From: Candidatus Latescibacterota bacterium
Lineage (GTDB): Bacteria; Latescibacterota; UBA2968
Length of the DNA: 64,000 nucleotides
Assembly (NCBI GenBank): GCA_965208125.1
Contig: OZ242320.1
Coordinates: 2,400,001 to 2,464,000, forward strand
Direction of reading: 5' to 3'
The notes below the pieces were generated by a model. The model did no database searches, had not been told where the DNA came from, and worked only from the letters and a program-made list of their open reading frames with translations. How positions within the stretch are numbered: position 1 is the first letter of the stretch; the number at the start of each line of letters is the position of its first letter. Positions 1-64,000 of this stretch are shown here, piece after piece. A program made the translations under genes and the position numbers.

Positions 1-90
1 GGTTCCGCGAAGCTCTGCCTGGTATTTGGTGTCGTCGCCGCAACCAATTAGTAAGGCACAAAAGACGAGTGTTATAGATGTGCGCAACAT
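1..90 (-). CDS. Lipoprotein, N-terminal part (runs off window start)
   Basis: Minus-strand ATG at 90 preceded by CAGGAG RBS; reads MLRTSITLVFCALLIGCGDDTKYQAELRGT with lipobox LIG-C. Confidence 0.75.
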   Translation of the reverse strand, partial: MLRTSITLVFCALLIGCGDDTKYQAELRGT

Positions 91-220
91 AAAAATCTCC
101 TGTCAAAACATCGATGCAAATAGAATCCGTCATTATCCCGCCGCGAACAATAAAAAGGGAATTAGTGCCTTGTCAAGGACAAACTGTTGTGTGTAGCAGG
201 TTCTCGTTCTATATTTTGAT

Positions 221-319
221 CCGCAGATGAACGCAGATGGACGCAAATGTGTAGGGGCAGTGCCTCGTGCCTGCCCGCCAGATGAACGCAGGTGTGTAGG
301 GGCGAGGCATGCCTCGCCC
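221..319. repeat. REP-like cluster: two GTAG-type REP hairpins interleaved with CAGATGAACGCA repeats
   Basis: GTAGGGGCAGTGCCTCGTGCCTGCCC (251-276), GTAGGGGCGAGGCATGCCTCGCCC (296-319), CCGCAGATGAACGCAGATGGACGCA (221-245). Confidence 0.75.
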
Positions 320-350
320 GTCATTGCCTTTAAATGGGAGAATATTTGAA

Positions 351-1286
351 ATGGAAGAGATGGCGCACAGACCAAAGCGGTCTTTGAGAAGCTATGTTGG
401 TATTGCATTGAGGGGCGTGTGTATGGGGGCTGCCGATGTTGTGCCCGGCGTGTCGGGGGGCACGATGGCGCTGATTACGGGGATTTATGAAGAGCTGATT
501 CTTTCGATCCGGTCTTTTGACACGCGATCTGCGAGGCTTCTGATTGGGTTGCGAATAAGAGAGTTGCTCGGTTATGTGCGATGGCCTTTTTTGTGCGCGC
601 TGGTCACGGGGATTCTCGTTGCGTTTTTTTCTTTGTCGCGCGCGATTACTTATTTGCTGGAGAATGAGCCTGTTTTTCTGTGGTCTTTTTTCTTTGGGCT
701 GGTGCTGGCGTCCGTTTTTACGGTGGGGAGGCGCATTCCGCAGTGGAATTTGAAAATGTTTTTGGGTGCTGTTGGCGCAACGCTGTGCGCGTATTTTTTG
801 GTCGGGTTGGTGCCGGTTGAAATGCCGCATAGCCCACCGTATATTTTTGGTTCTGCTATGGTTGCGATTTGCGCGATGATTTTGCCCGGTATTTCGGGGT
901 CCTTTGTGCTGGTTTTGCTGGGGCAATATCCATATCTTCTCAACGCGGTCAATACGTGGGATCTGTTTACAATCGCGCTTTTTGGTTCAGGGGCTGTGGT
1001 GGGGCTGATGGCTTTTTCGCGCGTTCTGAACTGGTTTTTTCGGCATTATCACGATTTGACGATTGCGCTGTTGACCGGGTTGATGCTGGGGTCGCTCAGG
1101 AAGATCTGGCCGTGGAAAGAGACGCTGGAGACGATGGTCAATAGGCACGGCGAGGTGGTGCCTATAGTTCAGGTGAATGCGTTGCCCGAGGCGTGGTCAG
1201 GCGAGGTGATGGGGGCAATAGGACTCGCGCTTTTGGGGCTGGTGCTGGTGCTCGTTCTCGAGCGTTTGGCCAGGCGCGGGGAGTGA
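351..1286 (+). CDS. DUF368 family membrane protein
   Basis: MGAADVVPGVSGGTMALITGIYEELI and AMILPGISGSFVL motifs; multiple TM helices; start moved to ATG 351 because the ORF-track start lies inside a REP. Confidence 0.9.
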   Translation: MEEMAHRPKRSLRSYVGIALRGVCMGAADVVPGVSGGTMALITGIYEELILSIRSFDTRSARLLIGLRIRELLGYVRWPFLCALVTGILVAFFSLSRAITYLLENEPVFLWSFFFGLVLASVFTVGRRIPQWNLKMFLGAVGATLCAYFLVGLVPVEMPHSPPYIFGSAMVAICAMILPGISGSFVLVLLGQYPYLLNAVNTWDLFTIALFGSGAVVGLMAFSRVLNWFFRHYHDLTIALLTGLMLGSLRKIWPWKETLETMVNRHGEVVPIVQVNALPEAWSGEVMGAIGLALLGLVLVLVLERLARRGE

Positions 1287-1372
1287 GATTCTGATTTTTT
1301 CTTGACAGGTCCGCATTTTGGAAAATAGATTGTGACGAGAATTTTTTTCATCCTTAAACTATCGAGGTAGAT

Positions 1373-2266
1373 ATGGCAAATTCAGATTACACAATTGGCG
1401 TGGTTGGCGTTGGGCGAATGGGCGCGAATATTGCGCGTCATCTCAACGATGAGGGGTTTTCGGTCGAGGCGGTGTACGATGTTCGCGCAGAGGTCGCATC
1501 GGATCTTGCCAGCGAGTTGGGTTGTGAGGCGCATACAGAACTCGCGGGTGTGACGGCTGCTGCAGATTATATTATTACGGTTGTGACAGATGACGCTGCA
1601 ATGGGGACCATTTATGCCGAGTCTGGCGATAGTCTGCTGCAGGGTGCTCAGGGCAAGGTTTTTATTAATTGCGCGACGATTACGCCACAGATTCACGTGG
1701 ATGTGGAAGGTCTTGCAGAGCAGGCGGGGGCAAATAGTCTGGAGGGGTGCATGGCCAGTAGTATTACACAGGCGCGCGAAGGTACGCTTTATTTGATGTG
1801 TGGCGGTAAGCGCGCTGTTTTTGACCAGGCGAGTCCGATTCTCGAGTCTATGAGTACAAATTTGATCTATATCGGCGAAGCGGGGCAGGCAGCGCAGGTC
1901 AAGGCGCTCGTCAATATGGTTATGAATATCAATACCGCTGGTCTGGCAGAGGGGCTGGGGTTGGGCGCTGCGCTCGGTCTGGATTTGAATATGCTCATGG
2001 AGGTGTTTTCGCAAACGGGGGCAAATTCCCGCGTGCTGGAGACCGATGGGGAAGATATGGTCATTCGCGATCACGAATGTTATTTTTCTGCCGATCATGC
2101 GGCAAAAGATTCTGGTATTGCGCTTTCGCTCGCTCAGGACGCGGGTGTCAATCTGCCATTGGCAGAGGCGACAAAAGCCCAGTTTGAGCTTTTGAAAGAG
2201 AAGGGCAAGGGCGATTTGGACAAATCGGGTGTTGCCGAGTTGACTTTCCCGGGGCGAGATGATTAG
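1373..2266 (+). CDS. NAD(P)-dependent oxidoreductase, beta-hydroxyacid (3-hydroxyisobutyrate) dehydrogenase family
   Basis: GVVGVGRMG Rossmann motif; GAGQAAQVKALVN-like catalytic Lys segment; late KD motif. Confidence 0.85.
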   Translation: MANSDYTIGVVGVGRMGANIARHLNDEGFSVEAVYDVRAEVASDLASELGCEAHTELAGVTAAADYIITVVTDDAAMGTIYAESGDSLLQGAQGKVFINCATITPQIHVDVEGLAEQAGANSLEGCMASSITQAREGTLYLMCGGKRAVFDQASPILESMSTNLIYIGEAGQAAQVKALVNMVMNINTAGLAEGLGLGAALGLDLNMLMEVFSQTGANSRVLETDGEDMVIRDHECYFSADHAAKDSGIALSLAQDAGVNLPLAEATKAQFELLKEKGKGDLDKSGVAELTFPGRDD

Positions 2267-3457
2267 GTGATGCAGACACGAGATTTCATAGCGGCTATTG
2301 ACCGAGAGTGGGTGGCTGATCGGACCCTGGAGTTGGTCGATATATACAGTGTCACGATGGATGAAGCCGAAGTCTGCCGCGCGTATTGCGATATGATGTG
2401 TGGGATTGGTCTGGATGTGGATGTGCGAGAGGTTACTCCGGGGCGGAATAATCTCTATGCGCGTATCGCGGGGCAGGGGGATGGCCCCTCCCTGATGCTC
2501 AATGGGCATCTCGATACGATTCCCGTGGGGGATTGTCCGCCCGCTCGTCGCGAGGGCAACCGCGTGTACGGTCGGGGGGCGACCGATATGAAGGGGGGGA
2601 TGGCTGCGGCTTTGGGCGCAGTTAAGGCGCTCATGGAAAGTGGCGTGGAATTGCGGGGTGATCTGTGGCTGACGGCAGTTGTGGGGCACGAGGAGGTCGA
2701 GGCGCAAAAGGACGGGCCATGGGCGCTGATTGCCGATCGCAATAGCGGCCGGATTGGCGGAGACCGGATTTTGATTGTCGAGGGCCGCGATGCGCTGTGG
2801 GTGATGAGCATGGGGTCGATGGTTTTTACCATCACGCTCGAATCAGATGCTGGCGGCAGGCACACGCAGTACGTGCCTTTTGCGGAGAATCCGATCCGCT
2901 TTGTGGGCGCGCTTATCGAGCGAATTCATCATTATCAACTTGAGCTTGACGCTGGACCAGCACACGCTCTTGCCGGGGCAGAGCGAGTCGATCTGGGCAT
3001 TGTCACCGGGGGCGACTATTTTAATCGCACGCCCCTGTGTTGTACGCTGACCGGGACCCGGCGCTGGTTGCCGGGGCGCACCGCGCCACAGGTGTTGGCG
3101 GAGTTGGAAGACCTGGCGCGGCCATTTGCCGAGGCTGGAGAGTTGCGCCTGCGGGTCGAGATGGAGCACGATCGCGAGCCTTTTGATACCCGTGCCGACG
3201 ATGCGGCAGTGCAGGCGGTGGCCCGGGCGCATACACAGGTGACGGGCCATGATGCAGAGCTGGTGGGGATGAGGATTGTGGGGGATGCCAATTTATACGT
3301 GCACGGGACGGGGGTGCCGACTTTTTACTACGGTCCCTCGAATGAGACGGCACACGCAGATGTGGAGTGGGTGGAGGTGGATCGGTTGGAGAAAGCCGCG
3401 CAGGTGTACGCGTTGGCTGCGGCTGACTATTGTGGTCTTGTGGGAGAGGAAGGGTAG
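2267..3457 (+). CDS. M20 family metallo-hydrolase (ArgE/DapE-like)
   Basis: LNGHLDTIP, GRGATDMKGG, HEE and C-terminal AHADVEWV motifs. Confidence 0.9.
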   Translation: MMQTRDFIAAIDREWVADRTLELVDIYSVTMDEAEVCRAYCDMMCGIGLDVDVREVTPGRNNLYARIAGQGDGPSLMLNGHLDTIPVGDCPPARREGNRVYGRGATDMKGGMAAALGAVKALMESGVELRGDLWLTAVVGHEEVEAQKDGPWALIADRNSGRIGGDRILIVEGRDALWVMSMGSMVFTITLESDAGGRHTQYVPFAENPIRFVGALIERIHHYQLELDAGPAHALAGAERVDLGIVTGGDYFNRTPLCCTLTGTRRWLPGRTAPQVLAELEDLARPFAEAGELRLRVEMEHDREPFDTRADDAAVQAVARAHTQVTGHDAELVGMRIVGDANLYVHGTGVPTFYYGPSNETAHADVEWVEVDRLEKAAQVYALAAADYCGLVGEEG

Positions 3458-3482
3458 GGGTTTAACGTTCCGTACAAAAGAC

Positions 3483-3516
3483 AAAAGGGCTGTGCAATGA
3501 GTGCGCAGCCTTTTTT
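3483..3516. terminator. Bidirectional intrinsic terminator
   Basis: AAAAGGGCTGTGCA-ATGAG-TGCGCAGCCTTTTTT between convergent genes. Confidence 0.75.
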
Positions 3517-3517
3517 G

Positions 3518-4387
3518 TTACCTGTTGGTGTCTTTTGGGAGGTCGAGGTATTTGACAAAGGCCACTTCGTTGCGCGCTTCGTTGTAGATCAATTCGTCTG
3601 CGCTGGTTTTGACCATTAGCAGGCCAAAGCCGCCCGGGCGCAACCCCTGGTTTTCTCTGACGCTCATGTGGGCGATGGGATCGTCGGGGTTGTTGAGAGC
3701 CGCATGTTCGAGTTCATCCATGTCAAAGCCCGATCCGGGATCTGCTATGCGAAACATGAGCATGCGTTCAAAGCGGAGAAATGCGATTCGAACCTTTTTG
3801 CTCGGGTCGAGTTGCCCGCCCCATTCAATGGCATTGGCGAGGAGTTCGTAGAATGACATCGCGATGGTCTCGCGGAGGTCTTCGGGCAAGTCGGCTTCCA
3901 GTTGCATGACAAAATTGCGCATCCGTCCCGCTGATTTTTGATCACAGGGCACCAGAAGCTCAACCCAGTTTGGGGTTGCCGATGTCACTTCGATAATTGT
4001 TTCCTGGCGACTTGCGCCGAGGCCGTCCTGGACAATGCGTGTCAATTCCTGGGGGTCTATGGGTTTTGGGATATAGTGATATGCCTGTTCGCGGATTGCT
4101 TTGAGGAGGGTGTCTGAGGTGTCATCGGAGGTCATGACAATGACTGGCGGTGGTGAGGGCAGGGTTTTTACTTTTGACAATAATTCCAAACCGTTGAGTC
4201 CGGGCATCCATATATCTGTAAGTAGCAAGTCGAATGGGGTTTTGGCGATTCGGTCATAAGCCTTTTTCCCATCGGTTACTGTTTCTGTTGTGTACCCGGC
4301 ATCTTCGAGTATGGCTTCTACCAGCACTCTGGTTGGGCCGTCGTCTTCGGCGATCAGTATTTTGGACATGTCTGGTGCTCGGTTCAA
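3518..4387 (-). CDS. Response regulator fused to RsbW-type anti-sigma kinase (HATPase_c_2) domain
   Basis: REC: ILIAEDD, LLTDIWMPG, KP; C-terminal ELLANAIEWG, DPGSGFD, GGFGL. Confidence 0.85.
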   Translation of the reverse strand: MNRAPDMSKILIAEDDGPTRVLVEAILEDAGYTTETVTDGKKAYDRIAKTPFDLLLTDIWMPGLNGLELLSKVKTLPSPPPVIVMTSDDTSDTLLKAIREQAYHYIPKPIDPQELTRIVQDGLGASRQETIIEVTSATPNWVELLVPCDQKSAGRMRNFVMQLEADLPEDLRETIAMSFYELLANAIEWGGQLDPSKKVRIAFLRFERMLMFRIADPGSGFDMDELEHAALNNPDDPIAHMSVRENQGLRPGGFGLLMVKTSADELIYNEARNEVAFVKYLDLPKDTNR

Positions 4388-5115
4388 AAGGAATATGTGA
4401 GTTCTTTGAGTGCGTTTTGAACTGCGGATAACTCGCGTTCGAGTGCCTGGCAGGTTTCGGAAGCCTGGCTCAAGTTGTCCGTTTTACCCATTTGCTCGAG
4501 TGCGAAAGCTGTTTCGTATGCTGCTTTGGCGTCAAAATTGGCCACGGAACCCTTTAGCGCGTGGGCTGCCTGGCGCAGGTCTTCGGGCGATTGCTGGTCA
4601 ATTGCCCGATGCAATGCGGCGATATGGTCGGGTAATTCTTTTAGGAAAACATCTACCATTTTTTTAAAAATTTGTTTTCTGCCACCTACCCGTGTCATGA
4701 TACCATCAATGTCAACAGGAGGTGTTTGGGAAGCGGCAGGCACATTCAAATTTTGCAAGACGGCAACGAGAAGGTCTGCGCGGACAGGGCGGATTAGCGT
4801 TGCTGTGGCACCTGCGTTGAGACAGGGTTGATCGTATTTTTCGTGTGATACGAGACCAATAATGGGAATGCCCGATTGCGCCCGCGCAATTTGTTGTTCA
4901 ATATTTTCACACTCATCTATGTCGATCATCGCGAAACGGTAAGACAGGGCTTTCTCGGGTAGTTCGGAAACCGCCACAACCCGATAGCCTTTTTGCTCGA
5001 GGAGCGCGTAGAGCAGGTGGCGATGGATGGGGTTGCGGTCTATAATGAGCGCGTCGCAAGATGTTGGGAGATCGGCCATCGAATCTGACTCCAGGAATGT
5101 GAAAAAATCATCCAC
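4384..5115 (-). CDS. Degenerate receiver + Hpt phosphotransfer protein
   Basis: Weak REC at N-terminus; Hpt motif AAHALKGSVANF. Confidence 0.8.
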   Translation of the reverse strand: MDDFFTFLESDSMADLPTSCDALIIDRNPIHRHLLYALLEQKGYRVVAVSELPEKALSYRFAMIDIDECENIEQQIARAQSGIPIIGLVSHEKYDQPCLNAGATATLIRPVRADLLVAVLQNLNVPAASQTPPVDIDGIMTRVGGRKQIFKKMVDVFLKELPDHIAALHRAIDQQSPEDLRQAAHALKGSVANFDAKAAYETAFALEQMGKTDNLSQASETCQALERELSAVQNALKELTYSF

Positions 5116-5287
5116 ATAATAGGTACAACAGATTGGCAGTTTATGTCAACCACAATTGTTTGAGGTTGTGGGTAGTTCAAACTAATAGAAAGAAGTAGAT
5201 TTTTGGTTGACTTCTGTTTTTGTGTTTGCAATCTTAATGGCAAATGGTTTCCCACAATCGCTATTCCGATAGTATCAGGAGGTGTTT

Positions 5288-5527
5288 ATGGATCTTAAGG
5301 ATTTGGACCGTATCCACGAGGAACAGGCAGAGAGACAAAAGTTCAAAAGCATTCTTCAACGTTTTGAAGAAGGGAACAATTTGAGGAATGGGTTTATTGT
5401 TATTGCCATTGTGATTGCCCTGGTCATTGTGATTTACGGTTTGAAAGAAATGAATTTTCTCTTTGAATCTATTCCGGGTGGTGACCCGGTAGAACAAGTA
5501 ACGCCCCGAGACACAGAGGGTGAATAG
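5288..5527 (+). CDS. Small single-TM hypothetical protein
   Basis: AGGAGG RBS before ATG 5288; one hydrophobic helix FIVIAIVIALVIVIYG. Confidence 0.6.
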   Translation: MDLKDLDRIHEEQAERQKFKSILQRFEEGNNLRNGFIVIAIVIALVIVIYGLKEMNFLFESIPGGDPVEQVTPRDTEGE

Positions 5528-5543
5528 GGCTTCCTGAAAGCTT

Positions 5544-8441
5544 ATGATGGATAAACGCGATACACATACGATTGATTCTACTGGTGGCTTTCAACAGATT
5601 CGAAATGCGTTAGACGCATTGCAGCGGAGCGAAGAGCGTCTAACACACGCGCTCGAAGCCGGTGGGATTGGTCTGTTTGATTGGGATATACAGAACGATC
5701 GCGCCGTGTGTACAGACCGGTATTTCGAAATTTTTGGTTTTCCCCCACGGGATACGATGGTCTCTGAGGCCGAGTGGTTGGCATGTATTCATCCAGATGA
5801 TCGCGATCGCGCACAGAGGGAGGTCAGGCAAACCCTTGGAGGACGCGCGCCTTATGACACGGAATATAGAATTATGCAGGCCAATGGCGAGGTGAGATGG
5901 GTCAGCAGCAAAGCCAAAGTGTTTTTTGATGCGGGTGAAGAAGTGCCGGTTCGCATGATTGGTGCGGTGGCCGATATTACCCGGCAAAAGCGAGCAGAAG
6001 GTGCGCTCGGCGAGCAGGTGACTTTTCAGAACGCGCTTATACAGGTCAGTCGCGCCGTGCAGCAGATGACGCGGCCAGAGCATCTCGAGGTGGTTGTTCG
6101 CGTGTGTAGAGAACAGTTGCTGGCTCTCGATGTATCCGTTGTCGCCATTGCCGTGCATCGATTGCTCGATCCCAAGACGCGTACTTTTGAAACGCACGAG
6201 GTGATGCCTTCGGGGGAGATCAATCGCATGGTGCGCCAGGTGCCGAATGTTTACCGGATGTGGCAACAGCAAAAAACAATTTACCGCGAGAATCTCGTAG
6301 AAAATATGGGGGGGTTGTCACAGGTGGGTTTCAAGGCCATAGCTGCGCGATACGGGGTTGAGGTGCGGTGTATTCTCGATATTCCCCATGTGCGGGGCAC
6401 AATGGCTTTGATGAGTGATACTATTTCTGCTTTTTCAGAGGCTGAGGTTTTGTTTTTGGAAAGCATTGCAGAACAGGTCTCGATGGGTATTACCCGTTTA
6501 GATGACCTCGAGCGCCTTGAGGCGCAGAACAAAGAGCTTGAAAATGCCCGTATAGCAGCCGAAGCAGCAAATCAGGCCAAGAGCCAATTTTTGGCCAATA
6601 TGAGCCACGAGATTCGCACGCCGATGAACGGCATTATGGGGATGATCGAGTTGCTGGGCAATACCGAGTTGACTGAGCGGCAAAAGGAATACGCCGATCT
6701 CGCTTATAATTCGGCAGATACGTTGCTCGTATTGCTCAACGATATTCTCGATCTGTCCAAGGTGGAGGCTGGCAAGCTCGAATTGGAAAGCCTTCCGTTC
6801 GCGCTGAGAGATACGCTTGGCGATACGTTGCAAACACTGGCTGTTCGGGCGAGTGAGAAGGCGCTTGAGTTGACCTATCGGATTGCGCCAGAGGTCCCCG
6901 ACGACCTGATAGGGGATCCCATTCGCCTGAGACAGGTCGTCGTCAATCTGGTGGGCAATGCCATCAAGTTTACGGATCGAGGGGGTGTGGATATCGATGT
7001 TGACCTGATAGAGGTGCGCGAGGAGGATGCAAAACTGCGTTTTGAGGTGCGCGATACGGGTATTGGTATTCCAGTACAGGTACAACAGCAGATATTTAGC
7101 GCGTTTGATCAGGCAGACAGTTCCACGACGCGGCAATATGGCGGCACGGGGCTTGGTTTGACTATTTCTGCCCAATTGGTCGAGCTGATGGGTGGAAAAC
7201 TCGATGTGAAAAGCGAGCCGGACAAGGGCAGTGTTTTCTTTTTTGAAGCCAATTTTTCGCGTCGCACCAGCGGTGTGTTGTACCGGGATGTTTTGCCCGA
7301 TACATTGCACGGTATGCCCGTATTGGTCGTTGATGATAACAATACCAATCGGGTGATTTTTGAAGAGATGTTGTCCTGCCATGGTTTGAAACCCGCTCTG
7401 GCTGAGAATGGTCAGATAGCATTGGAAGAGTTGTTGCGCGCACAACAGGCGGGTAGTCCATATCCACTGGTTCTGCTCGACGCGGAAATGCCCGTTATGG
7501 ACGGTTACGCGCTCGCCAGGCAGATTGCCGGTGACGCAACGCTGAAATACACGCGCGTGGTGGTGTTGACTTCTGCTGGCCGCCCGGAGGTGGCTGCTAC
7601 CAGCGAAATGCTGGCCGGACATCTGTCCAAACCCATCAAGCAATCCGATCTTTTTAATTTGATCGCTGACATATTTGAGGAATCTGCGTCAGATGCTTTG
7701 GGGGTAGATGATGTTATAACTGAGAAGACGCAAAAATCTCTGCGCATATTATTGGCCGAAGACGGTCTGGTCAACCAGCGCGTTGCCATTGATATGTTGC
7801 ACCAGCGCGGTCACACAATCGTTGTGGCAAATAATGGTGTGGAGGCTCTGGAAGCACTTGATAAAGACGATTCATTTGATCTGGTGTTAATGGATGTACA
7901 AATGCCCGAACTGGATGGTCTTGAAGCCACCAAAGAAATTCGCAAGCGAGAAAAGGAATCGGGAGGGCATATTCGAATTGTTGCGATGACGGCCGATGTA
8001 ATGAAGGGCGACCGCGAGCTTTGCATAGCGGCTGGCATGGATGGGTTTGTCGCCAAACCACTTCGATCTCGCCTCCTTTACGATGCGGTAGAAGCGACGG
8101 GGCCCGCCGGGCAGCAGACGCTCAATTGGGAGGCTTCATTGCAACATGTTGGCGGGAATGTGGCGCTACTCGTGCGGCTATCCGAGATGTTTTTAGAGAC
8201 GAGGGGCGATTTGATAGGCCTTCTTGACGACACAGAAACGCTTCGCCAGGGGGCGCGTGAATTAAAAGAAAATGCCGAATTGTTTTACGCGGATGACGCG
8301 AGGGAGGTTGCCGTGAAGATTGAAGCGTTGGCAAAGGATGAAAATTGGTCAGGTGCTAAGCGCCTTGTGGCAGATTTGAGAGCGCATGTGGAATCTCTTG
8401 CAGCCGAGCTTGAGGTGCAAGGAGATTTGGGTCACAAATAG
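5544..8441 (+). CDS. Hybrid sensor histidine kinase (PAS-GAF-like-HisKA-HATPase-REC-REC-Hpt-like)
   Basis: IHPDD PAS; [15 protein letters not shown]; [10 protein letters not shown]; GGTGLGL; two REC domains. Confidence 0.95.
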
Positions 8442-8454
8442 GAAGGAAAACAAG

Positions 8455-8799
8455 ATGGCTTTTGAAGAAACAATGCAGGGGAATATTCGCATTATAAAGC
8501 TCGACGGTCAGGTGACAGACCGCGAGATGTCGGCGTTGGCCGATTATGTAACTGAATTTCTCGAAGAGAATAATGGGATGAAAGTGGTTCTGGATTTGGG
8601 ACAGGTGCGGTGGTTAAACAGCATGGCATTTGGGGTTTTGACCGCGCTTTTGCAGCGTTTGCGCAAGGCCAATGGCGATTTGAAACTCGCCAATGCCCAC
8701 GATCATGTGATCAGTGTTTTTGTGCAGACGCAGTTGATTAAAATTTTTGATCTACACAATTCCGTAGATGAGGCTGTTGCGGCATTTCAGGCGGCGTGA
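8455..8799 (+). CDS. STAS-domain anti-sigma factor antagonist
   Basis: VVLDLGQVRWLNSMAFG with phospho-acceptor Ser; ATG 8455 after GGAAGGA. Confidence 0.85.
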   Translation: MAFEETMQGNIRIIKLDGQVTDREMSALADYVTEFLEENNGMKVVLDLGQVRWLNSMAFGVLTALLQRLRKANGDLKLANAHDHVISVFVQTQLIKIFDLHNSVDEAVAAFQAA

Positions 8800-8849
8800 A
8801 TCTTTTTCTTGCCTGAGAATGAAATTGTGGTATTTTTTTAGACAGCAAA

Positions 8850-8928
<79 letters not shown>

Positions 8929-8935
8929 AAATCAG

Positions 8936-8970
8936 AAAGCCCGTCAATCGGTGGTGATCGACGGGCTTTT
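8936..8970 (+). terminator. Intrinsic terminator after tRNA-Pro
   Basis: AAAGCCCGTC...GACGGGCTTTT stem followed by T-rich tract. Confidence 0.8.
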
Positions 8971-8973
8971 GTT

Positions 8974-9053
8974 TGAAGTTGCCCCGTTTTGATGGAGTAT
9001 TTAGGGCTTGGGTTCAAGCCTGCGAAGGTACCCGCCGAAACGGATCAAGTCCA
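8974..9053. mobile_element. Mini-element E1 with IS3-like terminal inverted repeats (MITE)
   Basis: Left TGAAGTTGCCCCGTTTTGATGGAGTA; right end (rc) TGGACTTGATCCGTTTCGGCGGGTAC; 80 bp. Confidence 0.75.
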
Positions 9054-9164
9054 AAATTAGGATCAGAAAATGACCAAGAAAAACCCAAAAGAAAAAAGAG
9101 ACCCATTAGTGCAGTCTCTGGTGTGGTAATTGTTGCCAAAATAGCGACTCGACAAATCAAAAAA

Positions 9165-9710
9165 TCATCTCAGAAGTAATTTTACTTCTGGATACTTTCC
9201 TTTTTCCCTCCAAAGCACATTGTTCTGGTGCGACATTAGAATTAACTCCTGTCCATCCGAAAATATCCAGCTTGATGCAAAATCCCCTCTGTTTATTCCA
9301 TCGCTGGCATGATCAAACTTTATAGTGCTATGTGGTGGACCTATATCTTTTTCAAATACGATGGAGTATTTTTCAAAAACTCCAAAGCATGCGGCCTTTC
9401 CTCTGCACAATAAAAATTCTCCATCGCGTTTTAAATCAGACAATACAATGCCCATAGAAGAATCGTGCAGAAAATATGGCTCTGATGGTTTCTGATATAC
9501 TGGTTTAGTATATTCGGAAGAAGAGGAATCATAAGAGATAGACGAATACCTTTGTGATCTATCAATCCAATAATCCAGAGCAATCAAAACTATTATGCCC
9601 AAGACACATAAAAAACCAAACAACTTCTGTTTCCATTCAACATGATATTGTTTTTCCTTGGTATGGCCCGACTTTTTTCCTTCATTGGAACTTGTATCGC
9701 GCGAACTCAT
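9165..9710 (-). CDS. Hypothetical single-TM protein (low-GC cargo)
   Basis: 181-aa ORF, one TM helix, no recognised motif. Confidence 0.55.
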   Translation of the reverse strand: MSSRDTSSNEGKKSGHTKEKQYHVEWKQKLFGFLCVLGIIVLIALDYWIDRSQRYSSISYDSSSSEYTKPVYQKPSEPYFLHDSSMGIVLSDLKRDGEFLLCRGKAACFGVFEKYSIVFEKDIGPPHSTIKFDHASDGINRGDFASSWIFSDGQELILMSHQNNVLWREKGKYPEVKLLLR

Positions 9711-10116
9711 GGGTAGTTTCCTTTGTTTCGCAGATGCAGACCGTGTGCTTTTTCCAAGTGACTTTGGTGAGTCTTACTGGATAAGCACACGATCTTTTAT
9801 TAGTAATGCTATAAAGCTAAATTGTCATAATGATATGTCAAGTTAAATTTGGGTAGTGTCTCAGTTTGAAATTTCAGGGCATATCTGCCTTTAGACTGGA
9901 TAGCCTAAAAACCGCATCTTTGTGCAATGCAGATAGGCTATCAAAAGCAGATTTGATTCTCGCAAGGTCGCTTTTCATTTCCCCATTCTCATCATGTGGT
10001 CCGCCAATTTATTACTCATTTCTGGATATTTGGACTCGCGGTATCTGACACCATCGGCAATTATTTCTGCCACCCGCGCGGCTTATTCTGCCCTCGTTTT
10101 TTGAAGTTCCTTCAGA

Positions 10117-10234
10117 TGAAATTATCCCGCTTGAGTGGATAGTGTAGAAGTTTCAATCCCATCATCCTGTGCCATTGGTTTTTCATTGGTGATGAGTGAT
10201 TTATGATGTTATCCATCAAAATGGGTCAAGTCCA
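10117..10234. mobile_element. Mini-element E2 with IS3-like TIRs
   Basis: Left TGAAATTATCCCGCTTGAGTGGATAG; right (rc) TGGACTTGACCCATTTTGATGGATAA; 118 bp. Confidence 0.7.
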
Positions 10235-10247
10235 ATCAAACAAATAC

Positions 10248-10276
10248 TTGAACATAGTCATAAAAGGCTTTATAGT
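10248..10276 (+). promoter_or_regulatory. Putative sigma70 promoter of the nuclease-like cassette
   Basis: TTGAAC-N17-TATAGT. Confidence 0.5.
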
Positions 10277-10371
10277 GCGCGTTTCCTGAAATTGATGGAC
10301 AAACATGATGGTACTCCCTATTCCATACGATTTGAGTTGTTTACCTGAAAATAAAAAAGGAGAAAAATAAA

Positions 10372-11355
10372 ATGGCTGACGTACACTATTTCCCGCGTTA
10401 CACACAACGCGAAAATTTTGTAACCAACAATACCTTGTTGCTGTTCCAGCGATTATACGACTACAATCTGCGAAAATTCGGTAAATTCCTAATGGAACTC
10501 AACGAGGACCTCGATTCGTTTTCAGGTCTTTTGGGATTACACATAAACCAGCAAATAAGAACCGGGAACAGCGTACCGGATGGCTTTATCGTCCAGCATC
10601 CGTTAAAAATTGTTATCGAAACAAAAATACATGAAGGGTTCGACGGATCCCAACTTCGTCGGCACTTGAACACGAACCAGGAACATCCCGATCTGGTCTT
10701 GATGTTGTTAAGCCCTCGGGGAGAACCAAGCGAGAAACTGGTCGCAAGCCTGCGGAATGATAAGGCAAAGATTGTTGTTACTTCATTTCGAGATATAATT
10801 GGTGCTGCCAGGAGGTGTTTATCAGAACACGATGAAGATATGAATGCCCTTGTAGATGATTACGAAGCATTTTGTAGCGAGTCTAAGTTGCTACCTCGGG
10901 ACGATTATACGCTATTCATCCCCCCTTGTGGTGAATCGTATGAGGTGAACGCTCGACTAAAACTCTATTGGTGTCCGGACCACCGAAATATAAGAAAGTC
11001 AAAATATCTGGGTATCTACACCAGTAAAGCAGTGCGGCATATTGGCCGTATAAGGGAGGTGGTCAGTTGCTACTTGAACGAGGATGGAACGCTGAATGTC
11101 ATTGAGGGAGAGCCTAACAGCGACGAGCAAGAGCGAATCAAGATGGCTATGCAAGAAGGAGGGGTTAGCCAAGGTCATAAATTCTTTTTGTGTTCTGAAA
11201 TGGAGGAGACATTTTTTCAGAAGCAGACGAAAGGGGGAATGCAAAGGCATCGCTACTTTGACCTGGGGGCAGATGTGCTTGAGGGAGATGAAAATGTACC
11301 GAATAGTCTTGCGAAACTCGCGGAGGAGCTCAAGAAAATCCCTTGGCCATTCTGA
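10372..11355 (+). CDS. Hypothetical protein with PD-(D/E)XK nuclease-like motif
   Basis: VPDGFI...IVIETK...QLRRH motif; AAGGAG RBS. Confidence 0.65.
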   Translation: MADVHYFPRYTQRENFVTNNTLLLFQRLYDYNLRKFGKFLMELNEDLDSFSGLLGLHINQQIRTGNSVPDGFIVQHPLKIVIETKIHEGFDGSQLRRHLNTNQEHPDLVLMLLSPRGEPSEKLVASLRNDKAKIVVTSFRDIIGAARRCLSEHDEDMNALVDDYEAFCSESKLLPRDDYTLFIPPCGESYEVNARLKLYWCPDHRNIRKSKYLGIYTSKAVRHIGRIREVVSCYLNEDGTLNVIEGEPNSDEQERIKMAMQEGGVSQGHKFFLCSEMEETFFQKQTKGGMQRHRYFDLGADVLEGDENVPNSLAKLAEELKKIPWPF

Positions 11356-11399
11356 TACAGGAAGTTCAGGTTAGTTGCGACTTTTAAGGAGGTATAAAT

Positions 11400-11543
11400 A
11401 TGATTGAGAACTGCGAAAAGTATAAAAGATTCATCAAAGCAGGTGGTGTTGGCTCAAGAGACAAAGTTGCTGATTCAATAAAGTCTTATGTGTCATATTT
11501 GAACAGCGTGTCAAGGCATTTGGATGGAGTTCCCCCGCTTTGA
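11400..11543 (+). pseudogene. 5' gene fragment truncated by element E3
   Basis: Strong AAGGAGG RBS; MIENCEKYKRFIKAGGVGSRDKVADSIKSYVSYLNSVSRHLD runs into E3 at 11525 and stops at 11543. Confidence 0.6.
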
Positions 11544-11616
11544 TGGAGTATTTAGGGCTTGGATTGATGCAGCTTTCTAACTACTGGTAAGTACCCACCG
11601 AAAAGGGGCAACTCCA
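11525..11616. mobile_element. Mini-element E3 with IS3-like TIRs
   Basis: Left TGGAGTTCCCCCGCTTTGATGGAGTA; right (rc) TGGAGTTGCCCCTTTTCGGTGGGTAC; shares TTTGATGGAGTATTTAGGGCTTGG with E1; 92 bp. Confidence 0.8.
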
Positions 11617-11646
11617 ACTTTGCTCAAGAATAAAATTTGTTGACTT

Positions 11647-11666
11647 TGTTCTTAAATTTGAGAACA
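11647..11666. promoter_or_regulatory. Palindromic operator upstream of the TA operon
   Basis: TGTTCTTAAATTTGAGAACA near-perfect palindrome next to TTGACT (11640-11645). Confidence 0.6.
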
Positions 11667-11711
11667 TTAAAATAAATATAGAAAGCTTCACTCAGGAAAT
11701 AACGATACTCA

Positions 11712-12089
11712 ATGCCGGAAATCCAGGTCATATTCTATCAAGAAACGAATGGAAACGTTCCAGTTCTCGCATGGCTTGATACACTCCTTCCTAAAGTCAA
11801 AGCCAAATGCATCGTGAAAATTGAACGACTCCAAAAATTAGGTCATGAACTTCGGAGGCCCGAATCTGATTACTTGAGAGACGACATCTATGAGCTTCGC
11901 ATCGCTTATCGCGGCATTCAATATCGGCTTCTTTACTTTTTTTGGGGACGTAATGCCACTGTGATCTCACACGGTATTGTTAAAGAACAGCGCGTGCCTT
12001 CCACAGAAATTAACCTCGCAATTCAAAGAAAAAGAAACTTTGAACAGAACCCCGGGCGACACACCTATTCGCTGGAGAATGATTCATGA
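11712..12089 (+). CDS. RelE/ParE/HigB-family type II toxin (Gp49-like)
   Basis: LRRPESDYLRDDIYELRI...YRLLYFF...ISHGIVK. Confidence 0.9.
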   Translation: MPEIQVIFYQETNGNVPVLAWLDTLLPKVKAKCIVKIERLQKLGHELRRPESDYLRDDIYELRIAYRGIQYRLLYFFWGRNATVISHGIVKEQRVPSTEINLAIQRKRNFEQNPGRHTYSLENDS

Positions 12090-12409
12090 AAACACAAAAG
12101 ACTACCGATGCCGTAGCGATTCTTCACAAACGCTATGTTGAAGGCGACCAGGAAATGGAAGCCCTGTTAAAAAGAGAAAGAATACACGCCGAAGTTGCTG
12201 CCCAACTCTACCAGATCAGAATCGAGTCTGGACTGTCCCAACGAGAATTGGCAAAAAAGGTTGGGACATCGGCATCTGTCATCTGCAGACTTGAAAATGC
12301 AGACTACGAAGGACACTCACTTGCTATGCTACGGCGAATCGCCGCCGCTTTACATAAACAGATTCGAATTTCTTTTCATCCTCTGCAAGAAACAGTATCG
12401 TCTCGCTAA
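12086..12409 (+). CDS. XRE/HigA-like HTH antitoxin
   Basis: GLSQRELAKKVGTSASVICRLENADY; ATGA overlap with toxin. Confidence 0.9.
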   Translation: MKTQKTTDAVAILHKRYVEGDQEMEALLKRERIHAEVAAQLYQIRIESGLSQRELAKKVGTSASVICRLENADYEGHSLAMLRRIAAALHKQIRISFHPLQETVSSR

Positions 12410-12414
12410 ATATC

Positions 12415-12489
12415 TGGACTTGACTCGTTTTAGTGGATAGTGCGGAAAGCACTCTTTATGCTGTTATACACCAAAACGAGTCGAGTCTA
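12415..12489. mobile_element. Mini-element E4 with IS3-like TIRs
   Basis: Left TGGACTTGACTCGTTTTAGTGGATAG; right (rc) TAGACTCGACTCGTTTTGGTGTATAA; 75 bp. Confidence 0.75.
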
Positions 12490-12519
12490 AGGTTAAAGAG
12501 ATATTATCGTCTATTTTAC

Positions 12520-14403
12520 TCACCTATCCAGTCCTGATGGCGCAACCTGCTCAGGACAGGCACTTTTTGCTCCTCGACCATTTTCCAATGGCAATGTCAG
12601 TCCAAATGTCGATCCCTTGCCCTGTTCGCTTTCGACATAGACCCGCTCGCCGTGTGCATCCATGATGTGCCGAACAATGGACAAGCCCAGGCCCGTCCCG
12701 CCCATTGCCCGTGAGCGCCCTTTATCGACCCGGTAAAATCGCTCAAAAATGCGATCCATATCTGACAGTGGAACCCCAATACCCGTGTCCTTTACTTCAA
12801 GTGCAATACGGCGCGTGCGGGTCTGATTTTCAATTCCCTCGGGTCTATTGCGACGGTTTTCTCGATCATTTTCCACAGGCTTGAAATCTCGCGTCTGAAT
12901 CCAGATTTTACCCTCTTCAGGCGTGTATTTTACGGCGTTGTCGAGCAAATTGAACAATGCCTGTTCAATGAGCTTGTGATCGCACTGCACCTGCACATTT
13001 TTTTTCGTGTTTATCTCGATGGTAAGGTTTTTTTCTTTTGCCAGTGGGCGTATTTGTCCAACGACGGAATTGATCATCTCATGTAGGGGATAAACGCCTG
13101 TCTCAAGAGGTAGCGCGCCGGATTCTATACGCGACAAATCCAGAATATCTTCTACCAGATTGTGCAAGCGATCCGCATGGGTGTTGATCATTTTTACGAA
13201 TCGCTGTGAGGCTTCCCGGTCGTCTAAGGCGCCGTCTGCCAGCGTGGATGCACATCCTTTAATGGTTGTAAGCGGGGTGCGCAATTCATGGGAAACATTG
13301 GCGACAAAATCTTTGCGAATGCGCTCCAGACGGCGCAATTCCGTGATGTCGTAAAAAATAGTTACAGAACCCGCGATATGATCATCTTGCAAAATAGGTG
13401 CAATCTGTACATCGAAATGGCGTTCTCGGTCGTCTGAGCGGATGAGATCTAAAAATACCGCTTGTCCGGTTTTCAGGGTTTGATCAATTGCATTTTGCAC
13501 ATCCCGATGGCGCACAAGCTCAATGGGCATGCGCCCTTCAATGGCGTCAGACACCCCAAATAGCTTTTCAAATGTCTGATTGCCCATCAGGATGCGCCCA
13601 CTCTGGTCCGTGACCAGAATGGCTTCTGTAATGCTCGTCAAGACGGCTTCTAAACGCGATTTTTCAAGTGTGATTTGTCCGATGTGCGTCTGGACCTGCC
13701 GACGCATGTCGTCTAATGCTGTGCCCAAATCGCGCAATTCTCGCGTGGATCTAACGCGGAGTGTGGGGTGTTTTAATCGTCCCGAAGCAATGTTTTGGAC
13801 GAACCAGATGGCATCTAAAATCGGACGCGAGATATATCGCGAGGTGGCATAAGCCAATAACAGGGCGAGGCATAATCCCAGTATGGATACTATCCATATC
13901 GCCTGTGAAATCAATTGTTTTATATGCGCCATCTCGCGCAAGGGCAGGGCCAATCTCAGGACATAATGTCCATCGCCAATTTCAGGTACTGCCGTTGCGA
14001 CATATAATATTTCGGTATCCAGTGTGTTGCTATAACGCAAGCTACTTCCCCGCCCCTGTTGACGTGCCGCGCTGATTTCTGGATGATCGGTGTGATTCTC
14101 CAGAGCGCTCAGATCGGATGGATCGGTTTCCGAATCGGCCAATACGCGTCCCTGGCTGTTGATCAGCGTTGCACGCACGCCAAAACGCAATCCCACTTCG
14201 TTGATAAGTGGAATGAGTCTCTCGTCGGTATTTGCCACCTCGCTGAGATGCACGCGGGCAAAACGCACCTCGCGCAAAAGTCTCTGCTCGAGATGAGAAA
14301 CCCAAAAGTCGCGTATGGCGCGATCCAGATATAGATGTGCAGATGCCAGTACCAGTACCAGTACAGAAAGACAGGCGAGCATCCATTTCCAGTGCAAACG
14401 CAT
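12520..14403 (-). CDS. phoR: PhoR-like sensor histidine kinase (TM-HAMP-PAS-HisKA-HATPase)
   Basis: RKDFVANVSHELRTPLTTIKG; IFERFYRVDKGRSR..GGTGLGL; start at MRLHWKW. Confidence 0.8.
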   Translation of the reverse strand: MRLHWKWMLACLSVLVLVLASAHLYLDRAIRDFWVSHLEQRLLREVRFARVHLSEVANTDERLIPLINEVGLRFGVRATLINSQGRVLADSETDPSDLSALENHTDHPEISAARQQGRGSSLRYSNTLDTEILYVATAVPEIGDGHYVLRLALPLREMAHIKQLISQAIWIVSILGLCLALLLAYATSRYISRPILDAIWFVQNIASGRLKHPTLRVRSTRELRDLGTALDDMRRQVQTHIGQITLEKSRLEAVLTSITEAILVTDQSGRILMGNQTFEKLFGVSDAIEGRMPIELVRHRDVQNAIDQTLKTGQAVFLDLIRSDDRERHFDVQIAPILQDDHIAGSVTIFYDITELRRLERIRKDFVANVSHELRTPLTTIKGCASTLADGALDDREASQRFVKMINTHADRLHNLVEDILDLSRIESGALPLETGVYPLHEMINSVVGQIRPLAKEKNLTIEINTKKNVQVQCDHKLIEQALFNLLDNAVKYTPEEGKIWIQTRDFKPVENDRENRRNRPEGIENQTRTRRIALEVKDTGIGVPLSDMDRIFERFYRVDKGRSRAMGGTGLGLSIVRHIMDAHGERVYVESEQGKGSTFGLTLPLENGRGAKSACPEQVAPSGLDR

Positions 14404-14404
14404 T

Positions 14405-15097
14405 CTATGCTCTTTCTCGACGGAAGCGATAGCCCACGCCCCGCACGGTTTCAATCCATTCGCCTGACTCACCGAGTTTTTCGCGCAACCGCCTGATGTG
14501 TGTATCGACCGTGCGCCCATAGCCGCTGTATTCATACCCCCATACTGTGTCGAGTAAGTCGTCGCGCGTTTGCACGCGCCCGCGGCGTTCGATCAGGGTC
14601 AGGAGCAACTTAAATTCCGTGCCCGTCAATTCCAATGGGTCACCGTCTAACAGAGCCTGATGTGCGGCTTTATCGATAGATATCGGTCCCGTATGTAGCC
14701 AGGCATCAGTGGTCGATTGCGAACTGTCCTGACTGCGCCGCAGAATCGCCTGCGCCCGCAAGACGAGTTCGCGCGGGGAAAAGGGTTTGACAACGTAGTC
14801 ATCGGCTCCTAATTCCAATCCCACAATGCGATCTACTTCCTCTTTGCGCGCGGTCAACATCAAGATGGGTATGTGACGGGTTCGAGCATCTTGTTTTAAT
14901 TGCCGGCACATATCCAGTCCGTCGATGCCCGGCAGCATCAGGTCCAGTATGATCAAATCTGGCAGAACCTCCTGAACGCTCTGGAGAGCACGCTCGGCAT
15001 CTTCTGCTGTTTCAACATCTAACCCAGCCTGATCGAGGTTGTAGCGCACCATTTCCAAAATATCAGGTTCGTCTTCAACCACCAGAATTTTGTTCAT
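14405..15097 (-). CDS. phoB: PhoB/OmpR-family response regulator
   Basis: KILVVEDE, LDLMLPG, GADDYVVKPFS, RTVDTHIRRLREKL; adjacent to phoR-like gene. Confidence 0.8.
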   Translation of the reverse strand: MNKILVVEDEPDILEMVRYNLDQAGLDVETAEDAERALQSVQEVLPDLIILDLMLPGIDGLDMCRQLKQDARTRHIPILMLTARKEEVDRIVGLELGADDYVVKPFSPRELVLRAQAILRRSQDSSQSTTDAWLHTGPISIDKAAHQALLDGDPLELTGTEFKLLLTLIERRGRVQTRDDLLDTVWGYEYSGYGRTVDTHIRRLREKLGESGEWIETVRGVGYRFRRERA

Positions 15098-15122
15098 TTT
15101 AATCTCCTGAACGGTGGTCAAA

Positions 15123-17413
15123 TTATAGTGAACGTTTGAGAACAAAAACCATGTCAATGGCTTGTAATTGTTCGGTCAGCTTATCCAGGGTGTTCAGTTC
15201 AGACAGGTTGACAGGTGTTTGCAATAGGTGCTGAATATCGCGATGGTCAAAAATGCGTTGCGGTGGTGTTTCGTAGCCTTTTGCTTCTACGTGGATCTGG
15301 CTGGTCGCAGGCACCCAAATTTGAAATGTTCCGCGTGGAGCCTCTGTTTGCAGGACTGTTCTGCCAATGGGATCAATCGCTCGAATAACGGTTTTGGGTA
15401 CAGAAGAACTGTCAGCCATTTCAATTTTGCCTTGCACGATAGCCTGAACAGGTTGGGGGGGGGCGAAATTTTTTGTTTCGAAGTAGATTGGATTCGTCAA
15501 TGCCACGCGCGATGTATCTATACCATAGCACCGGGCGAGGTACCAGCAATTGACAGTATCTTCGAGTGCTGTTGATATCCGATATTTTCGCGGTTGTTCT
15601 TCCAGATCCCAACTCTGGATTACCCGTGCATTGCGAATTAGTTCAATGCGCGTCAAATACGCATCGGGTTTGGCGGCTGCCCAGGCGTGAATTGTTGCTC
15701 GTCTTTTGCGGCCTGTGGGCAATTGGTTGCCGGGTCCGGCTGCAAAGACGGATAATGAGATTAGAGGTCCGTTGGTTATCATATTTTGGCCGCTGGCAAT
15801 TGCGCGCATCAGTCTATCGGCTGTCAGATCGCCGGGCACCTGTGTGTATGTGCGAAAATGTTTGGCGGAAAGAGCTGTACCCGCAATGCGGTATCCCCGA
15901 TTGAGCAGTGCAAACCACAGCGCTCGCATATCGGGATGCGCGATGTCGAGTGCGTCAAAAGCCGGGCCTGCGAGAATATCGAATAACGATGTGCCAAAAA
16001 TATCTGTATAGCCAACAATACCGCGATCTAAGCGCGTCTGGGCATGTATCTCGAATCCGTTTTTTTCAGGGGTAAATAGCCCCGTGGTGCCCAATACCCA
16101 TTGTTTTCCCCCGCGGGTTTCAACATATTTGCCGGGTAGTGTCAATATTAAATTTCCATTCGCATTTACTGGCAAGGCGACCCAGTCCAGTCCGCGTGCC
16201 CGCGCATCATTGGCAGTGCTATTGAGAAAATCGCCACCCACCCATCCCCGCGCATGGAGATCTCCCCAGGGTTTGAAGGGCAATTCTACCATGTGTTCAC
16301 GACCGGGTATGAGGTGCAAGACCTGTGGTTCTGGCGGCAGGTGCGCAAAACCGCGCATTGCGGATATGGTGATTGTTTGGGGTGGTAGATCAATTGCAAA
16401 TTCACTGTCGGCGACAAAGCCGCGTTCTGCAAATCCCGTTTGTAAAATATTACCCAGAGAATCGGCGACGATTACCCGGCCCAATAGGGGTTGTCCGGTA
16501 TCGGCATTAAAAAGATGACCGCGCAATCGGACCGCTTTTTTGTCGCCAACATAGGTCCGGGCGCTGAGGTGAGCCAACCGCACTTGCACATAGACGCCAC
16601 CCACATTTTCATCGGCGTCACGCAATATGGCTGTCGCTGTGCCATTTTCTATTTGTGCCCAGGGGGTTATTTGCCCGCGACTCGCTTCAAAAATAACCAC
16701 GGCTCCATCATGAGAAACCACACTGTCCTGTTGAGTTACCTGGTGAGGTAGCGCGACAACGCTGTCTTGTATGGTCACGCGCACCCTTGAGACGCGTGCG
16801 CCACTTGTGGGAAAATCCGCTGCTTTTAATTCAAGGCCGAGGGGCATTCGCGATGCGATTTTGTGCAGACGCACGTCGTCAAAAGCCGCTTCTTTTCCGT
16901 GTATGAGACAAATCACACGCCCAAATACGGCTTTTGTGGGTGCTAAAAAAGTTCCTGTCCATTGCGTCCACGACGCGTTTGTTGCTTCTGTTGTTGTGCT
17001 GCTTTCGCCCACCGGAGTCTGATCTTCTGACAACCATCGGATGCGTGCATAAGCCCTTGCGCTGTCGGCACGCGCCCATCCGGTTAAGACATAAACGGCT
17101 CCCGGCTGAATACCGACGGGATCGCTGATGAGTGCGGTGGGTTCCCCCCGCGGCCCTCCCAGCATGAGAACTGAGGTTTTGCCGCTTTGAGCGCGTTCAT
17201 GTTCGACCATGATCCGCGTAGAATCGGGTACGGGAGACCAATTTACAGGTATCTGCGATGCTGTTATTTGTTCAAACCCCCCGTTGGGCATGTCTGCCCA
17301 GAGGTGTGCGGTAAGGGAGAAAAAGAAAAAAAGCGGTAAGAAGTGAGACGTGAGATATGAGAGGTCCACCCAAAACCGCCCCAATGTTTTCCATCTGTGT
17401 TTATCCGTGTTCA
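15123..17413 (-). CDS. Secreted hypothetical: carbohydrate-binding-like N-domain + degenerate CehA/McbA-type (PHP-like) domain
   Basis: Signal-like helix, NGGFE start of CBM-like domain, ITNGPLI and ALTNPIYF motifs; start uncertain. Confidence 0.55.
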
Positions 17414-17425
17414 TCTGTGGTTGCT
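17335..17425. repeat. Heptamer repeat (TCTCACG-like x4) plus CAGATGAACAC repeat
   Basis: Minus strand TCTCATA TCTCACG TCTCACT TCTTACC (17362-17335) and CCACAGATGAACACGGATAAACACAGATGG (17420-17391). Confidence 0.6.
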
Positions 17426-17427
17426 TT

Positions 17428-19389
17428 TCACTTTTCCATGACAAATTGAATATCATCCGCCCAGGGATCTACCCGCGTCAGGCGTACGCTTATGCGTTCA
17501 CCCGCACTGATTTGTCCGGATAGGCGCATGTCAACTTGTAAAGCGTAATCCAGGATTTCGATCCGGGCGCGCTGATCCCAGATATTTAGTACGAGTGCGT
17601 CAAATACCTGTCCTCTGTATTGCGAGAGATGGTGGTATATCCAGTAGCGCTCTCGTCGCTGTTCCAGGCGATTGATCAGGCGGAGGCGTTCTTCGACGTA
17701 GGGACAGAGTTCTGTCAGGTCGTCCAGAGAATAGGGCAAGGCTTTATTGTCGATGATGGCGACGAGTTGTCGCTGTGATATCAGGTCCAGAAATCGCCTC
17801 AAGGGAGATGTGGTCTGGCAATAGGGTTCTACCCCCAGGCCACCGTGCAGACCGGGTTGTAGTGAGATTGCCGCTGCGCGCATGCGCGTCAATACCCGAT
17901 ACCGGTGCAATTGCTCGATGTCCGTGGGTTCTAAATCGGAGAGGTCGGGTGCGTCTTGTACGCGAAAGATCGCGGGTGCGTTTTGCTCAACACACAATTT
18001 TGCGGCTTCGACATTGGTTTTGACCATCAGTTCACTGACCAGCAGATCGGCGCTGGAGTCGCGTTTTTTTAGTTCGATATTCACGGTTCCATCAGCCGAG
18101 ATATCCACGCGGCGGTCAACTTGATCAACTGCTATAGCACCGGCTTCTACGCGGTGTATCAAAAGCGATTCTGCCGCGTCAAATAGAGATGATAACATCG
18201 CGTGTCTGGGATGCGTCGCATCGTCGAGTATTGCGTCTGCTTCGTCATAACTCAGTTTTTCACAACATCGGATGACGGAAAGCGTCCAGGTCGGGGTTTC
18301 CATTATGTCATCTGGTCCCACATCCCACAAGAGGCTGACGGCCAACCGATTTTCATGCGGGATAAGACTGCCCAGGTTTTCCGATAAGACGGGTGGCAAC
18401 ATGGGGTATTTTGCTTCTGGCAAGTATAGACTTGCGCCGCGGTTTCTGGCTTCTTCGTTGAGGGTTGAATGCGCGGGGATCAGTGTGGAGACATCGGTGA
18501 TATGCACGCCAACTTGATAGCTGCCGTCTTCTCGAAATTGAACCGATACCGCATCGTCCATGTCTGTTGTCGATGCATCGTCAATGGTTACGGCATCCAG
18601 ATACGTCAGGTCCTGGCGGTGCGCAGGTTGAAATCCGTTGTACATTGCCTGGATCTCGTCCGCTTCTTTGATCAATAGGTCGGGAAAATTCAGAGGTATG
18701 TCTTCGCGCATCAATTCGACAAAGGCATGCTGGTCCCATACGCCTTCGGCAACTAAGCGATCAAAGGCTTTGCGCGCAGAGAGGGTCTCGCCAGCCATGC
18801 GTTCCAGCCAGTGTGCATATTTGCTCTGTTCGCCGTGTAGTGCGACGTCTTTTAGCCGATCGATCCATTCGTCATTGCCGGTGCCCTGAAACTGTAGCCA
18901 TTTCAAAAATGCCTCTCGTTCCGCTTCGCGCTCTTTGCCACGGGCGACCACTTCCAGTCTGTGGCTGACTTCTGTCCGATCAACTGCGCGAAATCCCCGT
19001 CCTTCGGTATCGAAGTAGGTACTTGTTTCCAATGCGACTAAAAATGCCGACATGTGTTCCGATGTCGGCGTGTTATTGTAATACAGTTCGGCCAGTTCGT
19101 TCAAGTGCCAGATTTCATCTTCTTCTACGAGGAGTTCCCACAGGTCGCAAAGGTCAATGTCGGCGCTTGTGGTTTCTGCGCGATTGAGCCACGCTGTGCC
19201 AGCGGTTTTGTCATTTCCGATGTGTCCGGTTGTCTGAAGAATATTTTCTATGGGTACATTATGAGACGTACGCGCCGATACCGCAAATCTGGCTCTGGTA
19301 TGTGAGATGTTGACACACACGCCCGCCATGAGCCGATTTCTGTAGCGGAACAAAGCTATTTCGTTTTCTTTGGGTAAGATATAATTCAT
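17428..19389 (-). CDS. RNase II/RNB-domain exoribonuclease
   Basis: TIDDASTTDMDDAVS catalytic motif; TSPLRRFLDL; C-terminal S1-like region. Confidence 0.9.
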   Translation of the reverse strand: MNYILPKENEIALFRYRNRLMAGVCVNISHTRARFAVSARTSHNVPIENILQTTGHIGNDKTAGTAWLNRAETTSADIDLCDLWELLVEEDEIWHLNELAELYYNNTPTSEHMSAFLVALETSTYFDTEGRGFRAVDRTEVSHRLEVVARGKEREAEREAFLKWLQFQGTGNDEWIDRLKDVALHGEQSKYAHWLERMAGETLSARKAFDRLVAEGVWDQHAFVELMREDIPLNFPDLLIKEADEIQAMYNGFQPAHRQDLTYLDAVTIDDASTTDMDDAVSVQFREDGSYQVGVHITDVSTLIPAHSTLNEEARNRGASLYLPEAKYPMLPPVLSENLGSLIPHENRLAVSLLWDVGPDDIMETPTWTLSVIRCCEKLSYDEADAILDDATHPRHAMLSSLFDAAESLLIHRVEAGAIAVDQVDRRVDISADGTVNIELKKRDSSADLLVSELMVKTNVEAAKLCVEQNAPAIFRVQDAPDLSDLEPTDIEQLHRYRVLTRMRAAAISLQPGLHGGLGVEPYCQTTSPLRRFLDLISQRQLVAIIDNKALPYSLDDLTELCPYVEERLRLINRLEQRRERYWIYHHLSQYRGQVFDALVLNIWDQRARIEILDYALQVDMRLSGQISAGERISVRLTRVDPWADDIQFVMEK

Positions 19390-19456
19390 ACACGATTTGT
19401 GTACATCAAGTAAAACGGCAGACGATACAATCCGTCTGCCGCGAGTCAATACATCC

Positions 19457-19894
19457 CTATATTGTTGGCAATAATGCCTCGGGATGCTTGCGCGCATCCA
19501 CGTTGGTATGGATTTGCGCGATTGTCCCATCGGGTGCAATGAGGTATGTCATGCGTTTGGCTGCGCGGTCCGATGCCGATTGACAAGCCCCATAAGATAG
19601 ACAGATTTCGCGTTCTGTGTCGCACAACAGGGGATATTCAAATTCCTGTGTTTCTGCAAATTTGGCGTTGGCGGCAACGCTGTCTGTGCTCACGCCCAGA
19701 ATTTGCACATTTCTATCTGCATAGTCCTGGATTCGCTCCTGGAATCCCACACCTTCAGCCGTTCAGCCACCCGTGCTTGCTCTGGGATAAAACCAGAGTA
19801 CGACGGTTTTGCCGCGATAATCACTGAGTTTTACTGCATTGCCTGTGTGGTCTTTGACCAGAAAATCAGGCGCGATATCGCCAACATTGAGCAT
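19457..19894 (-). CDS. bcp: Peroxiredoxin BCP/PrxQ, selenocysteine-containing (TGA codon 44)
   Basis: MLNVGDIAPDF...VVLWFYPRASTGG-TGA-TAEG continues in frame into ORF 19457-19750; AGGAGG RBS. Confidence 0.9.
19729..19747 (-). promoter_or_regulatory. Candidate bacterial SECIS hairpin
   Basis: GGATTC-CAGGAGC-GAATCC starting 15 nt after the in-frame TGA (19765-19763). Confidence 0.6.
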
Positions 19895-20059
19895 TATGAC
19901 CTCCTGAAAAAAATTGAAGTGTTGACAGACGGTGGCAATATAGGCAAACAGGATGTGTAAATCCAGTGAGAAGTAAGAAGTAAAAGCGGAAACAAACCTT
20001 TACCGCATTCCCTGTTCTGTTTATCTTGGGATTGACAACTGATAACTGAGGATTATTTC

Positions 20060-20773
20060 ATGAAAATCGCACATATTTCCGATTTCCATCTTCGCCACCA
20101 TCTCGCTGGCGAGAATATCAGGTGCGGGCCTGATCTTATAGCCGAAGGTGCGCGTCATATTGCCGCGCATTCTCCCGATTTGGTCGCTATTACGGGTGAT
20201 CTGGCCGATTATCCTCTCGATGCATTGGACGATCCCGATACGGTGACGCTGGGGGAAAAAGACCTCCATCTCGTGCGCGAATGTTTTGACGGTCTTTCCT
20301 GTCCCGTTGCGTATGTGCCTGGCAATCACGATCATCCCACGTCTTTTCGCCGCGTTTTTTTCGATCAGCCTTTTGATTTTGATGTGCAGGGTTTTCGCGT
20401 GGTTATTTTTTTCGATGAGGAAGGGGATCACCATGTGCCGCAGCGCGTTGGGGCAGAACGAGCGCGGTTTCAATCTGTGTTGTCAGATGGCGATCCGCGG
20501 CCGCAAATTCACTTGCAACACTATTTGATTTTTCCCGAGCATAGCGGAGGGTATCCATATAATTATGGCGATGCGGCGGAGTTGAAAGCTGCATTGCTTG
20601 CAGATTCGCGCCGCAAACTCGTGCTTAGTGGGCATTATCACGAGGGAGAGGATCTTATGGCAGAAGGCCATATATCTTTTGCGACGGCGCGTGCCTTTCG
20701 AGAACCACCCCATCCCTTTCGCGTGTACGAGATTGCGGATGCGGATATTACACAGGCTGAGTACACTTTGTGA
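20060..20773 (+). CDS. Calcineurin-like metallophosphoesterase (CpdA/Icc-like)
   Basis: HISDFH, ITGDL, PGNHD, SGHYH motifs. Confidence 0.9.
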   Translation: MKIAHISDFHLRHHLAGENIRCGPDLIAEGARHIAAHSPDLVAITGDLADYPLDALDDPDTVTLGEKDLHLVRECFDGLSCPVAYVPGNHDHPTSFRRVFFDQPFDFDVQGFRVVIFFDEEGDHHVPQRVGAERARFQSVLSDGDPRPQIHLQHYLIFPEHSGGYPYNYGDAAELKAALLADSRRKLVLSGHYHEGEDLMAEGHISFATARAFREPPHPFRVYEIADADITQAEYTL

Positions 20774-21360
20774 GTGGAGGTTGTGTGACGTTTAAGGCGA
20801 GACATATTTTTATACCAATTGCTACAATCGCTCTGGGGATTTGCGTTTTTGTAGTTTTCCTGGATTACCGAGATGCTTTTCACCGCGCCCTCAATGTGCC
20901 GCCAACTTCGCATTATGCAGCCGATGTTCCCAATTTGATTACGGCGTATTACACGCGGTCGGATGTATCAGATATAGAGTGGACTCTTTCCGAAGCTCTT
21001 GCGCCCGACCAGCCGATTCGCCGTCTGGTTTTTGCACTTTTTCTCGTGTACACATCACAGGAAAAGCGCGTTGCCGCGTTTTTGCATTACGCGGCGTTTG
21101 GTCCCGTGCGCGGTATTGAGCGGGCTTCTCTATATCATTTTGATATTCACCATTCAAAGCTCACGGCTGGCGAGGTTTTGCTGCTGTGCGATCTGGCGCA
21201 TGGTGCAGATGTCCCGATGAATGATCCCATTGCCGCGTTGGAGCGCCGCGATGCGCTTTTGTCCGATTTGTTCGCGCGCGGTTTTTTATCTCAGGATGTT
21301 TATCGCAGCGAGCGCGACCGCGCGTTGTCCCTTTCTGTCAATCCCATACCGGTGAAGTGA
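20770..21360 (+). CDS. Degenerate GT51 transglycosylase-like protein
   Basis: FGPVRGIERASLYHF...LTAGEVLLL resembles GT51 C-terminal motifs; N-terminal TM helix. Confidence 0.55.
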   Translation: MSGGCVTFKARHIFIPIATIALGICVFVVFLDYRDAFHRALNVPPTSHYAADVPNLITAYYTRSDVSDIEWTLSEALAPDQPIRRLVFALFLVYTSQEKRVAAFLHYAAFGPVRGIERASLYHFDIHHSKLTAGEVLLLCDLAHGADVPMNDPIAALERRDALLSDLFARGFLSQDVYRSERDRALSLSVNPIPVK

Positions 21361-21405
21361 TGGTTCGTGGTGAGGATATAGTGAAAAACAAAGGTTTTAT
21401 TGCGT

Positions 21406-21981
21406 ATGTCAAAAGCAAAATGGCGTGAAAAGCTCGATTATGCGAAAACAATTGCCGATCCATTGCGCCGTCGGCTCTATGTTTGCGCGCTTGTGGCCGC
21501 AGCATTGCCGCAAGCGAAAAAGTTGCCTTATGTCATTGTTGGTGGCAATGCCCTGGAGTTCTATACGCTTGGTGCTTATGCCACTGTGGATGTCGATCTC
21601 GTGAGTGAAAGGCGAAACGAAATTGGCAATTTGTTGGAAAGCTGGGGATTTGACCAGATGGGCAGGCATTGGCATCACGTGGGGCTGGATATTGCAATTG
21701 AGATTCCCGATGATGTTCTCGCTGGATCTGAAGATAAGGTGACACTGGTCGAAATTGAGGATTTGACTGTCTATATCATCGGTGTGGAAGATCTCATTAT
21801 TGATCGGTTGAGTGCTTATGTCCATTGGGATTCAACCGATGATGGAAATTGGGCGCAGGAACTCCTGGCACTATACCAACAAGATATTGATTGGACGTAT
21901 CTCAAAACCCGCGCGCAAGCCGAAGGCGTGCTGGAGGCGTTGATTGCGTTTAGAGATCAGGTAGAGGAGGACAGAGGTTGA
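21406..21981 (+). CDS. Nucleotidyltransferase-fold protein (DUF6036-like)
   Basis: IVGGNAL...ATVDVDLV and EDLIIDRL motifs. Confidence 0.7.
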   Translation: MSKAKWREKLDYAKTIADPLRRRLYVCALVAAALPQAKKLPYVIVGGNALEFYTLGAYATVDVDLVSERRNEIGNLLESWGFDQMGRHWHHVGLDIAIEIPDDVLAGSEDKVTLVEIEDLTVYIIGVEDLIIDRLSAYVHWDSTDDGNWAQELLALYQQDIDWTYLKTRAQAEGVLEALIAFRDQVEEDRG

Positions 21982-22208
21982 AAATTGTAAATTTTGATCA
22001 ACACGTTCGAGAGATTCGACCACGTGCGCGACGCTATCAACTCGAGCAACGCATGCAGCGACGCCAGCGCCTGCCCCGTCGTCGTCCTCGTGACGCGGAT
22101 GCACGTCGGGGTCTGATTCAGTTGGCGTTAAAACGCCGGGCGCAGTGGTTGGAAGACGGTAGATTAGAAAAGATCGGCCCCAGACACTATCGCTTGCATC
22201 TGGATTAG
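21978..22208 (+). CDS. Small basic hypothetical protein
   Basis: TTGA overlap with the upstream stop, GAGGAGG RBS; Arg-rich 76 aa. Confidence 0.55.
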   Translation: MKIVNFDQHVREIRPRARRYQLEQRMQRRQRLPRRRPRDADARRGLIQLALKRRAQWLEDGRLEKIGPRHYRLHLD

Positions 22209-22214
22209 AGACGA

Positions 22215-23486
22215 GTGATGAATAGAGATACCCAGTCCTGGACGTGTAGTTTTCTGGCGGGTCGCATTGGTTCTGCAGATCCGCTTGCCAGGGGTACGGA
22301 GATTGTGCATATCGAGGCGCATAAGGGGCGGCTTTATGCCGGAAATGGCTATTGGATGGATAATCCTTATACCGCGATACCCTGGGCGCAGGTTCTGGTG
22401 ATTGATTCACCGGCTGACAAGTGGCGTATAGACTACAGTCTGGGGGCGTCGCATCTTCGGGTTACTGCGCTGAAGTCGGTGGTTTTTGAGACGGATGATT
22501 CGGGCAATTCTCTGTCCGAGAGAGTGAATCTTTTGCTGGCTGGGTCTGACCGGCGCAGGGGCGTTCGCGGGATGGGTGAGTCGAATATTTTTACGCGAGA
22601 CGATGATAGCGGGTCGTGGGTGAGGACTACGCTTCAGTCCGGCAGGGGTTATCGGCGCATGGTGCGCGCGTTTTTTATTCATCGCGATGGGGTGACGGGG
22701 GTGGATCGCATTTTTGTTTCTGCGGGGCAATTGGGGATTTATTCAGGGGTGTATGATCCGGCTCAGTTGGGGAAGATTCGATGGGATGAGGTGTCCGAGT
22801 TTGGGCCGATTAAAGCGCGTCCTATGTCTTTTGCAGAGGCAAATGGTATTTTGTATGCGTCGATTGGGACGTCGGTTTATCGCCGCGTGGATGGGCAGGT
22901 ACCTGTTTGGGAGGAGGTTTATACGGATGATACGCCGTATAGTTTTGAACAGGCTGGTATCCGCGGTTTGACGTCGGTTCCTCCTCCGGCAGGTGAAGGG
23001 GAGTCTCTTTTGTTTTCTCACACGAATCGCATTATTCGCATGGATCCGGAGGCGGATTATGCAGCGACTGTTGAGTTGAAGATTGATGCGTTGCTCAATA
23101 AGGCGTGGCAGCGTTCTATTAGAGGCAGAAGTATTATTGCCGCGTACAGCGATATGGTGCCTGTTACCGATCCTGCGACGGGACAGACTGTCTATATGAT
23201 GGGTGTTCAGTCAAAGGTGAATGGGGGGCAGACTTTTGGGGAGTGGTATCCGGGCGCGGCTTATTTGATCCGATATCCCGATTTGAGCTATCGGGTCAAG
23301 GAGGTGAATGGGCAATGGAAACCAGGCGATCCTTTTCTGGTGGCGATACGCACGATCGAGTTGTCGCCTTTTTCTGAGGATGCGGGTCAATATCTCTACT
23401 TTGGCGGCTTTGACGCAAATTTCCTCGATGCACACGATACTGCCTGGATTTACCGCGCGCACATGGATGCAGTTTTGGAGTTTTAG
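22215..23486 (+). CDS. Hypothetical beta-propeller-like protein
   Basis: Long ORF with repeated (H/A)xGxLYA...W blades. Confidence 0.6.
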   Translation: MMNRDTQSWTCSFLAGRIGSADPLARGTEIVHIEAHKGRLYAGNGYWMDNPYTAIPWAQVLVIDSPADKWRIDYSLGASHLRVTALKSVVFETDDSGNSLSERVNLLLAGSDRRRGVRGMGESNIFTRDDDSGSWVRTTLQSGRGYRRMVRAFFIHRDGVTGVDRIFVSAGQLGIYSGVYDPAQLGKIRWDEVSEFGPIKARPMSFAEANGILYASIGTSVYRRVDGQVPVWEEVYTDDTPYSFEQAGIRGLTSVPPPAGEGESLLFSHTNRIIRMDPEADYAATVELKIDALLNKAWQRSIRGRSIIAAYSDMVPVTDPATGQTVYMMGVQSKVNGGQTFGEWYPGAAYLIRYPDLSYRVKEVNGQWKPGDPFLVAIRTIELSPFSEDAGQYLYFGGFDANFLDAHDTAWIYRAHMDAVLEF

Positions 23487-24509
23487 ATGTCGCTGCTTAC
23501 GGGTAAGGTTAGCGATTTTTTGAAGATTGGTGTTGCGGCTGCTGGTCGCGGAGATTTGGAGACTGTGCAGACGGTGCTGGCGGAGAGGTCAGACTGGTTG
23601 TTGCGCGTTGGGTCGCACGGGCGGACGATGCTCTGGGAAGCGGCGTACCGGGGACGGTTGGCGATGGTTGAATGGTTGCTCAATCAGGGTGCGGATATCC
23701 ATGCGTGGGGCTGCCATTTTACGCCGTTGCTGGTGGATGTTTCGCCTTATTGCGCGGCGCGGTTTAAGAATCACGATGCGGTCGCCGATGTGTTGTGGGC
23801 GCGGGGTGCTACTGCTGATATTTATACGTTTGCGTATTTGGGGGATGGGGATAGAGTTGCCGAGTGCCTGCGCCGCGATCCGGGTCTCGCCACTGCGGAG
23901 CGGGTACAGCACGATACGAATGTTCGCGCTACGGTGTTGCACTACGCGGTTGGTGCTGGTTATCTGGATATTGTTTGTTTGTTGCTTGAGCGTGGTGCAG
24001 ATCCGCGGCTCTGTGGCGATTGGCTGGTGCGGTTCTGTATCTGGCGTGATCGGGCAGATATTTTGAAGGTGTTGCTCGATGCAGGTCTCGATCCGACGAT
24101 GGCTGAACTGCCCCGTTCCGGTCTTACCAATCCCGATATGATTGCGCTGCTTTCGAGCCGTGGGGTGGATTGCGATCCGAATTATGCAGAGGATGGGTGG
24201 CCGTCGATTGTTTTTCAGGCTCGTGGCGACCGCGGCGGGCGTGTTGATCGCATCCGGGATTTGATCGCGCGTGGCGCAGATGTGAATGCGCGCAATTACA
24301 AGGGGCAGACCGCGTTGCACTGCGCGGCGAGGGCGGGGTTTGTGGATATTGTTTCCCTACTTCTCGAACACGGTGCGGAAGTCGATTTGCGAGACCGCGC
24401 GGGACATACGCCGCTTATGGCTGCGTTGCGTTCGGGGATTAAGAATAAGGATAAGCTCTGCGAGGTTGTTCGCGTTCTCAAAGCAGCGGGTGCGAAGGTC
24501 GGTGAATGA
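23487..24509 (+). CDS. Ankyrin-repeat protein
   Basis: GQTALHCAARAGFVDIVSLLLEHGA, GHTPLMAA and similar repeats. Confidence 0.9.
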   Translation: MSLLTGKVSDFLKIGVAAAGRGDLETVQTVLAERSDWLLRVGSHGRTMLWEAAYRGRLAMVEWLLNQGADIHAWGCHFTPLLVDVSPYCAARFKNHDAVADVLWARGATADIYTFAYLGDGDRVAECLRRDPGLATAERVQHDTNVRATVLHYAVGAGYLDIVCLLLERGADPRLCGDWLVRFCIWRDRADILKVLLDAGLDPTMAELPRSGLTNPDMIALLSSRGVDCDPNYAEDGWPSIVFQARGDRGGRVDRIRDLIARGADVNARNYKGQTALHCAARAGFVDIVSLLLEHGAEVDLRDRAGHTPLMAALRSGIKNKDKLCEVVRVLKAAGAKVGE

Positions 24510-24549
24510 TGAACTGCTTAGCGAAAATAAATTCTCAAAGGAAGACAAT

Positions 24550-25560
24550 ATGAAAGCGAGAATCGTTGGAGAGCGGCAGTCAGATGTGGTGACAGCACCA
24601 GTGCCAGAGCCGAAGGAGGATTGGGCGGTGGTGAAGGTGCATGCTTCGGCGATGTGTACCGAGTATAAGGCGTGGATGGCGGGGGATCGACGCGAGGTGA
24701 TCGGGCACGAGGGGGCTGGCGAGGTGGTGGCGGTGGCGCAGCCGGGACGGGTGAAGGTGGGGGACCGGGTTACGGTGATGCCGCAGTATCCGTGTGGCAA
24801 TTGTGCTTTGTGTCGATCAGGTGATTATATCTATTGTGAGGATACATATAACTTTGCCGAGTTCACGGGTAGCCGAGAGGGCAGTGGTACGTTTGCCCAT
24901 TATGTGGTCAAGCCCTCATGGCTTTTGTTGCCGATTCCCGAACGGGTTACGTACGAGCAGGCGACAATGGCGATTGACGGTATCGGCGCTTCTTTTGGGG
25001 GTATGCAAGCGATTGGCGTGGGTGCGTTTGATACGGTGCTGATTACGGGGCTGGGGCCGGTGGGGCTTGGTGGAATTATTAATGCCCGGTTCCGGGGGGC
25101 GCGGGTGCTGGCGGTGGAGCCTGCGCCGTGGCGCGCTGCGCTCGGCCTTGAGTTGGGCGCAGAGGTGGTGTTGCATCCGCAGGATGACCCGCTTGCGCGT
25201 ATTCGAGATTTGACGGATGGTCGCGGGGTTGATTGCGCGGTGGATTGTTCTGGTTCTGTAGCAGGCGAGCGGCTGTGTATTGATGCGGTGCGGCGGCGCG
25301 GACGGGTGGCGTTTGTCGGCGAGTGTTCCCAGGATTTGCCGATTAAGGTGAGTCCGGATTTGATTCGCAAGGGGTTGCTGGTGTCGGGGAACTGGCTGTA
25401 CAATATGCAGGATTACGAGGGCGTGATGCAGGTGATTGCGGAGTCGCCCCTTATCGATAAGCTGATCAGTCACGTTATGCCGATGAGCAATATTCAGGAG
25501 GCTTTTGGTCTTCTGGCTGCTGGCGAGGCCGCAAAGATCGTGCTTCATCCCTGGGCGTAG
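24550..25560 (+). CDS. Zinc-binding medium-chain dehydrogenase
   Basis: C...GHEGAG, CGNCALCRSGDYIYC, GLGPVG; start MKARIVG. Confidence 0.9.
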   Translation: MKARIVGERQSDVVTAPVPEPKEDWAVVKVHASAMCTEYKAWMAGDRREVIGHEGAGEVVAVAQPGRVKVGDRVTVMPQYPCGNCALCRSGDYIYCEDTYNFAEFTGSREGSGTFAHYVVKPSWLLLPIPERVTYEQATMAIDGIGASFGGMQAIGVGAFDTVLITGLGPVGLGGIINARFRGARVLAVEPAPWRAALGLELGAEVVLHPQDDPLARIRDLTDGRGVDCAVDCSGSVAGERLCIDAVRRRGRVAFVGECSQDLPIKVSPDLIRKGLLVSGNWLYNMQDYEGVMQVIAESPLIDKLISHVMPMSNIQEAFGLLAAGEAAKIVLHPWA

Positions 25561-26363
25561 GGCGTTTCTTTTAGTACGCTTTTAAGCCATGCTCTGGCAC
25601 GCCTGCGATACGGACTTTCTCTGTGCATCCACAGGTCTGTATGCGGGTGGACGATATTGTCTTCGGGGATGTTGAATATCTGGTCGGTTGGCACGTTCAG
25701 GAATGTGAATTGCGCCAGGTTGAGGTGTTCTTTGAGGAATTGATCTCTTATCCTGCTGGCGTTCTGCCCGCAGATGAGCACGGGCCGGCCCTTTATCCGT
25801 GCAAGGCGGGTGAGAGCAGATGCGCGGTCACTTTCTGGATAATCCCATTCCTTTTCGCCGTCAAAATGGTCGTGGGTGAAGATGCCTTTCCAATAGGCTG
25901 CGATTTCGTCATCCGCAAGGCCGATGTAGCTGGTGCCAATGGCTCCGCGCGAGAAGCCGCAGATGAATATGTTTCGCGGGTCGCCGCCAAATTTTTTACA
26001 GATCCGCGGGAGGTTGGTCTTGCAGTAGTTCACGGTTGCTTGCTTGTCGCCCCACCACGTGACGGCATTTTCTTTTGTTCCCTTTTCTATATATGGCATA
26101 GATACCCATATAAATCCTCGCCCTCCACTTATACCATAGCCCAGGTTCGCGTCTTCCACTTTCCCAGTTGATTTACAAGGTTCCCATTTGTTGCCGGTAT
26201 ATTCGACGATGACAGGGTATTTGCGCCCGGGTTGCCAGTCTTTGGGAAGGTATAGCGCGTGGTGTACATCGGTTCCTCTGTACTCCGGCGCAGTTTGACG
26301 CACGCGCTTGCCCGGGGCAGGTGGCGCATCCGTCATGGTTGGTGTAACGAGGTCTAATGGCAT
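25545..26363 (-). CDS. Alpha/beta-hydrolase-fold protein
   Basis: ALYLP.DW.PG.KYPVIV; nucleophile elbow GFSRG. Confidence 0.7.
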   Translation of the reverse strand: MPLDLVTPTMTDAPPAPGKRVRQTAPEYRGTDVHHALYLPKDWQPGRKYPVIVEYTGNKWEPCKSTGKVEDANLGYGISGGRGFIWVSMPYIEKGTKENAVTWWGDKQATVNYCKTNLPRICKKFGGDPRNIFICGFSRGAIGTSYIGLADDEIAAYWKGIFTHDHFDGEKEWDYPESDRASALTRLARIKGRPVLICGQNASRIRDQFLKEHLNLAQFTFLNVPTDQIFNIPEDNIVHPHTDLWMHRESPYRRRARAWLKSVLKETPYAQG

Positions 26364-26386
26364 GGTCCCCCTGCATTCGAGTTCGT

Positions 26387-27505
26387 TCAGGATTCCAATT
26401 CGTCGAGCCAGCGCGCTACCACTCGACTGCCTTTTTGTATTTCAGAGATGGCTTCGTGGTCGGGTTGCTCTTGTTCGTCGATCAGACCTTTTCGCCGGAA
26501 GCGATTTCGGATATAACCGCCACAAAGATGCGCGCCTATTGCGCCGGGGTTTTTCAGGAGGCCGTAGAGAGCTTCGGCATACCATTTTCCATCTGCGAGA
26601 TGATATTCCCCATCCAGATATTTTCCGCTGTCGTCCGCGATGGTTTCCCGGGGACGGGAGCCGTCTGCCCATAGAACCGGCTTTCCCGTGGCTGTGTGCC
26701 ATTCGCGCATGTGTGTGACCGGGTCTCCGAAGTCCTGAAAGCTGAGTACGTCAACGTACGGCTCAGCAGCCTGTACAATTTCCATTGGGAGTGGTGCGAG
26801 TGCTTCGTATCGGTCTCCGAGGATCAGGTGATGGGGATCATAACGGCGAATGGCGTCGTGGGTGATTTTGTAGTATCGCTGTGCCAGGTTGAAGAGTTCA
26901 GTCCGGCCCGCTTGCGATTCCAGTCGTGTGGGATCAAACATGGGTCCGCGCCATGCCGTGTGTGGGGTTCGGACGTGAACCCAGGTTGGACAGTCCGAGT
27001 AAAAATAGCCGATTAAGTTTGGTTCGTCTCTGAGTCGCGCGCATTCGGATCTGGCGACATAGTCGCACCAGTCCTCGAAGTCTTTGCTGAAGATGTCGGG
27101 ATTTTTGTGCCATGCGTTCCATTGATGTGTTTCGATGAAGGGCAGGAGGTGACAGTAGGGCATGGATAGGGCGCGATATTCTTCCAAGGTGAAGCTCGGA
27201 CTGTGCGCGTGTTTTAAGATGGTTACATCCTGTACCCAGCCGACGGTGTTGAATCCCCAGGATTTCAGGTCGGGGGATACGGATTCGCTGATCCACTTGA
27301 TGCTGTTGTTGTCGTATTTCTGTTTCCAGCGGGGGAGGTTCTCTGGATATAGCAGTGGGGAGGAGTCGATGTGATTTAATCCGACGGAGAAAAACGGCTG
27401 TCGACCTGGCGTGAGCAAGATCCAGCGTTCGCCGAGTTTTCCGAGGGTGAAGAATCCTTCGGGGGATGTTTGCGTTGTTTCGACTGTTTCCAGTATGGTA
27501 TTCAT
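26387..27505 (-). CDS. Agarase-like glycoside hydrolase
   Basis: WGFNTVGW, NLIGYFYSD, AIRRYDPHHLILGDRY. Confidence 0.7.
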   Translation of the reverse strand: MNTILETVETTQTSPEGFFTLGKLGERWILLTPGRQPFFSVGLNHIDSSPLLYPENLPRWKQKYDNNSIKWISESVSPDLKSWGFNTVGWVQDVTILKHAHSPSFTLEEYRALSMPYCHLLPFIETHQWNAWHKNPDIFSKDFEDWCDYVARSECARLRDEPNLIGYFYSDCPTWVHVRTPHTAWRGPMFDPTRLESQAGRTELFNLAQRYYKITHDAIRRYDPHHLILGDRYEALAPLPMEIVQAAEPYVDVLSFQDFGDPVTHMREWHTATGKPVLWADGSRPRETIADDSGKYLDGEYHLADGKWYAEALYGLLKNPGAIGAHLCGGYIRNRFRRKGLIDEQEQPDHEAISEIQKGSRVVARWLDELES

Positions 27506-27526
27506 TGAGGCTCCTTATCAGGCTGA

Positions 27527-28609
27527 CTACCCCATCCTCAAGTTGCGATCTTCGAGGGGCAGGTCAATGCGGATGTTGCCGCGGCGGTGGGATTCTCTTA
27601 TGGCGATGCCGATTTCAAGGGCTTCGCGGCCGAACTCGCCGGGGCAGATGTCTTCGCGGCCCTGTTCGATAGAGCGACAGACGCCTTCGATGGCGTCAAC
27701 CATTGAGCTTCTGGGATGCCATGGTCCCGGGAGATGCGTCTGGGTGGGTGCGCCGGTTTCGGGATGTGGGGTCCATATCTCGAACTGGGCATGGGCGTTG
27801 CGGGAGATAATGCGGCCGGTTTCGCCGATGAATTCCAGGGACCAGGCAAAGGGCCTGGTTTCGGAGCGGGAGTTTAAGATGGTGCGGATGCCGTTTTCAT
27901 AGACAATGATTCCCGATCCGGGGATGTCGGCGTTGGATTGGGCCTGTTTGTCTGTGTCGATGAGACCGACTACCCATTGGGCTGGCGCACCGGCAAAGAG
28001 GCGGAGTAAGGATAGGGTGTGGCTTTGAATATTGGAAAGGCTGGCGGGGCTGTGGCAGATCATTGTTTTTAAGGGGCCAATGATGCCGTCGGCAATGAGT
28101 CTGCGGGCGTTTGTGTAGTAGCTATACCAGTTGAGGTGGCAGGCCATTGAGAGGATGACGTTGTTTTTGGCGCAGGCGTCGATCATGGCATCGGCATCGG
28201 CCAATGTGCGGCACATCGGTTTGGTGGCAAAAATGGCTTTGACGCCCAGTTCGGCCAGACCGACCGTGATTTCAGCGCGGGGTTCGGGGCGGGTGGTCAG
28301 GCATACCACGTTGATTTGTTCTTTTTCGACCATTTCCCGGTAATCGGTGTACAGGGCTGAAACGTCCCAGCGCTGTTTGAAGTCCTCGAGTTTGGCGGGG
28401 TCATCATCAGCGGCGGCAACGAGATCGATTCCCCGGGCTTCAATCATTGCAGGCGCGTGTGCCCAGGGCCATGGGTAATGAGGCATGCCAATGTGTTCGT
28501 CGTCAATGGTGCTGCCCATTCTGCCGCATCCTACAACGGCACCGCGATAGATATTTTTGGGCGCGGTGTCTCGCACGGTCTGAAAGGCTTTGCCTTTGGG
28601 TTCGGCCAT
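27527..28609 (-). CDS. Gfo/Idh/MocA family oxidoreductase
   Basis: VVGCGRMG; TKPMC (EKP variant). Confidence 0.85.
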   Translation of the reverse strand: MAEPKGKAFQTVRDTAPKNIYRGAVVGCGRMGSTIDDEHIGMPHYPWPWAHAPAMIEARGIDLVAAADDDPAKLEDFKQRWDVSALYTDYREMVEKEQINVVCLTTRPEPRAEITVGLAELGVKAIFATKPMCRTLADADAMIDACAKNNVILSMACHLNWYSYYTNARRLIADGIIGPLKTMICHSPASLSNIQSHTLSLLRLFAGAPAQWVVGLIDTDKQAQSNADIPGSGIIVYENGIRTILNSRSETRPFAWSLEFIGETGRIISRNAHAQFEIWTPHPETGAPTQTHLPGPWHPRSSMVDAIEGVCRSIEQGREDICPGEFGREALEIGIAIRESHRRGNIRIDLPLEDRNLRMG

Positions 28610-28630
28610 TGGGGTCTCCTCTGGAAGCTA

Positions 28631-29398
28631 TTAAGCGCTCTTTTGCACAATAAGCAACTCGCGGTGTTCGTTGGTTTCAATGCCTCGCTGAGTGGTGTAT
28701 TTCTCGAGAATCTGGTTAACGCCTTGCCAGTGTTTTTCGATTTCAAATTTTTCGGGCAATGGGACTGTGTGTAGCCATAAGAGAAGTGATTCAACATCAC
28801 AGAACCAATACGCGATGTCATACTCCATGAGCGCGATGATACGATTGCCGCGTTGCTGGAAAGTTTTGGCGAGTTCTTTAGCAGGCGACCACCAATCCTT
28901 GCCAAAACTGTTGCTCGTCCAACCGAATGCTGCCAGGATATTGGACGTATTGCGATGTCCCACGCTCTGCGTGATAAAATACCCTCCCGTACGTAGAACA
29001 CGCAAAACTTCATCTATATTGACAACAGAATGTCGATTTAAAACAATATCAAAATTCGAGTCAGGCAATTGCAGGGCATCAGCACTCATGACATTGAAAG
29101 AGACGTTGTTTATCTGCATTTTGGATTGGTTCTTATGGGCTGTTTGAATCATTTCATCGCTGATGTCGATTCCAATGCCCCTGCCGAAATTCGGTGATAA
29201 AGTGAGAAACTTTTCACCGCCACCCGTTCCTATATCAAGGACGCGAGATGATGAGGTGAGGTAGTTGCGAACCAGAGTAAGATAATCCCAGGGTACGGGA
29301 TCCCGTCTATCTCTTACGGCGGAGAAATCCCACCCTTGAATTTTACCAACAGACGCTGCGATTTGTTTTAGCTCTTTAAGCGTCATTAAGTTGCTCAT
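28631..29398 (-). CDS. Class I SAM-dependent methyltransferase
   Basis: VLDIGTGGGE; LRTGGYFITQ. Confidence 0.9.
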   Translation of the reverse strand: MSNLMTLKELKQIAASVGKIQGWDFSAVRDRRDPVPWDYLTLVRNYLTSSSRVLDIGTGGGEKFLTLSPNFGRGIGIDISDEMIQTAHKNQSKMQINNVSFNVMSADALQLPDSNFDIVLNRHSVVNIDEVLRVLRTGGYFITQSVGHRNTSNILAAFGWTSNSFGKDWWSPAKELAKTFQQRGNRIIALMEYDIAYWFCDVESLLLWLHTVPLPEKFEIEKHWQGVNQILEKYTTQRGIETNEHRELLIVQKSA

Positions 29399-29421
29399 CT
29401 TTGATCAGTGGCTTCGGTTTG

Positions 29422-29610
29422 TTATTCAAACCCATAGTCGAAACAAGCATGAATATCTTCTTGAGTCAGTGAAGGATATTCTTCCAGGATATTCTCAAAG
29501 GTATCCCCATTGGCCATCATCCGGAGGATTAGATGAACTGGAATACGGGTGCCTTTAATGCAGGCTTGTCCATGACAAACTTTGGGATCAATAGTAATAC
29601 GTTCATGCAT
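29422..29610 (-). CDS. DUF433 antitoxin-like protein (orphan, short C-terminus)
   Basis: RITIDPKVCHGQACIKGTRIPV...YPSLTQEDIHAC. Confidence 0.85.
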   Translation of the reverse strand: MHERITIDPKVCHGQACIKGTRIPVHLILRMMANGDTFENILEEYPSLTQEDIHACFDYGFE

Positions 29611-29631
29611 TTTTTTTTCTATTCTTTTTTG

Positions 29632-30273
29632 CTAAGCGTGTAGCATTCTCATGAATGTATCGTGGTTTGAAAAGTCTTCAACCCAGCACTCACATTTTCC
29701 CTCTAAGCGTGGTCCTACGCCTATGAAATGCCATTCCAGTTTTTTGGTCGCCTGGATATCCCATACAGCATCACCGATATATACGACGCGATAGAAACGG
29801 TCCCCCAATGCAGATAGGCATTTCTTCATGATCTCCACACGCTCGTCGCTGTCATCACTGGAAAATAGAACCATATTTCTCAAGCTAAATCCCGCATGTC
29901 TGAGTTTCATTTTGGCAGTATGTCTCCAGCCGCCTGTGGCAATTCCAATTTTATAGTGCTGATCAGATAGAAGTTTATCAATCAGGCAAACCGCCCCTTT
30001 CTTTGGGTGGCATTCGCCACCATTCTCAAGATATTGCCCAATTAATTCACCGAATTTTTTGCGGATTTCTCCAATTTGTTCCTCTTCCTGGATCTTATTC
30101 TTTTTCATTATTTGTCGCAAGATACCTGTGTCAGTTACATTTTTGTATTTGCTCCAATCATCGTCGATGCAAACTTCGCCCAGAATCTCTCTTATCGCAG
30201 AGATGTAGCTGGTCCCATCAAAATCAAAACTTTCGACCAGGGTTCCATCAATGTCAAATATCGTGGCTATCAT
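29632..30273 (-). CDS. HAD-family hydrolase
   Basis: FDIDGTL, ATGG, YIGDAVWD. Confidence 0.9.
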   Translation of the reverse strand: MIATIFDIDGTLVESFDFDGTSYISAIREILGEVCIDDDWSKYKNVTDTGILRQIMKKNKIQEEEQIGEIRKKFGELIGQYLENGGECHPKKGAVCLIDKLLSDQHYKIGIATGGWRHTAKMKLRHAGFSLRNMVLFSSDDSDERVEIMKKCLSALGDRFYRVVYIGDAVWDIQATKKLEWHFIGVGPRLEGKCECWVEDFSNHDTFMRMLHA

Positions 30274-30463
30274 TTGTTATCGCATTTTGTCATGAGAGTG
30301 TGTATTGGTTTTTCAAATTATTATTCAAATATGTGCAAGGTTGGAATGGATTGCAAGTCCAGATGGGAAAGATGATATTCTAAAGTTCGGTGCTGGTTGA
30401 CTTTGGTAAAATGGGGTTGTATTTTCGGTTGCCAGATGTTTGGATCAATGTATGGGAGGGATT

Positions 30464-31561
30464 ATGAAGATTACGGATGTTAAATATCATCGTTTGCGCT
30501 ATCCCGTGACCGAGAAGTTCGGAAATTCTTTTGCGTGGATTACGGAGCGGTCATCTATTCTGGTGGAGATTTCTACCGATGCGGGTATTACGGGATGGGG
30601 ACAGGGGGCGGGGTCGCTGGGTGAGTCGGATATTCAGCGGCATGTGATCGGGAAGGATCCGTTCGATTGCGAGGTGATCTGGAACGCGCTGAACAATTCG
30701 GGGAGTCTGAGGAATGTGGGCGCGACCAGTGGCGTGGATATTGCGTTGTGGGATATTATGGGTAAGGCGCTTGATGTGCCGATTTATCGCCTTTTGGGGG
30801 GTGCATTTCGGGACCGTATTCCCTGCTATGCCAGCGGGTTGTTCAGGAAGGACAGGCCGGATAATACACAGGCGTTGATGGATGAGGCCAGAGGATATGT
30901 GGATCAGGGTTTTCCCGCGATGAAGATGAAGGTTGGATTGGGGAAGGCTTATGATGAGCAGAATGTGGCTGCTGTGCGGAGAGCGATTGGCGATGATATT
31001 CTTTTGTGCGTGGATGCAAATTTGGCCTATGATGTGGGTACGGCGATTGAGGTGGGGCGCAGGATGGAGGCGTACGATTTGTTCTGGTATGAAGAACCGA
31101 CTTCGAGGGATGATGTGGCCGGGTATGTGGAAATTAAAGGGGCGCTCGAGATGCGGATTGCGGGATGCGAGGGTTTGCAGGGGCGCTGGGCATTTCGGGA
31201 GTTTATCCAGCGACGGGCGGTGGATATCGTGCAGCCAGATATTGCGATTGTTGGCGGGTTTACAGAGGCGAGAAAGGTTGTGGCAATGGCCAGTGCCAAT
31301 TATATTCCGGTTATGCCGCATATGTGGGGAGCAGTCGTTGGCCTTGCCGCTACCCTGCACTGGCAGGCGTCGATGCCAGATGCGTCCGGTTCTGTGAATC
31401 CAGTCCCTTCTTTTTTTGAATGCGATATGACGGAAAATGGGCTTCGAACAGCGTTGTCTAAAGAGCCTATTTTGCCGGTGGATGGGTATCTCGCGGTTCC
31501 TCAAGGCCCCGGGCTGGGGATTGAGATTGACCGGGATGTTCTTGAGAGATATTCGGTTTGA
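30464..31561 (+). CDS. Mandelate racemase/muconate lactonizing enzyme family
   Basis: GVDIALWDIMGK, KMKVG, VDAN, WYEEP, PGLG. Confidence 0.92.
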   Translation: MKITDVKYHRLRYPVTEKFGNSFAWITERSSILVEISTDAGITGWGQGAGSLGESDIQRHVIGKDPFDCEVIWNALNNSGSLRNVGATSGVDIALWDIMGKALDVPIYRLLGGAFRDRIPCYASGLFRKDRPDNTQALMDEARGYVDQGFPAMKMKVGLGKAYDEQNVAAVRRAIGDDILLCVDANLAYDVGTAIEVGRRMEAYDLFWYEEPTSRDDVAGYVEIKGALEMRIAGCEGLQGRWAFREFIQRRAVDIVQPDIAIVGGFTEARKVVAMASANYIPVMPHMWGAVVGLAATLHWQASMPDASGSVNPVPSFFECDMTENGLRTALSKEPILPVDGYLAVPQGPGLGIEIDRDVLERYSV

Positions 31562-31589
31562 CGCGGTGTCTTTTCAAAGGAGCGATGCG

Positions 31590-32456
31590 ATGGACGAGAT
31601 GCTGAGATGTTTTGCGGAGAATGGGTATGCCGTGGTGGAGGGGGCGCTTTCACCGGAGGAGGTGACGGCGATTAACGATGGGATTGATGCGGATGTGGCC
31701 GCGCATCCGAAGGAATGGGAGCCTGGACCGCGTCCGGGTCATATAGCGGTGGGCTGCAGGGCGCCGGAGTTGATGCACAGGACAGAGGCACTGGATGGCC
31801 TGGTTCACCATCCGTCGGTTGCGCCTCTGGTGCACCGCATTCTCGGAGCGGGTGTTCAGTTTTGCAGTCTGAGTTTTTTGCGGCGCGAGGTGTGTGCTGC
31901 CGATCCGCCAGAGGATATTGACGGCGGCGATCCGCTCTGTCTCTCGCGGCAGTGGCACCGGGAATACAATGGTATTGTGGAGGGTGCTGATCGAAATGCG
32001 TTTTTTGCCCCGGCGATACAGGTGATTTACTATCTGGACGATGTGGATGCCGGGTCCCACTGTACGAGCCTTATTCCAGAGAGTGCCGAGACCAAGCGTC
32101 AATTGCCCAAGACGCGGGAGGGGAAATCCGGATGGGGCGAGGGTGTCCTGCGGATTGACGATAGTGAGACGGCGTATGTAGATCCGGATAAGCCGATGTG
32201 GACAGATTCTTTTGGTCGCACAAATCCCCGACGGATTGGTCGGGTCGATGTCCACGCGCCAGCGGGGTCTGCTGTGATGTTCAATATTGCCAGTTATCAC
32301 TGCGGGACTGTCCGGCAGACACAGCGGATTCGGCGCACGGCGCATTTGATGTATCGGCAGCCAGATCCGATATTCTCGCGGCACGCACTGGGTCCCGATT
32401 GGGAGAGTGTGGCGGCGTTTAGAGCCGCGCTGCCAAAGCGATCAGCGATTGGATGA
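31590..32456 (+). CDS. Phytanoyl-CoA dioxygenase (PhyH) family protein
   Basis: FAENGYAVVEGALS, WHRE, LIPES, YHCG. Confidence 0.75.
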   Translation: MDEMLRCFAENGYAVVEGALSPEEVTAINDGIDADVAAHPKEWEPGPRPGHIAVGCRAPELMHRTEALDGLVHHPSVAPLVHRILGAGVQFCSLSFLRREVCAADPPEDIDGGDPLCLSRQWHREYNGIVEGADRNAFFAPAIQVIYYLDDVDAGSHCTSLIPESAETKRQLPKTREGKSGWGEGVLRIDDSETAYVDPDKPMWTDSFGRTNPRRIGRVDVHAPAGSAVMFNIASYHCGTVRQTQRIRRTAHLMYRQPDPIFSRHALGPDWESVAAFRAALPKRSAIG

Positions 32457-32496
32457 AAATGCTTTCCTGATCGAAACGGGCAGATGCTGCAGGTCC

Positions 32497-33696
32497 TCAA
32501 AACTGCACCCACACACCTCTGCCTTGAAGGGCTGGAATGTGCGTATTGAGCGATGTGTCACTCAATGGGTTATTCCGTACCTCAACCACATCTCCACTGC
32601 CCAATCCCGTGTTTGCAATTAGAGGTGAAAGATCCGAGATGCTGTTGTCGGAAAGACCCAGCACTGTCAGGTTTGTCAGTCCTGAGAGGGCAGAGGCATC
32701 CGAGATGCTGTTGCTGTTAAGATACAGGTCTGTCAGGTTTGTCAGTCTGGAGAGGGCAGAGATATCCGAGATGCTGTTGCTGTAAAGATGCAGCCTTGTC
32801 AGGTTTGTCAGTCTGGAGAGGGCAGAGATATCCGAGATGCTGTTGCTGTAAAGACGCAACACTGTCAGGTTTGTCAGTCCAGAGAGGGCAGAGATATCCG
32901 AGATGCTGTTGGTGCCAAGATGCAGCTCTGTCAAGTTTGCCAGTCCAGAGAGGGCAGAGACATCCGAGATGCTGTTGGTGCCAAGATCCAGGTATGTCAG
33001 GTTTGTCAGTCTGGAGAGGGCAGAGACATCCGAGATGCTGTTGGTGAGAAGACGCAGTTCTGTCAGGTTTGTCAGTCCAGAGAGGGCAGAGATATCCGAG
33101 ATGCTGTTGGTGCCAAGATACAGGTCTGTCAGATTTGTCAGTCTGGAGAGGGCAGAGACATCCGAGATGCTGTTGTTGTGAAGATGCAGCCTTGTCAGGT
33201 TTGTCAGTCCAGAGAGGGCAGAGACATCCGAGATGCTGTTGCTGTAAAGATACAGGTCTGTCAGACCCGTTGCAAACTCAAGCCCGGTCAAGTCGCTGAT
33301 ATTCTTACGCGTCGCTGCAAGCCTGGTCAAGCTCGCCATCTCTTCTCTGCTGATCGGCGCACTACTCGCCTTGTCCAGGCTGTCTGCGATTACCGCACGC
33401 AGGTTCGCATCGCGAATGGCAACCGAGCCGAAGTAGCTGGTGAAACTCAGAAAATCGCCAAAGCCAACCGCACCATCGCTGTCCAGATCATACTTCGCGT
33501 CATATCTCCCATCGCCCTGACGCGCTCCAAACTGATCTACAAACGCCAAAAAGTCGGCAAAATCCACAACGCCATTGCCGTCAAAGTCGGCGTCTGCCGC
33601 GGTTGGGGTTTGTGCAGAGGCAGGCCCCGCCATCAGAAGCAGGGCGAGAAACACAACAGCGAGCGACCCTTCTCTGTAAAAGTTTTTGCGTTTCAT
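32497..33696 (-). CDS. Secreted internalin-type LRR protein with EF-hand/dockerin-like N-domain
   Basis: Signal peptide; ADFDGNGVVDFADFL and DLDSDGAVGFGDFL; ten 22-aa LTxLxLxxNSISDxSALSxLTN repeats. Confidence 0.92.
   Translation of the reverse strand: MKRKNFYREGSLAVVFLALLLMAGPASAQTPTAADADFDGNGVVDFADFLAFVDQFGARQGDGRYDAKYDLDSDGAVGFGDFLSFTSYFGSVAIRDANLRAVIADSLDKASSAPISREEMASLTRLAATRKNISDLTGLEFATGLTDLYLYSNSISDVSALSGLTNLTRLHLHNNSISDVSALSRLTNLTDLYLGTNSISDISALSGLTNLTELRLLTNSISDVSALSRLTNLTYLDLGTNSISDVSALSGLANLTELHLGTNSISDISALSGLTNLTVLRLYSNSISDISALSRLTNLTRLHLYSNSISDISALSRLTNLTDLYLNSNSISDASALSGLTNLTVLGLSDNSISDLSPLIANTGLGSGDVVEVRNNPLSDTSLNTHIPALQGRGVWVQF
32630..33263. repeat. 66-bp tandem repeats encoding LRRs
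   Basis: Near-identical units containing TCCGAGATGCTGTTG every 66 bp. Confidence 0.9.
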
Positions 33697-33877
33697 GTTT
33701 CCTCTTATACATACGTTTGTGTCAACTTACAAAAAAATTTCTTCTTGTAAAGCCTATTTTAGCACGACGCTGGGAAGCCATCAGCTTTCAGCGATCAGCA
33801 CCCCCAATCACCCCAAGGCCTTATGTTATTTGTTTTGCTAACTGCTGACTGACCGCTAATTGGTATTTAAAGATAAG

Positions 33878-34077
33878 ATCCGAAAAGAGACGCGGAGCCT
33901 GAAGGCTTTCTGGCTATGAGACTTTGTTTGCTCTGAGGTTTGATGCTCAATGGTCTGGTGCTTTGCCGGACGTTATGAGCGTCACCCCCTCAAGAGGATG
34001 GCTTTTACAGATACCATGGTCTGGGCTATGCTCCGTCACCGAAGCAGTCGCACTTGCTCCCCTGTCTCCTTCCGGAT
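33878..34077 (-). ncRNA. Candidate 200-nt structured RNA downstream of the DIP1984-like gene
   Basis: 5' AUCCGGAAGGAGAC..GGAGC pairs with 3' GCUCC..GUCUCUUUUCGGAU; internal hairpins include UGCUUCG-GUGA-CGGAGCA. Confidence 0.6.
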
Positions 34078-34083
34078 TGGTGA

Positions 34084-34623
34084 TTACTGCTCGTCCTGAA
34101 AGGCTACGATCGCTTCAAAAGATGCTGCCCGTAGCTTTCTGTTTAACGCCCTAAAAGTCAACCGTACACTTTCAAGGTCCTGGACGCTGTCGGGATATGA
34201 CAATTCGTTGGGTTCCACAATGTCGCGGTCTTCTTTGTAGATTACCCGCTGGTATGCTGCATCCACGACTTGCGTGTGAAGTTCGCCGATTTGCACATTC
34301 AAGCCTTTTCGCAATTCCAGCGCCTCGTTGAGATTGATGGTGTCGCCATCGTGTTCCATCTGGTGCTGAAAATTGGTCTGCTGAATGGCACTGTTGAGCT
34401 TGCGCCGTTTGTATTCCAGTGCTTTGATCTGGTCACGCACTTCAGTGGTGTCAAACCCGGGACTGGGACGATATTGACCCTCTTCGTCGCGATTGAAAAA
34501 TGTTCGATTGCGATTTTGCCTGGTTTCTGACAGGCAATCTTTCAGGGTTTTAATTCTGGCCTCGTATTCAGCTCTGAGTTCCAGAGCTTCGTAGAGGTAG
34601 AGTTTGTTGTTTTCGTCTGGCAT
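34084..34623 (-). CDS. DIP1984/DUF6847 (septicolysin-like) helical protein
   Basis: Internally duplicated LxEALELR motif followed by RKLNSAIQQTNF / RALNRKLRAASF; AGGAAGGAG RBS. Confidence 0.65.
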   Translation of the reverse strand: MPDENNKLYLYEALELRAEYEARIKTLKDCLSETRQNRNRTFFNRDEEGQYRPSPGFDTTEVRDQIKALEYKRRKLNSAIQQTNFQHQMEHDGDTINLNEALELRKGLNVQIGELHTQVVDAAYQRVIYKEDRDIVEPNELSYPDSVQDLESVRLTFRALNRKLRAASFEAIVAFQDEQ

Positions 34624-34750
34624 GTTTTCTCCTTCCTTTCTCCTCCCGTCATTTATGCATTTATGCATCGCTTTGGTGCAGTATCGGCTCTGACAAAGCT
34701 GAAAAGATAAAAGATTCAGAGAATTTGAAATTTTTTTAGAAAAATAAAAA

Positions 34751-34782
34751 ACGGGTAGAGAATTACGAGACTCTCTACCTGT
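34751..34782 (-). terminator. Hairpin downstream of the tRNA-Val fragment
   Basis: ACGGGTAGAG...CTCTACCTGT with A-tract on the left (U-tract on minus strand). Confidence 0.55.
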
Positions 34783-34797
34783 TATGCTAATTTTTCA

Positions 34798-34827
34798 TGG
34801 TGGGTAATACTGTACTTGGACCGGTGA
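34798..34827 (-). repeat. Degenerate 3' copy of tRNA-Val (att-like)
   Basis: TGGTGGGTAATACTGTACTTGGACCGGTGA vs tRNA TGGTGGGCGATACTGGACTTGAACCAGTGA: 25/30 identity, same orientation. Confidence 0.75.
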
Positions 34828-34909
34828 TTTTTTACCTGATCGTATGAAAAGTCAGGTTTCTGGAAAGTACCGCTCCTGAATCTAAACCACTCGCATTTTC
34901 TGAGATTCC

Positions 34910-35833
34910 TTATTCTTTTTTCCACGGACCACCGTCTTGCCATACTTGATTGTATTCCTCTCTTCTTGTGGCTGCAAGAAGGGGTGGAGCAAGAAAAGTG
35001 CTCAACGTTTCAATAAGTTCAGGAAGTTCCTGTGGGGCATCTGTCAGGTCGCTCCGTTCAAGAAAACTACGCCACTGCTCTGCTTTCCCCGGATATTCGG
35101 CAAATTGCTTATCCAGAGCGACCGGCTGTTCGTTGGGTAAGGGTATCCTTCGTCGCTCGAAAGTCCCCCGGATGGCCTGAGTTAGCACCAGCCCTTCAAA
35201 AGAAAATGTTCTGGCTATTAGCCAGAGGTCATAGAAATCCTTCATACGGCTATTTTGCATACCCAAGACAACCAGGGCATTCAGTTTTTCGGCGACGACC
35301 GTCTCAGGAGGATAGGCTCTGAGTTCGGGTGCAGGAAAATCCAGCAACCCCGGGTACAGGAGAGTAGTGGTCCTGGGTATTACCACGTCTCCAAATCCCA
35401 CGTCAATTTGCACCTGGAACCGTGCAGTTCCAAGCAAACAAGAGAGACGGATGCGATGACTCTCATAGACTGCATTATCTCGAATGGCTTGGACTCGAAC
35501 ACTTTCAGGGTCATAAAAAAGCCCGTCTGCCACCACATTTTCTCGACAGATTGCTTTAAAGACTTTTGCGATATGGTCATGGGAGGCTTCGCCATGGCCC
35601 AACAAATCCAGGTCTCGAGTTATACGATGAGCACTACCTGTCCAGGCGAAGAAAAGCAGGGCACCTTTGAGGATAAAACTGGAGCGAAATGGAGACTGGG
35701 ACAGACGGTAGAGGAATCTTTCAATGGCATATCGCAAGAAAATCTGATTGGGTTCTTCCCTTTTTTCTCTGCTCAGGTTTAAAAGTCGCTGATGGACGGA
35801 TACAGGTAGATTTTTGGGACGCGTTCTTTTCAT
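34910..35833 (-). CDS. AbiEii/AbiGii nucleotidyltransferase toxin (type IV TA)
   Basis: FILKGALL, TRDLDL, AEKL, NSRMKDFYD. Confidence 0.92.
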   Translation of the reverse strand: MKRTRPKNLPVSVHQRLLNLSREKREEPNQIFLRYAIERFLYRLSQSPFRSSFILKGALLFFAWTGSAHRITRDLDLLGHGEASHDHIAKVFKAICRENVVADGLFYDPESVRVQAIRDNAVYESHRIRLSCLLGTARFQVQIDVGFGDVVIPRTTTLLYPGLLDFPAPELRAYPPETVVAEKLNALVVLGMQNSRMKDFYDLWLIARTFSFEGLVLTQAIRGTFERRRIPLPNEQPVALDKQFAEYPGKAEQWRSFLERSDLTDAPQELPELIETLSTFLAPPLLAATRREEYNQVWQDGGPWKKE

Positions 35834-36435
35834 GCCACGATAGCTTCCATATAGGGCCGCATCACATTGGTCATGCGACAGACCTTTGCGAAGTGCCAGA
35901 GGTCGTCCATTGTGATGCGGCGGTCGCGGATGCATTCTTTCAACGCTTCAAGAGCGATGTCCAGGCCGATTTTGTTGCGGTATTTGAAGCAGTCTGCAAC
36001 TGTTTTGGCGGGGTTAAAAATCTGAACGGGAACGCCTTCAATCTGATATGTCTCGATCCCTTCAGTCAGTGCAACACCGGAGAACCGCATCACCCTCAGG
36101 GGAGGAAATTGCATCTTTGGCTTGGCTGCTCTGCGGTCAATGGCCATCCAGACCTGGTGTGGTAGCTGTGTGCCGATTTCGTGAAAGCTCAAAGCTGACA
36201 GCAGACAGATCACCCCGTGGGGAATGCGCTTTGCTACTTGCGCCAGCCCATAGTGTACCGAAATCTCGGCATTGGCTGCAATGTACAGGCCTCTTCCTTC
36301 CCGTCGCACCAGTCCTTTCTGATATAGCCGACGCAGATATTCGGGATGAAGGCCCCGGGACGTCAGATCGCAAACTCTCAAGAGACCTTGCTGTGCCAGT
36401 TCCAGAACTTGATTTTCTGGTGAATTTTTAGACAT
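35830..36435 (-). CDS. AbiEi-family antitoxin / transcriptional regulator
   Basis: GRGLY, ICLLSALSFH, KTVADCFKYRNKIG. Confidence 0.92.
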   Translation of the reverse strand: MSKNSPENQVLELAQQGLLRVCDLTSRGLHPEYLRRLYQKGLVRREGRGLYIAANAEISVHYGLAQVAKRIPHGVICLLSALSFHEIGTQLPHQVWMAIDRRAAKPKMQFPPLRVMRFSGVALTEGIETYQIEGVPVQIFNPAKTVADCFKYRNKIGLDIALEALKECIRDRRITMDDLWHFAKVCRMTNVMRPYMEAIVA

Positions 36436-36442
36436 GTGTCAT

Positions 36443-36470
36443 AGTATATCTATTTATAATTTTTTGTCAA
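36443..36470 (-). promoter_or_regulatory. Putative sigma70 promoter of the AbiE operon (probably leaderless)
   Basis: TTGACA-N16-TATACT ending 7 nt before ATG 36435; no SD sequence. Confidence 0.5.
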
Positions 36471-36629
36471 TATTATTACACAAAAGGCTTATATTATTAT
36501 ATTATTATGTGTCTATACCAGAGTTAATGTGACAACCTGAAAACTGTGATACTGGTTGCCCACATTTTGTTTTCACAAGATGTGCGATGTGGCAATTTCA
36601 GGTCTTTGATAGGATAGAGGAATCAGAAT

Positions 36630-37970
36630 ATGAAACAACCTAATGTTGTGTTTATCGACTGTCACGATCTGGGCGATTGGCTCGGTTGTTATGACCGGCC
36701 CGATGTATCGACGCCAAATCTGGATCGGTTGGCTTCTCAGGGTGCCCGGTTTTCGCAATTTATCGCGACGGCACCTATTTGTATTCCCAGTCGCGTTGGC
36801 TTGTATTGCAGTCAGATGCCGCATATGATCGGTGTGTGGGGACAATTTCCCTATGCGGATGATGCTGTGTGCATGGCGCGTTATTTTCAGGATGTGGGCT
36901 ATGAGACGGTGCTGAGCAACCGGTTGATGATTCCGAATGATCCATCCTGGGCGGGTTTTTCGCGTGTGCTGGAGGAGAAGGCTGGTGTGGAAGTTTTGGC
37001 TGAGCGTTTTTTACGAGAAGAAGCACCGTCTATCGAGCGCCCCTTTTTTTTGCAGGTCTCTTTCTCGGAGGTGCATAGACCTTTTGGTCTGGATTACGAT
37101 CCAGAGCTTGCGGAGAGAATGGTTGTGCCTCCGGATCTGCCCGATTGTTCGGAGGTGCGCAAAGATCTCGCCGCGTTGTGTCGGCAGATTGGGGAGTTGG
37201 ATAAAAAAGTGGGGCGGATTCTGAATGCACTTGATGATCGTGGGCTGGCCGATGAGACAGTTGTGGTGTTTACTACGGAACACGGTGTGGCGACTGCGCG
37301 GGCAAAACACACGCTTTACGATGCGGGTATCCGAACGACTTTGCTTATGAGGTACCCGTCTGAGATTGCCGCTGGAACTGTGTATGGTGATTTGATTAGC
37401 AATCTGGATCTGCTGCCGACGTTGATGGATTTGTGCGGTCTGGAGGAGCCGGATGGTATTCTGGGTCGGAGTTTTCGGGGGTTGTTTTCCGGTGCGGGAT
37501 GGGCTGGTCGGTCTGTGGTGTTTAGCGAGCAGACCTGGGGGCGGCGTGCTGGGAACTGGTATTACACGCCGATGCGGTGTGTTCGGTCGGATCAGTTCAA
37601 GCTGATCCGCAATTTTGCGCGGGTGCCAAATTATGTCGATAATGGGTGGGTGAATCGTTTTCAGAACAGGCGAGAGGTTGTTCAGGCACTTTTTTCAAGA
37701 CCGGCACCGGAACGGGAGCTTTACAGTTTGGCAGACGATCCGTATGAGTTGAACAATGTTGCAGATGATCCGCGTTTTTCAAAGGTTCGCGATGATTTGG
37801 AGGGGCAATTAACCGCGTTTCTCGAGGAGACAGAGGATCCCATTTTGATGGGATTTGTGCCGAATAGAGAAGGTCATTCCGATGTTCCGCAGTGGATTAA
37901 ACAGTCAGACGGCACGTTTTTGTTGGAGGCGGATCGGGAGATTTATCACTCGGAGCAGCCTTTTGATTAA
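36630..37970 (+). CDS. Sulfatase (S1, Cys-type)
   Basis: PNVVFI, TPNLDRLA, CIPSR. Confidence 0.92.
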   Translation: MKQPNVVFIDCHDLGDWLGCYDRPDVSTPNLDRLASQGARFSQFIATAPICIPSRVGLYCSQMPHMIGVWGQFPYADDAVCMARYFQDVGYETVLSNRLMIPNDPSWAGFSRVLEEKAGVEVLAERFLREEAPSIERPFFLQVSFSEVHRPFGLDYDPELAERMVVPPDLPDCSEVRKDLAALCRQIGELDKKVGRILNALDDRGLADETVVVFTTEHGVATARAKHTLYDAGIRTTLLMRYPSEIAAGTVYGDLISNLDLLPTLMDLCGLEEPDGILGRSFRGLFSGAGWAGRSVVFSEQTWGRRAGNWYYTPMRCVRSDQFKLIRNFARVPNYVDNGWVNRFQNRREVVQALFSRPAPERELYSLADDPYELNNVADDPRFSKVRDDLEGQLTAFLEETEDPILMGFVPNREGHSDVPQWIKQSDGTFLLEADREIYHSEQPFD

Positions 37971-37982
37971 AGGAGTTGTGAC

Positions 37983-39482
37983 ATGAATCTGGAATCCTAC
38001 TGCGCAGGGGAGCCACTTGAGGTTGGTACGGAAACCGTATTGCTGATCGACAATGCCACGGTGGAAGACCGCTGGGGGGTAAGTCGTGTGCTGAATGTGC
38101 CGATTAAGGATCCGCACAACCCCGTGCTTATGCCCGACAGGCCGTGGGAAGATTCGGTGGGTCAGCAAAATGTGATTTACGACGACGAAGCTGGCGTGTT
38201 CCGCATGTGGTATGCCGGGACCGATTGGAACGCGTGGATGCACCAGTTCCGCTTCAAAGACTGGAAGGCGGAGCGGCACGGGTATCCCTATTTTGTCTGC
38301 TATGCCGAGAGCCTGGACGGGGTACACTGGGACAAGCCGATGCTGGAGGGCAAGCCGTACGGACAATATGAGAAGACCAATGTGGTGGTCACGGGACAGC
38401 AAAAGGCCCAGGGGGTGCGCGTGATGTGGAATCCCCTCGGTGGCGTGCAGCAGAGCCGTTTTCTGATGACTTACAAGGACAATCTGGCCGAGGGCTATGG
38501 ATGTCTGTGTCTGGCTTATTCGGATGATGGGATTCACTGGCGGGAGGATCCGTCGAACCCGGCTTTCATCGGTCTGCGGGACACGTGGCAAAACATGGTG
38601 TTCGATCCTGTTCGGGAGCGCTGGCTGATGTTCGGGCGGCCCGTGTGTACCGCTGGTGTTGGGGATGTGCCGGGTGGACCGACGGAGCACAACTTCAAGC
38701 GCCGGACAGCGGTGATGGTCGGGGAGACGCCGTATGATTTTGGCCAGCCCCGGGTGGTGATGTGGCCGGAAGAAGCAGATGATCCGGATATCGACCACAT
38801 GGTGGTTTCTCGGGTAGGCAGCCATTTCATCGGTTTTGTCGGAATGATGGGGCCTCCGCCGCACATGGCCTTCCATCTGCATCTGGCGTTTAGCAGCGAT
38901 GGCTTGCACTGGAATATGTTGCCCGACCGGTCTGTATATCTTCCCCATGGCGGGTCCGACGCTTTCGACTCGGGTTCTACCTCGGGGGCCGGAGGCATTG
39001 TGCGCATGGGAAATACGGATTTTATCTACTATCGCGGATCCCGCCACGGCCAGGCACAGGGCAACAGGAACAATGTCTCGGGCATCGGCCGGGCGCAATT
39101 CCTCCAGGATCGATTCGTCGCGCAGATGGGTGCGCACACGGGAGGCTTTCTGCTTACCCGCGAAATGGTTGTTGCCGCACCGGAACTGATCGTCAATACG
39201 ACCGTGGCCGACGGGTATAACAGCGATCCGACCACGGCGATTGTTCCGCCCGAATTCGCTGTTGAAGTGCTGCGATTCGGTGAGAACGGTGCCCCGAATC
39301 CCGTGCCCGGGTTCACCCTTGCCGATTGCACCACACAGGCTGTTGACCTTGTCGAGCACAAAGTGACGTGGAAAAACAAGCAGGATATGGCAGAACTCGT
39401 GGGCATGCCTGTGTTCCTCCGCTTCTACCTCAAGAACGTGGGCCTCTATTCGCTGCGGTTTCGCGATGGAGGATCTGGATAA
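37983..39482 (+). CDS. Five-bladed propeller glycoside-hydrolase-like protein
   Basis: YAESLDGVHWDKP, AYSDDGIHW, SSDGLHW; C-terminal VFLRFYL..LYSLRF domain. Confidence 0.65.
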   Translation: MNLESYCAGEPLEVGTETVLLIDNATVEDRWGVSRVLNVPIKDPHNPVLMPDRPWEDSVGQQNVIYDDEAGVFRMWYAGTDWNAWMHQFRFKDWKAERHGYPYFVCYAESLDGVHWDKPMLEGKPYGQYEKTNVVVTGQQKAQGVRVMWNPLGGVQQSRFLMTYKDNLAEGYGCLCLAYSDDGIHWREDPSNPAFIGLRDTWQNMVFDPVRERWLMFGRPVCTAGVGDVPGGPTEHNFKRRTAVMVGETPYDFGQPRVVMWPEEADDPDIDHMVVSRVGSHFIGFVGMMGPPPHMAFHLHLAFSSDGLHWNMLPDRSVYLPHGGSDAFDSGSTSGAGGIVRMGNTDFIYYRGSRHGQAQGNRNNVSGIGRAQFLQDRFVAQMGAHTGGFLLTREMVVAAPELIVNTTVADGYNSDPTTAIVPPEFAVEVLRFGENGAPNPVPGFTLADCTTQAVDLVEHKVTWKNKQDMAELVGMPVFLRFYLKNVGLYSLRFRDGGSG

Positions 39483-39510
39483 ACCGATCGCGCTTTATTG
39501 GGGGTTTTCT

Positions 39511-40539
39511 ATGCGCATACAAAACTACTGGCGGTACCCGGGGTGTGGGCCGCATGCGGCGGCGTATCTCGGAGACGGGTTGGTAGCCGCACCGTCAAAA
39601 TACGGCAATCGCATCACGTTCTGGAATGTGAGTGACATCGAACGCCCTGAACTGGTTGCGGACTTGCCGGACCGCCCCGATTGCCAGTCAGTCGCCTTCT
39701 GCAACGGATATCTGATGGTGGGCAGTGATCGCGGGATCGAAAGCATGCGCTTCTCGAAGGCGGATCTCGTCCCCATCGACTGTAGCGCATTTGCCCCGGA
39801 AGTCAACGATTTTGAAGTGGCTGCCGACACGGTACTCGCCGTCAGCAAGCGAAACGTCATCAAAGTTGTACGCGTTGAGGACGATGGCCAGTTGACTGAA
39901 ATCGGCGTGCGCGAAGATGTGCTCGCCCGCTGCCATGGGGCAAGCCATGAAGGATCCCTGGTTGGCGTGACGGGATTCAGAGGAGATGGCAGGGTAGAGA
40001 CCCCTCTCGGCCTTTTTCCGGACGCTGTGGATGAGGATGGACGATTCACCGATCCAGACGGCTGGACGCTTGCCAACGGAGGTGAGCCTTCGAGGTGGTA
40101 TATGAACATTTCGAACCGCATTATCCTGTACCGGAAGCGCGCCTATGTGGCAACTGGTATTTCAAGGATCCAGGATCCCAGGAGGGAATGGTTGCTGGAT
40201 CCATCGGTCACAGTTCTCAGTGTGGAGCATCCTGATGCCCCGGAGTTCCTGGGCAATTACCCCTGTACTGGTTCCGCGACCTGCACGGGGCTTTATCTCG
40301 ACCGGGACCGTGAGTGCTTAATCGTCGGATCCGGGAATATTGTGCGCCGCTTTGACATCGATGGCGACCTTTTGCACGAAACCGACAGGCTTGCGTTTCC
40401 CTACGGAGATTTTGGCGACGGATATCCCAGGGCCCCGACGATCCACGATGTGTGCAAGACCGATTTGATCTGTGACGGTCTGCCCGTTTTTTTCGCCGGT
40501 GCTCAGGCGACCGACGATCTATACCTCTTCACGGTTTGA
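39511..40539 (+). CDS. Hypothetical LVIVD-like beta-propeller protein
   Basis: WNVSDIERPELV and LSVEHPDAPEFLG blades. Confidence 0.5.
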   Translation: MRIQNYWRYPGCGPHAAAYLGDGLVAAPSKYGNRITFWNVSDIERPELVADLPDRPDCQSVAFCNGYLMVGSDRGIESMRFSKADLVPIDCSAFAPEVNDFEVAADTVLAVSKRNVIKVVRVEDDGQLTEIGVREDVLARCHGASHEGSLVGVTGFRGDGRVETPLGLFPDAVDEDGRFTDPDGWTLANGGEPSRWYMNISNRIILYRKRAYVATGISRIQDPRREWLLDPSVTVLSVEHPDAPEFLGNYPCTGSATCTGLYLDRDRECLIVGSGNIVRRFDIDGDLLHETDRLAFPYGDFGDGYPRAPTIHDVCKTDLICDGLPVFFAGAQATDDLYLFTV

Positions 40540-40683
40540 GTAGAATGGGCATTCTCGAATCTGAAAGCGGAGAAGGGTTTTTTGATCGAAACACAGGCGT
40601 CCTAAGGGGAAGAGGTCGCTTCTATTGTGAACTGGCTTGCGGGGATCGCGTGATCCGGTGGCTATTTATTACAGGAGGCCCGT

Positions 40684-41913
40684 ATGAGGCAGCTTGAAAA
40701 TGGATTGAGTGAACGGACGCTGGCTTTTGAGCCTGGTTTTGAGGTGTACGGTGAGGTGGTGAGTCGCACGTTTCAGCCGTCGTATGTGGTTACGCGCGAC
40801 GGTGTGTTGATCGCCTTTTGTCAGGGCAGGTTACGCGGCGGCCGCGACGACGATCCAAAGGTGATTCTGACGAGCAGGAGCAGGGATTGGGGCGCGACGT
40901 GGTCGCCAGCGAGGGCTGTTTCGGGACGGATCACCCACTACGCGGTGTCTGCGTATCTTTCCGAACGAGATGGACGTGAGCGCGTGTCCGTTCTGTCTAT
41001 GGTTGATTTGCGGGGTACGGAGAATATTTACGACAAGGACTATGGCGAGATGCGGGCGCAGTCCGGTATCGATATCGATGCCGTGGGGCGCGATACGCCT
41101 ATGGTTCTTTGCCGGTTTGATTCGGATGATGATGGCGATACCTGGACTATGGAGACGTTGCTCGGGGACCGGTCGCCTCTGAATCACTGCTATTCCGATG
41201 GTACGCTGATTATGTTCAACGCGGTGGGGCAGGTTCACGCGATTTCTGAAGGTCCTTATCGGGGGCGGTACGTTCTGGGGGGACCTGTTACTGTGGTGCC
41301 CGAGGGAGAGGCCGTTACGAATTATTTTCGCAACCATCCCCAGTCCGGTTCTGCCGTTATTTATAGCGATGATCAGGGCGAGACCTGGCGCGTGGATGGT
41401 TTTATTACGGATTATCTGGCTAACGAAGCTTCCGCTGTGTCGATCAATCGCGGTGAGGAGTTGCTGCTCGTCCGCAGGCTGAATTCGCGCGGTATGCTTG
41501 AAGCTCACGTTCCCTTCTCGGATGTGCGTCCCGGTTCTGTGCAGCGCATTGCCCATACTTCGACGGATTGCGGAAAGACGTGGTCCAGACCCTTTCTCGT
41601 CGATATCAGTGGGGTGCTCTGCCACGGCACACTTGCCCGGGGCGGGAGGCGTCTGCTCTTTTCTATTCCCAATGGCTCCGGTCTGCCCGAATCCGAGCGG
41701 CAGCACGCCACAGAGCGCCAGCGCGGTGCGATCTATTTTAGCGATGACGAAGGTCAGGCATGGCGCCATAAGGTTATCGAACCAGAGACTTTCTCCTACA
41801 GCACTGTTGGTCCCCTCAATGAATCCCAGTATATCACGCTCTACGCATGCAGTTCCATGGGGCAGGAGGGCGTCGGATGTCGGGTGTTTGAGGATGCGTG
41901 GCTGGATGCTTAG
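40684..41913 (+). CDS. Sialidase/BNR-repeat protein (GH33-like)
   Basis: Five Asp-boxes: SRDWGATW, SDDDGDTW, SDDQGETW, STDCGKTW, SDDEGQAW. Confidence 0.85.
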   Translation: MRQLENGLSERTLAFEPGFEVYGEVVSRTFQPSYVVTRDGVLIAFCQGRLRGGRDDDPKVILTSRSRDWGATWSPARAVSGRITHYAVSAYLSERDGRERVSVLSMVDLRGTENIYDKDYGEMRAQSGIDIDAVGRDTPMVLCRFDSDDDGDTWTMETLLGDRSPLNHCYSDGTLIMFNAVGQVHAISEGPYRGRYVLGGPVTVVPEGEAVTNYFRNHPQSGSAVIYSDDQGETWRVDGFITDYLANEASAVSINRGEELLLVRRLNSRGMLEAHVPFSDVRPGSVQRIAHTSTDCGKTWSRPFLVDISGVLCHGTLARGGRRLLFSIPNGSGLPESERQHATERQRGAIYFSDDEGQAWRHKVIEPETFSYSTVGPLNESQYITLYACSSMGQEGVGCRVFEDAWLDA

Positions 41914-41933
41914 AAGGATATAGGGGGTATGTT

Positions 41934-42707
41934 ATGATTGGCGAATCTGAAATTGCACAATTTGAAGAGGTTGGGGCGGTCACTATCGATACGCCTTTTA
42001 GTAAAGCGCGGCTGGATCGCGTTTCGAGGGTTTTTGATCGGATGTTGCCGTTTGAAGGCCCGGAAGATGGGAGACCTCCCCAGTATCGTGTGGGGCAACG
42101 GTATTTTCTCGAGCCTGAATTGCTGGATCTGATCCAGGATCCGTTTTTGGAAGCTGTGGCGAAAAAGACGTTGGGGGCCGATGCCGTGCATTTTTTTAAT
42201 GCGTTTATTGTCACTTCCTATCCACAGCCCGGCGCAATATTCAGTTTTTCCGAACATGTGGATATTAAATATAGCCTTTCAGACCTGGATGCCACACCCA
42301 AACAGATGCTTTGCAGTTGTCTGCTCTGGTTGAGCGATGTGACGGAAAAACGGGCACCTCTTATGTACCGACCCGGTAGCCACCGTTTGATTGCAGGGGA
42401 TGTGGAAAAGCATGGGACTTATATTCAGAATCCAGTCCCATTGCGAGAACTTCCCGAGTTGCCTTTTGCAGATCCGGTTCCTTTGCTTGCAAAGGCGGGG
42501 CAGATGACGGTTTGCACCACGGCAATGGTCCACGGCGCATCTATCAATATTGATACGTTTCCCCGGAAGGTGATGTTTATTGTGTTTAAGCCCGCAGGAT
42601 ATACTATTGATGCCAACATGAAAAGCATAGAAGTCCGAGAACAATATTATCGCGAGTTGAGAAATCATTTGCGTGAAGATCGATTGGGTATTCTCGAAAT
42701 GAGTTGA
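41934..42707 (+). CDS. PhyH family dioxygenase
   Basis: EHVD, PGSH, MVHG. Confidence 0.8.
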   Translation: MIGESEIAQFEEVGAVTIDTPFSKARLDRVSRVFDRMLPFEGPEDGRPPQYRVGQRYFLEPELLDLIQDPFLEAVAKKTLGADAVHFFNAFIVTSYPQPGAIFSFSEHVDIKYSLSDLDATPKQMLCSCLLWLSDVTEKRAPLMYRPGSHRLIAGDVEKHGTYIQNPVPLRELPELPFADPVPLLAKAGQMTVCTTAMVHGASINIDTFPRKVMFIVFKPAGYTIDANMKSIEVREQYYRELRNHLREDRLGILEMS

Positions 42708-42782
42708 CTAACCTTGCAAATGTAATCTGAAAACGAAAAATTAGTTCTTGACATTTTTATCAACACAACGATCCCCTGAAAA

Positions 42783-44180
42783 TCAACCCGCGAACCTGGC
42801 CCCTGTATAAACCTGACTCTCCATCATTCGTTCCAGGATCCTCAGCTTCAGAGAATTCTCCACGTCAGCCATATCGGCTCTTCCGGCCAGGTTATTCACC
42901 TCACTCGGGTCGTTCTTCACGTCAAACAGCAGGTAGGCCTCCCCTTCTTTGTTGAGTGCAATCTTCCAATCATGATTCAACAGCATGACATCTCCGCCAT
43001 ATTCCGAAATCGCCTCGCTCCGGTGTTCGATCGAGGGGTCTGCAAGCATCGGGCAGAGGGATTTCGCAAACTGGGGATACTCGATTTCCCCTCCCGCTAG
43101 TTCAGCAAGTGTCGGCCCCGCATCAAACCACTCCGTATGGCTTGCGCATGTCTTTCCAGCAGCCGACCGACCGACGGTGTCAGGGGTCCGAATCACCAGG
43201 GGTACGCGAACGGCGCCATTCATAAAATTGCTTTTCGCCAGAATTCCACAATCACCGTTCATTTCGCCGTGATCAGAGACCAGAAGAATCACCGTATCGT
43301 CAAGCTCACCACGTGCTTCGATCGCCAATAGGATCTCTCCGATTTGGTCGTCAATCAGAGTCACGTTACCGGCGTAATCCGCTCGTAGTATCTTTTCTTC
43401 TCCAGGGTCGAATGTGGGCCTGTTGTCCAGGATATCATCCAGGGTTCCCCGAGGTCGCTTGCGCTCATCTCCGAAATAAGGAACCGGACTGGGCATGGCG
43501 TCGGGGTGGTACTTGCTCGCGTACGGTTCAGGTGTGTCATAAGGCATATGTGGTCCGCCAAAACTCACCCAGCAAAACCACGGCTCGGAGCGATCATAGC
43601 TTTCTAGATAGCCTTTGGCCTGCTGGCCTACATATATATCGTAATAGTCCTCCAGCCCCACTGCCGAGGGCCGCACCAGGTACCGTTTGGTTCTGGAACG
43701 CTCAGCGAGGTCCGCTTTGTACTTTTCCCACAGACCCTTTTTTTCCCACATCGAAGTCATATGAGAAACGCAGTTTGCGCACGCTCGTGGGCCCCCAATT
43801 TCATTCACATCATCCAGCCCATAGGCGTGCAACAGGTGCTCTCGACTGCGCAAGTCACCTGACGTAGGATGCAGGTGTGTCTTGCCGAACAGACTGGTTC
43901 GATACCCACAGGACCTGACAACCTGGGTCCACGTTTTCGCGTCGGTCGCCAGGGTATGGTCCTGATGATTCCACACACCCGTATTGTGAGGGTAGTGTCC
44001 CGTAGCCAGGCTCAGCCTTGCAGGTACACAGATAGGCGAATTCGTAACGCAATTAGAAAACCTCACGCCTTCATTTGCGATCCGATCCATATTCGGCGTT
44101 TCAACCCAGCCACCAGTGCAGCCCATCGCATCTGCACGCTGTTGATCCGTCATCAAGAGCAGAATATTCGGTTTCGCCAT
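42783..44180 (-). CDS. Sulfatase (S1, Cys-type)
   Basis: PNILLLMTDQQR, CVPAR, GKTH, SDHG. Confidence 0.93.
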   Translation of the reverse strand: MAKPNILLLMTDQQRADAMGCTGGWVETPNMDRIANEGVRFSNCVTNSPICVPARLSLATGHYPHNTGVWNHQDHTLATDAKTWTQVVRSCGYRTSLFGKTHLHPTSGDLRSREHLLHAYGLDDVNEIGGPRACANCVSHMTSMWEKKGLWEKYKADLAERSRTKRYLVRPSAVGLEDYYDIYVGQQAKGYLESYDRSEPWFCWVSFGGPHMPYDTPEPYASKYHPDAMPSPVPYFGDERKRPRGTLDDILDNRPTFDPGEEKILRADYAGNVTLIDDQIGEILLAIEARGELDDTVILLVSDHGEMNGDCGILAKSNFMNGAVRVPLVIRTPDTVGRSAAGKTCASHTEWFDAGPTLAELAGGEIEYPQFAKSLCPMLADPSIEHRSEAISEYGGDVMLLNHDWKIALNKEGEAYLLFDVKNDPSEVNNLAGRADMADVENSLKLRILERMMESQVYTGARFAG

Positions 44181-44287
44181 ATGTGATTCTTCCGTTTGTC
44201 GGCAATAGAGTGTGAAGCGTTAGAACGCATCATAGGTAAATCAACCGTCGGTTTTGATAGAGAGATTTATTTATAATCCAACAAGTG

Positions 44288-45100
44288 CTACACATCCCAC
44301 CTTGCCAATTCCATCCACCGCGTCATCTCTTTTTGAGCTTCATTAAATCGTTCGCGGATCTCTGGCGGAAGACATCTGTGGTATCCATTTGGAGGCTCGC
44401 GCATCATCACATTATAATGTGCGTGTGTGTAGTTGAAATATAGATTGGATCGCACTGGCTCTGTGGTCTTGGGCAGTCCATTGTGGATGACGGTCTCGGA
44501 AAAGAGTAAGACATCGCCTGCCTTGCCCGTTACTGCGACAGCACCCGGAAGATTCAATCCCTGATATTCCTGCCAGCTCAAATCAAAATTGCTTTTGTGT
44601 GAACCCGGTACAGCCACCACGCATCCGTCGTCGGGTCCATTATCTGTTAAAAAATACACAGTATTGAGCATCCGAGAACGAATATCGCCGTTTCGATAAC
44701 TGTAATCCGTTGTTGGCACGCCGCGATGCCATCCCCCATGTTGCGCTCCCTTGTATTTAGAAATCGACCAGGTGTTGATGAGTTGTGGTTCGCCCATAAA
44801 TGCCTTCAGATAAGGCACGACTTTCGGATGTGCGATCATCAGGTCAAAGACGGGATCAAGCCGTAAGAGACCGTTCAAACGGATCTGCAATTCTCGACTC
44901 TTATCACAGGTTGGTAGTGGTTTTGGTCTGCCAAAAGTGGGTGCAGATGCCATCCATTCATCTTTGTATGTCCGACTTTCCAAATCGGACAGGACATTCA
45001 GAGTGGCTTCACATTCTTCGGGTGTCAATACATTGCGCAGGATCAGAAAGCCACTCAGGTCAAAATGGAACCGGTGTTCGATTGGTATATTATCTGCCAT
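44288..45100 (-). CDS. PhyH family dioxygenase
   Basis: FDLSGFLILRNVL, WHRG, VPGSHK, IHNG. Confidence 0.85.
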   Translation of the reverse strand: MADNIPIEHRFHFDLSGFLILRNVLTPEECEATLNVLSDLESRTYKDEWMASAPTFGRPKPLPTCDKSRELQIRLNGLLRLDPVFDLMIAHPKVVPYLKAFMGEPQLINTWSISKYKGAQHGGWHRGVPTTDYSYRNGDIRSRMLNTVYFLTDNGPDDGCVVAVPGSHKSNFDLSWQEYQGLNLPGAVAVTGKAGDVLLFSETVIHNGLPKTTEPVRSNLYFNYTHAHYNVMMREPPNGYHRCLPPEIRERFNEAQKEMTRWMELARWDV

Positions 45101-45209
45101 ATTTGATGCTCCTGTTATCTTCAATTCAAGCCGAACAACAAGCGAACGTATAGAACGATTGAAAAATCCAAATAAATGTAGCTTTGTGAACCAATGGCTG
45201 CAAGATGAA

Positions 45210-45238
45210 AAAGCCACTCCGAATTTCAGGAGTGGCTT
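45210..45238. terminator. Intrinsic terminator
   Basis: AAGCCACTCC-GAATTTCA-GGAGTGGCTT. Confidence 0.7.
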
Positions 45239-45265
45239 CTTGAGGTGGATGGTGTTTGGGACCTG

Positions 45266-45544
45266 TTACACGTTTGAGGTTGGGTTCTCAATCTCCAGGA
45301 GGCGTTGTTCAAGGAGCAAATTAACCAGACTCTCGATACTTACACCCCGTGTTCGAGCAAGACGTTGCACACGCGCTAATAACTCACGGTCAACCCCTAC
45401 CAGGTATTGCCGTCGTGCTTCTGGCGCAAAATCGAAATCAACAGGCTCCGTCTGTTCCCAATAGTCGGCAAGACTATGTGTATCCCAGAACGTTGCCATT
45501 TCTTCGTAGCTGTCGAATTTCGGAATTTTTTTATCGTCGTGCAT
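45266..45544 (-). CDS. CopG/BrnA-type antitoxin
   Basis: IPKFDSYEEMATFWDTHSLADY plus RHH-like C-terminus. Confidence 0.85.
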   Translation of the reverse strand: MHDDKKIPKFDSYEEMATFWDTHSLADYWEQTEPVDFDFAPEARRQYLVGVDRELLARVQRLARTRGVSIESLVNLLLEQRLLEIENPTSNV

Positions 45545-45724
45545 ATTGCCTTCTTTCCTTGTCACGCGCACTCAAAATGAATATAGTTTTGTGAACCAAT
45601 GGTTGCAAGACGAATTTCTACAACTACAGGCTTGATATTATGCTCAAAAAGTTAGATTTTTATTGTGAAGGGTAAATTCTCAGGATATTTTTGTGCGTAC
45701 TTCTGTCAGATCTTCCTCGTGCTC

Positions 45725-46360
45725 TCATTTGGCTCTCGATGATGCAGCATTTTCTTTTAACAGGTTGATTTGCGAGGACAGGGCTTCTTCGAGATTTTTT
45801 GCGTTCATCCGCTGTAGAATCTCCTGTTCGTATGTGGACATGAGGGGCGTTTGAATACCATTTGCTTTTGCATTGATCAGGTAGCTAATGCCATCTCGCC
45901 CCTGGTCTTTCTTTTTTACGCTGACGCTTTGAATAGCCAGCTTTGCCAGGTGTGCTGGTGTCAAGGGTTGGATATTAGCGGCAATTCGGGCGTAATAAAC
46001 CACATCGATGCCCTTGAAATGTTCCAGCGGTTCTGCATACACCTTATTATCACCGGGGTTTACATGGGGTTGGTAAATTTTCCGAGTGTCAAAACAGTTC
46101 GTTTCCCGGCGCCAGAGCATATTTTTAGCTTCAGCTTCAGATATGCCGTCTCTTAATATTAGGATAACGCCTTTTACAGAAGCACCACCCTCGGCGACCG
46201 GAACTAACGTGGGTGCATAATTGCGGCTTCGGCTCTTCCGGGCGAATTCAACCATAAATGGCGTATTGACATCTTTGATTTTTGCAGCCGTGTTCGGTCC
46301 AAGTTCTGGACCCGGATTGTCTATTAGAGAGCCGTAGGCGAGAATACCGATTCGTTTCAT
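45725..46360 (-). CDS. Gamma-glutamylcyclotransferase-like hypothetical protein
   Basis: ILAYGSL motif, LWRRE. Confidence 0.5.
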   Translation of the reverse strand: MKRIGILAYGSLIDNPGPELGPNTAAKIKDVNTPFMVEFARKSRSRNYAPTLVPVAEGGASVKGVILILRDGISEAEAKNMLWRRETNCFDTRKIYQPHVNPGDNKVYAEPLEHFKGIDVVYYARIAANIQPLTPAHLAKLAIQSVSVKKKDQGRDGISYLINAKANGIQTPLMSTYEQEILQRMNAKNLEEALSSQINLLKENAASSRAK

Positions 46361-46430
46361 GTTCAGATCCCAATCTGTCTGTTGTGACTAAATTTGTGCG
46401 TGCTGCCAATCACCGAAACCATCTTCGAAT

Positions 46431-47000
46431 ATGAAAACAGACCGATTTCCATCGAAAGTTCCATTCTTCCCAGTCGGATCTTATAACCTGCGTGGAATAA
46501 AACCTGAGGACGCACGCTCTCTCTACCATTTTATGTCGGATAAAGAGGTAACCCAATTTACAAGCTTACATGCAGAAACGCTTGAAGAGGTCCAATCATG
46601 GATTGAACTTATGATGGAACAGTTTGAAAAGAAACAATCGATTTATTGGGTTATAACAGAGGATAATCGTGCCATTGGTCGATGTCACTATATTTATCTC
46701 GACGCTATACATTCAAGAGCCGAGATTGGATACTACCTCGCAAAAGAGTACTGGGGCTGCGGAATTATGACGAAAGCTGTTGCTGCAATTGTAGAATACG
46801 GCTTTGAACACCTCAAATTGAATCGAATCGAAGCAAGGTCGATTTCCAGGAATTATGGTTCCGCACGCGTCCTTGAAAAAGTCGGTTTTTCAAAAGAAGG
46901 TACCCTGAGGCAGCATACTTTTAGAGCCGGTGAGTTTTTCGATGTTGAGGTGTTTTCGTTTTTAAACGAAGATTGGCAACAATTGAGAAACTCTTTATAG
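46431..47000 (+). CDS. GNAT RimJ/RimL-family acetyltransferase
   Basis: AEIGYYLAKEYWGCG, SARVLEKVGFSKEG. Confidence 0.9.
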   Translation: MKTDRFPSKVPFFPVGSYNLRGIKPEDARSLYHFMSDKEVTQFTSLHAETLEEVQSWIELMMEQFEKKQSIYWVITEDNRAIGRCHYIYLDAIHSRAEIGYYLAKEYWGCGIMTKAVAAIVEYGFEHLKLNRIEARSISRNYGSARVLEKVGFSKEGTLRQHTFRAGEFFDVEVFSFLNEDWQQLRNSL

Positions 47001-47048
47001 CACACATTACAACGACAAAAGACGGCATCCAGATGGGCACCAAAGAAA

Positions 47049-47080
47049 AATGGGTTGCGCATAAATTTGCGTAACCCATT
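47049..47080 (-). terminator. Terminator after tRNA-Val
   Basis: AATGGGTTGCGCA..TGCGTAACCCATT stem with U-tract on minus strand. Confidence 0.75.
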
Positions 47081-47088
47081 GTTTTTAA

Positions 47089-47165
47089 TGGTGGGCGATA
47101 CTGGACTTGAACCAGTGACCTCTTGCATGTCAAGCAAGCACTCTAACCACCTGAGCTAATCGCCC
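47089..47165 (-). tRNA. tRNA-Val (anticodon GAC)
   Basis: GGGCGATTAGCTCAGGTGGTTAGAG...CTTGC-TTGACAT-GCAAG...GGTTCAAGTCC...CGCCCACCA. Confidence 0.97.
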
Positions 47166-47359
47166 ACTAATTTGAAAGAACACACGGCCTGGTATGAACA
47201 AAAGCTATATGGATACAAAAATGTTGTCAAGCGAATTTTCTGACGGACGGTCGATTTTTTGGTGTGAAAAAGTGGGCAGAAATGCATATCATAGTATTGG
47301 AAGACCAGTACATTGCCGATAACTTTGAATTGGTTTGCTGGTTGGCAAAGGAGATAAAA

Positions 47360-48268
47360 ATGCAATATCGCAATCTTGGGCGCACTGGCATTAAAGTATC
47401 TGTTGTCGGTCTGGGGGGACACGAGTTCCATCCTGATTCGCGTGTCGCTGGCTTTGGGGATAACAAGGACCTGGCAGTAACTCCTGGTCACATTTTTCCT
47501 GGCTTTGGTGGAGAGAACAGACTGCGGATTGTAGAGACAGCTCTGGAAGCTGGGGTCAACCTCTTTGATCTGACAATCGATTCTGAGAAAGAGGCTATGG
47601 GCAGGATTCTGAGAGCGGTGGATGTCAAAGATGAGATTCTTATACAAACCCGGCCAGAGGGCATGGTCTATACCTATGACCCGCACAACAGGAAGATGGC
47701 GGACTACAGCCTCTTGAGAACTGAAGCGATCCGAGCTTTGAAGCTCATACAGCGGGAGGTGATAGACATCTACAACTTTGCCTTCATGGCAGATGCCCTA
47801 AAACACGATCCGGACTACCTCGATAAAATTGCGGACAACATCCAGAAGCTCAAGGATGAGGGGCTGATCCGATTTGCTTCGGCAGATACATTTTCAGGTC
47901 CGGAGACTTATGCCAAACAGTATGACAAGGGCTGCTTTGATACAACTTTCATAAACTGCAATCCCCTCGAAAAGGCCAAATTTGGTGATACCATCGTGAA
48001 AGCGGAAAAGCAAGCGTTAGGCATCCTGGGGCGCGTGCTCTTTCAGAAAGCAAAGGTGTTTGCAATTGCAGAAGAAAAAGGCTACGTCAACAGGGCACAA
48101 GTTGCTAAGGCTCTGATCAAGTGGGCAGTCAAGGATAGCGGAGTTCACACCATCATGTTGGGTGTCTCCTCTCCAGATCAGTTGACAGAGAACCTGACTG
48201 CCTTAAAAGATCTAAATTATGATGAAGATGAGATCAGGATTATAGAGGCACTGAGCGAGGAATCTTAA
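47360..48268 (+). CDS. Aldo/keto reductase family protein
   Basis: MQYRNLGRTGIKVSVVGLG; LKDEGLIR; AAGGAG RBS. Confidence 0.85.
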   Translation: MQYRNLGRTGIKVSVVGLGGHEFHPDSRVAGFGDNKDLAVTPGHIFPGFGGENRLRIVETALEAGVNLFDLTIDSEKEAMGRILRAVDVKDEILIQTRPEGMVYTYDPHNRKMADYSLLRTEAIRALKLIQREVIDIYNFAFMADALKHDPDYLDKIADNIQKLKDEGLIRFASADTFSGPETYAKQYDKGCFDTTFINCNPLEKAKFGDTIVKAEKQALGILGRVLFQKAKVFAIAEEKGYVNRAQVAKALIKWAVKDSGVHTIMLGVSSPDQLTENLTALKDLNYDEDEIRIIEALSEES

Positions 48269-48340
48269 TATGCAAATTTCACATGGTGCTCTTGACGGTC
48301 AGCGCCACCGCACCCTTATTTCAACAGAAGGATTTGTGTT

Positions 48341-49768
48341 ATGAAACCATCTATGTTTCTCACTATAGCTGCTTTTGTATTCTCTGCCGCTGGTGTGGCT
48401 CCGGGTGCCGAAGCCTCTGCGATTCCTGCGTTTCCCGGTGCCGAAGGGGCCGGTGCTCAAACTGTTGGTGGTCGAGGTGGTCGCGTCATTGAGGTTACCA
48501 ACCTCAACGACAGCGGTCCTGGCAGCCTTCGCGCCGCCGTAGAAGCCACTGGGCCCCGCACCGTTGTCTTCCGAGTCGGTGGCACGATCCACCTTCGCAG
48601 CCCGCTCAAGATCAGCGAGCCTTATCTCACCATTGCTGGCCAGACCGCTCCTGGCGGTGGCATCTGCCTGGCCGACTATCAACTCAGCATTGATGCCGAC
48701 GAGGTTATTGTGCGCTTCCTGCGTGTTCGCCTTGGCGATACTTCGGAAAAAGATATGGACGCCATCGGCAGCCGGTATCATAAGAATATCATCATCGATC
48801 ACTGCTCAGCCAGTTGGAGTATAGATGAATGCGTTTCTCTCTATCGCGGAGAGAACATCACCGTCCAATGGTGCCTGATCTCAGAAAGCCTCCGAGAATC
48901 GACGCACATAAAAGGTGCCCACGGCTTCGGTGGCATCTGGGGTGGCAAGCGCGCCAGCTACCATCACAACCTCCTGGCACACCACTCCAGTCGCAATCCG
49001 CGTATCGCAGGTCGTGAGCCCTTTGTCCAGCTTGTCGATCTGCGAAACAACGTCATCTACAATTGGGGCTACAACTCCTGCTACGGCGGCGAGGGCGATG
49101 TTCGCATCAATCTGGTCAATAACGTTTACAAACCCGGCCCTGCAACCCGCGAAAACGTGCGCGCTCGTCTCACCAACCCTTATGAAGGTGATGAAGGTCC
49201 CGAAGGGTTGGAGCGTTGGTGGATTGCTGGAAATCTCGTTATGGGTGCTCCAGACGTCACTGCTGACAATTGGCTCGGCGTCCATCCCGGTAATGATCTC
49301 CCTATCAATCATTTTCGTGCCGAGGGTCCTTTCGAGATTGCACCGATACATACGGATTCCGCCGCACGCGCTTACCAGCGCGTTCTGGAACACGTCGGTG
49401 CCATCCTCCCGAGCCGTGACACGTACGACAAACGTATCGTCGCCGAGGTAGAATCCGGCACGGCCACTTACGGTGGTTCGTATGGCGAAGGTTCAGGCAT
49501 TATCGACTCCCAGAAAACGGTTGGTGGCTGGCCCGAATTGGCTTCCGGTCAACCACCTGCCGACACCGACCGCGATGGTATGCCCGATGCCTGGGAGAAG
49601 CGTTATGCACTCAACCCGGCTGATCCTGCAGACGGCCCCAAAGACCGTGACAACGACGGCTATACCAATCTTGAGGAATATCTCAACGCGACAAACCCCA
49701 CGGTTTATATCGATTATAGTGACCCGGCCAATAATCGCTTTAGTTGGGACATCGAATCGACCGAGTGA
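48341..49768 (+). CDS. Secreted pectate lyase (PL1-like)
   Basis: AFPGAEGAG, GGRGG, IIDHCSASWSIDE, RNPR, DTDRDGMPDAWE. Confidence 0.9.
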   Translation: MKPSMFLTIAAFVFSAAGVAPGAEASAIPAFPGAEGAGAQTVGGRGGRVIEVTNLNDSGPGSLRAAVEATGPRTVVFRVGGTIHLRSPLKISEPYLTIAGQTAPGGGICLADYQLSIDADEVIVRFLRVRLGDTSEKDMDAIGSRYHKNIIIDHCSASWSIDECVSLYRGENITVQWCLISESLRESTHIKGAHGFGGIWGGKRASYHHNLLAHHSSRNPRIAGREPFVQLVDLRNNVIYNWGYNSCYGGEGDVRINLVNNVYKPGPATRENVRARLTNPYEGDEGPEGLERWWIAGNLVMGAPDVTADNWLGVHPGNDLPINHFRAEGPFEIAPIHTDSAARAYQRVLEHVGAILPSRDTYDKRIVAEVESGTATYGGSYGEGSGIIDSQKTVGGWPELASGQPPADTDRDGMPDAWEKRYALNPADPADGPKDRDNDGYTNLEEYLNATNPTVYIDYSDPANNRFSWDIESTE

Positions 49769-49810
49769 GCGTCTCAGTTCAAGCATTCGGGTTTTTTACT
49801 GGAGGTGTGT

Positions 49811-51283
49811 ATGTCAAAACCCAATATTGTTTTTATATATTCAGATCAGCATCGCGGCGATGCGGTGGGGTGCGCGGGGCATCCGGTGATCAAAACACCA
49901 CATCTGGATCGTCTGGGGTCCGAAGGGGTGGTGTTTAGCCAGTGTTATACCAATGGGCCGATTTGTATGCCTGCGCGAGCGACGATGATGACGGGGCAGT
50001 ATGTGCGGGAACACGGTGTCTGGCAGAATATTGTTGAGGCCGATCAGCGCGGTCCCAGTCATGTGCGAAATGTGCGCGATGCTGGCTATCATACTGCCCT
50101 GGTGGGCAAGACCCACTTATATACGCATACAGGCGGAACAAAAAGTCAGGAAAAGACGGCAATATTGGAAAATTGGGGGTTTGTAGATATTCAAGAGATG
50201 CACGGTCCACACGCGTCGGGGGTGAACAAATCGCAGTATTCGGATTATCTCGAAGAATTGGGTTTGTGGGAGACGCATCGAGACTATGTGGTCAGGTCAA
50301 AGACGCGCCTGGAAGAGGGCAGAGCACGAGCGTGGGAAGATCCACCCTGTCCATTGCCTTCTGAATGTCATCTGGACAGTTATACCGGGCGTACGGCCGC
50401 AGAATGGGTGCGCGATTACGATGGGGACAAACCGTTCTATCTGCAGGTGCTGTTTCCGGGTCCGCACAATCCCTTTGATTCGCCGCAGGAGTATCGCGAT
50501 ATGTACAGTATGGATGATATTCCTGTGGGTATTATGGATCTGCCCAAAGAACCGTATCCCAAGTATATCGTGCGGTCGCTCTTTCGCGCTGGCGATGCCA
50601 AAACGATGACCGAAGAAGAGAAGAAACAACTGGTTATCAATTATTATGCAAAAATTACATTGATCGACAATGCAATCGGGGGTATTATTGCAGCGCTCGA
50701 GGCAAAGGGCATGTTGGACAATACCTGGATTATTTACAGTTCGGATCACGGTGAGATGGCTGGGGATCATCGGTTGAGCCACAAAGGGGTTTTTTACGAT
50801 ATGGCTGTACGGGTGCCTCTGGTTGTGCGTCCTCCGGGGGGACAGGCGGGGTGGACGTCTGAAGGATTGACGGATTGCCTGAATATCACGGCTACGGTTT
50901 TAGATGTTGCAGGGGCAGAGTCTTTGGAAAATAGCGATGGGGTTTCTTTTGTATCGCAGGTGTTGGCAGGGCCGGATGCCGATGGTGCGCAAAAGGGCAA
51001 AGACGCTGTGTTTAGTGAAGTCGATGGGTTTACGATGGTTTTTGATGGGCGATACAAGCTGGTGGTCGAGTCCGTGTCTGAGAAGCCGGTTGAGATGTAC
51101 GATTGTCAAAATGATCCTGAGGAACTAAATAATGTTTTTGAGGATCCGGATCTGGAATCTGTGCGGCGAGATTTGATCGATACACACTTGAGCGCGATCA
51201 GAGATCGATTGGATCGAGAGAAGCTCGAGAGTTATCGGGCGATTCCGGCAAAGACGTATTCTCCACTAGATACAAAATCCTGA
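49811..51283 (+). CDS. Sulfatase (S1, Cys-type)
   Basis: PNIVFIYSDQHR, CMPAR, GKTH, SDHG. Confidence 0.93.
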   Translation: MSKPNIVFIYSDQHRGDAVGCAGHPVIKTPHLDRLGSEGVVFSQCYTNGPICMPARATMMTGQYVREHGVWQNIVEADQRGPSHVRNVRDAGYHTALVGKTHLYTHTGGTKSQEKTAILENWGFVDIQEMHGPHASGVNKSQYSDYLEELGLWETHRDYVVRSKTRLEEGRARAWEDPPCPLPSECHLDSYTGRTAAEWVRDYDGDKPFYLQVLFPGPHNPFDSPQEYRDMYSMDDIPVGIMDLPKEPYPKYIVRSLFRAGDAKTMTEEEKKQLVINYYAKITLIDNAIGGIIAALEAKGMLDNTWIIYSSDHGEMAGDHRLSHKGVFYDMAVRVPLVVRPPGGQAGWTSEGLTDCLNITATVLDVAGAESLENSDGVSFVSQVLAGPDADGAQKGKDAVFSEVDGFTMVFDGRYKLVVESVSEKPVEMYDCQNDPEELNNVFEDPDLESVRRDLIDTHLSAIRDRLDREKLESYRAIPAKTYSPLDTKS

Positions 51284-51481
51284 ATGTAAGACTAAAAACA
51301 CGATATACGACGGTATAATGAGTTTATAAAGCGTTTTGGATGGGACCAGATGTGCAATATTTTAGGACAAATATTTGTTTCAAAGTATGGAAATCTTGTT
51401 TAAAAACGCATATATTCTGTCAGATGACTAACGTGATGCGACCCTATGCGCGACTTCTTGACGATTTAGGAAAAATAAACA

Positions 51482-51733
51482 ATGGATGAAAAAAAACTCC
51501 TGAAACGAATTACGATCAACCCGAAGATCTTTGGGGGTAAGCCTATTGTTCGAGGACGTCGGCTTGCCGTTGAACATGTCCTTGGCATGCTCGCAGCAGG
51601 AGATACCCCTGAGGTGTTGCTTAAAGGGTATCCTTGGCTGACACATGAAGATATTCAAGCCTGCCTCCTGTATGCCCGAAAGGTGATTGGGCACGAGCGT
51701 GTTGAACCGATGATTCTGGAATCCGGTTCATGA
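51482..51733 (+). CDS. DUF433 antitoxin-like protein (orphan)
   Basis: RITINPKIFGGKPIVRGRR...YPWLTHEDIQACL. Confidence 0.9.
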   Translation: MDEKKLLKRITINPKIFGGKPIVRGRRLAVEHVLGMLAAGDTPEVLLKGYPWLTHEDIQACLLYARKVIGHERVEPMILESGS

Positions 51734-51741
51734 GGGGCTTT

Positions 51742-52530
51742 ATGGACGCGATTCAAGTTGCCGATAGTATTACAAAGCTCGGCTCACAGTCGCGGGGAAC
51801 GGTTCTTGTTGCCGCTTCTCACGGGGGGCGGTACTGCGGGTATCTCGCAGCATTGGCTGGTCTTCGGGGCGTTATTTTTAACGATGCAGGCGTTGGGAAA
51901 GATAATGCGGGGATTGGGTCGCTCGATTATTTGCAAGGTCTCGGGCTCGCGGCTGCCGCGATTGCACATTCGTCTGCGCGCATTGGAGATGGGGCAGATA
52001 TGCTCAAGCGCGGGCGCATTAGTTTTTGCAATGAGATGGCCGGTGCGCTCGGCTGTGAAGAAGGGCAGATGTGCCGAGAGGCGGCTGAAGTTTTGTGTAA
52101 TGGCATACCCTTTGAAGGGGATGTACCGGGCTACGAGGAATCGCGCTCTGTGTTGCAAGAGGTGCCTGTTCTTACGATTGCCTGTGATTCTGCTTCACTC
52201 GTTACGCCGGAGGATGCAGGTGCGTTTATTATTACGGGGTCGCACGGTGGAGTGATTGCGGGCAGGCCCGATTATGGTATTGCTGCAGAGGCGAGGGGCG
52301 CGGTGTTTAACGATGCGGGAGTCGGTATTGATCGGGCGGGTGTTCGGCGTCTTGAGATTCTGGATCGCGCCGGTATTCCCGCGGGGACAGTGGATGCGAT
52401 GACCGCCTGTATCGGCGATGCGGTTTCTGCATGGGAGAGCGGTGTTCTGTCGTACGTCAATTTACAGGCGGAGAGATGCGGTGTTAAAGCGGGGATGACG
52501 GTTCCGGAGTTTGGGGAAAGGCTCGTATAA
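51742..52530 (+). CDS. Hypothetical protein with an internally duplicated domain
   Basis: Two copies of (A/G)SHGG...FNDAGVG...IGD. Confidence 0.7.
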   Translation: MDAIQVADSITKLGSQSRGTVLVAASHGGRYCGYLAALAGLRGVIFNDAGVGKDNAGIGSLDYLQGLGLAAAAIAHSSARIGDGADMLKRGRISFCNEMAGALGCEEGQMCREAAEVLCNGIPFEGDVPGYEESRSVLQEVPVLTIACDSASLVTPEDAGAFIITGSHGGVIAGRPDYGIAAEARGAVFNDAGVGIDRAGVRRLEILDRAGIPAGTVDAMTACIGDAVSAWESGVLSYVNLQAERCGVKAGMTVPEFGERLV

Positions 52531-52546
52531 AACCCCACCACCCAAC

Positions 52547-52573
52547 GGGCGGGCACGGGGGCACCGCCCCTAC
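52547..52573 (-). repeat. GTAG-type REP
   Basis: rc GTAGGGGCGGTGCCCCCGTGCCCGCCC, similar to 251-276. Confidence 0.75.
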
Positions 52574-52599
52574 ATTATGTATTTGGATACGGAGTTTTT

Positions 52600-54330
52600 A
52601 TGTCTTCAGTTGTACACATGAATGGCGGGCAGGCGCTCGCTGAGATGTTTCGCCTTCACAATCCGGCGCCTATGTTCGGCATGGGGGGCTTTCAACTTTT
52701 GCCCTTTTACGATGCTGTGCGCGAGTTGGGGCTTTCACATACGTTGATCAATGATGAGCGGTGTGGTATTTTTGCCGCGGATGCTTGGGCGCGCGTGACT
52801 GGGCGTCCCGGTATATGCGATGGGACGCTCGGTCCCGGGGCGACGAATCTGGTTACAGGCCTGGTGGAGTCTCTCAATGCGGGTGTTCCGCTTATTGTTG
52901 TTGTGGGTAATAGCAATCGCGAGCATTCGTGGAAGAATATGACGCAGGAGGCGCGTCAGACGGAGATTCTGGCGCCAGCGGCTAAAGCGCTTATTCGGAT
53001 CGAGAGCGGCAATCGCATTCCCGAGCTTGTGCGACGCGCGTACGCTGTTGCCACGTCCGGGCGCCCGGGACCTGTTGTGCTGGATGTTCCCGAGGATATT
53101 GCACATGGGGAGTATGATTATTCCAAATCGGATTTTTTTGTGGATCCAGAGACGCTGCGTATTCCCGCACAGCGTTCGCGCCCGGGGCGAGACGCGGTTG
53201 CACGCGCGGTGGCGTGTTTGCGCGATGCCCGGCGGCCGATTATTCTCGCTGGCGGTGGTGTCCATCTTTCTGGGGCGTATTGCGAACTGCAGAGTTTTGC
53301 CGAGGCGTTTGGTATTCCAGTTGCGCAAACGCTGAGTGGCAAGGGTGCGATTCCCTGCGTCCATCCACTTAGCGTGGGGCTGTTCGGGCGCTGGTCGCGG
53401 ATTGCCAATGATTTGATTGCGTCTGCAGATTGTATTCTGTCGGTTGGATGCAAGATGGGCGAGATTGCCACGAAACGCTATGATTTGATTCCGCGCGGTG
53501 TGCCTTTTATTCATCTCGATATTGTGGCTGAGGAAATTGGGCGTACGACGCCTGCTACCGTTTCACTCTGGGGCGATGCGGCTGAGGGTTTGCGCGATCT
53601 TCGGGATAGTTTGTTTCCCGACCGGGTGGCGATACAGGAGATGCGCGCGGGCTATTTGACCGAGGTCTCAGAGCGGATGGTTGCCTGGCGAGCCGAGGCA
53701 GAGCCGCGTTATGCGTCTGATGAGAGACCCGTCAATATGGCGCGGGTGGTGCGCGAGTTGCAAAACGCGATGCCCGAAGACGGTATTCTCGTTGTGGATG
53801 GTGGGTTTGCCGCGCATTGGACTGGTTTGCTCTACGATTCAACCCGGTCTGGGCGCACGTATATTGCCAATCGAGGATTTGCATCGATCGGTTACGGGCT
53901 GCCGGGTACGATGGGCGCGCAACTCGCAGCGGGCGATTCTCCCGTTGTTGGTCTGACGGGAGATGCGGGGTTTAATATGGTGCTCGGCGAATTGGAGACA
54001 GCCCGGCGCCTTGAGCTTGGGTTTACGCTGGCGATTGTGAACAATGCGGCTTCGGGCTATGTCAAAGCTCTTCAGCACAATATGTATGAGGGGCGCTATC
54101 AGTCGAGTGATTTGAGCGAGACGGATTATGCCGATACAGCCCGCGCACTCGGTTGTCAGGGTATTCGCGTAGATGATCCCGGGGCATTGCAAGATGCTTT
54201 TGCCGAGGGTATTGCCGATCGCGATATTCCTACGATTATCGATGTTATTGTTACGAGAGATCCATCAAAAATGTTGCCGGGCGTTGATAGCCGAACAGCG
54301 CCGGTTAAAAAGGGCGATAGGCCCGCGTAG
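52600..54330 (+). CDS. Thiamine-diphosphate-binding enzyme (acetolactate synthase-like)
   Basis: NDER, GPGATN, SGRPGPV, GDAG...NN. Confidence 0.9.
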   Translation: MSSVVHMNGGQALAEMFRLHNPAPMFGMGGFQLLPFYDAVRELGLSHTLINDERCGIFAADAWARVTGRPGICDGTLGPGATNLVTGLVESLNAGVPLIVVVGNSNREHSWKNMTQEARQTEILAPAAKALIRIESGNRIPELVRRAYAVATSGRPGPVVLDVPEDIAHGEYDYSKSDFFVDPETLRIPAQRSRPGRDAVARAVACLRDARRPIILAGGGVHLSGAYCELQSFAEAFGIPVAQTLSGKGAIPCVHPLSVGLFGRWSRIANDLIASADCILSVGCKMGEIATKRYDLIPRGVPFIHLDIVAEEIGRTTPATVSLWGDAAEGLRDLRDSLFPDRVAIQEMRAGYLTEVSERMVAWRAEAEPRYASDERPVNMARVVRELQNAMPEDGILVVDGGFAAHWTGLLYDSTRSGRTYIANRGFASIGYGLPGTMGAQLAAGDSPVVGLTGDAGFNMVLGELETARRLELGFTLAIVNNAASGYVKALQHNMYEGRYQSSDLSETDYADTARALGCQGIRVDDPGALQDAFAEGIADRDIPTIIDVIVTRDPSKMLPGVDSRTAPVKKGDRPA

Positions 54331-54343
54331 TGGAGATTATCTT

Positions 54344-55309
54344 ATGGCTCTTACACAAGAGAAACAACGCGAGATGCTGCGGATTATGCAAACGATCCGG
54401 CGCTTTGAAGAGCGCGCGTCTGATGATTATCGCGCAGGGGATATTTACGGCGTGGTCCATTGCTATATCGGCGAAGAAGCCGTTGCTACGGGTGTCTGTG
54501 CCGCGCTCAATCCGGATGATCAGATTATCAGTACGCACCGGGGGCACGGGCATTGTATTGCCAAGGGCGCGGATTTGAAGCGTATGATGGCTGAGCTTTA
54601 CGGGCGGGAGACGGGGTATTGTAAGGGCAAAGGGGGATCGATGCATATTGCCGATTTTAGTATTGGGATGCTGGGTGCTAATGGCATTGTCGCAGGTGGC
54701 ATACCCATTGTTACGGGTGCTGGCCTGGCCGCACAGCTCGAGGGTAAGGGCCGCGTTGCGGTTTCGTTTTTTGGCGATGGGGCGTCAAATGCAGGTCCGT
54801 TTCACGAGTCGATCAATATCGCAGCGGCGTGGAAGTTGCCTATGATTTATGTTTGCGAGAATAATCTTTATGCGGCGAGCACTCCGGCGGCGAGTACGCT
54901 GGCATATCGCGATGTTGCCGCGCGTGCCGCGGGATACGATATTCCGGGCGTGGTTGTGGATGGGAATGATGTGATGGCGGTTTATGGTGCGACGCAGGAG
55001 GCTGTTGATCGCGCGCGCAATGGCGAGGGTCCCTCGCTGATTGAGTGCAAGACTTATCGCTGGCGGGGGCATACGGAGAGGGTTGGGGGGGCTGATCCAA
55101 GGCCGCAGCGCGAGATCCGCGCATGGAAGGAGCGAGATCCGATTGAGCGATTTGTCGCGGGTCTGATGGATCAGGGCTGTATTACTCAGGAGGCGTGGCA
55201 AGAGATGGATGAAGAAATTCTCGCGGAGATTGAAGATGCGGTGCAATTTGCCATAGAGAGTCCATTTCCAGATTTAGAAGCAGCAGTCGAGGATGTTTTT
55301 GCCGAGTGA
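54344..55309 (+). CDS. TPP-dependent dehydrogenase E1 alpha (acetoin/pyruvate DH-like)
   Basis: STHRGHGH, GKGGSMH, FFGDGA...ENN, TYRWRGH. Confidence 0.92.
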   Translation: MALTQEKQREMLRIMQTIRRFEERASDDYRAGDIYGVVHCYIGEEAVATGVCAALNPDDQIISTHRGHGHCIAKGADLKRMMAELYGRETGYCKGKGGSMHIADFSIGMLGANGIVAGGIPIVTGAGLAAQLEGKGRVAVSFFGDGASNAGPFHESINIAAAWKLPMIYVCENNLYAASTPAASTLAYRDVAARAAGYDIPGVVVDGNDVMAVYGATQEAVDRARNGEGPSLIECKTYRWRGHTERVGGADPRPQREIRAWKERDPIERFVAGLMDQGCITQEAWQEMDEEILAEIEDAVQFAIESPFPDLEAAVEDVFAE

Positions 55310-55325
55310 TTCCGAGGATAATACG

Positions 55326-56282
55326 ATGAGAAAAATCTCTTATGCACAGGCCGGGATGGAAGCCCTTGTAGAAGAAATGAGGCGCGATCCTACGACGTTT
55401 CATCTGTCAACCGATGCGCCCGATGCGCTCGTCGAAGAGTTTGGGTCTGAGCGCGTGCGCGCTACGCCGATTGCCGAGGGCGCGCTTACCGGGATTGCTG
55501 TTGGCGCTGCGGGGTCTGGCTTCCGTCCGATTATTAACTGGAGTATGGTTACGTTTTCTTTTGTGGCGATGGACCAGATTGTGAATCAGGCAGCCAAGAT
55601 TCACTATATGTTCGGGGGGCAGGTGAAATTCCCGATTACTTTCCGCACGTCGGTCGGTGGCGGCAGGCGGGTTGCGGCGCAGCATTCGCAGAGTCCGTAT
55701 TCGATGTTTATGAATCTGGCGGGGTTGAAGATGATTTTGCCTTCGACGCCTTATGATATGAAGGGGCTTCTCAAGACTGTTATTCGGGATGATAATCCCG
55801 TCATTTCTTTTGAGTCCAATCGTCTCATGGGTGTTGCAGGTGAAGTCCCAGAAGAGCCTTATACTCTGCCGCTGGGCAAGGCGGATATCAAGCGCGAGGG
55901 TACAGATATCACTATTGTCGCGCTGGCATGGCTGGTACACGAAGCGCTGGCGGCTGCTGAGGTGCTGGATAAGGAGGGGGTTTCCGTTGAGGTACTGGAT
56001 CCGCGTACGCTGGTTCCGCTTGATTGCGATGCTATTCGCGCGTCTGTGCAAAAGACCGGGCGGCTGGTTATTGCAGACGAGGCGGGTCCCACAGCGGGTG
56101 CCTCAGCCGAGATAGCTGCTGTCGCGACCGAAGATGCGGAGACTTTTGCAAAGATGAAAGCGCCCGTCAAACGCGTCTGCGCCCTCCATGTGCCCATTCC
56201 GTACACGCCCCAGTTGGAAGATCACGTATTTCCAGATCGGGATAATATTATTGCAGGTGTTAGGGAAGTGATGGATGTCTGA
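55326..56282 (+). CDS. TPP-dependent dehydrogenase E1 beta
   Basis: TPIAE, DQIVNQAAK, AAQHSQS, DPRTLVPLD. Confidence 0.92.
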   Translation: MRKISYAQAGMEALVEEMRRDPTTFHLSTDAPDALVEEFGSERVRATPIAEGALTGIAVGAAGSGFRPIINWSMVTFSFVAMDQIVNQAAKIHYMFGGQVKFPITFRTSVGGGRRVAAQHSQSPYSMFMNLAGLKMILPSTPYDMKGLLKTVIRDDNPVISFESNRLMGVAGEVPEEPYTLPLGKADIKREGTDITIVALAWLVHEALAAAEVLDKEGVSVEVLDPRTLVPLDCDAIRASVQKTGRLVIADEAGPTAGASAEIAAVATEDAETFAKMKAPVKRVCALHVPIPYTPQLEDHVFPDRDNIIAGVREVMDV

Positions 56283-56366
56283 TAAAAGAATCAAGACTTG
56301 AATTTTTTACCAGCATAGATATCTGGCGATAACCTATCACCCTACCGGAGTTTTTTTTAAGGCGCT

Positions 56367-58019
56367 ATGATCGTTTCCATAGACAAACTTCAAACCTGGA
56401 TGGACGCCAGGGAAGATGAACATCTGGAGTTCAAAGAGGCAAAGAAAAATTTCCACTTTGAGTCCCTGGTAAAGTACTGTGTCGCCCTCGCCAATGAAGG
56501 CGGTGGAAGGATGATTCTGGGCGTAACGGATAAACTACCGCGTAAAGTGGTTGGCAGCCAGGTTTTTCCAGATCTCGAAAAGACAAAGGCCGACCTGATC
56601 GAAAGGTTACGGCTTCGCATGGATGTCGAGGAGATTTCGCATCCAGACGGCCGGGTTCTGGTTTTTCAGATTCCCTCTCGACCAATCGGTATGCCTGTGC
56701 AGTATAAAGGTGCGTATTGGATGCGTGGAGGTGAAAATCTTATTCCAATGACCCCCGACTTGCTCCAACGCATTTTTGCCGAGTCTGGTCCCGATTTCTC
56801 GGCGGAGATTTGTACGTCTGCCCAATTGGGAGATCTCGATCCAAATGCTGTGGAGGTTTTGCGCCAACTCTGGCAGTCTAAGTCGCCGGATCAGGACATA
56901 TCGGGCCGTCCGATAGAGCAACTCTTGTCAGATGCCGAGTTGGTCGTCGATGGTCAGGTGACTTACGCGGCATTGATTCTTCTTGGCAAGCGGAAAGCTC
57001 TGGGCAAATATCTTGCCCAATCGGAGGTCGTCTTTGAGTACCGATCGAATGAAGCACCGGGACCAGCAGCGGAACGACATGAGTTCCGGCAGGGATTCCT
57101 CTTAGTACTCGACGAAATCTGGCGGCTTATTAATCTGCGTAATGACCGACAATCGTTCCAGCAAGGACTCTTTGTGTGGGATGTGCCTACTTTCAATGAG
57201 CGCGTAGTGCGCGAGGCTGTCTTGAATGCGGTGAGTCACCGCGATTATCGCCAAGGAGGATCGGTCTTCATTCGACAGTATCCTCGGCGTATTGAGATTG
57301 TTAGCCCTGGTGGCTTTCCGCCCGGTATCACACCTGACAATATCCTTCGGCAACAAAATCCGCGCAATCGTCGTATTGCCGAAGCTCTCAGCAAATGCGG
57401 ATTGGTCGAACGCGCCGGACAAGGATTTGACTTTATCTTTAGCGAGAGCATCCGACAGAGTAAACCTTTACCTGACTTTTCCCATACAGATGCTTACTCC
57501 GTATCGCTCACACTTCACGGCGAGATTCAAGATCCCGAGTTTCTGCGTTTTCTGGAAGAGATTGGTCAAGAAAGAGTGACAGCATTCGGTATCAACGATT
57601 TTTTGGTGGTCGATCTCGTCCATCGCGAGCAGCCTGTTCCTGACGATTTACAATCAAGGGTTAGTCATCTGCTGGAACAGGGAATCATTGAGCGCGTGGG
57701 ACGCGGACGGGGTGTGCGGCTCATGCTCTCCCGGCGGTTCTATCGGCATATTGGTAAGCCGGGGACTTATACACGTAAGCGTGGATTGGACCGCGAAACA
57801 AATAAGGAGTTGCTGCTAAAGCACATTCGAGATAACCGGAAAGAAGGAAGTCAGTTAAAGGAACTCGTTCAAGTGTTGCCATCCCTGTCGTACGTCCAGG
57901 TTCAGAAATTACTTCAAGATTTGAGAATTAAGGGACAAATCCACAAAGTAGGGAACACTAAAGCCGCTCGTTGGTACCCGGGAATCTCTCCATCTGGAAT
58001 TATGCCTAAAAATAAATAA
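56367..58019 (+). CDS. AlbA_2 (Schlafen-like) + HATPase_c_4 + HTH protein
   Basis: EDEHLEFKEA, ALANEGGGRMILGV, EAVLNAVSHRDY, SPGG, RNRRIA. Confidence 0.88.
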   Translation: MIVSIDKLQTWMDAREDEHLEFKEAKKNFHFESLVKYCVALANEGGGRMILGVTDKLPRKVVGSQVFPDLEKTKADLIERLRLRMDVEEISHPDGRVLVFQIPSRPIGMPVQYKGAYWMRGGENLIPMTPDLLQRIFAESGPDFSAEICTSAQLGDLDPNAVEVLRQLWQSKSPDQDISGRPIEQLLSDAELVVDGQVTYAALILLGKRKALGKYLAQSEVVFEYRSNEAPGPAAERHEFRQGFLLVLDEIWRLINLRNDRQSFQQGLFVWDVPTFNERVVREAVLNAVSHRDYRQGGSVFIRQYPRRIEIVSPGGFPPGITPDNILRQQNPRNRRIAEALSKCGLVERAGQGFDFIFSESIRQSKPLPDFSHTDAYSVSLTLHGEIQDPEFLRFLEEIGQERVTAFGINDFLVVDLVHREQPVPDDLQSRVSHLLEQGIIERVGRGRGVRLMLSRRFYRHIGKPGTYTRKRGLDRETNKELLLKHIRDNRKEGSQLKELVQVLPSLSYVQVQKLLQDLRIKGQIHKVGNTKAARWYPGISPSGIMPKNK

Positions 58020-58100
58020 TAGTACAAAAAGCATAATTTTGGCATAATTATACACAATTAATTTTATAAATGGTTGTTTTTTAATAAGTTTTTTATATAT

Positions 58101-58170
58101 TTTTAAGTGCATTTAAGTGCATTTAAGTGCATTTAAGTGCATTTAAGTGCATTTAAGTGCATTTAAGTGG
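58101..58170. repeat. 10-bp tandem repeat (ATTTAAGTGC) x7
   Basis: Five perfect units plus two single-mismatch end units. Confidence 0.95.
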
Positions 58171-58271
58171 CGTTACCCCGCTTTAGTGAATATGCGTGAA
58201 GGTTCTACTCAGGCACTGATCGTTTGGGAGGTGGATTCAAACTCTGTTATCGGCTAAAAGGATCAAGTATA
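58168..58271. mobile_element. Mini-element E5 with degenerate IS3-like TIRs
   Basis: Left TGGCGTTACCCCGCTTTAGTGAATAT; right (rc) TATACTTGATCCTTTTAGCCGATAAC. Confidence 0.6.
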
Positions 58272-58276
58272 AAAAT

Positions 58277-58307
58277 AAAAAACCACGTTTTTCAGGCGTG
58301 GTTTTTT
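58277..58307. terminator. Intrinsic terminator
   Basis: AAAAAACCACG-TTTTTCAGG-CGTGGTTTTTT. Confidence 0.7.
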
Positions 58308-58416
58308 GTTTCATATTACGAGCATTTTCTCCTTCAAATTGAAACACAATGCGCCAGTTACGCGACACACTAATCGAATATAACCTACTTGATCTTTAGG
58401 ATGAAGGGAATCTATT

Positions 58417-60864
58417 ATGGAGATGCAAAAGAATATCATGAGAGTTTTCATTTTGGTAGGGTATATATATTTGGGATTATGTCAAAGTGCGAATGCCCAA
58501 ATTATGATCACAGGCAAAATTGTCGATGCTGATAGCGGACAGCCATTAGAGACTGCTAATATTAGAGCTAAGGATACGTTTTTTGCAACGATATCTAATG
58601 AAGATGGTGTGTTTGTGCTCGAGGTCTCGGAATTTCCTGTCACGTTGATCATTACGCATATTGGATATGCAGATCAGAGGGTTTTGGTGAATGAGGCTGC
58701 TGAAATCCCGTCTATCAGAATGCAGCCTGTGGCATACCCATTTGAGGAAATTATTGTAACGTCTGATATGGGATCGACAATTATGCAAAGAGTCATTGAG
58801 CAAAAGGGTCAATGGCGACCAAATCTGAAGCGTTTTAAGGCGATGGCATATACGCGGCAAGTCGCTGAAAATCTCGAAGGCGAAGCGCGCATTGTCGGGA
58901 TAGGGGATCTCGTATCTGAAATGCATTGGGATCGCGATAAAGGTTCCCGTGAAGTCATCCTGTCTAAACGCCATACCAAAAACGTCCCGGAATGGTTACA
59001 AACCTATTCCATCGTTAAACCTCTTTATTCACTACCCAATATTTATGATGACGAGGTTTTTTTTGCGGGAAACCGTATTATTGGTCCAACTCATCCAGAT
59101 GCACTCAATTTTTATCATTTTCAGTTGCGTGAGCAACAATACAATGGGGAACAGATTATCTATGAAATATCCCTGCGCCCTAAGACCAAACTCCAACCGG
59201 CTTTTATGGGCCGGGTATTTGTTTTGGATGAAGCCTTTGTGATTTTACGAGCCGAATTAGAGCTCAGTTCTATTATATATTCAAGTGCGCCCTTAGCCAG
59301 AGTAAAAACTTCCTTTCTCCAGCAATTTCAGGAGTTTGGGGACGATATGTGGTTGCCCATTGATTTTCACCTGCAGATTGAGGGAAGCGGAGGTATTCCC
59401 GGATTGTTTCGCACTGCCAGGGGCAGACTGACGTTGATTACACAGTTGAAAAATTTTGAGATAAACCAACAATTTGCCACCCAGATCTACGAGAGGGGCC
59501 AGATTGTTTCGGTTGATGATGTTTCCGTTCGAGAGGACAGCTTATTTACAAAATTTTCAGATAGAATGCCCTTTTCAGAAAGAGAGGAGAAGGCTTATGG
59601 TGAAATTGATGAGAAGTTGACGATTCGCAAGGCATTCCCACCTTCTGGTCCTCTGGCGCGTTGGACCACAATGAGCCTGGGACCGTTGAGGTCACCAGAC
59701 CCGTCTCAGACTCCCAGGGGGTATAGATGGGTTTTTAGTTGGGGAAAGGGCGGAGACTATAATCGCGTCAGTATGGCGGAAATGAGGGCGAGAATGGGTT
59801 TTGGCGTGATCAATTCAGCTACGGGAAGGCGAGATAGGTTGTTCCTTGAAGGTGGATATGCTCAGGGTCCCGCCCGCTGGCTTTATCGCGCTGAATTTTG
59901 GCACGAATGGGGCAGGACCCGTCTTTCGAGGAACCAGGGGCGACTGAGTGTTCGTCATCGAGCCGGTATTGCTGAACGGTATTATTCGTATCATTACGGT
60001 TTTCGCCCGGTAGGCAGGATTTTATCTACGAATAATATCCTCTCGCTATTGGGTTGGGAAGATTACTACGACTATTATTGGAGAGAATCTACAGATGTGG
60101 TATTTTTTCAAACTTTTTTAGAAAGAAAAGCGGGACTGATCGTTGGGTTTCACGATGAGAAGCATTCTTCGCTGGGCAAGCAGACGGATTTCAATATTTT
60201 GGGAAGAGATAAAATACAACGTATAAATCCACCTGTTGATGAAGGTCGGCTCCGTTATATTGATTTCAGATTTTATTTTGCAAAGTCTCGTTATAAGCGT
60301 GCGACTGCTCGGGTTGAATGGGGTTCTTCAGATCTCTTAAAGAGCGATTTCTCTTATGTCAAATACGAATTGGATTTTGATTGGCGTATTGAAACATTTT
60401 TGAAGCGTCGCGCAAGACCCAATGTTTTAGATGTTCGCGTTACGGCTGGCACTTTTACGGGTGATTTACCCGTACAGCGTTTTGGCGTTCTGGATGTTTG
60501 GCGTCCTTTCACTTCGTTTGGCACTTTTAAGCATTTGAATGGCTATCCCTATGAAGGCGAAAAATATTTCGGTGTGTACTGGCAGCACAATTTTCGCTCT
60601 GCGCCTTTTGAGATGTTCAATATGGAATATTTGGCAAAAAGAGGCTTTGATATCATGCTTCATGGCGGATCGGGACGAACCTGGATATCGAAAGAGAAAT
60701 TGGATATGCTACAATATCAACCCCAGGTTCTCGATAAGTTCTATCACGAAGCGGGTATTTCTTTAAACATGTATCATGTGATTCGCATTAACGCGACCAA
60801 AAGGCTGGACGAGGATGGATTTTCAATACGAGCTAATTTTACACTGATGAGGCCCCAATTATGA
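58417..60864 (+). CDS. Outer-membrane protein, carboxypeptidase-regulatory-like + DUF5686-like
   Basis: Signal peptide; ITGKIVDADSGQPL...HIGY; beta-strand-rich C-terminus. Confidence 0.75.
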   Translation: MEMQKNIMRVFILVGYIYLGLCQSANAQIMITGKIVDADSGQPLETANIRAKDTFFATISNEDGVFVLEVSEFPVTLIITHIGYADQRVLVNEAAEIPSIRMQPVAYPFEEIIVTSDMGSTIMQRVIEQKGQWRPNLKRFKAMAYTRQVAENLEGEARIVGIGDLVSEMHWDRDKGSREVILSKRHTKNVPEWLQTYSIVKPLYSLPNIYDDEVFFAGNRIIGPTHPDALNFYHFQLREQQYNGEQIIYEISLRPKTKLQPAFMGRVFVLDEAFVILRAELELSSIIYSSAPLARVKTSFLQQFQEFGDDMWLPIDFHLQIEGSGGIPGLFRTARGRLTLITQLKNFEINQQFATQIYERGQIVSVDDVSVREDSLFTKFSDRMPFSEREEKAYGEIDEKLTIRKAFPPSGPLARWTTMSLGPLRSPDPSQTPRGYRWVFSWGKGGDYNRVSMAEMRARMGFGVINSATGRRDRLFLEGGYAQGPARWLYRAEFWHEWGRTRLSRNQGRLSVRHRAGIAERYYSYHYGFRPVGRILSTNNILSLLGWEDYYDYYWRESTDVVFFQTFLERKAGLIVGFHDEKHSSLGKQTDFNILGRDKIQRINPPVDEGRLRYIDFRFYFAKSRYKRATARVEWGSSDLLKSDFSYVKYELDFDWRIETFLKRRARPNVLDVRVTAGTFTGDLPVQRFGVLDVWRPFTSFGTFKHLNGYPYEGEKYFGVYWQHNFRSAPFEMFNMEYLAKRGFDIMLHGGSGRTWISKEKLDMLQYQPQVLDKFYHEAGISLNMYHVIRINATKRLDEDGFSIRANFTLMRPQL

Positions 60865-61865
60865 ATTTGAAGCCCAAATTTTCGGTGATTATCCCAACAT
60901 ATAATCGCGCAAATTATATTGGGGAGGCTGTTGAGAGCGTTTTGCAACAGACGTATCAGGGTTTTGAACTCATTGTGGTGAATGATGGTTCTACGGATGA
61001 TACGGCAGAGGTGATCAGCCAGTTTGGAGATCGGATTTGCTATGTTGAAAAGGCAAATGGTGGGAAGGCGTCTGCTGTGAATCTGGGTCTGAAATATGTG
61101 ACGGGTGAGTATGTTTGGATTTTGGACGATGATGATATCGGGTTGCCGAATAAGCTCGAGTTGCACGCGGCGCAGTTTGCAGAAGATCCGGATTTGAAGT
61201 TTGTCTATACGGGTTATGAATTCATAGAGGGTGAGAGAAGCGATTTGCCCGTGCGGTCTTTTGAAGCGAGGATGCCGCCCATAGGCGATATGGTGATGTA
61301 TTTGTTTGGGCGGTTTGAGTTGTGCAGTCCCACTGTGGTTGCCCATCGGATGTGTTATGAGAGGGTCGGCTGTTTTGACGAGCGTTTGATTCGCGGGCAA
61401 GATTACGATATGTGGATTCGCATGATACGCGCCGGGTTTAAAATTGGGATTATTAAACAACCCACGCTTCGATGTCGCATGCATGAGGGTGATCGAGGTT
61501 CGGCGTCTGATCGCTTTTCTGCGAGCGATATAAGAAAAAAGAATCGGGAATATCTGGGGCTTATTGTGCAGAAGTTGTATTGGGAGTTGCCTCTACGGGC
61601 TTTTTACAGTCGTTTGGCTCAAGATCCAAATGACCCGATTTTGATTCTGAAGGCGCTGTTGAGGCGTTTGTGGGTGATGCCCCTCGCGCTACAGGACGAG
61701 GTGTTGCGCGATCTGGATATGCTGGAAAGACATGTCGAACAGCATCGCTTGTCTTTTGATGATTCTGCCAACCGTTTTTTGATAAGTCTAAAAAATACAA
61801 CAGAACAAACCACACCCCGTGTTGCCAAAAAGGTTGAAAAAATTCTAAATATGACACATGATTAA
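60861..61865 (+). CDS. GT2 family glycosyltransferase
   Basis: SVIIPTYN, VNDGSTD, LDDDD, QDYDMW. Confidence 0.92.
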   Translation: MNLKPKFSVIIPTYNRANYIGEAVESVLQQTYQGFELIVVNDGSTDDTAEVISQFGDRICYVEKANGGKASAVNLGLKYVTGEYVWILDDDDIGLPNKLELHAAQFAEDPDLKFVYTGYEFIEGERSDLPVRSFEARMPPIGDMVMYLFGRFELCSPTVVAHRMCYERVGCFDERLIRGQDYDMWIRMIRAGFKIGIIKQPTLRCRMHEGDRGSASDRFSASDIRKKNREYLGLIVQKLYWELPLRAFYSRLAQDPNDPILILKALLRRLWVMPLALQDEVLRDLDMLERHVEQHRLSFDDSANRFLISLKNTTEQTTPRVAKKVEKILNMTHD

Positions 61866-61949
61866 TCATCGAATCAAAAAAAAGGCGTCATCGCGGCATG
61901 TTTAAAGCCGCGATCCAGTGTTTTTGCCTTTTCATCTGTGGTTGCTTTT

Positions 61950-64000
61950 ATGTTTAAAATCGGCACCATTCTCGACAACAAATACCAAATCCAGACGCAC
62001 CTGGGAGCCGGAGGCATGGGGGAAGTTTATCGGGTGTTGGACCTGGAGCAAGGCCAGGACTGTGCGCTCAAAATTTTGAATACCATGGTGGATCAGAAGG
62101 CTGTGCATCGCCGTTTCCATAGAGAATTTCAAATGCTGAACAGATTGCAGCACCCGCGCCTGGTAAGCACCTTTGCCTGGGGATTTGCCGAAGGTCGTCC
62201 CTATTTTACAATGGAATATTTGCCCGGAAAGACATTGGAAAAAATAATCGCCGATCAGGCACATTTGGGACAATTTCGGGCGTCTCACTTTTTCAATTTG
62301 ATACAGCAAATTGTCGAGGGATTGGCTTATGTCCACGCGCAGGGTGCAGTGCATCGCGATCTCAAGCCATCCAATATTATGGTTTTGGAAACAGAAGAGG
62401 GGATTGAAACCACGATTCTGGATCTGGGGTTGGCTAAATTTAGACATCTGCACAGTGTTTCCATCACGCAGACGGGGGCAACAATTGGTACAGCAGAATA
62501 TATGTCGCCAGAGCAGGGTAAGGGTCTTTGGGTGGATCATCGGTCAGATTTGTACTCATTGGGCGTGATCTTATACGAAATGCTCATGGGTGCGCCGCCT
62601 TTTTCTGGACAAAACCCGATATCTGTTATTATGAAGCATATTCGAGAGTCACCACCATCAATGGCTGAAGCCCATGTCGAAGTTCCAGCCCAGACGCAAC
62701 AAATAGTGCTGAAGTTGCTGGCAAAGGAGCCTGTTGATCGTTATCAGTCGGCAGAGGAGGTGGTGCAGGCGTTGAATGGTGTGGCATCATCGAGGTTTAT
62801 GCTGTCTGATGACAAGCAGCGCGATGTGCATAGGAAAGTGATGCGGCCGCAATTTGTCGGGCGCGAGTCCGAGATGAAGACGTTGCGCGCGATGTTGCAG
62901 GATGTACAGGCTGGCGAGCAGCGCGTGGTTCTGATCTCCGGTGAGGTAGGGGTGGGCAAATCGAGACTAATTGAGGAACTATTGGGCGACGCTTTGATCC
63001 ATGATTTTCTGTGTTTGAAAGGTGCAGGGCGAGAAGAGGGTGGACAAATCTACGGTGCGTTGGTGGAGGCTTTTCAGCGAGTAAAAACGACGGATTTGGT
63101 GGGGCGGGTGCCCGATTCATTAGAGACGGACAAGTTTTCTGTTATGGAGCACTGGTTGCAGTTATTAAAGCGTCTGCGACAGAAACAGCCCATTGTGTTG
63201 TGTTTGGAAGATATTCAGTGGCTTGATGAATTGACCCTGGAATTTTTGCAGTATGTGTTGCGCGATCCAGAACCCTGCCCATTTTTGTTATGCCTGACTT
63301 ACCAATGGTCTAACAGGGAATCCATTCCAGAGGAAATTGAGAATTTTATAAGTAGTAATGAATTTGCTGGGGCGACCCGGATTCAGTTGGAGAATCTACC
63401 GCGAAAAGAGGTGGGGTATTTAGCGGCGTCGATGTTGGGGGAGCGATCCATACCATCGGATGCATTGCAAACTCTGTTTAGAGAAACGGGTGGGCAACCC
63501 CTGTTTGTCGTGGAGGCTGTGCGGACGCTGGTGAATGCCGATGTGATTCGGCAGAATTTGTATGGCGATTGGCAGTGGGAAGAATTTCCCGAAACCCTGT
63601 TGTCCGATGATATTTCAGAGGTTTTGTACAGGCGCATAACTGCCCTTCCTGCGGTGCAACGTCAGGTCATGGAATACGCGTGTGTTTTTTTGAATGATTT
63701 TTCTTTTGAATTATTGGCTGAGATTTGGCTCGGTGATGAGTTGAAGTTGTTGGATGTGCTCGAAGACTTGATTGAAGAGGGGCTGTTAATTACTTATGGC
63801 GATGAGGAGCGGTATCGTTTTTCACAGGGTTTGTATCGGCGGGCAATTTACGACCGCATGCAAGATGTGCGGCGGCGGTTGTTACATCGTGAAATAGGTA
63901 ATGCTCTGGAAGAGTCGGAAGGTGCAGAAGAATTGACAGAAGAATTGAGTCGGGGTATTATTCGCCGCGTTATTGAGACAAATGAACCCGTTTTGAGTAT
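61950..64000 (+). CDS. Ser/Thr protein kinase + AAA ATPase multidomain protein (runs off window end)
   Basis: GAGGMGEVY, ALK, HRDLKPSN, DLG, YMSPEQ; then FVGRE and Walker A GEVGVGKS; absent from the ORF track because it has no stop in the window. Confidence 0.92.
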   Translation, partial: MFKIGTILDNKYQIQTHLGAGGMGEVYRVLDLEQGQDCALKILNTMVDQKAVHRRFHREFQMLNRLQHPRLVSTFAWGFAEGRPYFTMEYLPGKTLEKIIADQAHLGQFRASHFFNLIQQIVEGLAYVHAQGAVHRDLKPSNIMVLETEEGIETTILDLGLAKFRHLHSVSITQTGATIGTAEYMSPEQGKGLWVDHRSDLYSLGVILYEMLMGAPPFSGQNPISVIMKHIRESPPSMAEAHVEVPAQTQQIVLKLLAKEPVDRYQSAEEVVQALNGVASSRFMLSDDKQRDVHRKVMRPQFVGRESEMKTLRAMLQDVQAGEQRVVLISGEVGVGKSRLIEELLGDALIHDFLCLKGAGREEGGQIYGALVEAFQRVKTTDLVGRVPDSLETDKFSVMEHWLQLLKRLRQKQPIVLCLEDIQWLDELTLEFLQYVLRDPEPCPFLLCLTYQWSNRESIPEEIENFISSNEFAGATRIQLENLPRKEVGYLAASMLGERSIPSDALQTLFRETGGQPLFVVEAVRTLVNADVIRQNLYGDWQWEEFPETLLSDDISEVLYRRITALPAVQRQVMEYACVFLNDFSFELLAEIWLGDELKLLDVLEDLIEEGLLITYGDEERYRFSQGLYRRAIYDRMQDVRRRLLHREIGNALEESEGAEELTEELSRGIIRRVIETNEPVLS

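Follow-up and report, generated by a model that had tools for sequence, protein, structure and literature searches.

Remnants of IS3-family insertion sequences between the modules of a decayed tRNA-Pro-linked island in a sponge-associated Latescibacterota bacterium

The AT-rich block that follows the tRNA-Pro(CGG) gene of Candidatus Latescibacterota bacterium, an uncultured, sponge-associated organism, was analysed within a window of 64,000 nt (contig OZ242320.1). The genomes used for comparison, cited by label with the host genome as G000, are metagenome assemblies, and some of their repeat junctions may be assembly chimeras. Judged from its ends and their counterparts at other tRNA genes, the block (8927 to ~12589) is a decayed, integrase-less island that belongs to a recurrent family. 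[quoted passage not shown] We hold it to be somewhat more probable than the opposite that the whole represents a decayed tRNA-Pro island with IS3 remnants between three modules that were assembled or trimmed by IS3 activity.

Borders and Family Membership of the tRNA-Pro Island

The foreign block starts flush with the CCA end of the tRNA-Pro(CGG) gene (Table 1), and homology to genomes with an empty site ends at position 8926. Of 20 congeners, 12 have an empty site, with the native terminator and the stop codon of phoR directly 3' of the tRNA. Insertion at a tRNA 3' end and an empty site in relatives, the hallmarks of tRNA-linked islands, are thus both found at tRNA-Pro. The native terminator of these 12 genomes differs from the hairpin downstream of the host tRNA, which the initial annotation had taken for the tRNA-Pro terminator and which is instead part of the island. 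GC content is 0.38-0.46 in the block versus 0.51 genome-wide. The block ends near 12589, inside the terminal codons of the phoR-like gene (ORF 12520-14535), approximately 20 codons of which are situated in the residual island stretch. Its borders therefore do not coincide with the mini-elements, as had been proposed, but lie at 8927 directly after the tRNA and about 100 bp beyond E4. As annotated, no transposase or integrase ORF is present between 8927 and 12589 according to the ORF list and Pfam, and Rfam returned tRNA and no other match.

Table 1. Features of the tRNA-Pro locus (positions within the window)
Feature	Position	Strand	Basis or remark
tRNA-Pro(CGG)	8850..8926	+	ARAGORN; 100% identity across 20/20 congeners
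Island left end, conserved hairpin 8936-8969	8927..8973	+	Not the native tRNA-Pro terminator
E1, 80 bp, internal-deletion derivative of IS-A	8974..9053	-	Reversed relative to parent
Cargo segment 1: gene for 181-aa predicted membrane protein (9165-9710, minus strand) and non-coding remainder	9054..10116	.	
E2, 118-bp MITE from IS-B	10117..10234	-	Left 69 nt match IS-B 1185-1253 (56/69)
Cargo segment 2: 327-aa PD-(D/E)xK-like gene (10372-11355) and 47-aa ORF (11400-11543)	10235..11524	+	
E3, 92 bp, internal-deletion derivative of IS-A	11525..11616	-	Alignment to IS-A
Cargo segment 3: TA module, toxin (11712-12089) and antitoxin (12086-12409)	11617..12414	+	Includes promoter-like region
E4, 75 bp, little beyond two IS3-type ends	12415..12489	.	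Left 23 nt match IS-B left end (22/23)
Residual island DNA beyond E4	12490..12589	.	74-81% match to G015

Members of the family to which the island belongs start on the left with a conserved hairpin and, next to it, a conserved "arm"; the fuller copies close on the right with a small ParB-HTH gene, behind which 6-9 nt of the tRNA 3' end are repeated. The hairpin was found 58 times in 15 of 21 genomes of the genus, while a reversed control gave zero occurrences. In G000, three tRNA genes have a close copy directly at their 3' side, and a fourth has a diverged variant there. At tRNA-Pro, the G015 sequence extends 445 bp beyond the stretch that matches G000 and includes "...GGGCGACCA" and then the native terminator; G015 and G014 both retain this right end, with CGACCA as the tRNA-end repeat. 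The right end of the G000 island (ParB-HTH gene, tRNA-end repeat and native terminator) is deleted. Islands at tRNA-Met start with the same hairpin and arm and end with the ParB-HTH gene and "GGGCTACTA," with tandem units in G004 and G014, and an island at tRNA-Gln (G019) starts in the same way and ends with the ParB-HTH gene and "GGGCAACCA." A tRNA-end repeat is therefore present at the far border of the G015, G014, tRNA-Met and tRNA-Gln islands and has been lost from G000. The family probably docks at tRNA-Asn too, where a left-end-like spacer and the hairpin variant alone were seen.

Of the island ORFs in G015, G014, G004, G005, G003, and G019, none was recognised as an integrase gene in a survey in which ORFs were judged by their first residues and Pfam was applied to 10 ORFs only, from the tRNA-Met islands (G004, G014) and the tRNA-Gln island (G019). 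The occurrence of this hairpin/ParB-HTH family at several tRNAs without a visible integrase constitutes a separate lead.

Cargo Segments

The membrane protein of segment 1 has no family in Pfam or PADLOC, and among 31 family genomes this segment yielded two short matches of 78-80%, both in G012. The 327-aa gene of segment 2 has no match in Pfam, NCBIfam or PADLOC; it has 152 homologues at E ≤1e-5, some of which bear the source names restriction endonuclease or PD-(D/E)XK nuclease, and the label of a putative nuclease derives from these names and a PD...ExK-like motif only. A truncated copy in G020 (88% DNA identity) has different limits and no IS3 ends nearby. The 47-aa ORF extends into E3, and 30 other family genomes contain no relative of its first 41 residues. 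In segment 3, the toxin matches Gp49 (PF05973, 65.1 bits) and the antitoxin HTH_3 (PF01381, 34.5 bits), with a 4-nt overlap of the two genes, and by these domains and this gene order the module is a predicted HigB/HigA-like type II system, in which a RelE-superfamily toxin is followed by an overlapping HTH antitoxin. This TA module was found in five other genomes at 93-98% identity, with homology limits within a few bases of the same positions. The cargo of sister islands extends beyond defence and includes response regulator, LRR, Cache, and dehydrogenase-cadherin proteins.

Origin of the Mini-Elements

The search for an autonomous IS3 element with matching ends, suggested in the initial annotation, led to IS-A (1256 bp) and IS-B (1253 bp), which share their termini with E1 to E4. 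Both are intact in congeners; G000 holds a single full-length copy (2167030-2168400), in which orfB is split over two frames and rve, rve_2, rve_3, and HTH_21 domains can be recognised. The termini are TG...CA with imperfect inverted repeats, and in both elements orfA occupies frame 1 and orfB frame 0 (equivalent to frames 0/-1), with an overlap of approximately 70 nt; a pattern search for A6G, A7, TTTAAAG, and AAAAAAC only did not reveal a slippery motif. OrfB of the two elements scores 347 and 346.7 bits on NF033516 "IS3 family transposase" (cut-off 160). By these features, IS-A and IS-B are assigned to the IS3 family. A target duplication of 3-4 bp could be read at 5 of 15 IS-A-type (IS-A/IS-C) full-length copies, the 15 being 14 from congeners and the frameshifted G000 copy, and at 2 of 10 IS-B copies, i.e., at 7 of 25 full-length copies overall.

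Elements E1 to E4 are present where they had been annotated, each with imperfect terminal inverted repeats of approximately 25 nt and each an imperfect palindrome, and their division into two subtypes is real. The left 49 nt of E1 correspond to IS-A 1207-1256 (44/50) and its right 34 nt to IS-A 1-34 (29/34), and the left 41 nt and right 44 nt of E3 correspond to IS-A 1216-1256 (35/41) and 1-45 (38/45), respectively. E2 likewise aligns with IS-B at either end; a second E2 copy exists in G000 (4001185-4001303, 84%) and E2-like sequence in 16 congeners. E4 has a copy of 92% identity at the same position in G015, and no further full-length copy of E1, E3 or E4 was found in G000. The elements resemble MITEs in being short (75-118 bp), non-coding and equipped with the terminal repeats of a parent IS, but they lack a target-site duplication, as a 3-4-bp repeat was read at none of the four. 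The initial annotation had likewise seen none and had counted this among the features of an array; yet duplications are also absent at most full-length copies, and their lack is thus weak evidence for a special route.

Distribution of IS3 Ends in the Genome

The eight ends of E1 to E4 reach 25-35 bits with a matrix derived from these ends, and none of them is missed by a second matrix, for which the ends of autonomous copies from other genomes were the sole training set. The genome scan with this independent matrix detected 58 ends at ≥16 bits in G000 versus 5 in a shuffled genome, and 43 versus 0 at ≥20 bits. E1 to E4 form the largest and densest cluster, with 8 ends in 3516 bp (Poisson P ~6e-17) in the orientation pattern + - + - + - + -. 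The majority of IS3 ends in G000 are solitary and outside islands, and of the 37 end clusters only 4 have a tRNA gene no more than 10 kb upstream (binomial P = 0.21). In G000, tRNA-Asn and the hairpin variant are followed by a second array (6 ends in 7.2 kb), and G019 exhibits a similar array after tRNA-Gln, hairpin and arm. In the G019 and G020 arrays, no target duplication could be read at any of 9 paired elements. Simple insertion does occur, since a 614-bp derivative elsewhere in G000 (3094619-3095232) is flanked by a CTTT duplication.

IS3 Ends at Module Junctions

Comparison between genomes confirmed that homology breaks at element tips. The homology of G014, G003, G005, and G004 to G000 halts at the first base of E1 (~8975), and that of G015 restarts at the tip of E4; E1 and E4 are common to G000 and G015, and the interior is different. 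Directly to the right of the TA module lie IS3 left ends in G000, G013, G020, and G003, a different one in each genome and three of them at an identical base; on its left side, IS3 right ends are found in G000, G013, and G020. These breaks at the tips, together with the four different ends abutting one module, suggest that the IS3 ends are probably rearrangement joints, at which DNA was cut and rejoined.

The ends also appear to have met one another. The E1 copy of G015 runs into a further, truncated end, which looks as though two ends once touched at their tips and the middle of the palindrome was then lost, and G019 contains an IRR-3 nt-IRL junction of the type found in IS3 circles or dimers. 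Approximately 30 nt of the arm directly beside E1 are missing in G000 as compared with the other five occupied genomes. No matching flanks were found around any pair of E elements.

The limits of the TA module do not need IS3 ends, since the same limits occur in G019 and G007, where no IS3 end is located at either junction. The module stretch is all that these two genomes share with each other, and the G007 junction adjoining it falls within a 9-nt microhomology. In other genomes, the module is accompanied by different IS3 ends or by none. The initial annotation had named identical cargo in relatives lacking the elements as a finding that would speak against its proposal, and this finding was obtained in part, for the TA module (G019, G007) and the truncated nuclease-like gene (G020).

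Discussion

Integrase-less remnants of tRNA-linked islands that are flanked by att-like repeats correspond to the concept of cis-mobilisable elements. The island family described here shares with tRNA-linked islands the insertion at a tRNA 3' end, the short tRNA-end repeat at the far side of its fuller copies, tandem accretion, atypical GC content and the empty site in relatives. It differs in that the repeat comprises just 6-9 nt, the same ends serve tRNA-Pro, tRNA-Met and tRNA-Gln, no integrase was recognised in the copies examined, and the conserved parts are the hairpin, the arm and the ParB-HTH gene. The elements within it agree with IS3 derivatives in their TG/CA termini and ~25-nt imperfect repeats, their parents in the orfA/orfB frames 0/-1, the rve/DDE OrfB and the 3-4-bp duplication at 7 of 25 full-length copies, and the G019 junction fits as well; unlike amplified MITE families, E1, E3, and E4 are single-copy in G000, and all four lack a target duplication.

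Miniature elements derived from Tn3 transposons (TIMEs) are described as making composite non-autonomous transposons (PMC4133298), and here too mini-elements with parental repeats flank, and could mobilise, unrelated modules, such as the TA and replication modules described there. However, the TIME composites described in that source transpose with 5-6-bp duplications, whereas no E pair is flanked by one, and the TA module occurs nowhere else with the same element pair. The outer duplication and the recurrence of the same unit that mark a MITE-bounded composite transposon are thus both missing.

In the explanation considered most likely, IS3 transposases of ancestors or donors with active copies would have gathered and trimmed the modules. 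Candidate events are insertion beside resident ends, composite movement, deletion adjoining an end, and the breaking and resealing of DNA at the tips; such events would account for cargo flush with the tips and for the absence of target duplications. In G000 the process is dead, as the sole full-length copy is frameshifted, and the array is a fossil mosaic rather than a working capture system. It is possible, though clearly less probable, that the elements accumulated passively in an island built otherwise, as ordinary insertions or by decay in place within AT-rich spacers and with no role for the cargo. The solitary position of most G000 ends outside islands, the cargo found elsewhere without ends, the general loss of duplications in this IS group, in which just 5 of the 15 IS-A-type and 2 of the 10 IS-B full-length copies show one, the CTTT-flanked 614-bp derivative and the tRNA-linked island ends, which owe nothing to IS3, all speak for such a history. 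It is harder to reconcile with 8 ends in 3.5 kb, which is far beyond chance, with duplications at none of four elements here and none of nine in the G019/G020 arrays, with four different ends abutting one end of the TA module, three at an identical base, and with the tip-to-tip remnant and the IRR-3 nt-IRL junction, which show that ends attract ends.

The initial annotation had proposed an integron-like gene-capture array. Its observation is real and its interpretation is partly supported, in that the ends are of the IS3 family, E1 to E4 are non-autonomous derivatives and homology breaks at their tips; a dedicated, integron-like array is not supported. As in integrons, a row of small, mostly promoter-carrying or single-operon modules with imperfect palindromes between them stands beside a fixed chromosomal site. 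The modules differ from integron cassettes in their mixed orientation and own promoters, the palindromes are IS3 remnants and, by eye, not attC, and IntI is absent; the best TIGR02249 match in G000 reaches 103.9 bits versus a cut-off of 265, and such matches resemble ordinary tyrosine recombinases and were also obtained in 14 of 14 control genomes. The small share of clusters near tRNA genes and the many solitary ends argue against a dedicated system too, and the island itself is explained by another layer, the element family linked to tRNA 3' ends. IS26 pseudo-compound arrays, which arise via translocatable units and targeted conservative insertion (PMC4196232; PMC7986276), offer a likeness, as described there, in cargo among directly oriented ends of one kind without internal duplications, and segment limits here fall exactly at element tips. 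Formation of IS26 arrays through targeted conservative insertion (PMC4196232) and targeted insertion of IS911, an IS3-family member (PMC7986276), provide precedents for a platform, integron-like or IS26-like, that would serially capture defence and TA cassettes via IS3-type ends. Directly oriented elements without duplications that punctuate cargo, the same architecture after tRNA-Asn (G000) and tRNA-Gln (G019), and the shared E1 and E4 around differing interiors in G000 and G015 would fit this platform. We nevertheless regard it as improbable, because G000 has neither an integron integrase nor an intact transposase, the joints stem from at least two ISs and are heterogeneous remnants instead of one repeated site, G000 holds no other full-length copy of E1, E3 or E4, sister-island cargo is not confined to defence, and the TA module also occurs without ends. 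IS3 elements moreover differ from the IS6 family in their copy-out-paste-in route, and instead of a complete IS6-family copy each joint is an ORF-less IS3 remnant of 75-118 bp, a dead mini-element at which an IS26-type reaction would be hypothetical.

The elements would be sites of another recombinase (Xer/pdif-like or attC-like), with only secondary likeness to IS3, in the least plausible case, to which we give hardly any credence. Their palindromic structure recalls such sites, and Acinetobacter plasmids carry modules with TA genes that are bounded by short inverted sites and offer a parallel. Against this, E1 to E3 align to the ends of complete IS3 elements well past the terminal repeats, the only Rfam match is the tRNA, and no attC-type core pair is apparent by eye.

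A more far-reaching reading, in which two mobile layers cooperate in these sponge-associated Latescibacterota, is rather unlikely. In this reading, the integrase-less hairpin/arm/ParB-HTH family would dock at the 3' end of several tRNA genes, and IS3 ends would serve as reusable joints, by end-targeted insertion or by breakage and rejoining at the tips in an IS26-like manner but within the IS3 family, through which modules complete in themselves, for instance the TA unit of 798 bp, would be exchanged between loci and species. If true, this would represent a transposase-driven analogue of the integron.

The locus provides a worked example, from an uncultured phylum, of small accessory modules (TA, nuclease-like, methylase-like) packed beside tRNA genes, with IS remnants marking the seams between them. 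If these seams are active joints, the IS3 family would join IS26 as a builder of cargo arrays, which would help to explain the shuffling of defence and symbiosis genes among sponge symbionts.

An integrase-less island downstream of tRNA-Pro

The genome under study (G000; 5.75 Mb in one contig, GC 51%) drops to a GC of 0.38-0.46 across the AT-rich block that follows tRNA-Pro, the features of which are listed in the table. The genomes compared are metagenome assemblies. In 12 of 20 congeners the site is empty: a 45-nt native terminator separates the tRNA from the stop codon at the end of the kinase gene. Five congeners (G015, G003, G005, G014 and G004) share the hairpin start of G000, and the remaining three exhibit another arrangement at tRNA-Pro. 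A conserved arm follows the hairpin in all five occupied congeners and is missing from G000. The far border is kept in G015 and G014, where it consists of the 5' end of a small gene, the sequence "...GGGCGACCA", which repeats the final six bases of the tRNA, and the native terminator. At the right border of G000, about 445 bp are gone, and with them the terminator and the final codons of the kinase gene. In place of its native final codons and stop, the phoR-like kinase ORF carries about 20 extra codons from island DNA at 12520-12589; the kinase of relatives terminates two residues past the common "LTLP".

Features of the tRNA-Pro region (window positions, except in the last row)
Feature	Position	Remarks
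tRNA-Pro(CGG)	8850-8926	hairpin next after tRNA
Hairpin, 34 nt	8936-8969	left end of the island
E1	8974-9053	
Membrane-protein gene, 181 aa		minus strand, between E1 and E2
E2	10117-10234	
327-aa gene, then 47-aa ORF		between E2 and E3; 47-aa ORF extends into E3
E3	11525-11616	
Gp49-type toxin gene and HTH antitoxin gene		between E3 and E4
E4	12415-12489	
PAS/HisKA/HATPase kinase gene, 3' end		after E4
Further hairpins	2205474, 5302592, about 4008290	G000 genome positions

The borders of this block recur at other tRNA genes. At tRNA-Met in G004 and G014, tandem units each close with the small gene and "GGGCTACTA", a match to the 3' end of tRNA-Met, and are followed by the next hairpin; at the tRNA-Gln border of G019, the corresponding sequence is "GGGCAACCA". 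The small gene encodes a ParB HTH domain (PF17762) and is present in 14 of 21 genus genomes; the query used gave no match in G000. Of the 21 genomes, 15 contain the hairpin, with 58 occurrences in total. In G000, it lies directly 3' of three tRNA genes (Pro and two Met), and a variant is found after tRNA-Asn. Because hairpin, small gene and tRNA-end copy recur at tRNA-Met and tRNA-Gln, and in none of the islands examined was an integrase recognised, we conclude that the block is a decayed copy from an integrase-less family of islands associated with tRNA 3' ends. It is this family, and not the mini-elements, that fixes the outer limits of the block.

Several further observations concern the island family. 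Hairpin copies in genus genomes are often found without an adjoining tRNA. In the tandem accretion of hairpin-bounded units at tRNA-Met (L109, G004:5015000-5027000; L108, G014:655000-674999), two of the internal junctions in G004 and one in G014 consist of "GGGCTACTA" followed by a hairpin, and upstream of each lies a ParB-HTH gene of 151-191 aa or the 5' remnant of one. LRR proteins and very large proteins of surface type are among the cargo of these islands, and no integrase was seen there. In G019, the tRNA-Gln(TTG) island (L105 and L118, G019:3438000-3455400) ends next to DNA that in G000 is downstream of tRNA-Gln(CTG), which points to rearrangement of the chromosome between two tRNA-linked islands.

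Rfam searches of the tRNA-Pro island and three related loci returned tRNAs as the sole matches, and the 47-aa ORF truncated by E3 had no full-length relative in 30 other family genomes. A candidate origin of the arm from an old IS3 end was unconvincing (local alignment score 29 versus 22.5 +/- 3.3 for shuffles, 16 of 300 of which reached the same score).

Origin of the mini-elements from two IS3-family parents

The initial annotation had regarded E1-E4 as non-autonomous, IS3-type elements of two subtypes. These proposals are confirmed, because parent elements were found and the composition of E1-E4 could be aligned to them. Two related insertion sequences with the same termini, IS-A (1256 bp; 1283 bp in G019) and IS-B (1253 bp), carry orfA and orfB in frames 0/-1, and each scores about 347 bits on NF033516 ("IS3 family transposase", cut-off 160). 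E1 corresponds to IS-A 1207-1256 plus 1-34, E3 to IS-A 1216-1256 plus 1-45 and the left 69 nt of E2 to IS-B 1185-1253, E1-E3 being reversed with respect to their parents; E4 retains little beyond two ends. The mini-elements are thus deletion derivatives, or ends only, of IS3-family parents, with E1 and E3 deriving from IS-A and the left part of E2 from IS-B.

G000 itself contains one full-length element with these termini (2167030-2168400, 1371 bp). It is broken: an HTH_Tnp_1 orfA is present and orfB (HTH_21, rve) is split over two frames. Of the 20 congeners, 16 contain matches to the OrfB fragment, many of them in open frames of about 305-321 aa, and G015 harbors ten IS-B copies (L081-L090) of 99.5-100% identity. 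E2-like sequence is widespread in the genus (16 congeners); no second full-length copy of E1, E3 or E4 was found in G000.

Flanks were inspected by eye for target duplications, and none was read at E1-E4, in line with the initial annotation. Duplications of 3-4 bp accompany five of 15 full-length IS-A-type copies (14 from congeners and the frameshifted one of G000), and a duplication was read for two of ten IS-B copies and one of 19 paired elements (G000 3094619-3095232, CTTT). Missing duplications are nothing peculiar to the E1-E4 array. Among the IS-B copies of G015, the two duplications read are of 3 bp, and some flanks match across copies (e.g., GGA to the left of L090 and to the right of L082), which suggests recombination between them.

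Number and clustering of IS3-type ends

A matrix built from the eight E1-E4 ends identified 59 genome sites of at least 16 bits. Circularity was avoided by a second matrix, trained only on ends of autonomous copies from other genomes, which recovered all eight E1-E4 ends and returned 58 sites of at least 16 bits in G000 (five in the shuffled genome) and 43 of at least 20 bits (none in the shuffled genome). Across the genus, 17 of 21 genomes contain such ends (17-49 each; none in the reversed control). The majority of ends in G000 are solitary. E1-E4 form the largest cluster (eight ends in 3516 bp, pattern + - + - + - + -), and the Poisson probability of eight ends within 3.5 kb is about 6e-17. 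The second-largest cluster comprises six ends in 7.2 kb. Of the arrays, only these two largest are tRNA-linked, and an enrichment of clusters downstream of tRNAs was not significant (4 of 37 within 10 kb, P = 0.21). One solitary end in the window (58168-58193; 20.7 bits with the first matrix) has no partner nearby.

A second array in G000 follows tRNA-Asn; among its cargo are Fic, Hypoth_Ymh and a 968-aa methylase-like protein. A similar array is found in G019 after tRNA-Gln, hairpin and arm. The tRNA-Asn array (L065, G000 3999354-4006547, outside the window) contains six IS3-type ends and also carries DUF6557 and several unknown ORFs; one end pair (3999354-4001369) surrounds two ORFs, like a passenger-carrying element.

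Other repeat families were noticed. Repeats of 160-250 bp (L038:1245-1496 in G019; G000 97561-103137) are numerous in every genome, frequently clustered on one strand at a spacing of 0.7-3 kb, and end with a hairpin and an AT-rich tail. A repeat of about 260 bp (L013 in G015, 1167-1430, and many other loci), widespread in the genus and inverted around a response-regulator gene in G003, is possibly another family of non-autonomous elements.

Cargo and junctions in wider data

The 327-aa protein had no relative in metagenome contigs and one in genome contigs (G020); other assemblies encode close homologues (81-96%). A 34-nt stretch of the TA promoter gave no match in metagenome contigs and three in genome contigs, all from genomes already in the comparison set. 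The public runs containing the stretch, for which assembled Logan contigs were examined, are mostly labelled as sponge or marine metagenomes. Run X19 yielded a 3547-bp contig of low depth that is identical to 9013-12559. In run X22, the TA stretch lies on a contig far deeper than those of the other cargo, and a loose end at 12589 bears the native terminator. Contigs end or branch at 11617-11619, 11525, 9053 and 8975. These patterns, for which interpretation was confined to the covered parts, fit many contexts in the population and are not independent proof.

Mini-elements as probable joints of the island

The initial annotation had further proposed that the elements act as joints of an integron-like array collecting defense and toxin-antitoxin (TA) cargo. 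Several junctions do coincide with element tips. Homology of four occupied congeners to G000 ends at the first base of E1; in G015, it continues 69 nt into E1 and returns at the tip of E4, the interior between being entirely different. The TA module (798 bp) recurs with 93-98% identity in G013, G020, G007, G003 and G019, where it occupies three or four other loci. Its right end is adjoined by four different IS3 left ends (in G000, G013, G020 and G003; three at the same base, one 4 nt further in) and its left end by IS3 right ends in G000, G013 and G020. In G015, the E1 copy joins directly onto another truncated end, as would result if two ends had once lain tip to tip and the palindrome center had been deleted. 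G019 contains an IRR-3 nt-IRL junction, i.e., an IS3-type circle or dimer junction, and about 30 nt of the arm are missing immediately beside E1 in G000, as in an end-adjacent deletion. The arrays after tRNA-Asn in G000 and after tRNA-Gln in G019 also speak for a role as joints.

A dedicated capture platform, integron-like or IS26-like, is nevertheless unlikely, and the integron-like proposal was not borne out: no integron integrase was found in G000, most ends are solitary, the cargo of sister islands extends beyond defense functions, and the TA module has the same limits without an IS3 end in G019 and G007, which have only this stretch in common with each other. A search for degenerate IS3 ends at these IS-free junctions was not significant after correction (best of 48 positions, p = 3.8e-4). 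In G007, the right TA junction falls in 9 nt of microhomology with another repeated element. On this side of the module, 227 bp (L035, reverse-strand 2292-2518; L112-L117) form the terminal part of a larger repeated element, which has a defined right end and no Rfam family match. The nuclease-like gene is cut at a different place in G020, with no ends nearby. Published accounts describe targeted insertion for the IS3-family member IS911 (PMC7986276), IS26 arrays formed through targeted conservative insertion (PMC7986276, PMC4196232) and Tn3-derived TIMEs as miniature elements that mobilise foreign modules (PMC4133298). The literature searches turned up no account of arrays of this type in Latescibacterota, and "transpos" occurs 0 times in the text of a paper on sponge Latescibacterota (PMC12993501).

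Purely passive accumulation of elements is a serious rival, which we regard as possible: solitary ends and end-free TA limits agree with it, and the repeated coincidence of junctions with tips speaks for a more active part. We lean, with some reserve, towards the reading that the E elements are scars of IS3 activity. In lineages with active copies, this activity would have helped to build and trim the island, and the element tips may have served as favored break-and-join points.

Follow-up and report, generated by a model that had tools for sequence, protein, structure and literature searches.

In the 64,000-nt stretch of bacterial DNA analysed herein (the window), a gene for a DIP1984-fold protein is followed on the minus strand by a structured RNA of about 200 nt, and the two probably make up one self-contained RNP cassette in which oligomers of the protein would bind a periodic loop of the RNA. 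The genetic coupling of a DIP1984/DUF6847-like gene to a structured RNA of this length, as claimed in the preliminary description of the locus, is strongly supported by linkage together with covariation, and it looks like a protein-RNA module that has not been previously described and that occurs in many bacterial phyla.

The protein gene (P0001, 179 aa) occupies positions 34084-34623 on the minus strand with its stop codon TAA (34086-34084) included, and a gap of 6 nt (34083-34078) separates it from the RNA. P0001 is internally duplicated: LYEALELR (residues 10-17) recurs as LNEALELR (residues 98-105), and in its clade both halves match the same stretch of the Pfam DUF6847 model. That model (PF20935) recognizes P0001 itself with 28.5 bits against a cut-off of 27, over residues 7-88 only, corresponding to profile positions 64-140, and matches all 17 relatives tested with a best E of 9.9e-9; the NCBIfam model DIP1984_fam (NF038048) gives 26.9 bits (E 4.4e-6), which is below its curated cut-off of 70. 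For the AF2 model of P0001 (pLDDT 85.9), the best PDB fold match by Foldseek is 3KDQ, the founding member of the family, with E from 4.3e-4 to 6.8e-4 and a TM of 0.66-0.70 by query and 0.76-0.81 by target, while the next match has an E of 0.2; a DIP1984 fold is supported by this match, and a sequence profile search of the PDB returned nothing at E<=1. The duplicated pattern had been called typical of the DIP1984 family. This calls for a qualification: P0001 belongs to a distinct sub-clade of 175-181 aa, which barely passes Pfam and stays under the NCBIfam cut-off.

P0001 has 665 relatives at E<=0.001. The pI of the protein ranges from 5.1 to 8.5 and it has no recognised RNA-binding domain, both of which weigh against RNA binding. 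No longer or fused homologue was found, which is weak evidence. PHROGs gives one family of unknown function (E 1e-4), and a look-alike named 'Siphovirus Gp157' in the Atlas was set aside, since Pfam on 17 members did not confirm it and the BFVD matches are weak (E>=1e-3). When four copies of P0001 were modelled together, ipSAE was 0.56 in two of three runs and 0.01 in the third, with 0.11 for the best control; in a calibration made with two copies, 20 of 30 solved homo-pairs score 0.56 or more, as does 1 of 23 single chains. The contact agreement of these runs is at least 6%, the partner pLDDT is at least 70 and the interface is symmetric. A symmetric homodimer is thereby supported as a model, the complex resolving a dimer interface and neither a tetramer nor a ring. 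Many conserved residues sit within this modelled interface, so that an RNA-binding surface cannot be read from conservation by itself.

The RNA (type 1) extends on the minus strand over 33878-34077, from the first to the last base of the extended helix P1, and is matched by the CM R1 over 33869-34078 with 171.5 bits. Its ends had been described as pairing 6 nt past the stop codon, and in fact they do: the 5' strand of P1, AUCCGGAAGGAGAC (34064-34077), pairs with the 3' strand GUCUCUUUUCGGAU (33878-33891), after which a U-rich stretch follows, and inside P1 the helix P2 joins GGAGC (34056-34060) to GCUCC (33894-33898). In P1 the 7-bp core AGGAGAC (34070-34064) is distinguished from a lineage-specific extension (34077-34071). 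Both helices are present in the MFE fold of 33870-34083, which has -74.1 kcal/mol against -58.3 +/- 4.2 for shuffled sequences (z = -3.8, 0 of 200 as good). In 56 of 77 RNAs, a run of at least three Ts is found within 16 nt past the P1 core.

The fold was also compared across loci. In the CM alignment 92.9% of the cells are paired, compared with 33-45% in slid controls, none of 500 shuffles reaches the observed value, and 31 of 36 pairs show compensatory changes; in a MAFFT alignment analysed with RNAalifold, the changes are compensatory in 22 of 27 pairs. For the P1 core (helix 1), 6 of the 7 pairs have compensatory changes with 96.8% paired; P2 (helices 2 and 3) is 99.7-100% paired, with AU replaced by GC in 10 and CG by UA in 9 of 76 distinct rows. 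The hairpin P3, UGCUUCG-GUGA-CGGAGCA with a GNRA-type loop GUGA (34029-34046, helices 5 and 6), which had already been pointed out, is real and covaries: all 7 pairs are compensatory, 94.6-98.6% are paired, and it is the top covarying helix in an unbiased scan. Pseudoknot 1 (33998-34023, helix 7) brings CAG 34023-34021 to CUG 34010-34008 inside the loop of P4; it is 100% paired, eight rows having CGG/CCG and two AAG/CUU in place of CAG/CUG. P4 itself (helix 8) is formed by AUGGU 34017-34013 with GCCAU 34002-33998, and its three core pairs covary. Further downstream, over 33969-33987, there are P5 (helix 9, GGG with CUC, 91.6% paired) and pseudoknot 2 (helix 10, GACG 33983-33980 with CGUC 33972-33969, 78.5% paired), where compensatory changes occur at all pairs and which were both found again by an independent unbiased covariation scan (alignment A4).

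Two of the hairpins first proposed fared less well. In GACG-CUCAUAA-CGUC, the flanks GACG and CGUC are conserved as one arm of pseudoknot 2, but the suggested pairing of the loop CUCA with a downstream UGAG is not (35.8% paired); and the hairpin CAUCCUC-UUGA-GGGGGUG is not conserved, with 58.9% paired against 42-51% in slid controls. Covariation shows that the RNA folds into the closing helices P1 and P2, the GNRA-capped P3 and the two pseudoknots. Its 5' domain has near-invariant junction nucleotides and a pseudoknotted core, and near-invariant single-stranded bases are present in the RNA.

Moreover, G-U and U-G pairs number 148 in the RNA alignment and A-C and C-A pairs 45, and therefore the folded strand is the gene strand. 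This excess of three to one, which means pairing on one strand only, bears directly on whether the element might act as DNA, for example as a MITE, a recombination site or an attC-like site, or as a small coding region, instead of as RNA. The terminal inverted pairing would agree with such an element, and 36 of 66 sequences have stop-free stretches of at least 60 codons, for the most part antisense, but these are expected anyway from the A/C-rich composition. The internal sequence is highly conserved, unlike that of attC sites, the lengths from P1 to P1 fall in all three mod-3 classes (31, 26 and 17), and the compensatory changes described above speak for an RNA; as the genome also holds no second copy, a role as a DNA site or a coding region is hardly credible. 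More specifically, a coding region is ruled out by the length classes together with the excess of G-U over A-C, and a dispersed repeat or MITE by the one copy found in the 5.75-Mb genome with both BLAST and CM and by the gene that accompanies 62 of 67 RNA-seeded loci.

The linkage of gene and RNA is close. By nhmmer, the RNA is conserved in each of the 72 downstream regions compared, among them that of the window, with E<=2.4e-4 in 70 cases; the CM R1 matches 74 of 79 related loci from many phyla in addition to the window itself, the five misses being truncated gene fragments; and the P1 core starts 3-29 nt past the stop codon in 64 of 72 loci. In the reverse direction, a metagenome scan seeded with the RNA finds the gene directly upstream in the 62 of 67 loci mentioned above, counted where there was room for it, and among 60 related genomes the RNA is present in exactly the 9 that have the full gene and in one remnant. 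The identities of protein and RNA are correlated with a Spearman coefficient of 0.64 over 2080 pairs, which are non-independent. In all, none of the outcomes that would have refuted the first proposal was obtained: the downstream structure is conserved in homologues, it matches neither Rfam nor 6S RNA, and it is no dispersed repeat.

No partner gene is conserved along with the two, since ORF all-against-all clustering in 80 loci yields clade-restricted neighbours only; Pfam on 26 neighbour genes gives mixed results, the downstream genes vary between loci, and upstream of the gene no similarity of promoter or 5' UTR is seen beyond the genus. It might be supposed that the RNA has a function of its own, being a ribozyme or a sensor of some ligand or metabolite, and is merely co-inherited with the gene. 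The near-invariant junctions and the pseudoknotted core of the 5' domain would suit this, and so would one locus, L056, where the gene is intact and the RNA lacks its 5' domain, such that the parts are separable; in this locus either the 5' domain is dispensable or the locus is decaying. But a near-obligate linkage over many phyla with no other conserved gene argues against it, as do the tail motif that follows the protein clade (see below) and the lack, up to E<=10, of a match to any ribozyme or riboswitch in Rfam. We consider such independence very improbable. In fact, in the Rfam 15 cmscan of the whole window at the gathering threshold, two tRNAs elsewhere and nothing on the RNA were obtained, and at E<=10 over 33600-34900 nothing was found on it, 6S RNA included.

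The place of the RNA right behind the stop codon raises another question, namely whether it is a purely cis-acting 3' UTR element, such as a terminator, a stabiliser or an autoregulatory operator, with no RNP in trans. P1 is followed by U-rich sequence, and from the known size of the ribosome footprint a terminating ribosome would cover the 5' strand of P1 in most loci. A contig of 759 nt from an RNA library, covering 33854-34608, joins gene and RNA across their junction, which is weak evidence, as such contigs tell of presence and of the gene-RNA bridge only and cannot prove transcription, ends or abundance. Uncovered parts, contig ends, differences in depth (24.6 vs 12.9 in X5) and the small-share runs X6 and X9-X14 are left out of the evidence. 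However, an RNA of about 200 nt that has two pseudoknots, a GNRA loop and near-invariant single-stranded bases goes far beyond what a terminator needs; copies without a gene of their own persist intact at 161-180 bits, namely the extra ones in L072, where three tandem RNA copies stand behind one gene, and those of the orphan loci L164 and L181; and the periodic motif switches together with the protein clade. A purely cis-acting element is therefore improbable. For the gene and RNA of the window, the upstream limit of the transcription unit is set by a terminator-like hairpin with a T-run after AbiEii (34754-34779, minus strand), and the genus-conserved block begins near 34706-34795.

The 3' half of the RNA is, as noticed before, U-poor and carries periodic triplets: an A/C-rich loop of 58 nt (33905-33962, minus strand), closed by P1 and P2, displays eight slots and is proposed as the protein-binding platform. 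Over 67 distinct tails the mean number of AGC is 5.18, compared with 1.30 after shuffling, and the spacing is 8 nt in 98 and 15-17 nt in 88 of 280 intervals. Eight slots are found in 56 of 70 RNAs, and the span from first to last AGC is 57-60 nt in 61 of 70; a slot walk counts 3.60 AGC per RNA, whereas shuffles give 0.67 (maximum 0.91). The slots contain mostly AGC or A-N-C, 8 nt apart, and AGC is most frequent in slots 1, 3, 5 and 8 (71-96%; slot 3 = 54%) and least in slots 2 and 4 (27-30%). Some pairing within the tail is conceivable where the lineage is GC-rich.

The motif changes with the protein. In a sister clade, whose proteins are 35-38% identical to the main clade, the type-2 tails have 6.43 UAC and 0.71 AGC per 70 nt, with UUAC at 7-nt spacing, whereas the 72 tails of the main clade have 5.19 AGC and 0.58 UAC; the type-2 figures come from 7 distinct tails of related sequences. 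Because motif and spacing switch with the protein clade while the number of slots is fixed, and because a homodimer is modelled, the idea first put forward that an oligomer of the protein binds the periodic sites gains indirect support.

Two systems of Bacillus come to mind in this respect. TRAP binds 11 G/UAG repeats in the trp leader, one to each site of the homo-oligomer, and HutP, likewise a homo-oligomer, binds UAG repeats with 4-nt spacers in the hut mRNA. The likeness lies in a set number of identical, regularly spaced triplets within unpaired RNA, here eight A-N-C/AGC slots at 8 nt. In contrast, the protein here is DIP1984-like, helical with beta-hairpins, and has no TRAP or HutP match in Pfam or Foldseek; the RNA lies 3' of its own gene instead of in the leader of a regulated operon where it controls a terminator; and the repeat tract is looped by long helices and joined to a pseudoknotted domain.

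In the RNP cassette that we favour, gene and RNA would be co-transcribed, and the RNA would make up the 3' portion of an mRNA that stops at the long P1 and the U-rich tract. The two stacked helices P1 and P2 close the unpaired A/C-rich loop of about 58 nt, which presents its eight triplets. The DIP1984-fold protein, with its internally duplicated helix/beta-hairpin unit, would dimerise as modelled and bind the triplets; in the simplest arrangement, four protomers that each bring two repeats would serve the eight sites. The protein would wrap the loop, or the loop would wrap it, as with the TRAP and HutP RNAs. The 5' domain may have a separate role, for example in nucleation, processing or ligand sensing, and the output may lie in defence by the RNP or in neutralisation of the protein by its RNA.

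The distribution of the cassette is patchy: of 20 genomes in the genus 9 have it, and deletion remnants are seen. It acts like an accessory module that spreads horizontally and is readily lost. Orphan RNAs exist (L115 besides L164 and L181), while no complete gene without a downstream R1 match was found among the loci tested, although the RNA behind the gene is aberrant in two of them, L056 and L078 (5' domain missing; 40.3 bits). The neighbours often resemble toxin-antitoxin, defence or mobilome genes, for example DUF4143 ATPases, Xre HTH proteins, IS200-like elements, a YhcG nuclease, and in the window itself an adjoining AbiEi/AbiEii pair, which was rightly recognised from the start as an AbiE toxin-antitoxin system. 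These facts, with the tripling of the RNA behind one gene in L072 and the two-part make-up of protein and ncRNA without a further conserved partner, are in line with a type III-like toxin-antitoxin or abortive infection system, in which the free protein would be harmful, the RNA would sequester it on the eight sites, and lost transcription, for example in phage infection, would free it. Such a system would refine the cassette explanation and does not exclude it.

Type III systems (ToxIN, CptIN, TenpIN) are described (PMC8860590, PMC13682666) as having endoribonuclease toxins and an antitoxin of tandem repeats of about 36 nt upstream of the toxin. The cassette resembles them in its one protein and one ncRNA, for which a closed RNP is expected, and in its patchy occurrence often beside toxin-antitoxin or defence genes, but it has a single RNA of about 200 nt downstream of the gene, with no tandem repeat and not upstream behind a terminator, and therefore an excess of RNA over protein is not built in. 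In fact, TRF over 33700-34900 finds as the only array an 8-nt repeat of 2.4 copies in the 5' UTR. Neither ToxN/AbiQ, CptN, TenpN nor any other nuclease family was detected by Pfam and PADLOC in P0001 and 16 relatives, PADLOC gave no match, and the sub-clade protein was absent from the plasmid and phage collections and the IMG/VR searched; the RNA pattern was not found in IMG/VR either. Some neighbours, moreover, are housekeeping genes such as those for AspRS and adenosine deaminase. The defining features of type III, the toxin family and the upstream tandem array, are thus missing, and we hold a type III-like mode of action to be rather unlikely, with perhaps a minor share of the probability.

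Other RNAs with a partner protein offer a more general comparison. Ro (Rsr) with Y RNA, OLE with OapA/B and the DUF3800-associated motifs have a long end-to-end closing stem and stand beside the gene of the partner protein. The present RNA likewise has a long closing stem beside its presumed partner gene, though the protein folds and RNA architectures are unrelated and there is no Rfam match.

The nearest comparison is with the DIP1984/DUF6847 family itself (PF20935, NF038048; 3KDQ). Canonical members share the fold and also have a structured RNA with a periodic tail downstream, but the clade described here has 175-181 aa against about 150, and R1 does not match the canonical loci L099 and L100. 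At those two loci, the conserved downstream stretch includes a T-arm-like motif, a tRNA or tmRNA identity being ruled out, and none of the 16 canonical loci examined has any Rfam match. This third RNA has K-Y-A-Y repeats (GCAC/UUAC) at a spacing of 7, with 5.67 against 1.89 in shuffles. The superfamily comprises thousands of genes, including some annotated as 'septicolysin' on plasmids of Acinetobacter, Enterococcus and cyanobacteria. In the full-text literature searched, no paper concerns DUF6847 and a single one mentions DIP1984 in passing (PMC10889530), and no account of this RNA was found.

It is conceivable, at somewhat less than even chances, that all proteins of the DIP1984/DUF6847 superfamily bind RNA, each with its own cis-linked structured RNA at the 3' side, and so form a widespread and hitherto unrecognised class of self-assembling RNP cassettes. 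Each RNA would then have a long helix that closes a loop with some eight short motifs specific to the clade, namely AGC at 8 nt, UUAC at 7 nt or GCAC/UUAC at 7 nt.

As to what these findings mean, the DIP1984/DUF6847 family is large and has a crystal structure (3KDQ, from Corynebacterium) but no known function, and a covarying RNA partner with a countable set of periodic sites provides the first concrete biochemical hypothesis for it, together with at least three new classes of structured RNA that are absent from Rfam 15. The natural switch among AGC, UUAC and GCAC between clades is ready material for specificity swaps, and a cassette of about 750 nt with one small protein and one RNA in defined stoichiometry could serve as a simple model of RNP assembly. 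Should the cassette turn out to act in toxin-antitoxin control or defence, its type would be new; and if the wider reading for the superfamily is true, it could bring to light RNA-neutralised toxins or defence modules of a new kind, or an RNA-scaffolded assembly of proteins.

The gene of P0001, a 179-aa protein of the DIP1984 fold, lies on the minus strand from the ATG at 34623 to the stop at 34086-34084, with a good Shine-Dalgarno sequence 5' of it and 2.4 tandem copies of a short repeat, CATTTATG, at 34650-34668 in its 5' untranslated region. An RNA segment with pairing ends begins 6 bases past the stop on the same strand: a 14-nt strand at 34077-34064 pairs with 33891-33878, and inside it GGAGC at 34060-34056 pairs with GCUCC at 33898-33894. 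The gene with its end-pairing RNA at 33878-34623 is thus just as the preliminary description had placed it, both closing pairings included, and the fold of the 214-nt RNA stretch has z = -3.8 relative to dinucleotide shuffles. Directly upstream of the gene, at 34910-36435 on the minus strand, stand the complete, overlapping ORFs of AbiEii (341 aa) and AbiEi (201 aa), closed by a terminator-like hairpin at 34779-34754; in sister genomes this pair and the cassette are 2-3 kb apart with other DNA between them. On the other side, 32497-33696 (minus strand) encodes a secreted-looking leucine-rich-repeat protein of 399 aa, whose N-terminal repeats are dockerin/EF-hand-like and which has many scattered paralogues (65-87% DNA identity) in its own and the sister genomes. 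Among the compared loci no neighbouring gene is common across clades, and upstream of the P0001-type ORF there is no conservation beyond the genus. As judged by sequence comparison, the ORF and the RNA are a conserved unit of about 750 nt.

A locus scan with one genome per species gave 79 loci with P0001 relatives, from Latescibacterota, Desulfobacterota, Spirochaetia, Verrucomicrobiota/Victivallales, Planctomycetota, Acidobacteriota, Chloroflexota and others. A few of their MAGs are labelled archaeal; these labels may be binning errors, because the RNA of a MAG labelled Thermoplasmata archaeon (L047) is identical to that of a MAG labelled Desulfatibia, Desulfobacterota (L032). The proposed coupling of gene and RNA is borne out from both directions. 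Starting from the gene, nhmmer with the window's 215 nt finds a match in all 72 of 72 downstream regions, window included (70 at E<=2.4e-4), and R1, the covariance model (CM) of this type 1 RNA, has hits in the window and in 74 of the 79 loci; what it misses are five truncated gene fragments. The 7-bp core of helix P1 begins 3-29 nt past the stop in 64 of the 72 loci; in three of the other eight it lies further off, and five were missed by the search pattern. Starting from the RNA, a 20-nt pattern matched 118 metagenome stretches. Among the 80 of these that entered the comparison, 67 extend 560 nt or more upstream, and in 62 of them the gene stands directly upstream on the same strand; of the other five, two retain remnants of the gene, two are orphan RNAs and one is a chance match within an unrelated ORF. 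Moreover, among 60 related genomes R1 finds exactly the nine with a full-length gene plus one remnant (G006), and protein and RNA identity correlate across 65 loci (Spearman 0.64, pairs non-independent). A dispersed repeat (MITE), which would have spoken against the coupling, is not what we see: by BLAST and CM the element is single-copy in the 5.75-Mb genome. These results show a widely distributed, new structured RNA, linked near-obligately to a distinct clade of DIP1984-fold proteins.

A conserved, covarying structure had been sought downstream of the homologues, and it was found. RNAalifold, run on 49 sequences less than 93% identical and aligned by MAFFT, predicts 27 pairs, and compensatory changes are present in 22. 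The structure with two pseudoknots added was tested on the CM alignment, which favours nested helices because the nested part of the model was used to fit it: pairing holds in 92.9% of 2637 cells, as against 33-45% with partners slid by 1-3 columns; both-side changes occur in 31 of 36 pairs, and the covariation score of 0.411 (0.149 in shuffles) is attained by 0 of 500 shuffles. These helices, the GAC/GUC arm of pseudoknot 2 among them, were also obtained from the MAFFT alignment and by an unbiased helix scan. The structure comprises P1, with freely covarying lineage-specific extensions on its 7-bp core, P2 of 5 bp, an invariant GC/GC pair, the hairpin P3 capped by a GNRA-type loop, pseudoknot 1 (CAG/CUG) across P4, and P5 with pseudoknot 2; two pairings suggested earlier, the CAUCCUC/GGGGGUG hairpin and that of a loop with a downstream UGAG, are not conserved. 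In paired positions G-U outnumbers A-C (148 vs 45), and hence it is the gene strand that folds. The P1-to-P1 lengths represent all three mod-3 classes, which argues against a coding reading of the stretch.

The structured domain is joined to the 3' strand of P2 by an A/C-rich tail (33905-33962, minus strand, in the window; over the RNAs A 39%, C 28%, G 19%, U 15%), and the periodic triplets noticed in this U-poor 3' half recur in the relatives. AGC occurs 5.18 times per tail versus 1.30 in shuffles, a four-fold excess over 67 distinct tails, and the gaps between successive AGCs are 8 nt in 98 of 280 cases, 9 nt in 21 and 15-17 nt in 88; in 61 of 70 RNAs the first and the last AGC are 57-60 nt apart. 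A slot walk, which gives eight slots in 56 of the 70, meets 3.60 AGCs against 0.67 on shuffled tails (maximum 0.91 in 200 shuffles); the closed loop, these data show, bears eight periodic triplets. Slots 1, 3, 5 and 8 hold AGC in 54-96% of the RNAs, and slots 2 and 4 in 27-30% only, otherwise having ACC or AAC; such unevenness in the aligned tails suggests a 16-nt super-period. In Spirochaetia RNAs AGC fills 8 of 8 slots.

RNAs of low R1 score (46-70 bits) are preceded by proteins 35-38% identical to P0001. This type 2 RNA, of ~231-233 nt and differing from type 1 in its middle domain, is found at L090, L187, L149, L115, L136/L183, L122, L133 and L116; it keeps P1, P2 and P3 and a closed tail without AGC. 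Here UAC, mostly UUAC, reaches 6.43 per 70 nt versus 0.58 in type 1 (7 vs 72 distinct tails), with 20 intervals of 7 nt and five of 8 nt, where type 1 has AGC every 8 nt. In the alignment of the two protein clades, clade-specific changes fall on many otherwise invariant, often basic positions, for example RIKTLKDC vs HIGLLEGL, RPSP vs KEPA, VIYKE vs VIHKE, and LNRKIRAA vs LVNQVHAA.

P0001 itself scores barely above the cut-off of Pfam DUF6847 (28.5 vs 27 bits) and below that of NCBIfam DIP1984 (26.9 vs 70 bits). Its AlphaFold2 model (pLDDT 85.9) has a duplicated helix/beta-hairpin/helix unit, and the sole convincing match in the PDB is 3KDQ, a Corynebacterium diphtheriae protein of unknown function (TM 0.70/0.81). 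The clade is tight and very strongly conserved, with 665 relatives at E<=0.001, nearly all of 175-181 aa among the matches listed, and 207 representatives in all at 50% identity out of 1.84 billion proteins; no fused forms were found, and PADLOC gave no match to P0001. Four-copy complex modelling supports a symmetric homodimer: two of the three runs reach ipSAE 0.56, the other 0.01, and the best control 0.11. In a calibration with two copies, not four, the mark of 0.56 was attained by 20 of 30 solved homo-pairs and by 1 of 23 single chains; contact agreement between runs was at least 6% and partner pLDDT at least 70.

Metatranscriptome contigs that contain the region come from four libraries, of four studies. 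One of them, 759 nt long, spans the gene-RNA junction and covers just 33854-34608, which is compatible with co-transcription, although contigs do not prove transcription or transcript ends. We propose that gene and RNA would be transcribed together and that protein oligomers would bind the triplets of the loop, in the simplest count as four protomers with two repeats each, while the pseudoknotted domain would probably have a separate role.

Several loci carry variant or decayed copies. On the Candidatus Uabimicrobium chromosome (L072; Planctomycetota), three tandem RNAs follow one gene (3517-3719, 4062-4269 and 4278-4483), each ending in a T-run; a palindromic insert separates copies 1 and 2, and copy 2 is preceded by the gene's last ~20 nt. 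A mini RNA of P1/P2 and AGC tail, the whole pseudoknotted 5' domain being absent, lies at L056:3516-3640 after an intact gene whose last codons serve as the 5' strands of P1/P2, and a like deletion is seen at L043:3390-3525, where the gene breaks off at about residue 143. Decay is also seen within the genus: the gene is cut down to its first 40-45 codons at G007:C25 ~10807 and G017:C1:4730295-4730581, by a deletion of the remaining gene and the RNA that maps to window ~34496 to 33859. The remnant at G006:C1:2134533-2134739 (L098:3034-3240) is a partial RNA of 48.7 bits with the gene absent, and full-length orphan RNAs with no gene upstream lie at L164:1393-1599, L181:3880-4087, the gene's last codons still being present there, and L115:809-1041. 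Such orphans, with the absence of complete genes lacking the RNA, the accessory behaviour of the cassette and the nature of its neighbours, would fit a toxin-antidote or defence logic, but the defining nuclease toxin and upstream repeat array of type III TA were not found in the cassette. The preliminary description had left room for a known RNA class; no Rfam 15 family is matched by the RNA, and the full-text literature searched holds no mention of DUF6847, and therefore we regard the gene-RNA system as new.

R1 has no match at loci of the canonical 152-aa DIP1984 gene. This gene is present in 18 of 301 sampled Chloroflexota genomes, of which one, unpublished, was left out; the other 17 and two from the window's phylum (L099 and L100) make up the 19 canonical loci analysed. 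In 15 of the 19 a different, third element of ~210-270 nt follows on the same strand (L229-L247 in Chloroflexota), with the invariant anchors GGUAG, CUACC and a G-rich block. Compensatory changes support 13 of 19 predicted pairs of its long-range helices (12 sequences), GCAC/UUAC-type motifs in its tail number 5.67 versus 1.89 in shuffles with a spacing of 7, and no Rfam family is matched. The same anchors follow the DIP1984 gene of a Picosynechococcus plasmid (L249), and plasmids of Acinetobacter lwoffii (L250) and Enterococcus faecium (L251) have ~300 unannotated nt downstream in which a long-range stem or UAC repeats can be seen (single sequences). L099 and L100 are without the Chloroflexota anchors and share, ~30-210 nt past the canonical stop, a ~180-nt stretch (86% identity between the two) that has a tRNA T-arm-like motif and in which no tRNA or tmRNA (ARAGORN) and no Rfam match was found. 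Given the third RNA at canonical loci, coupling to an RNA appears to extend to the whole DIP1984 superfamily, with repeat motifs that would be specific to each clade.
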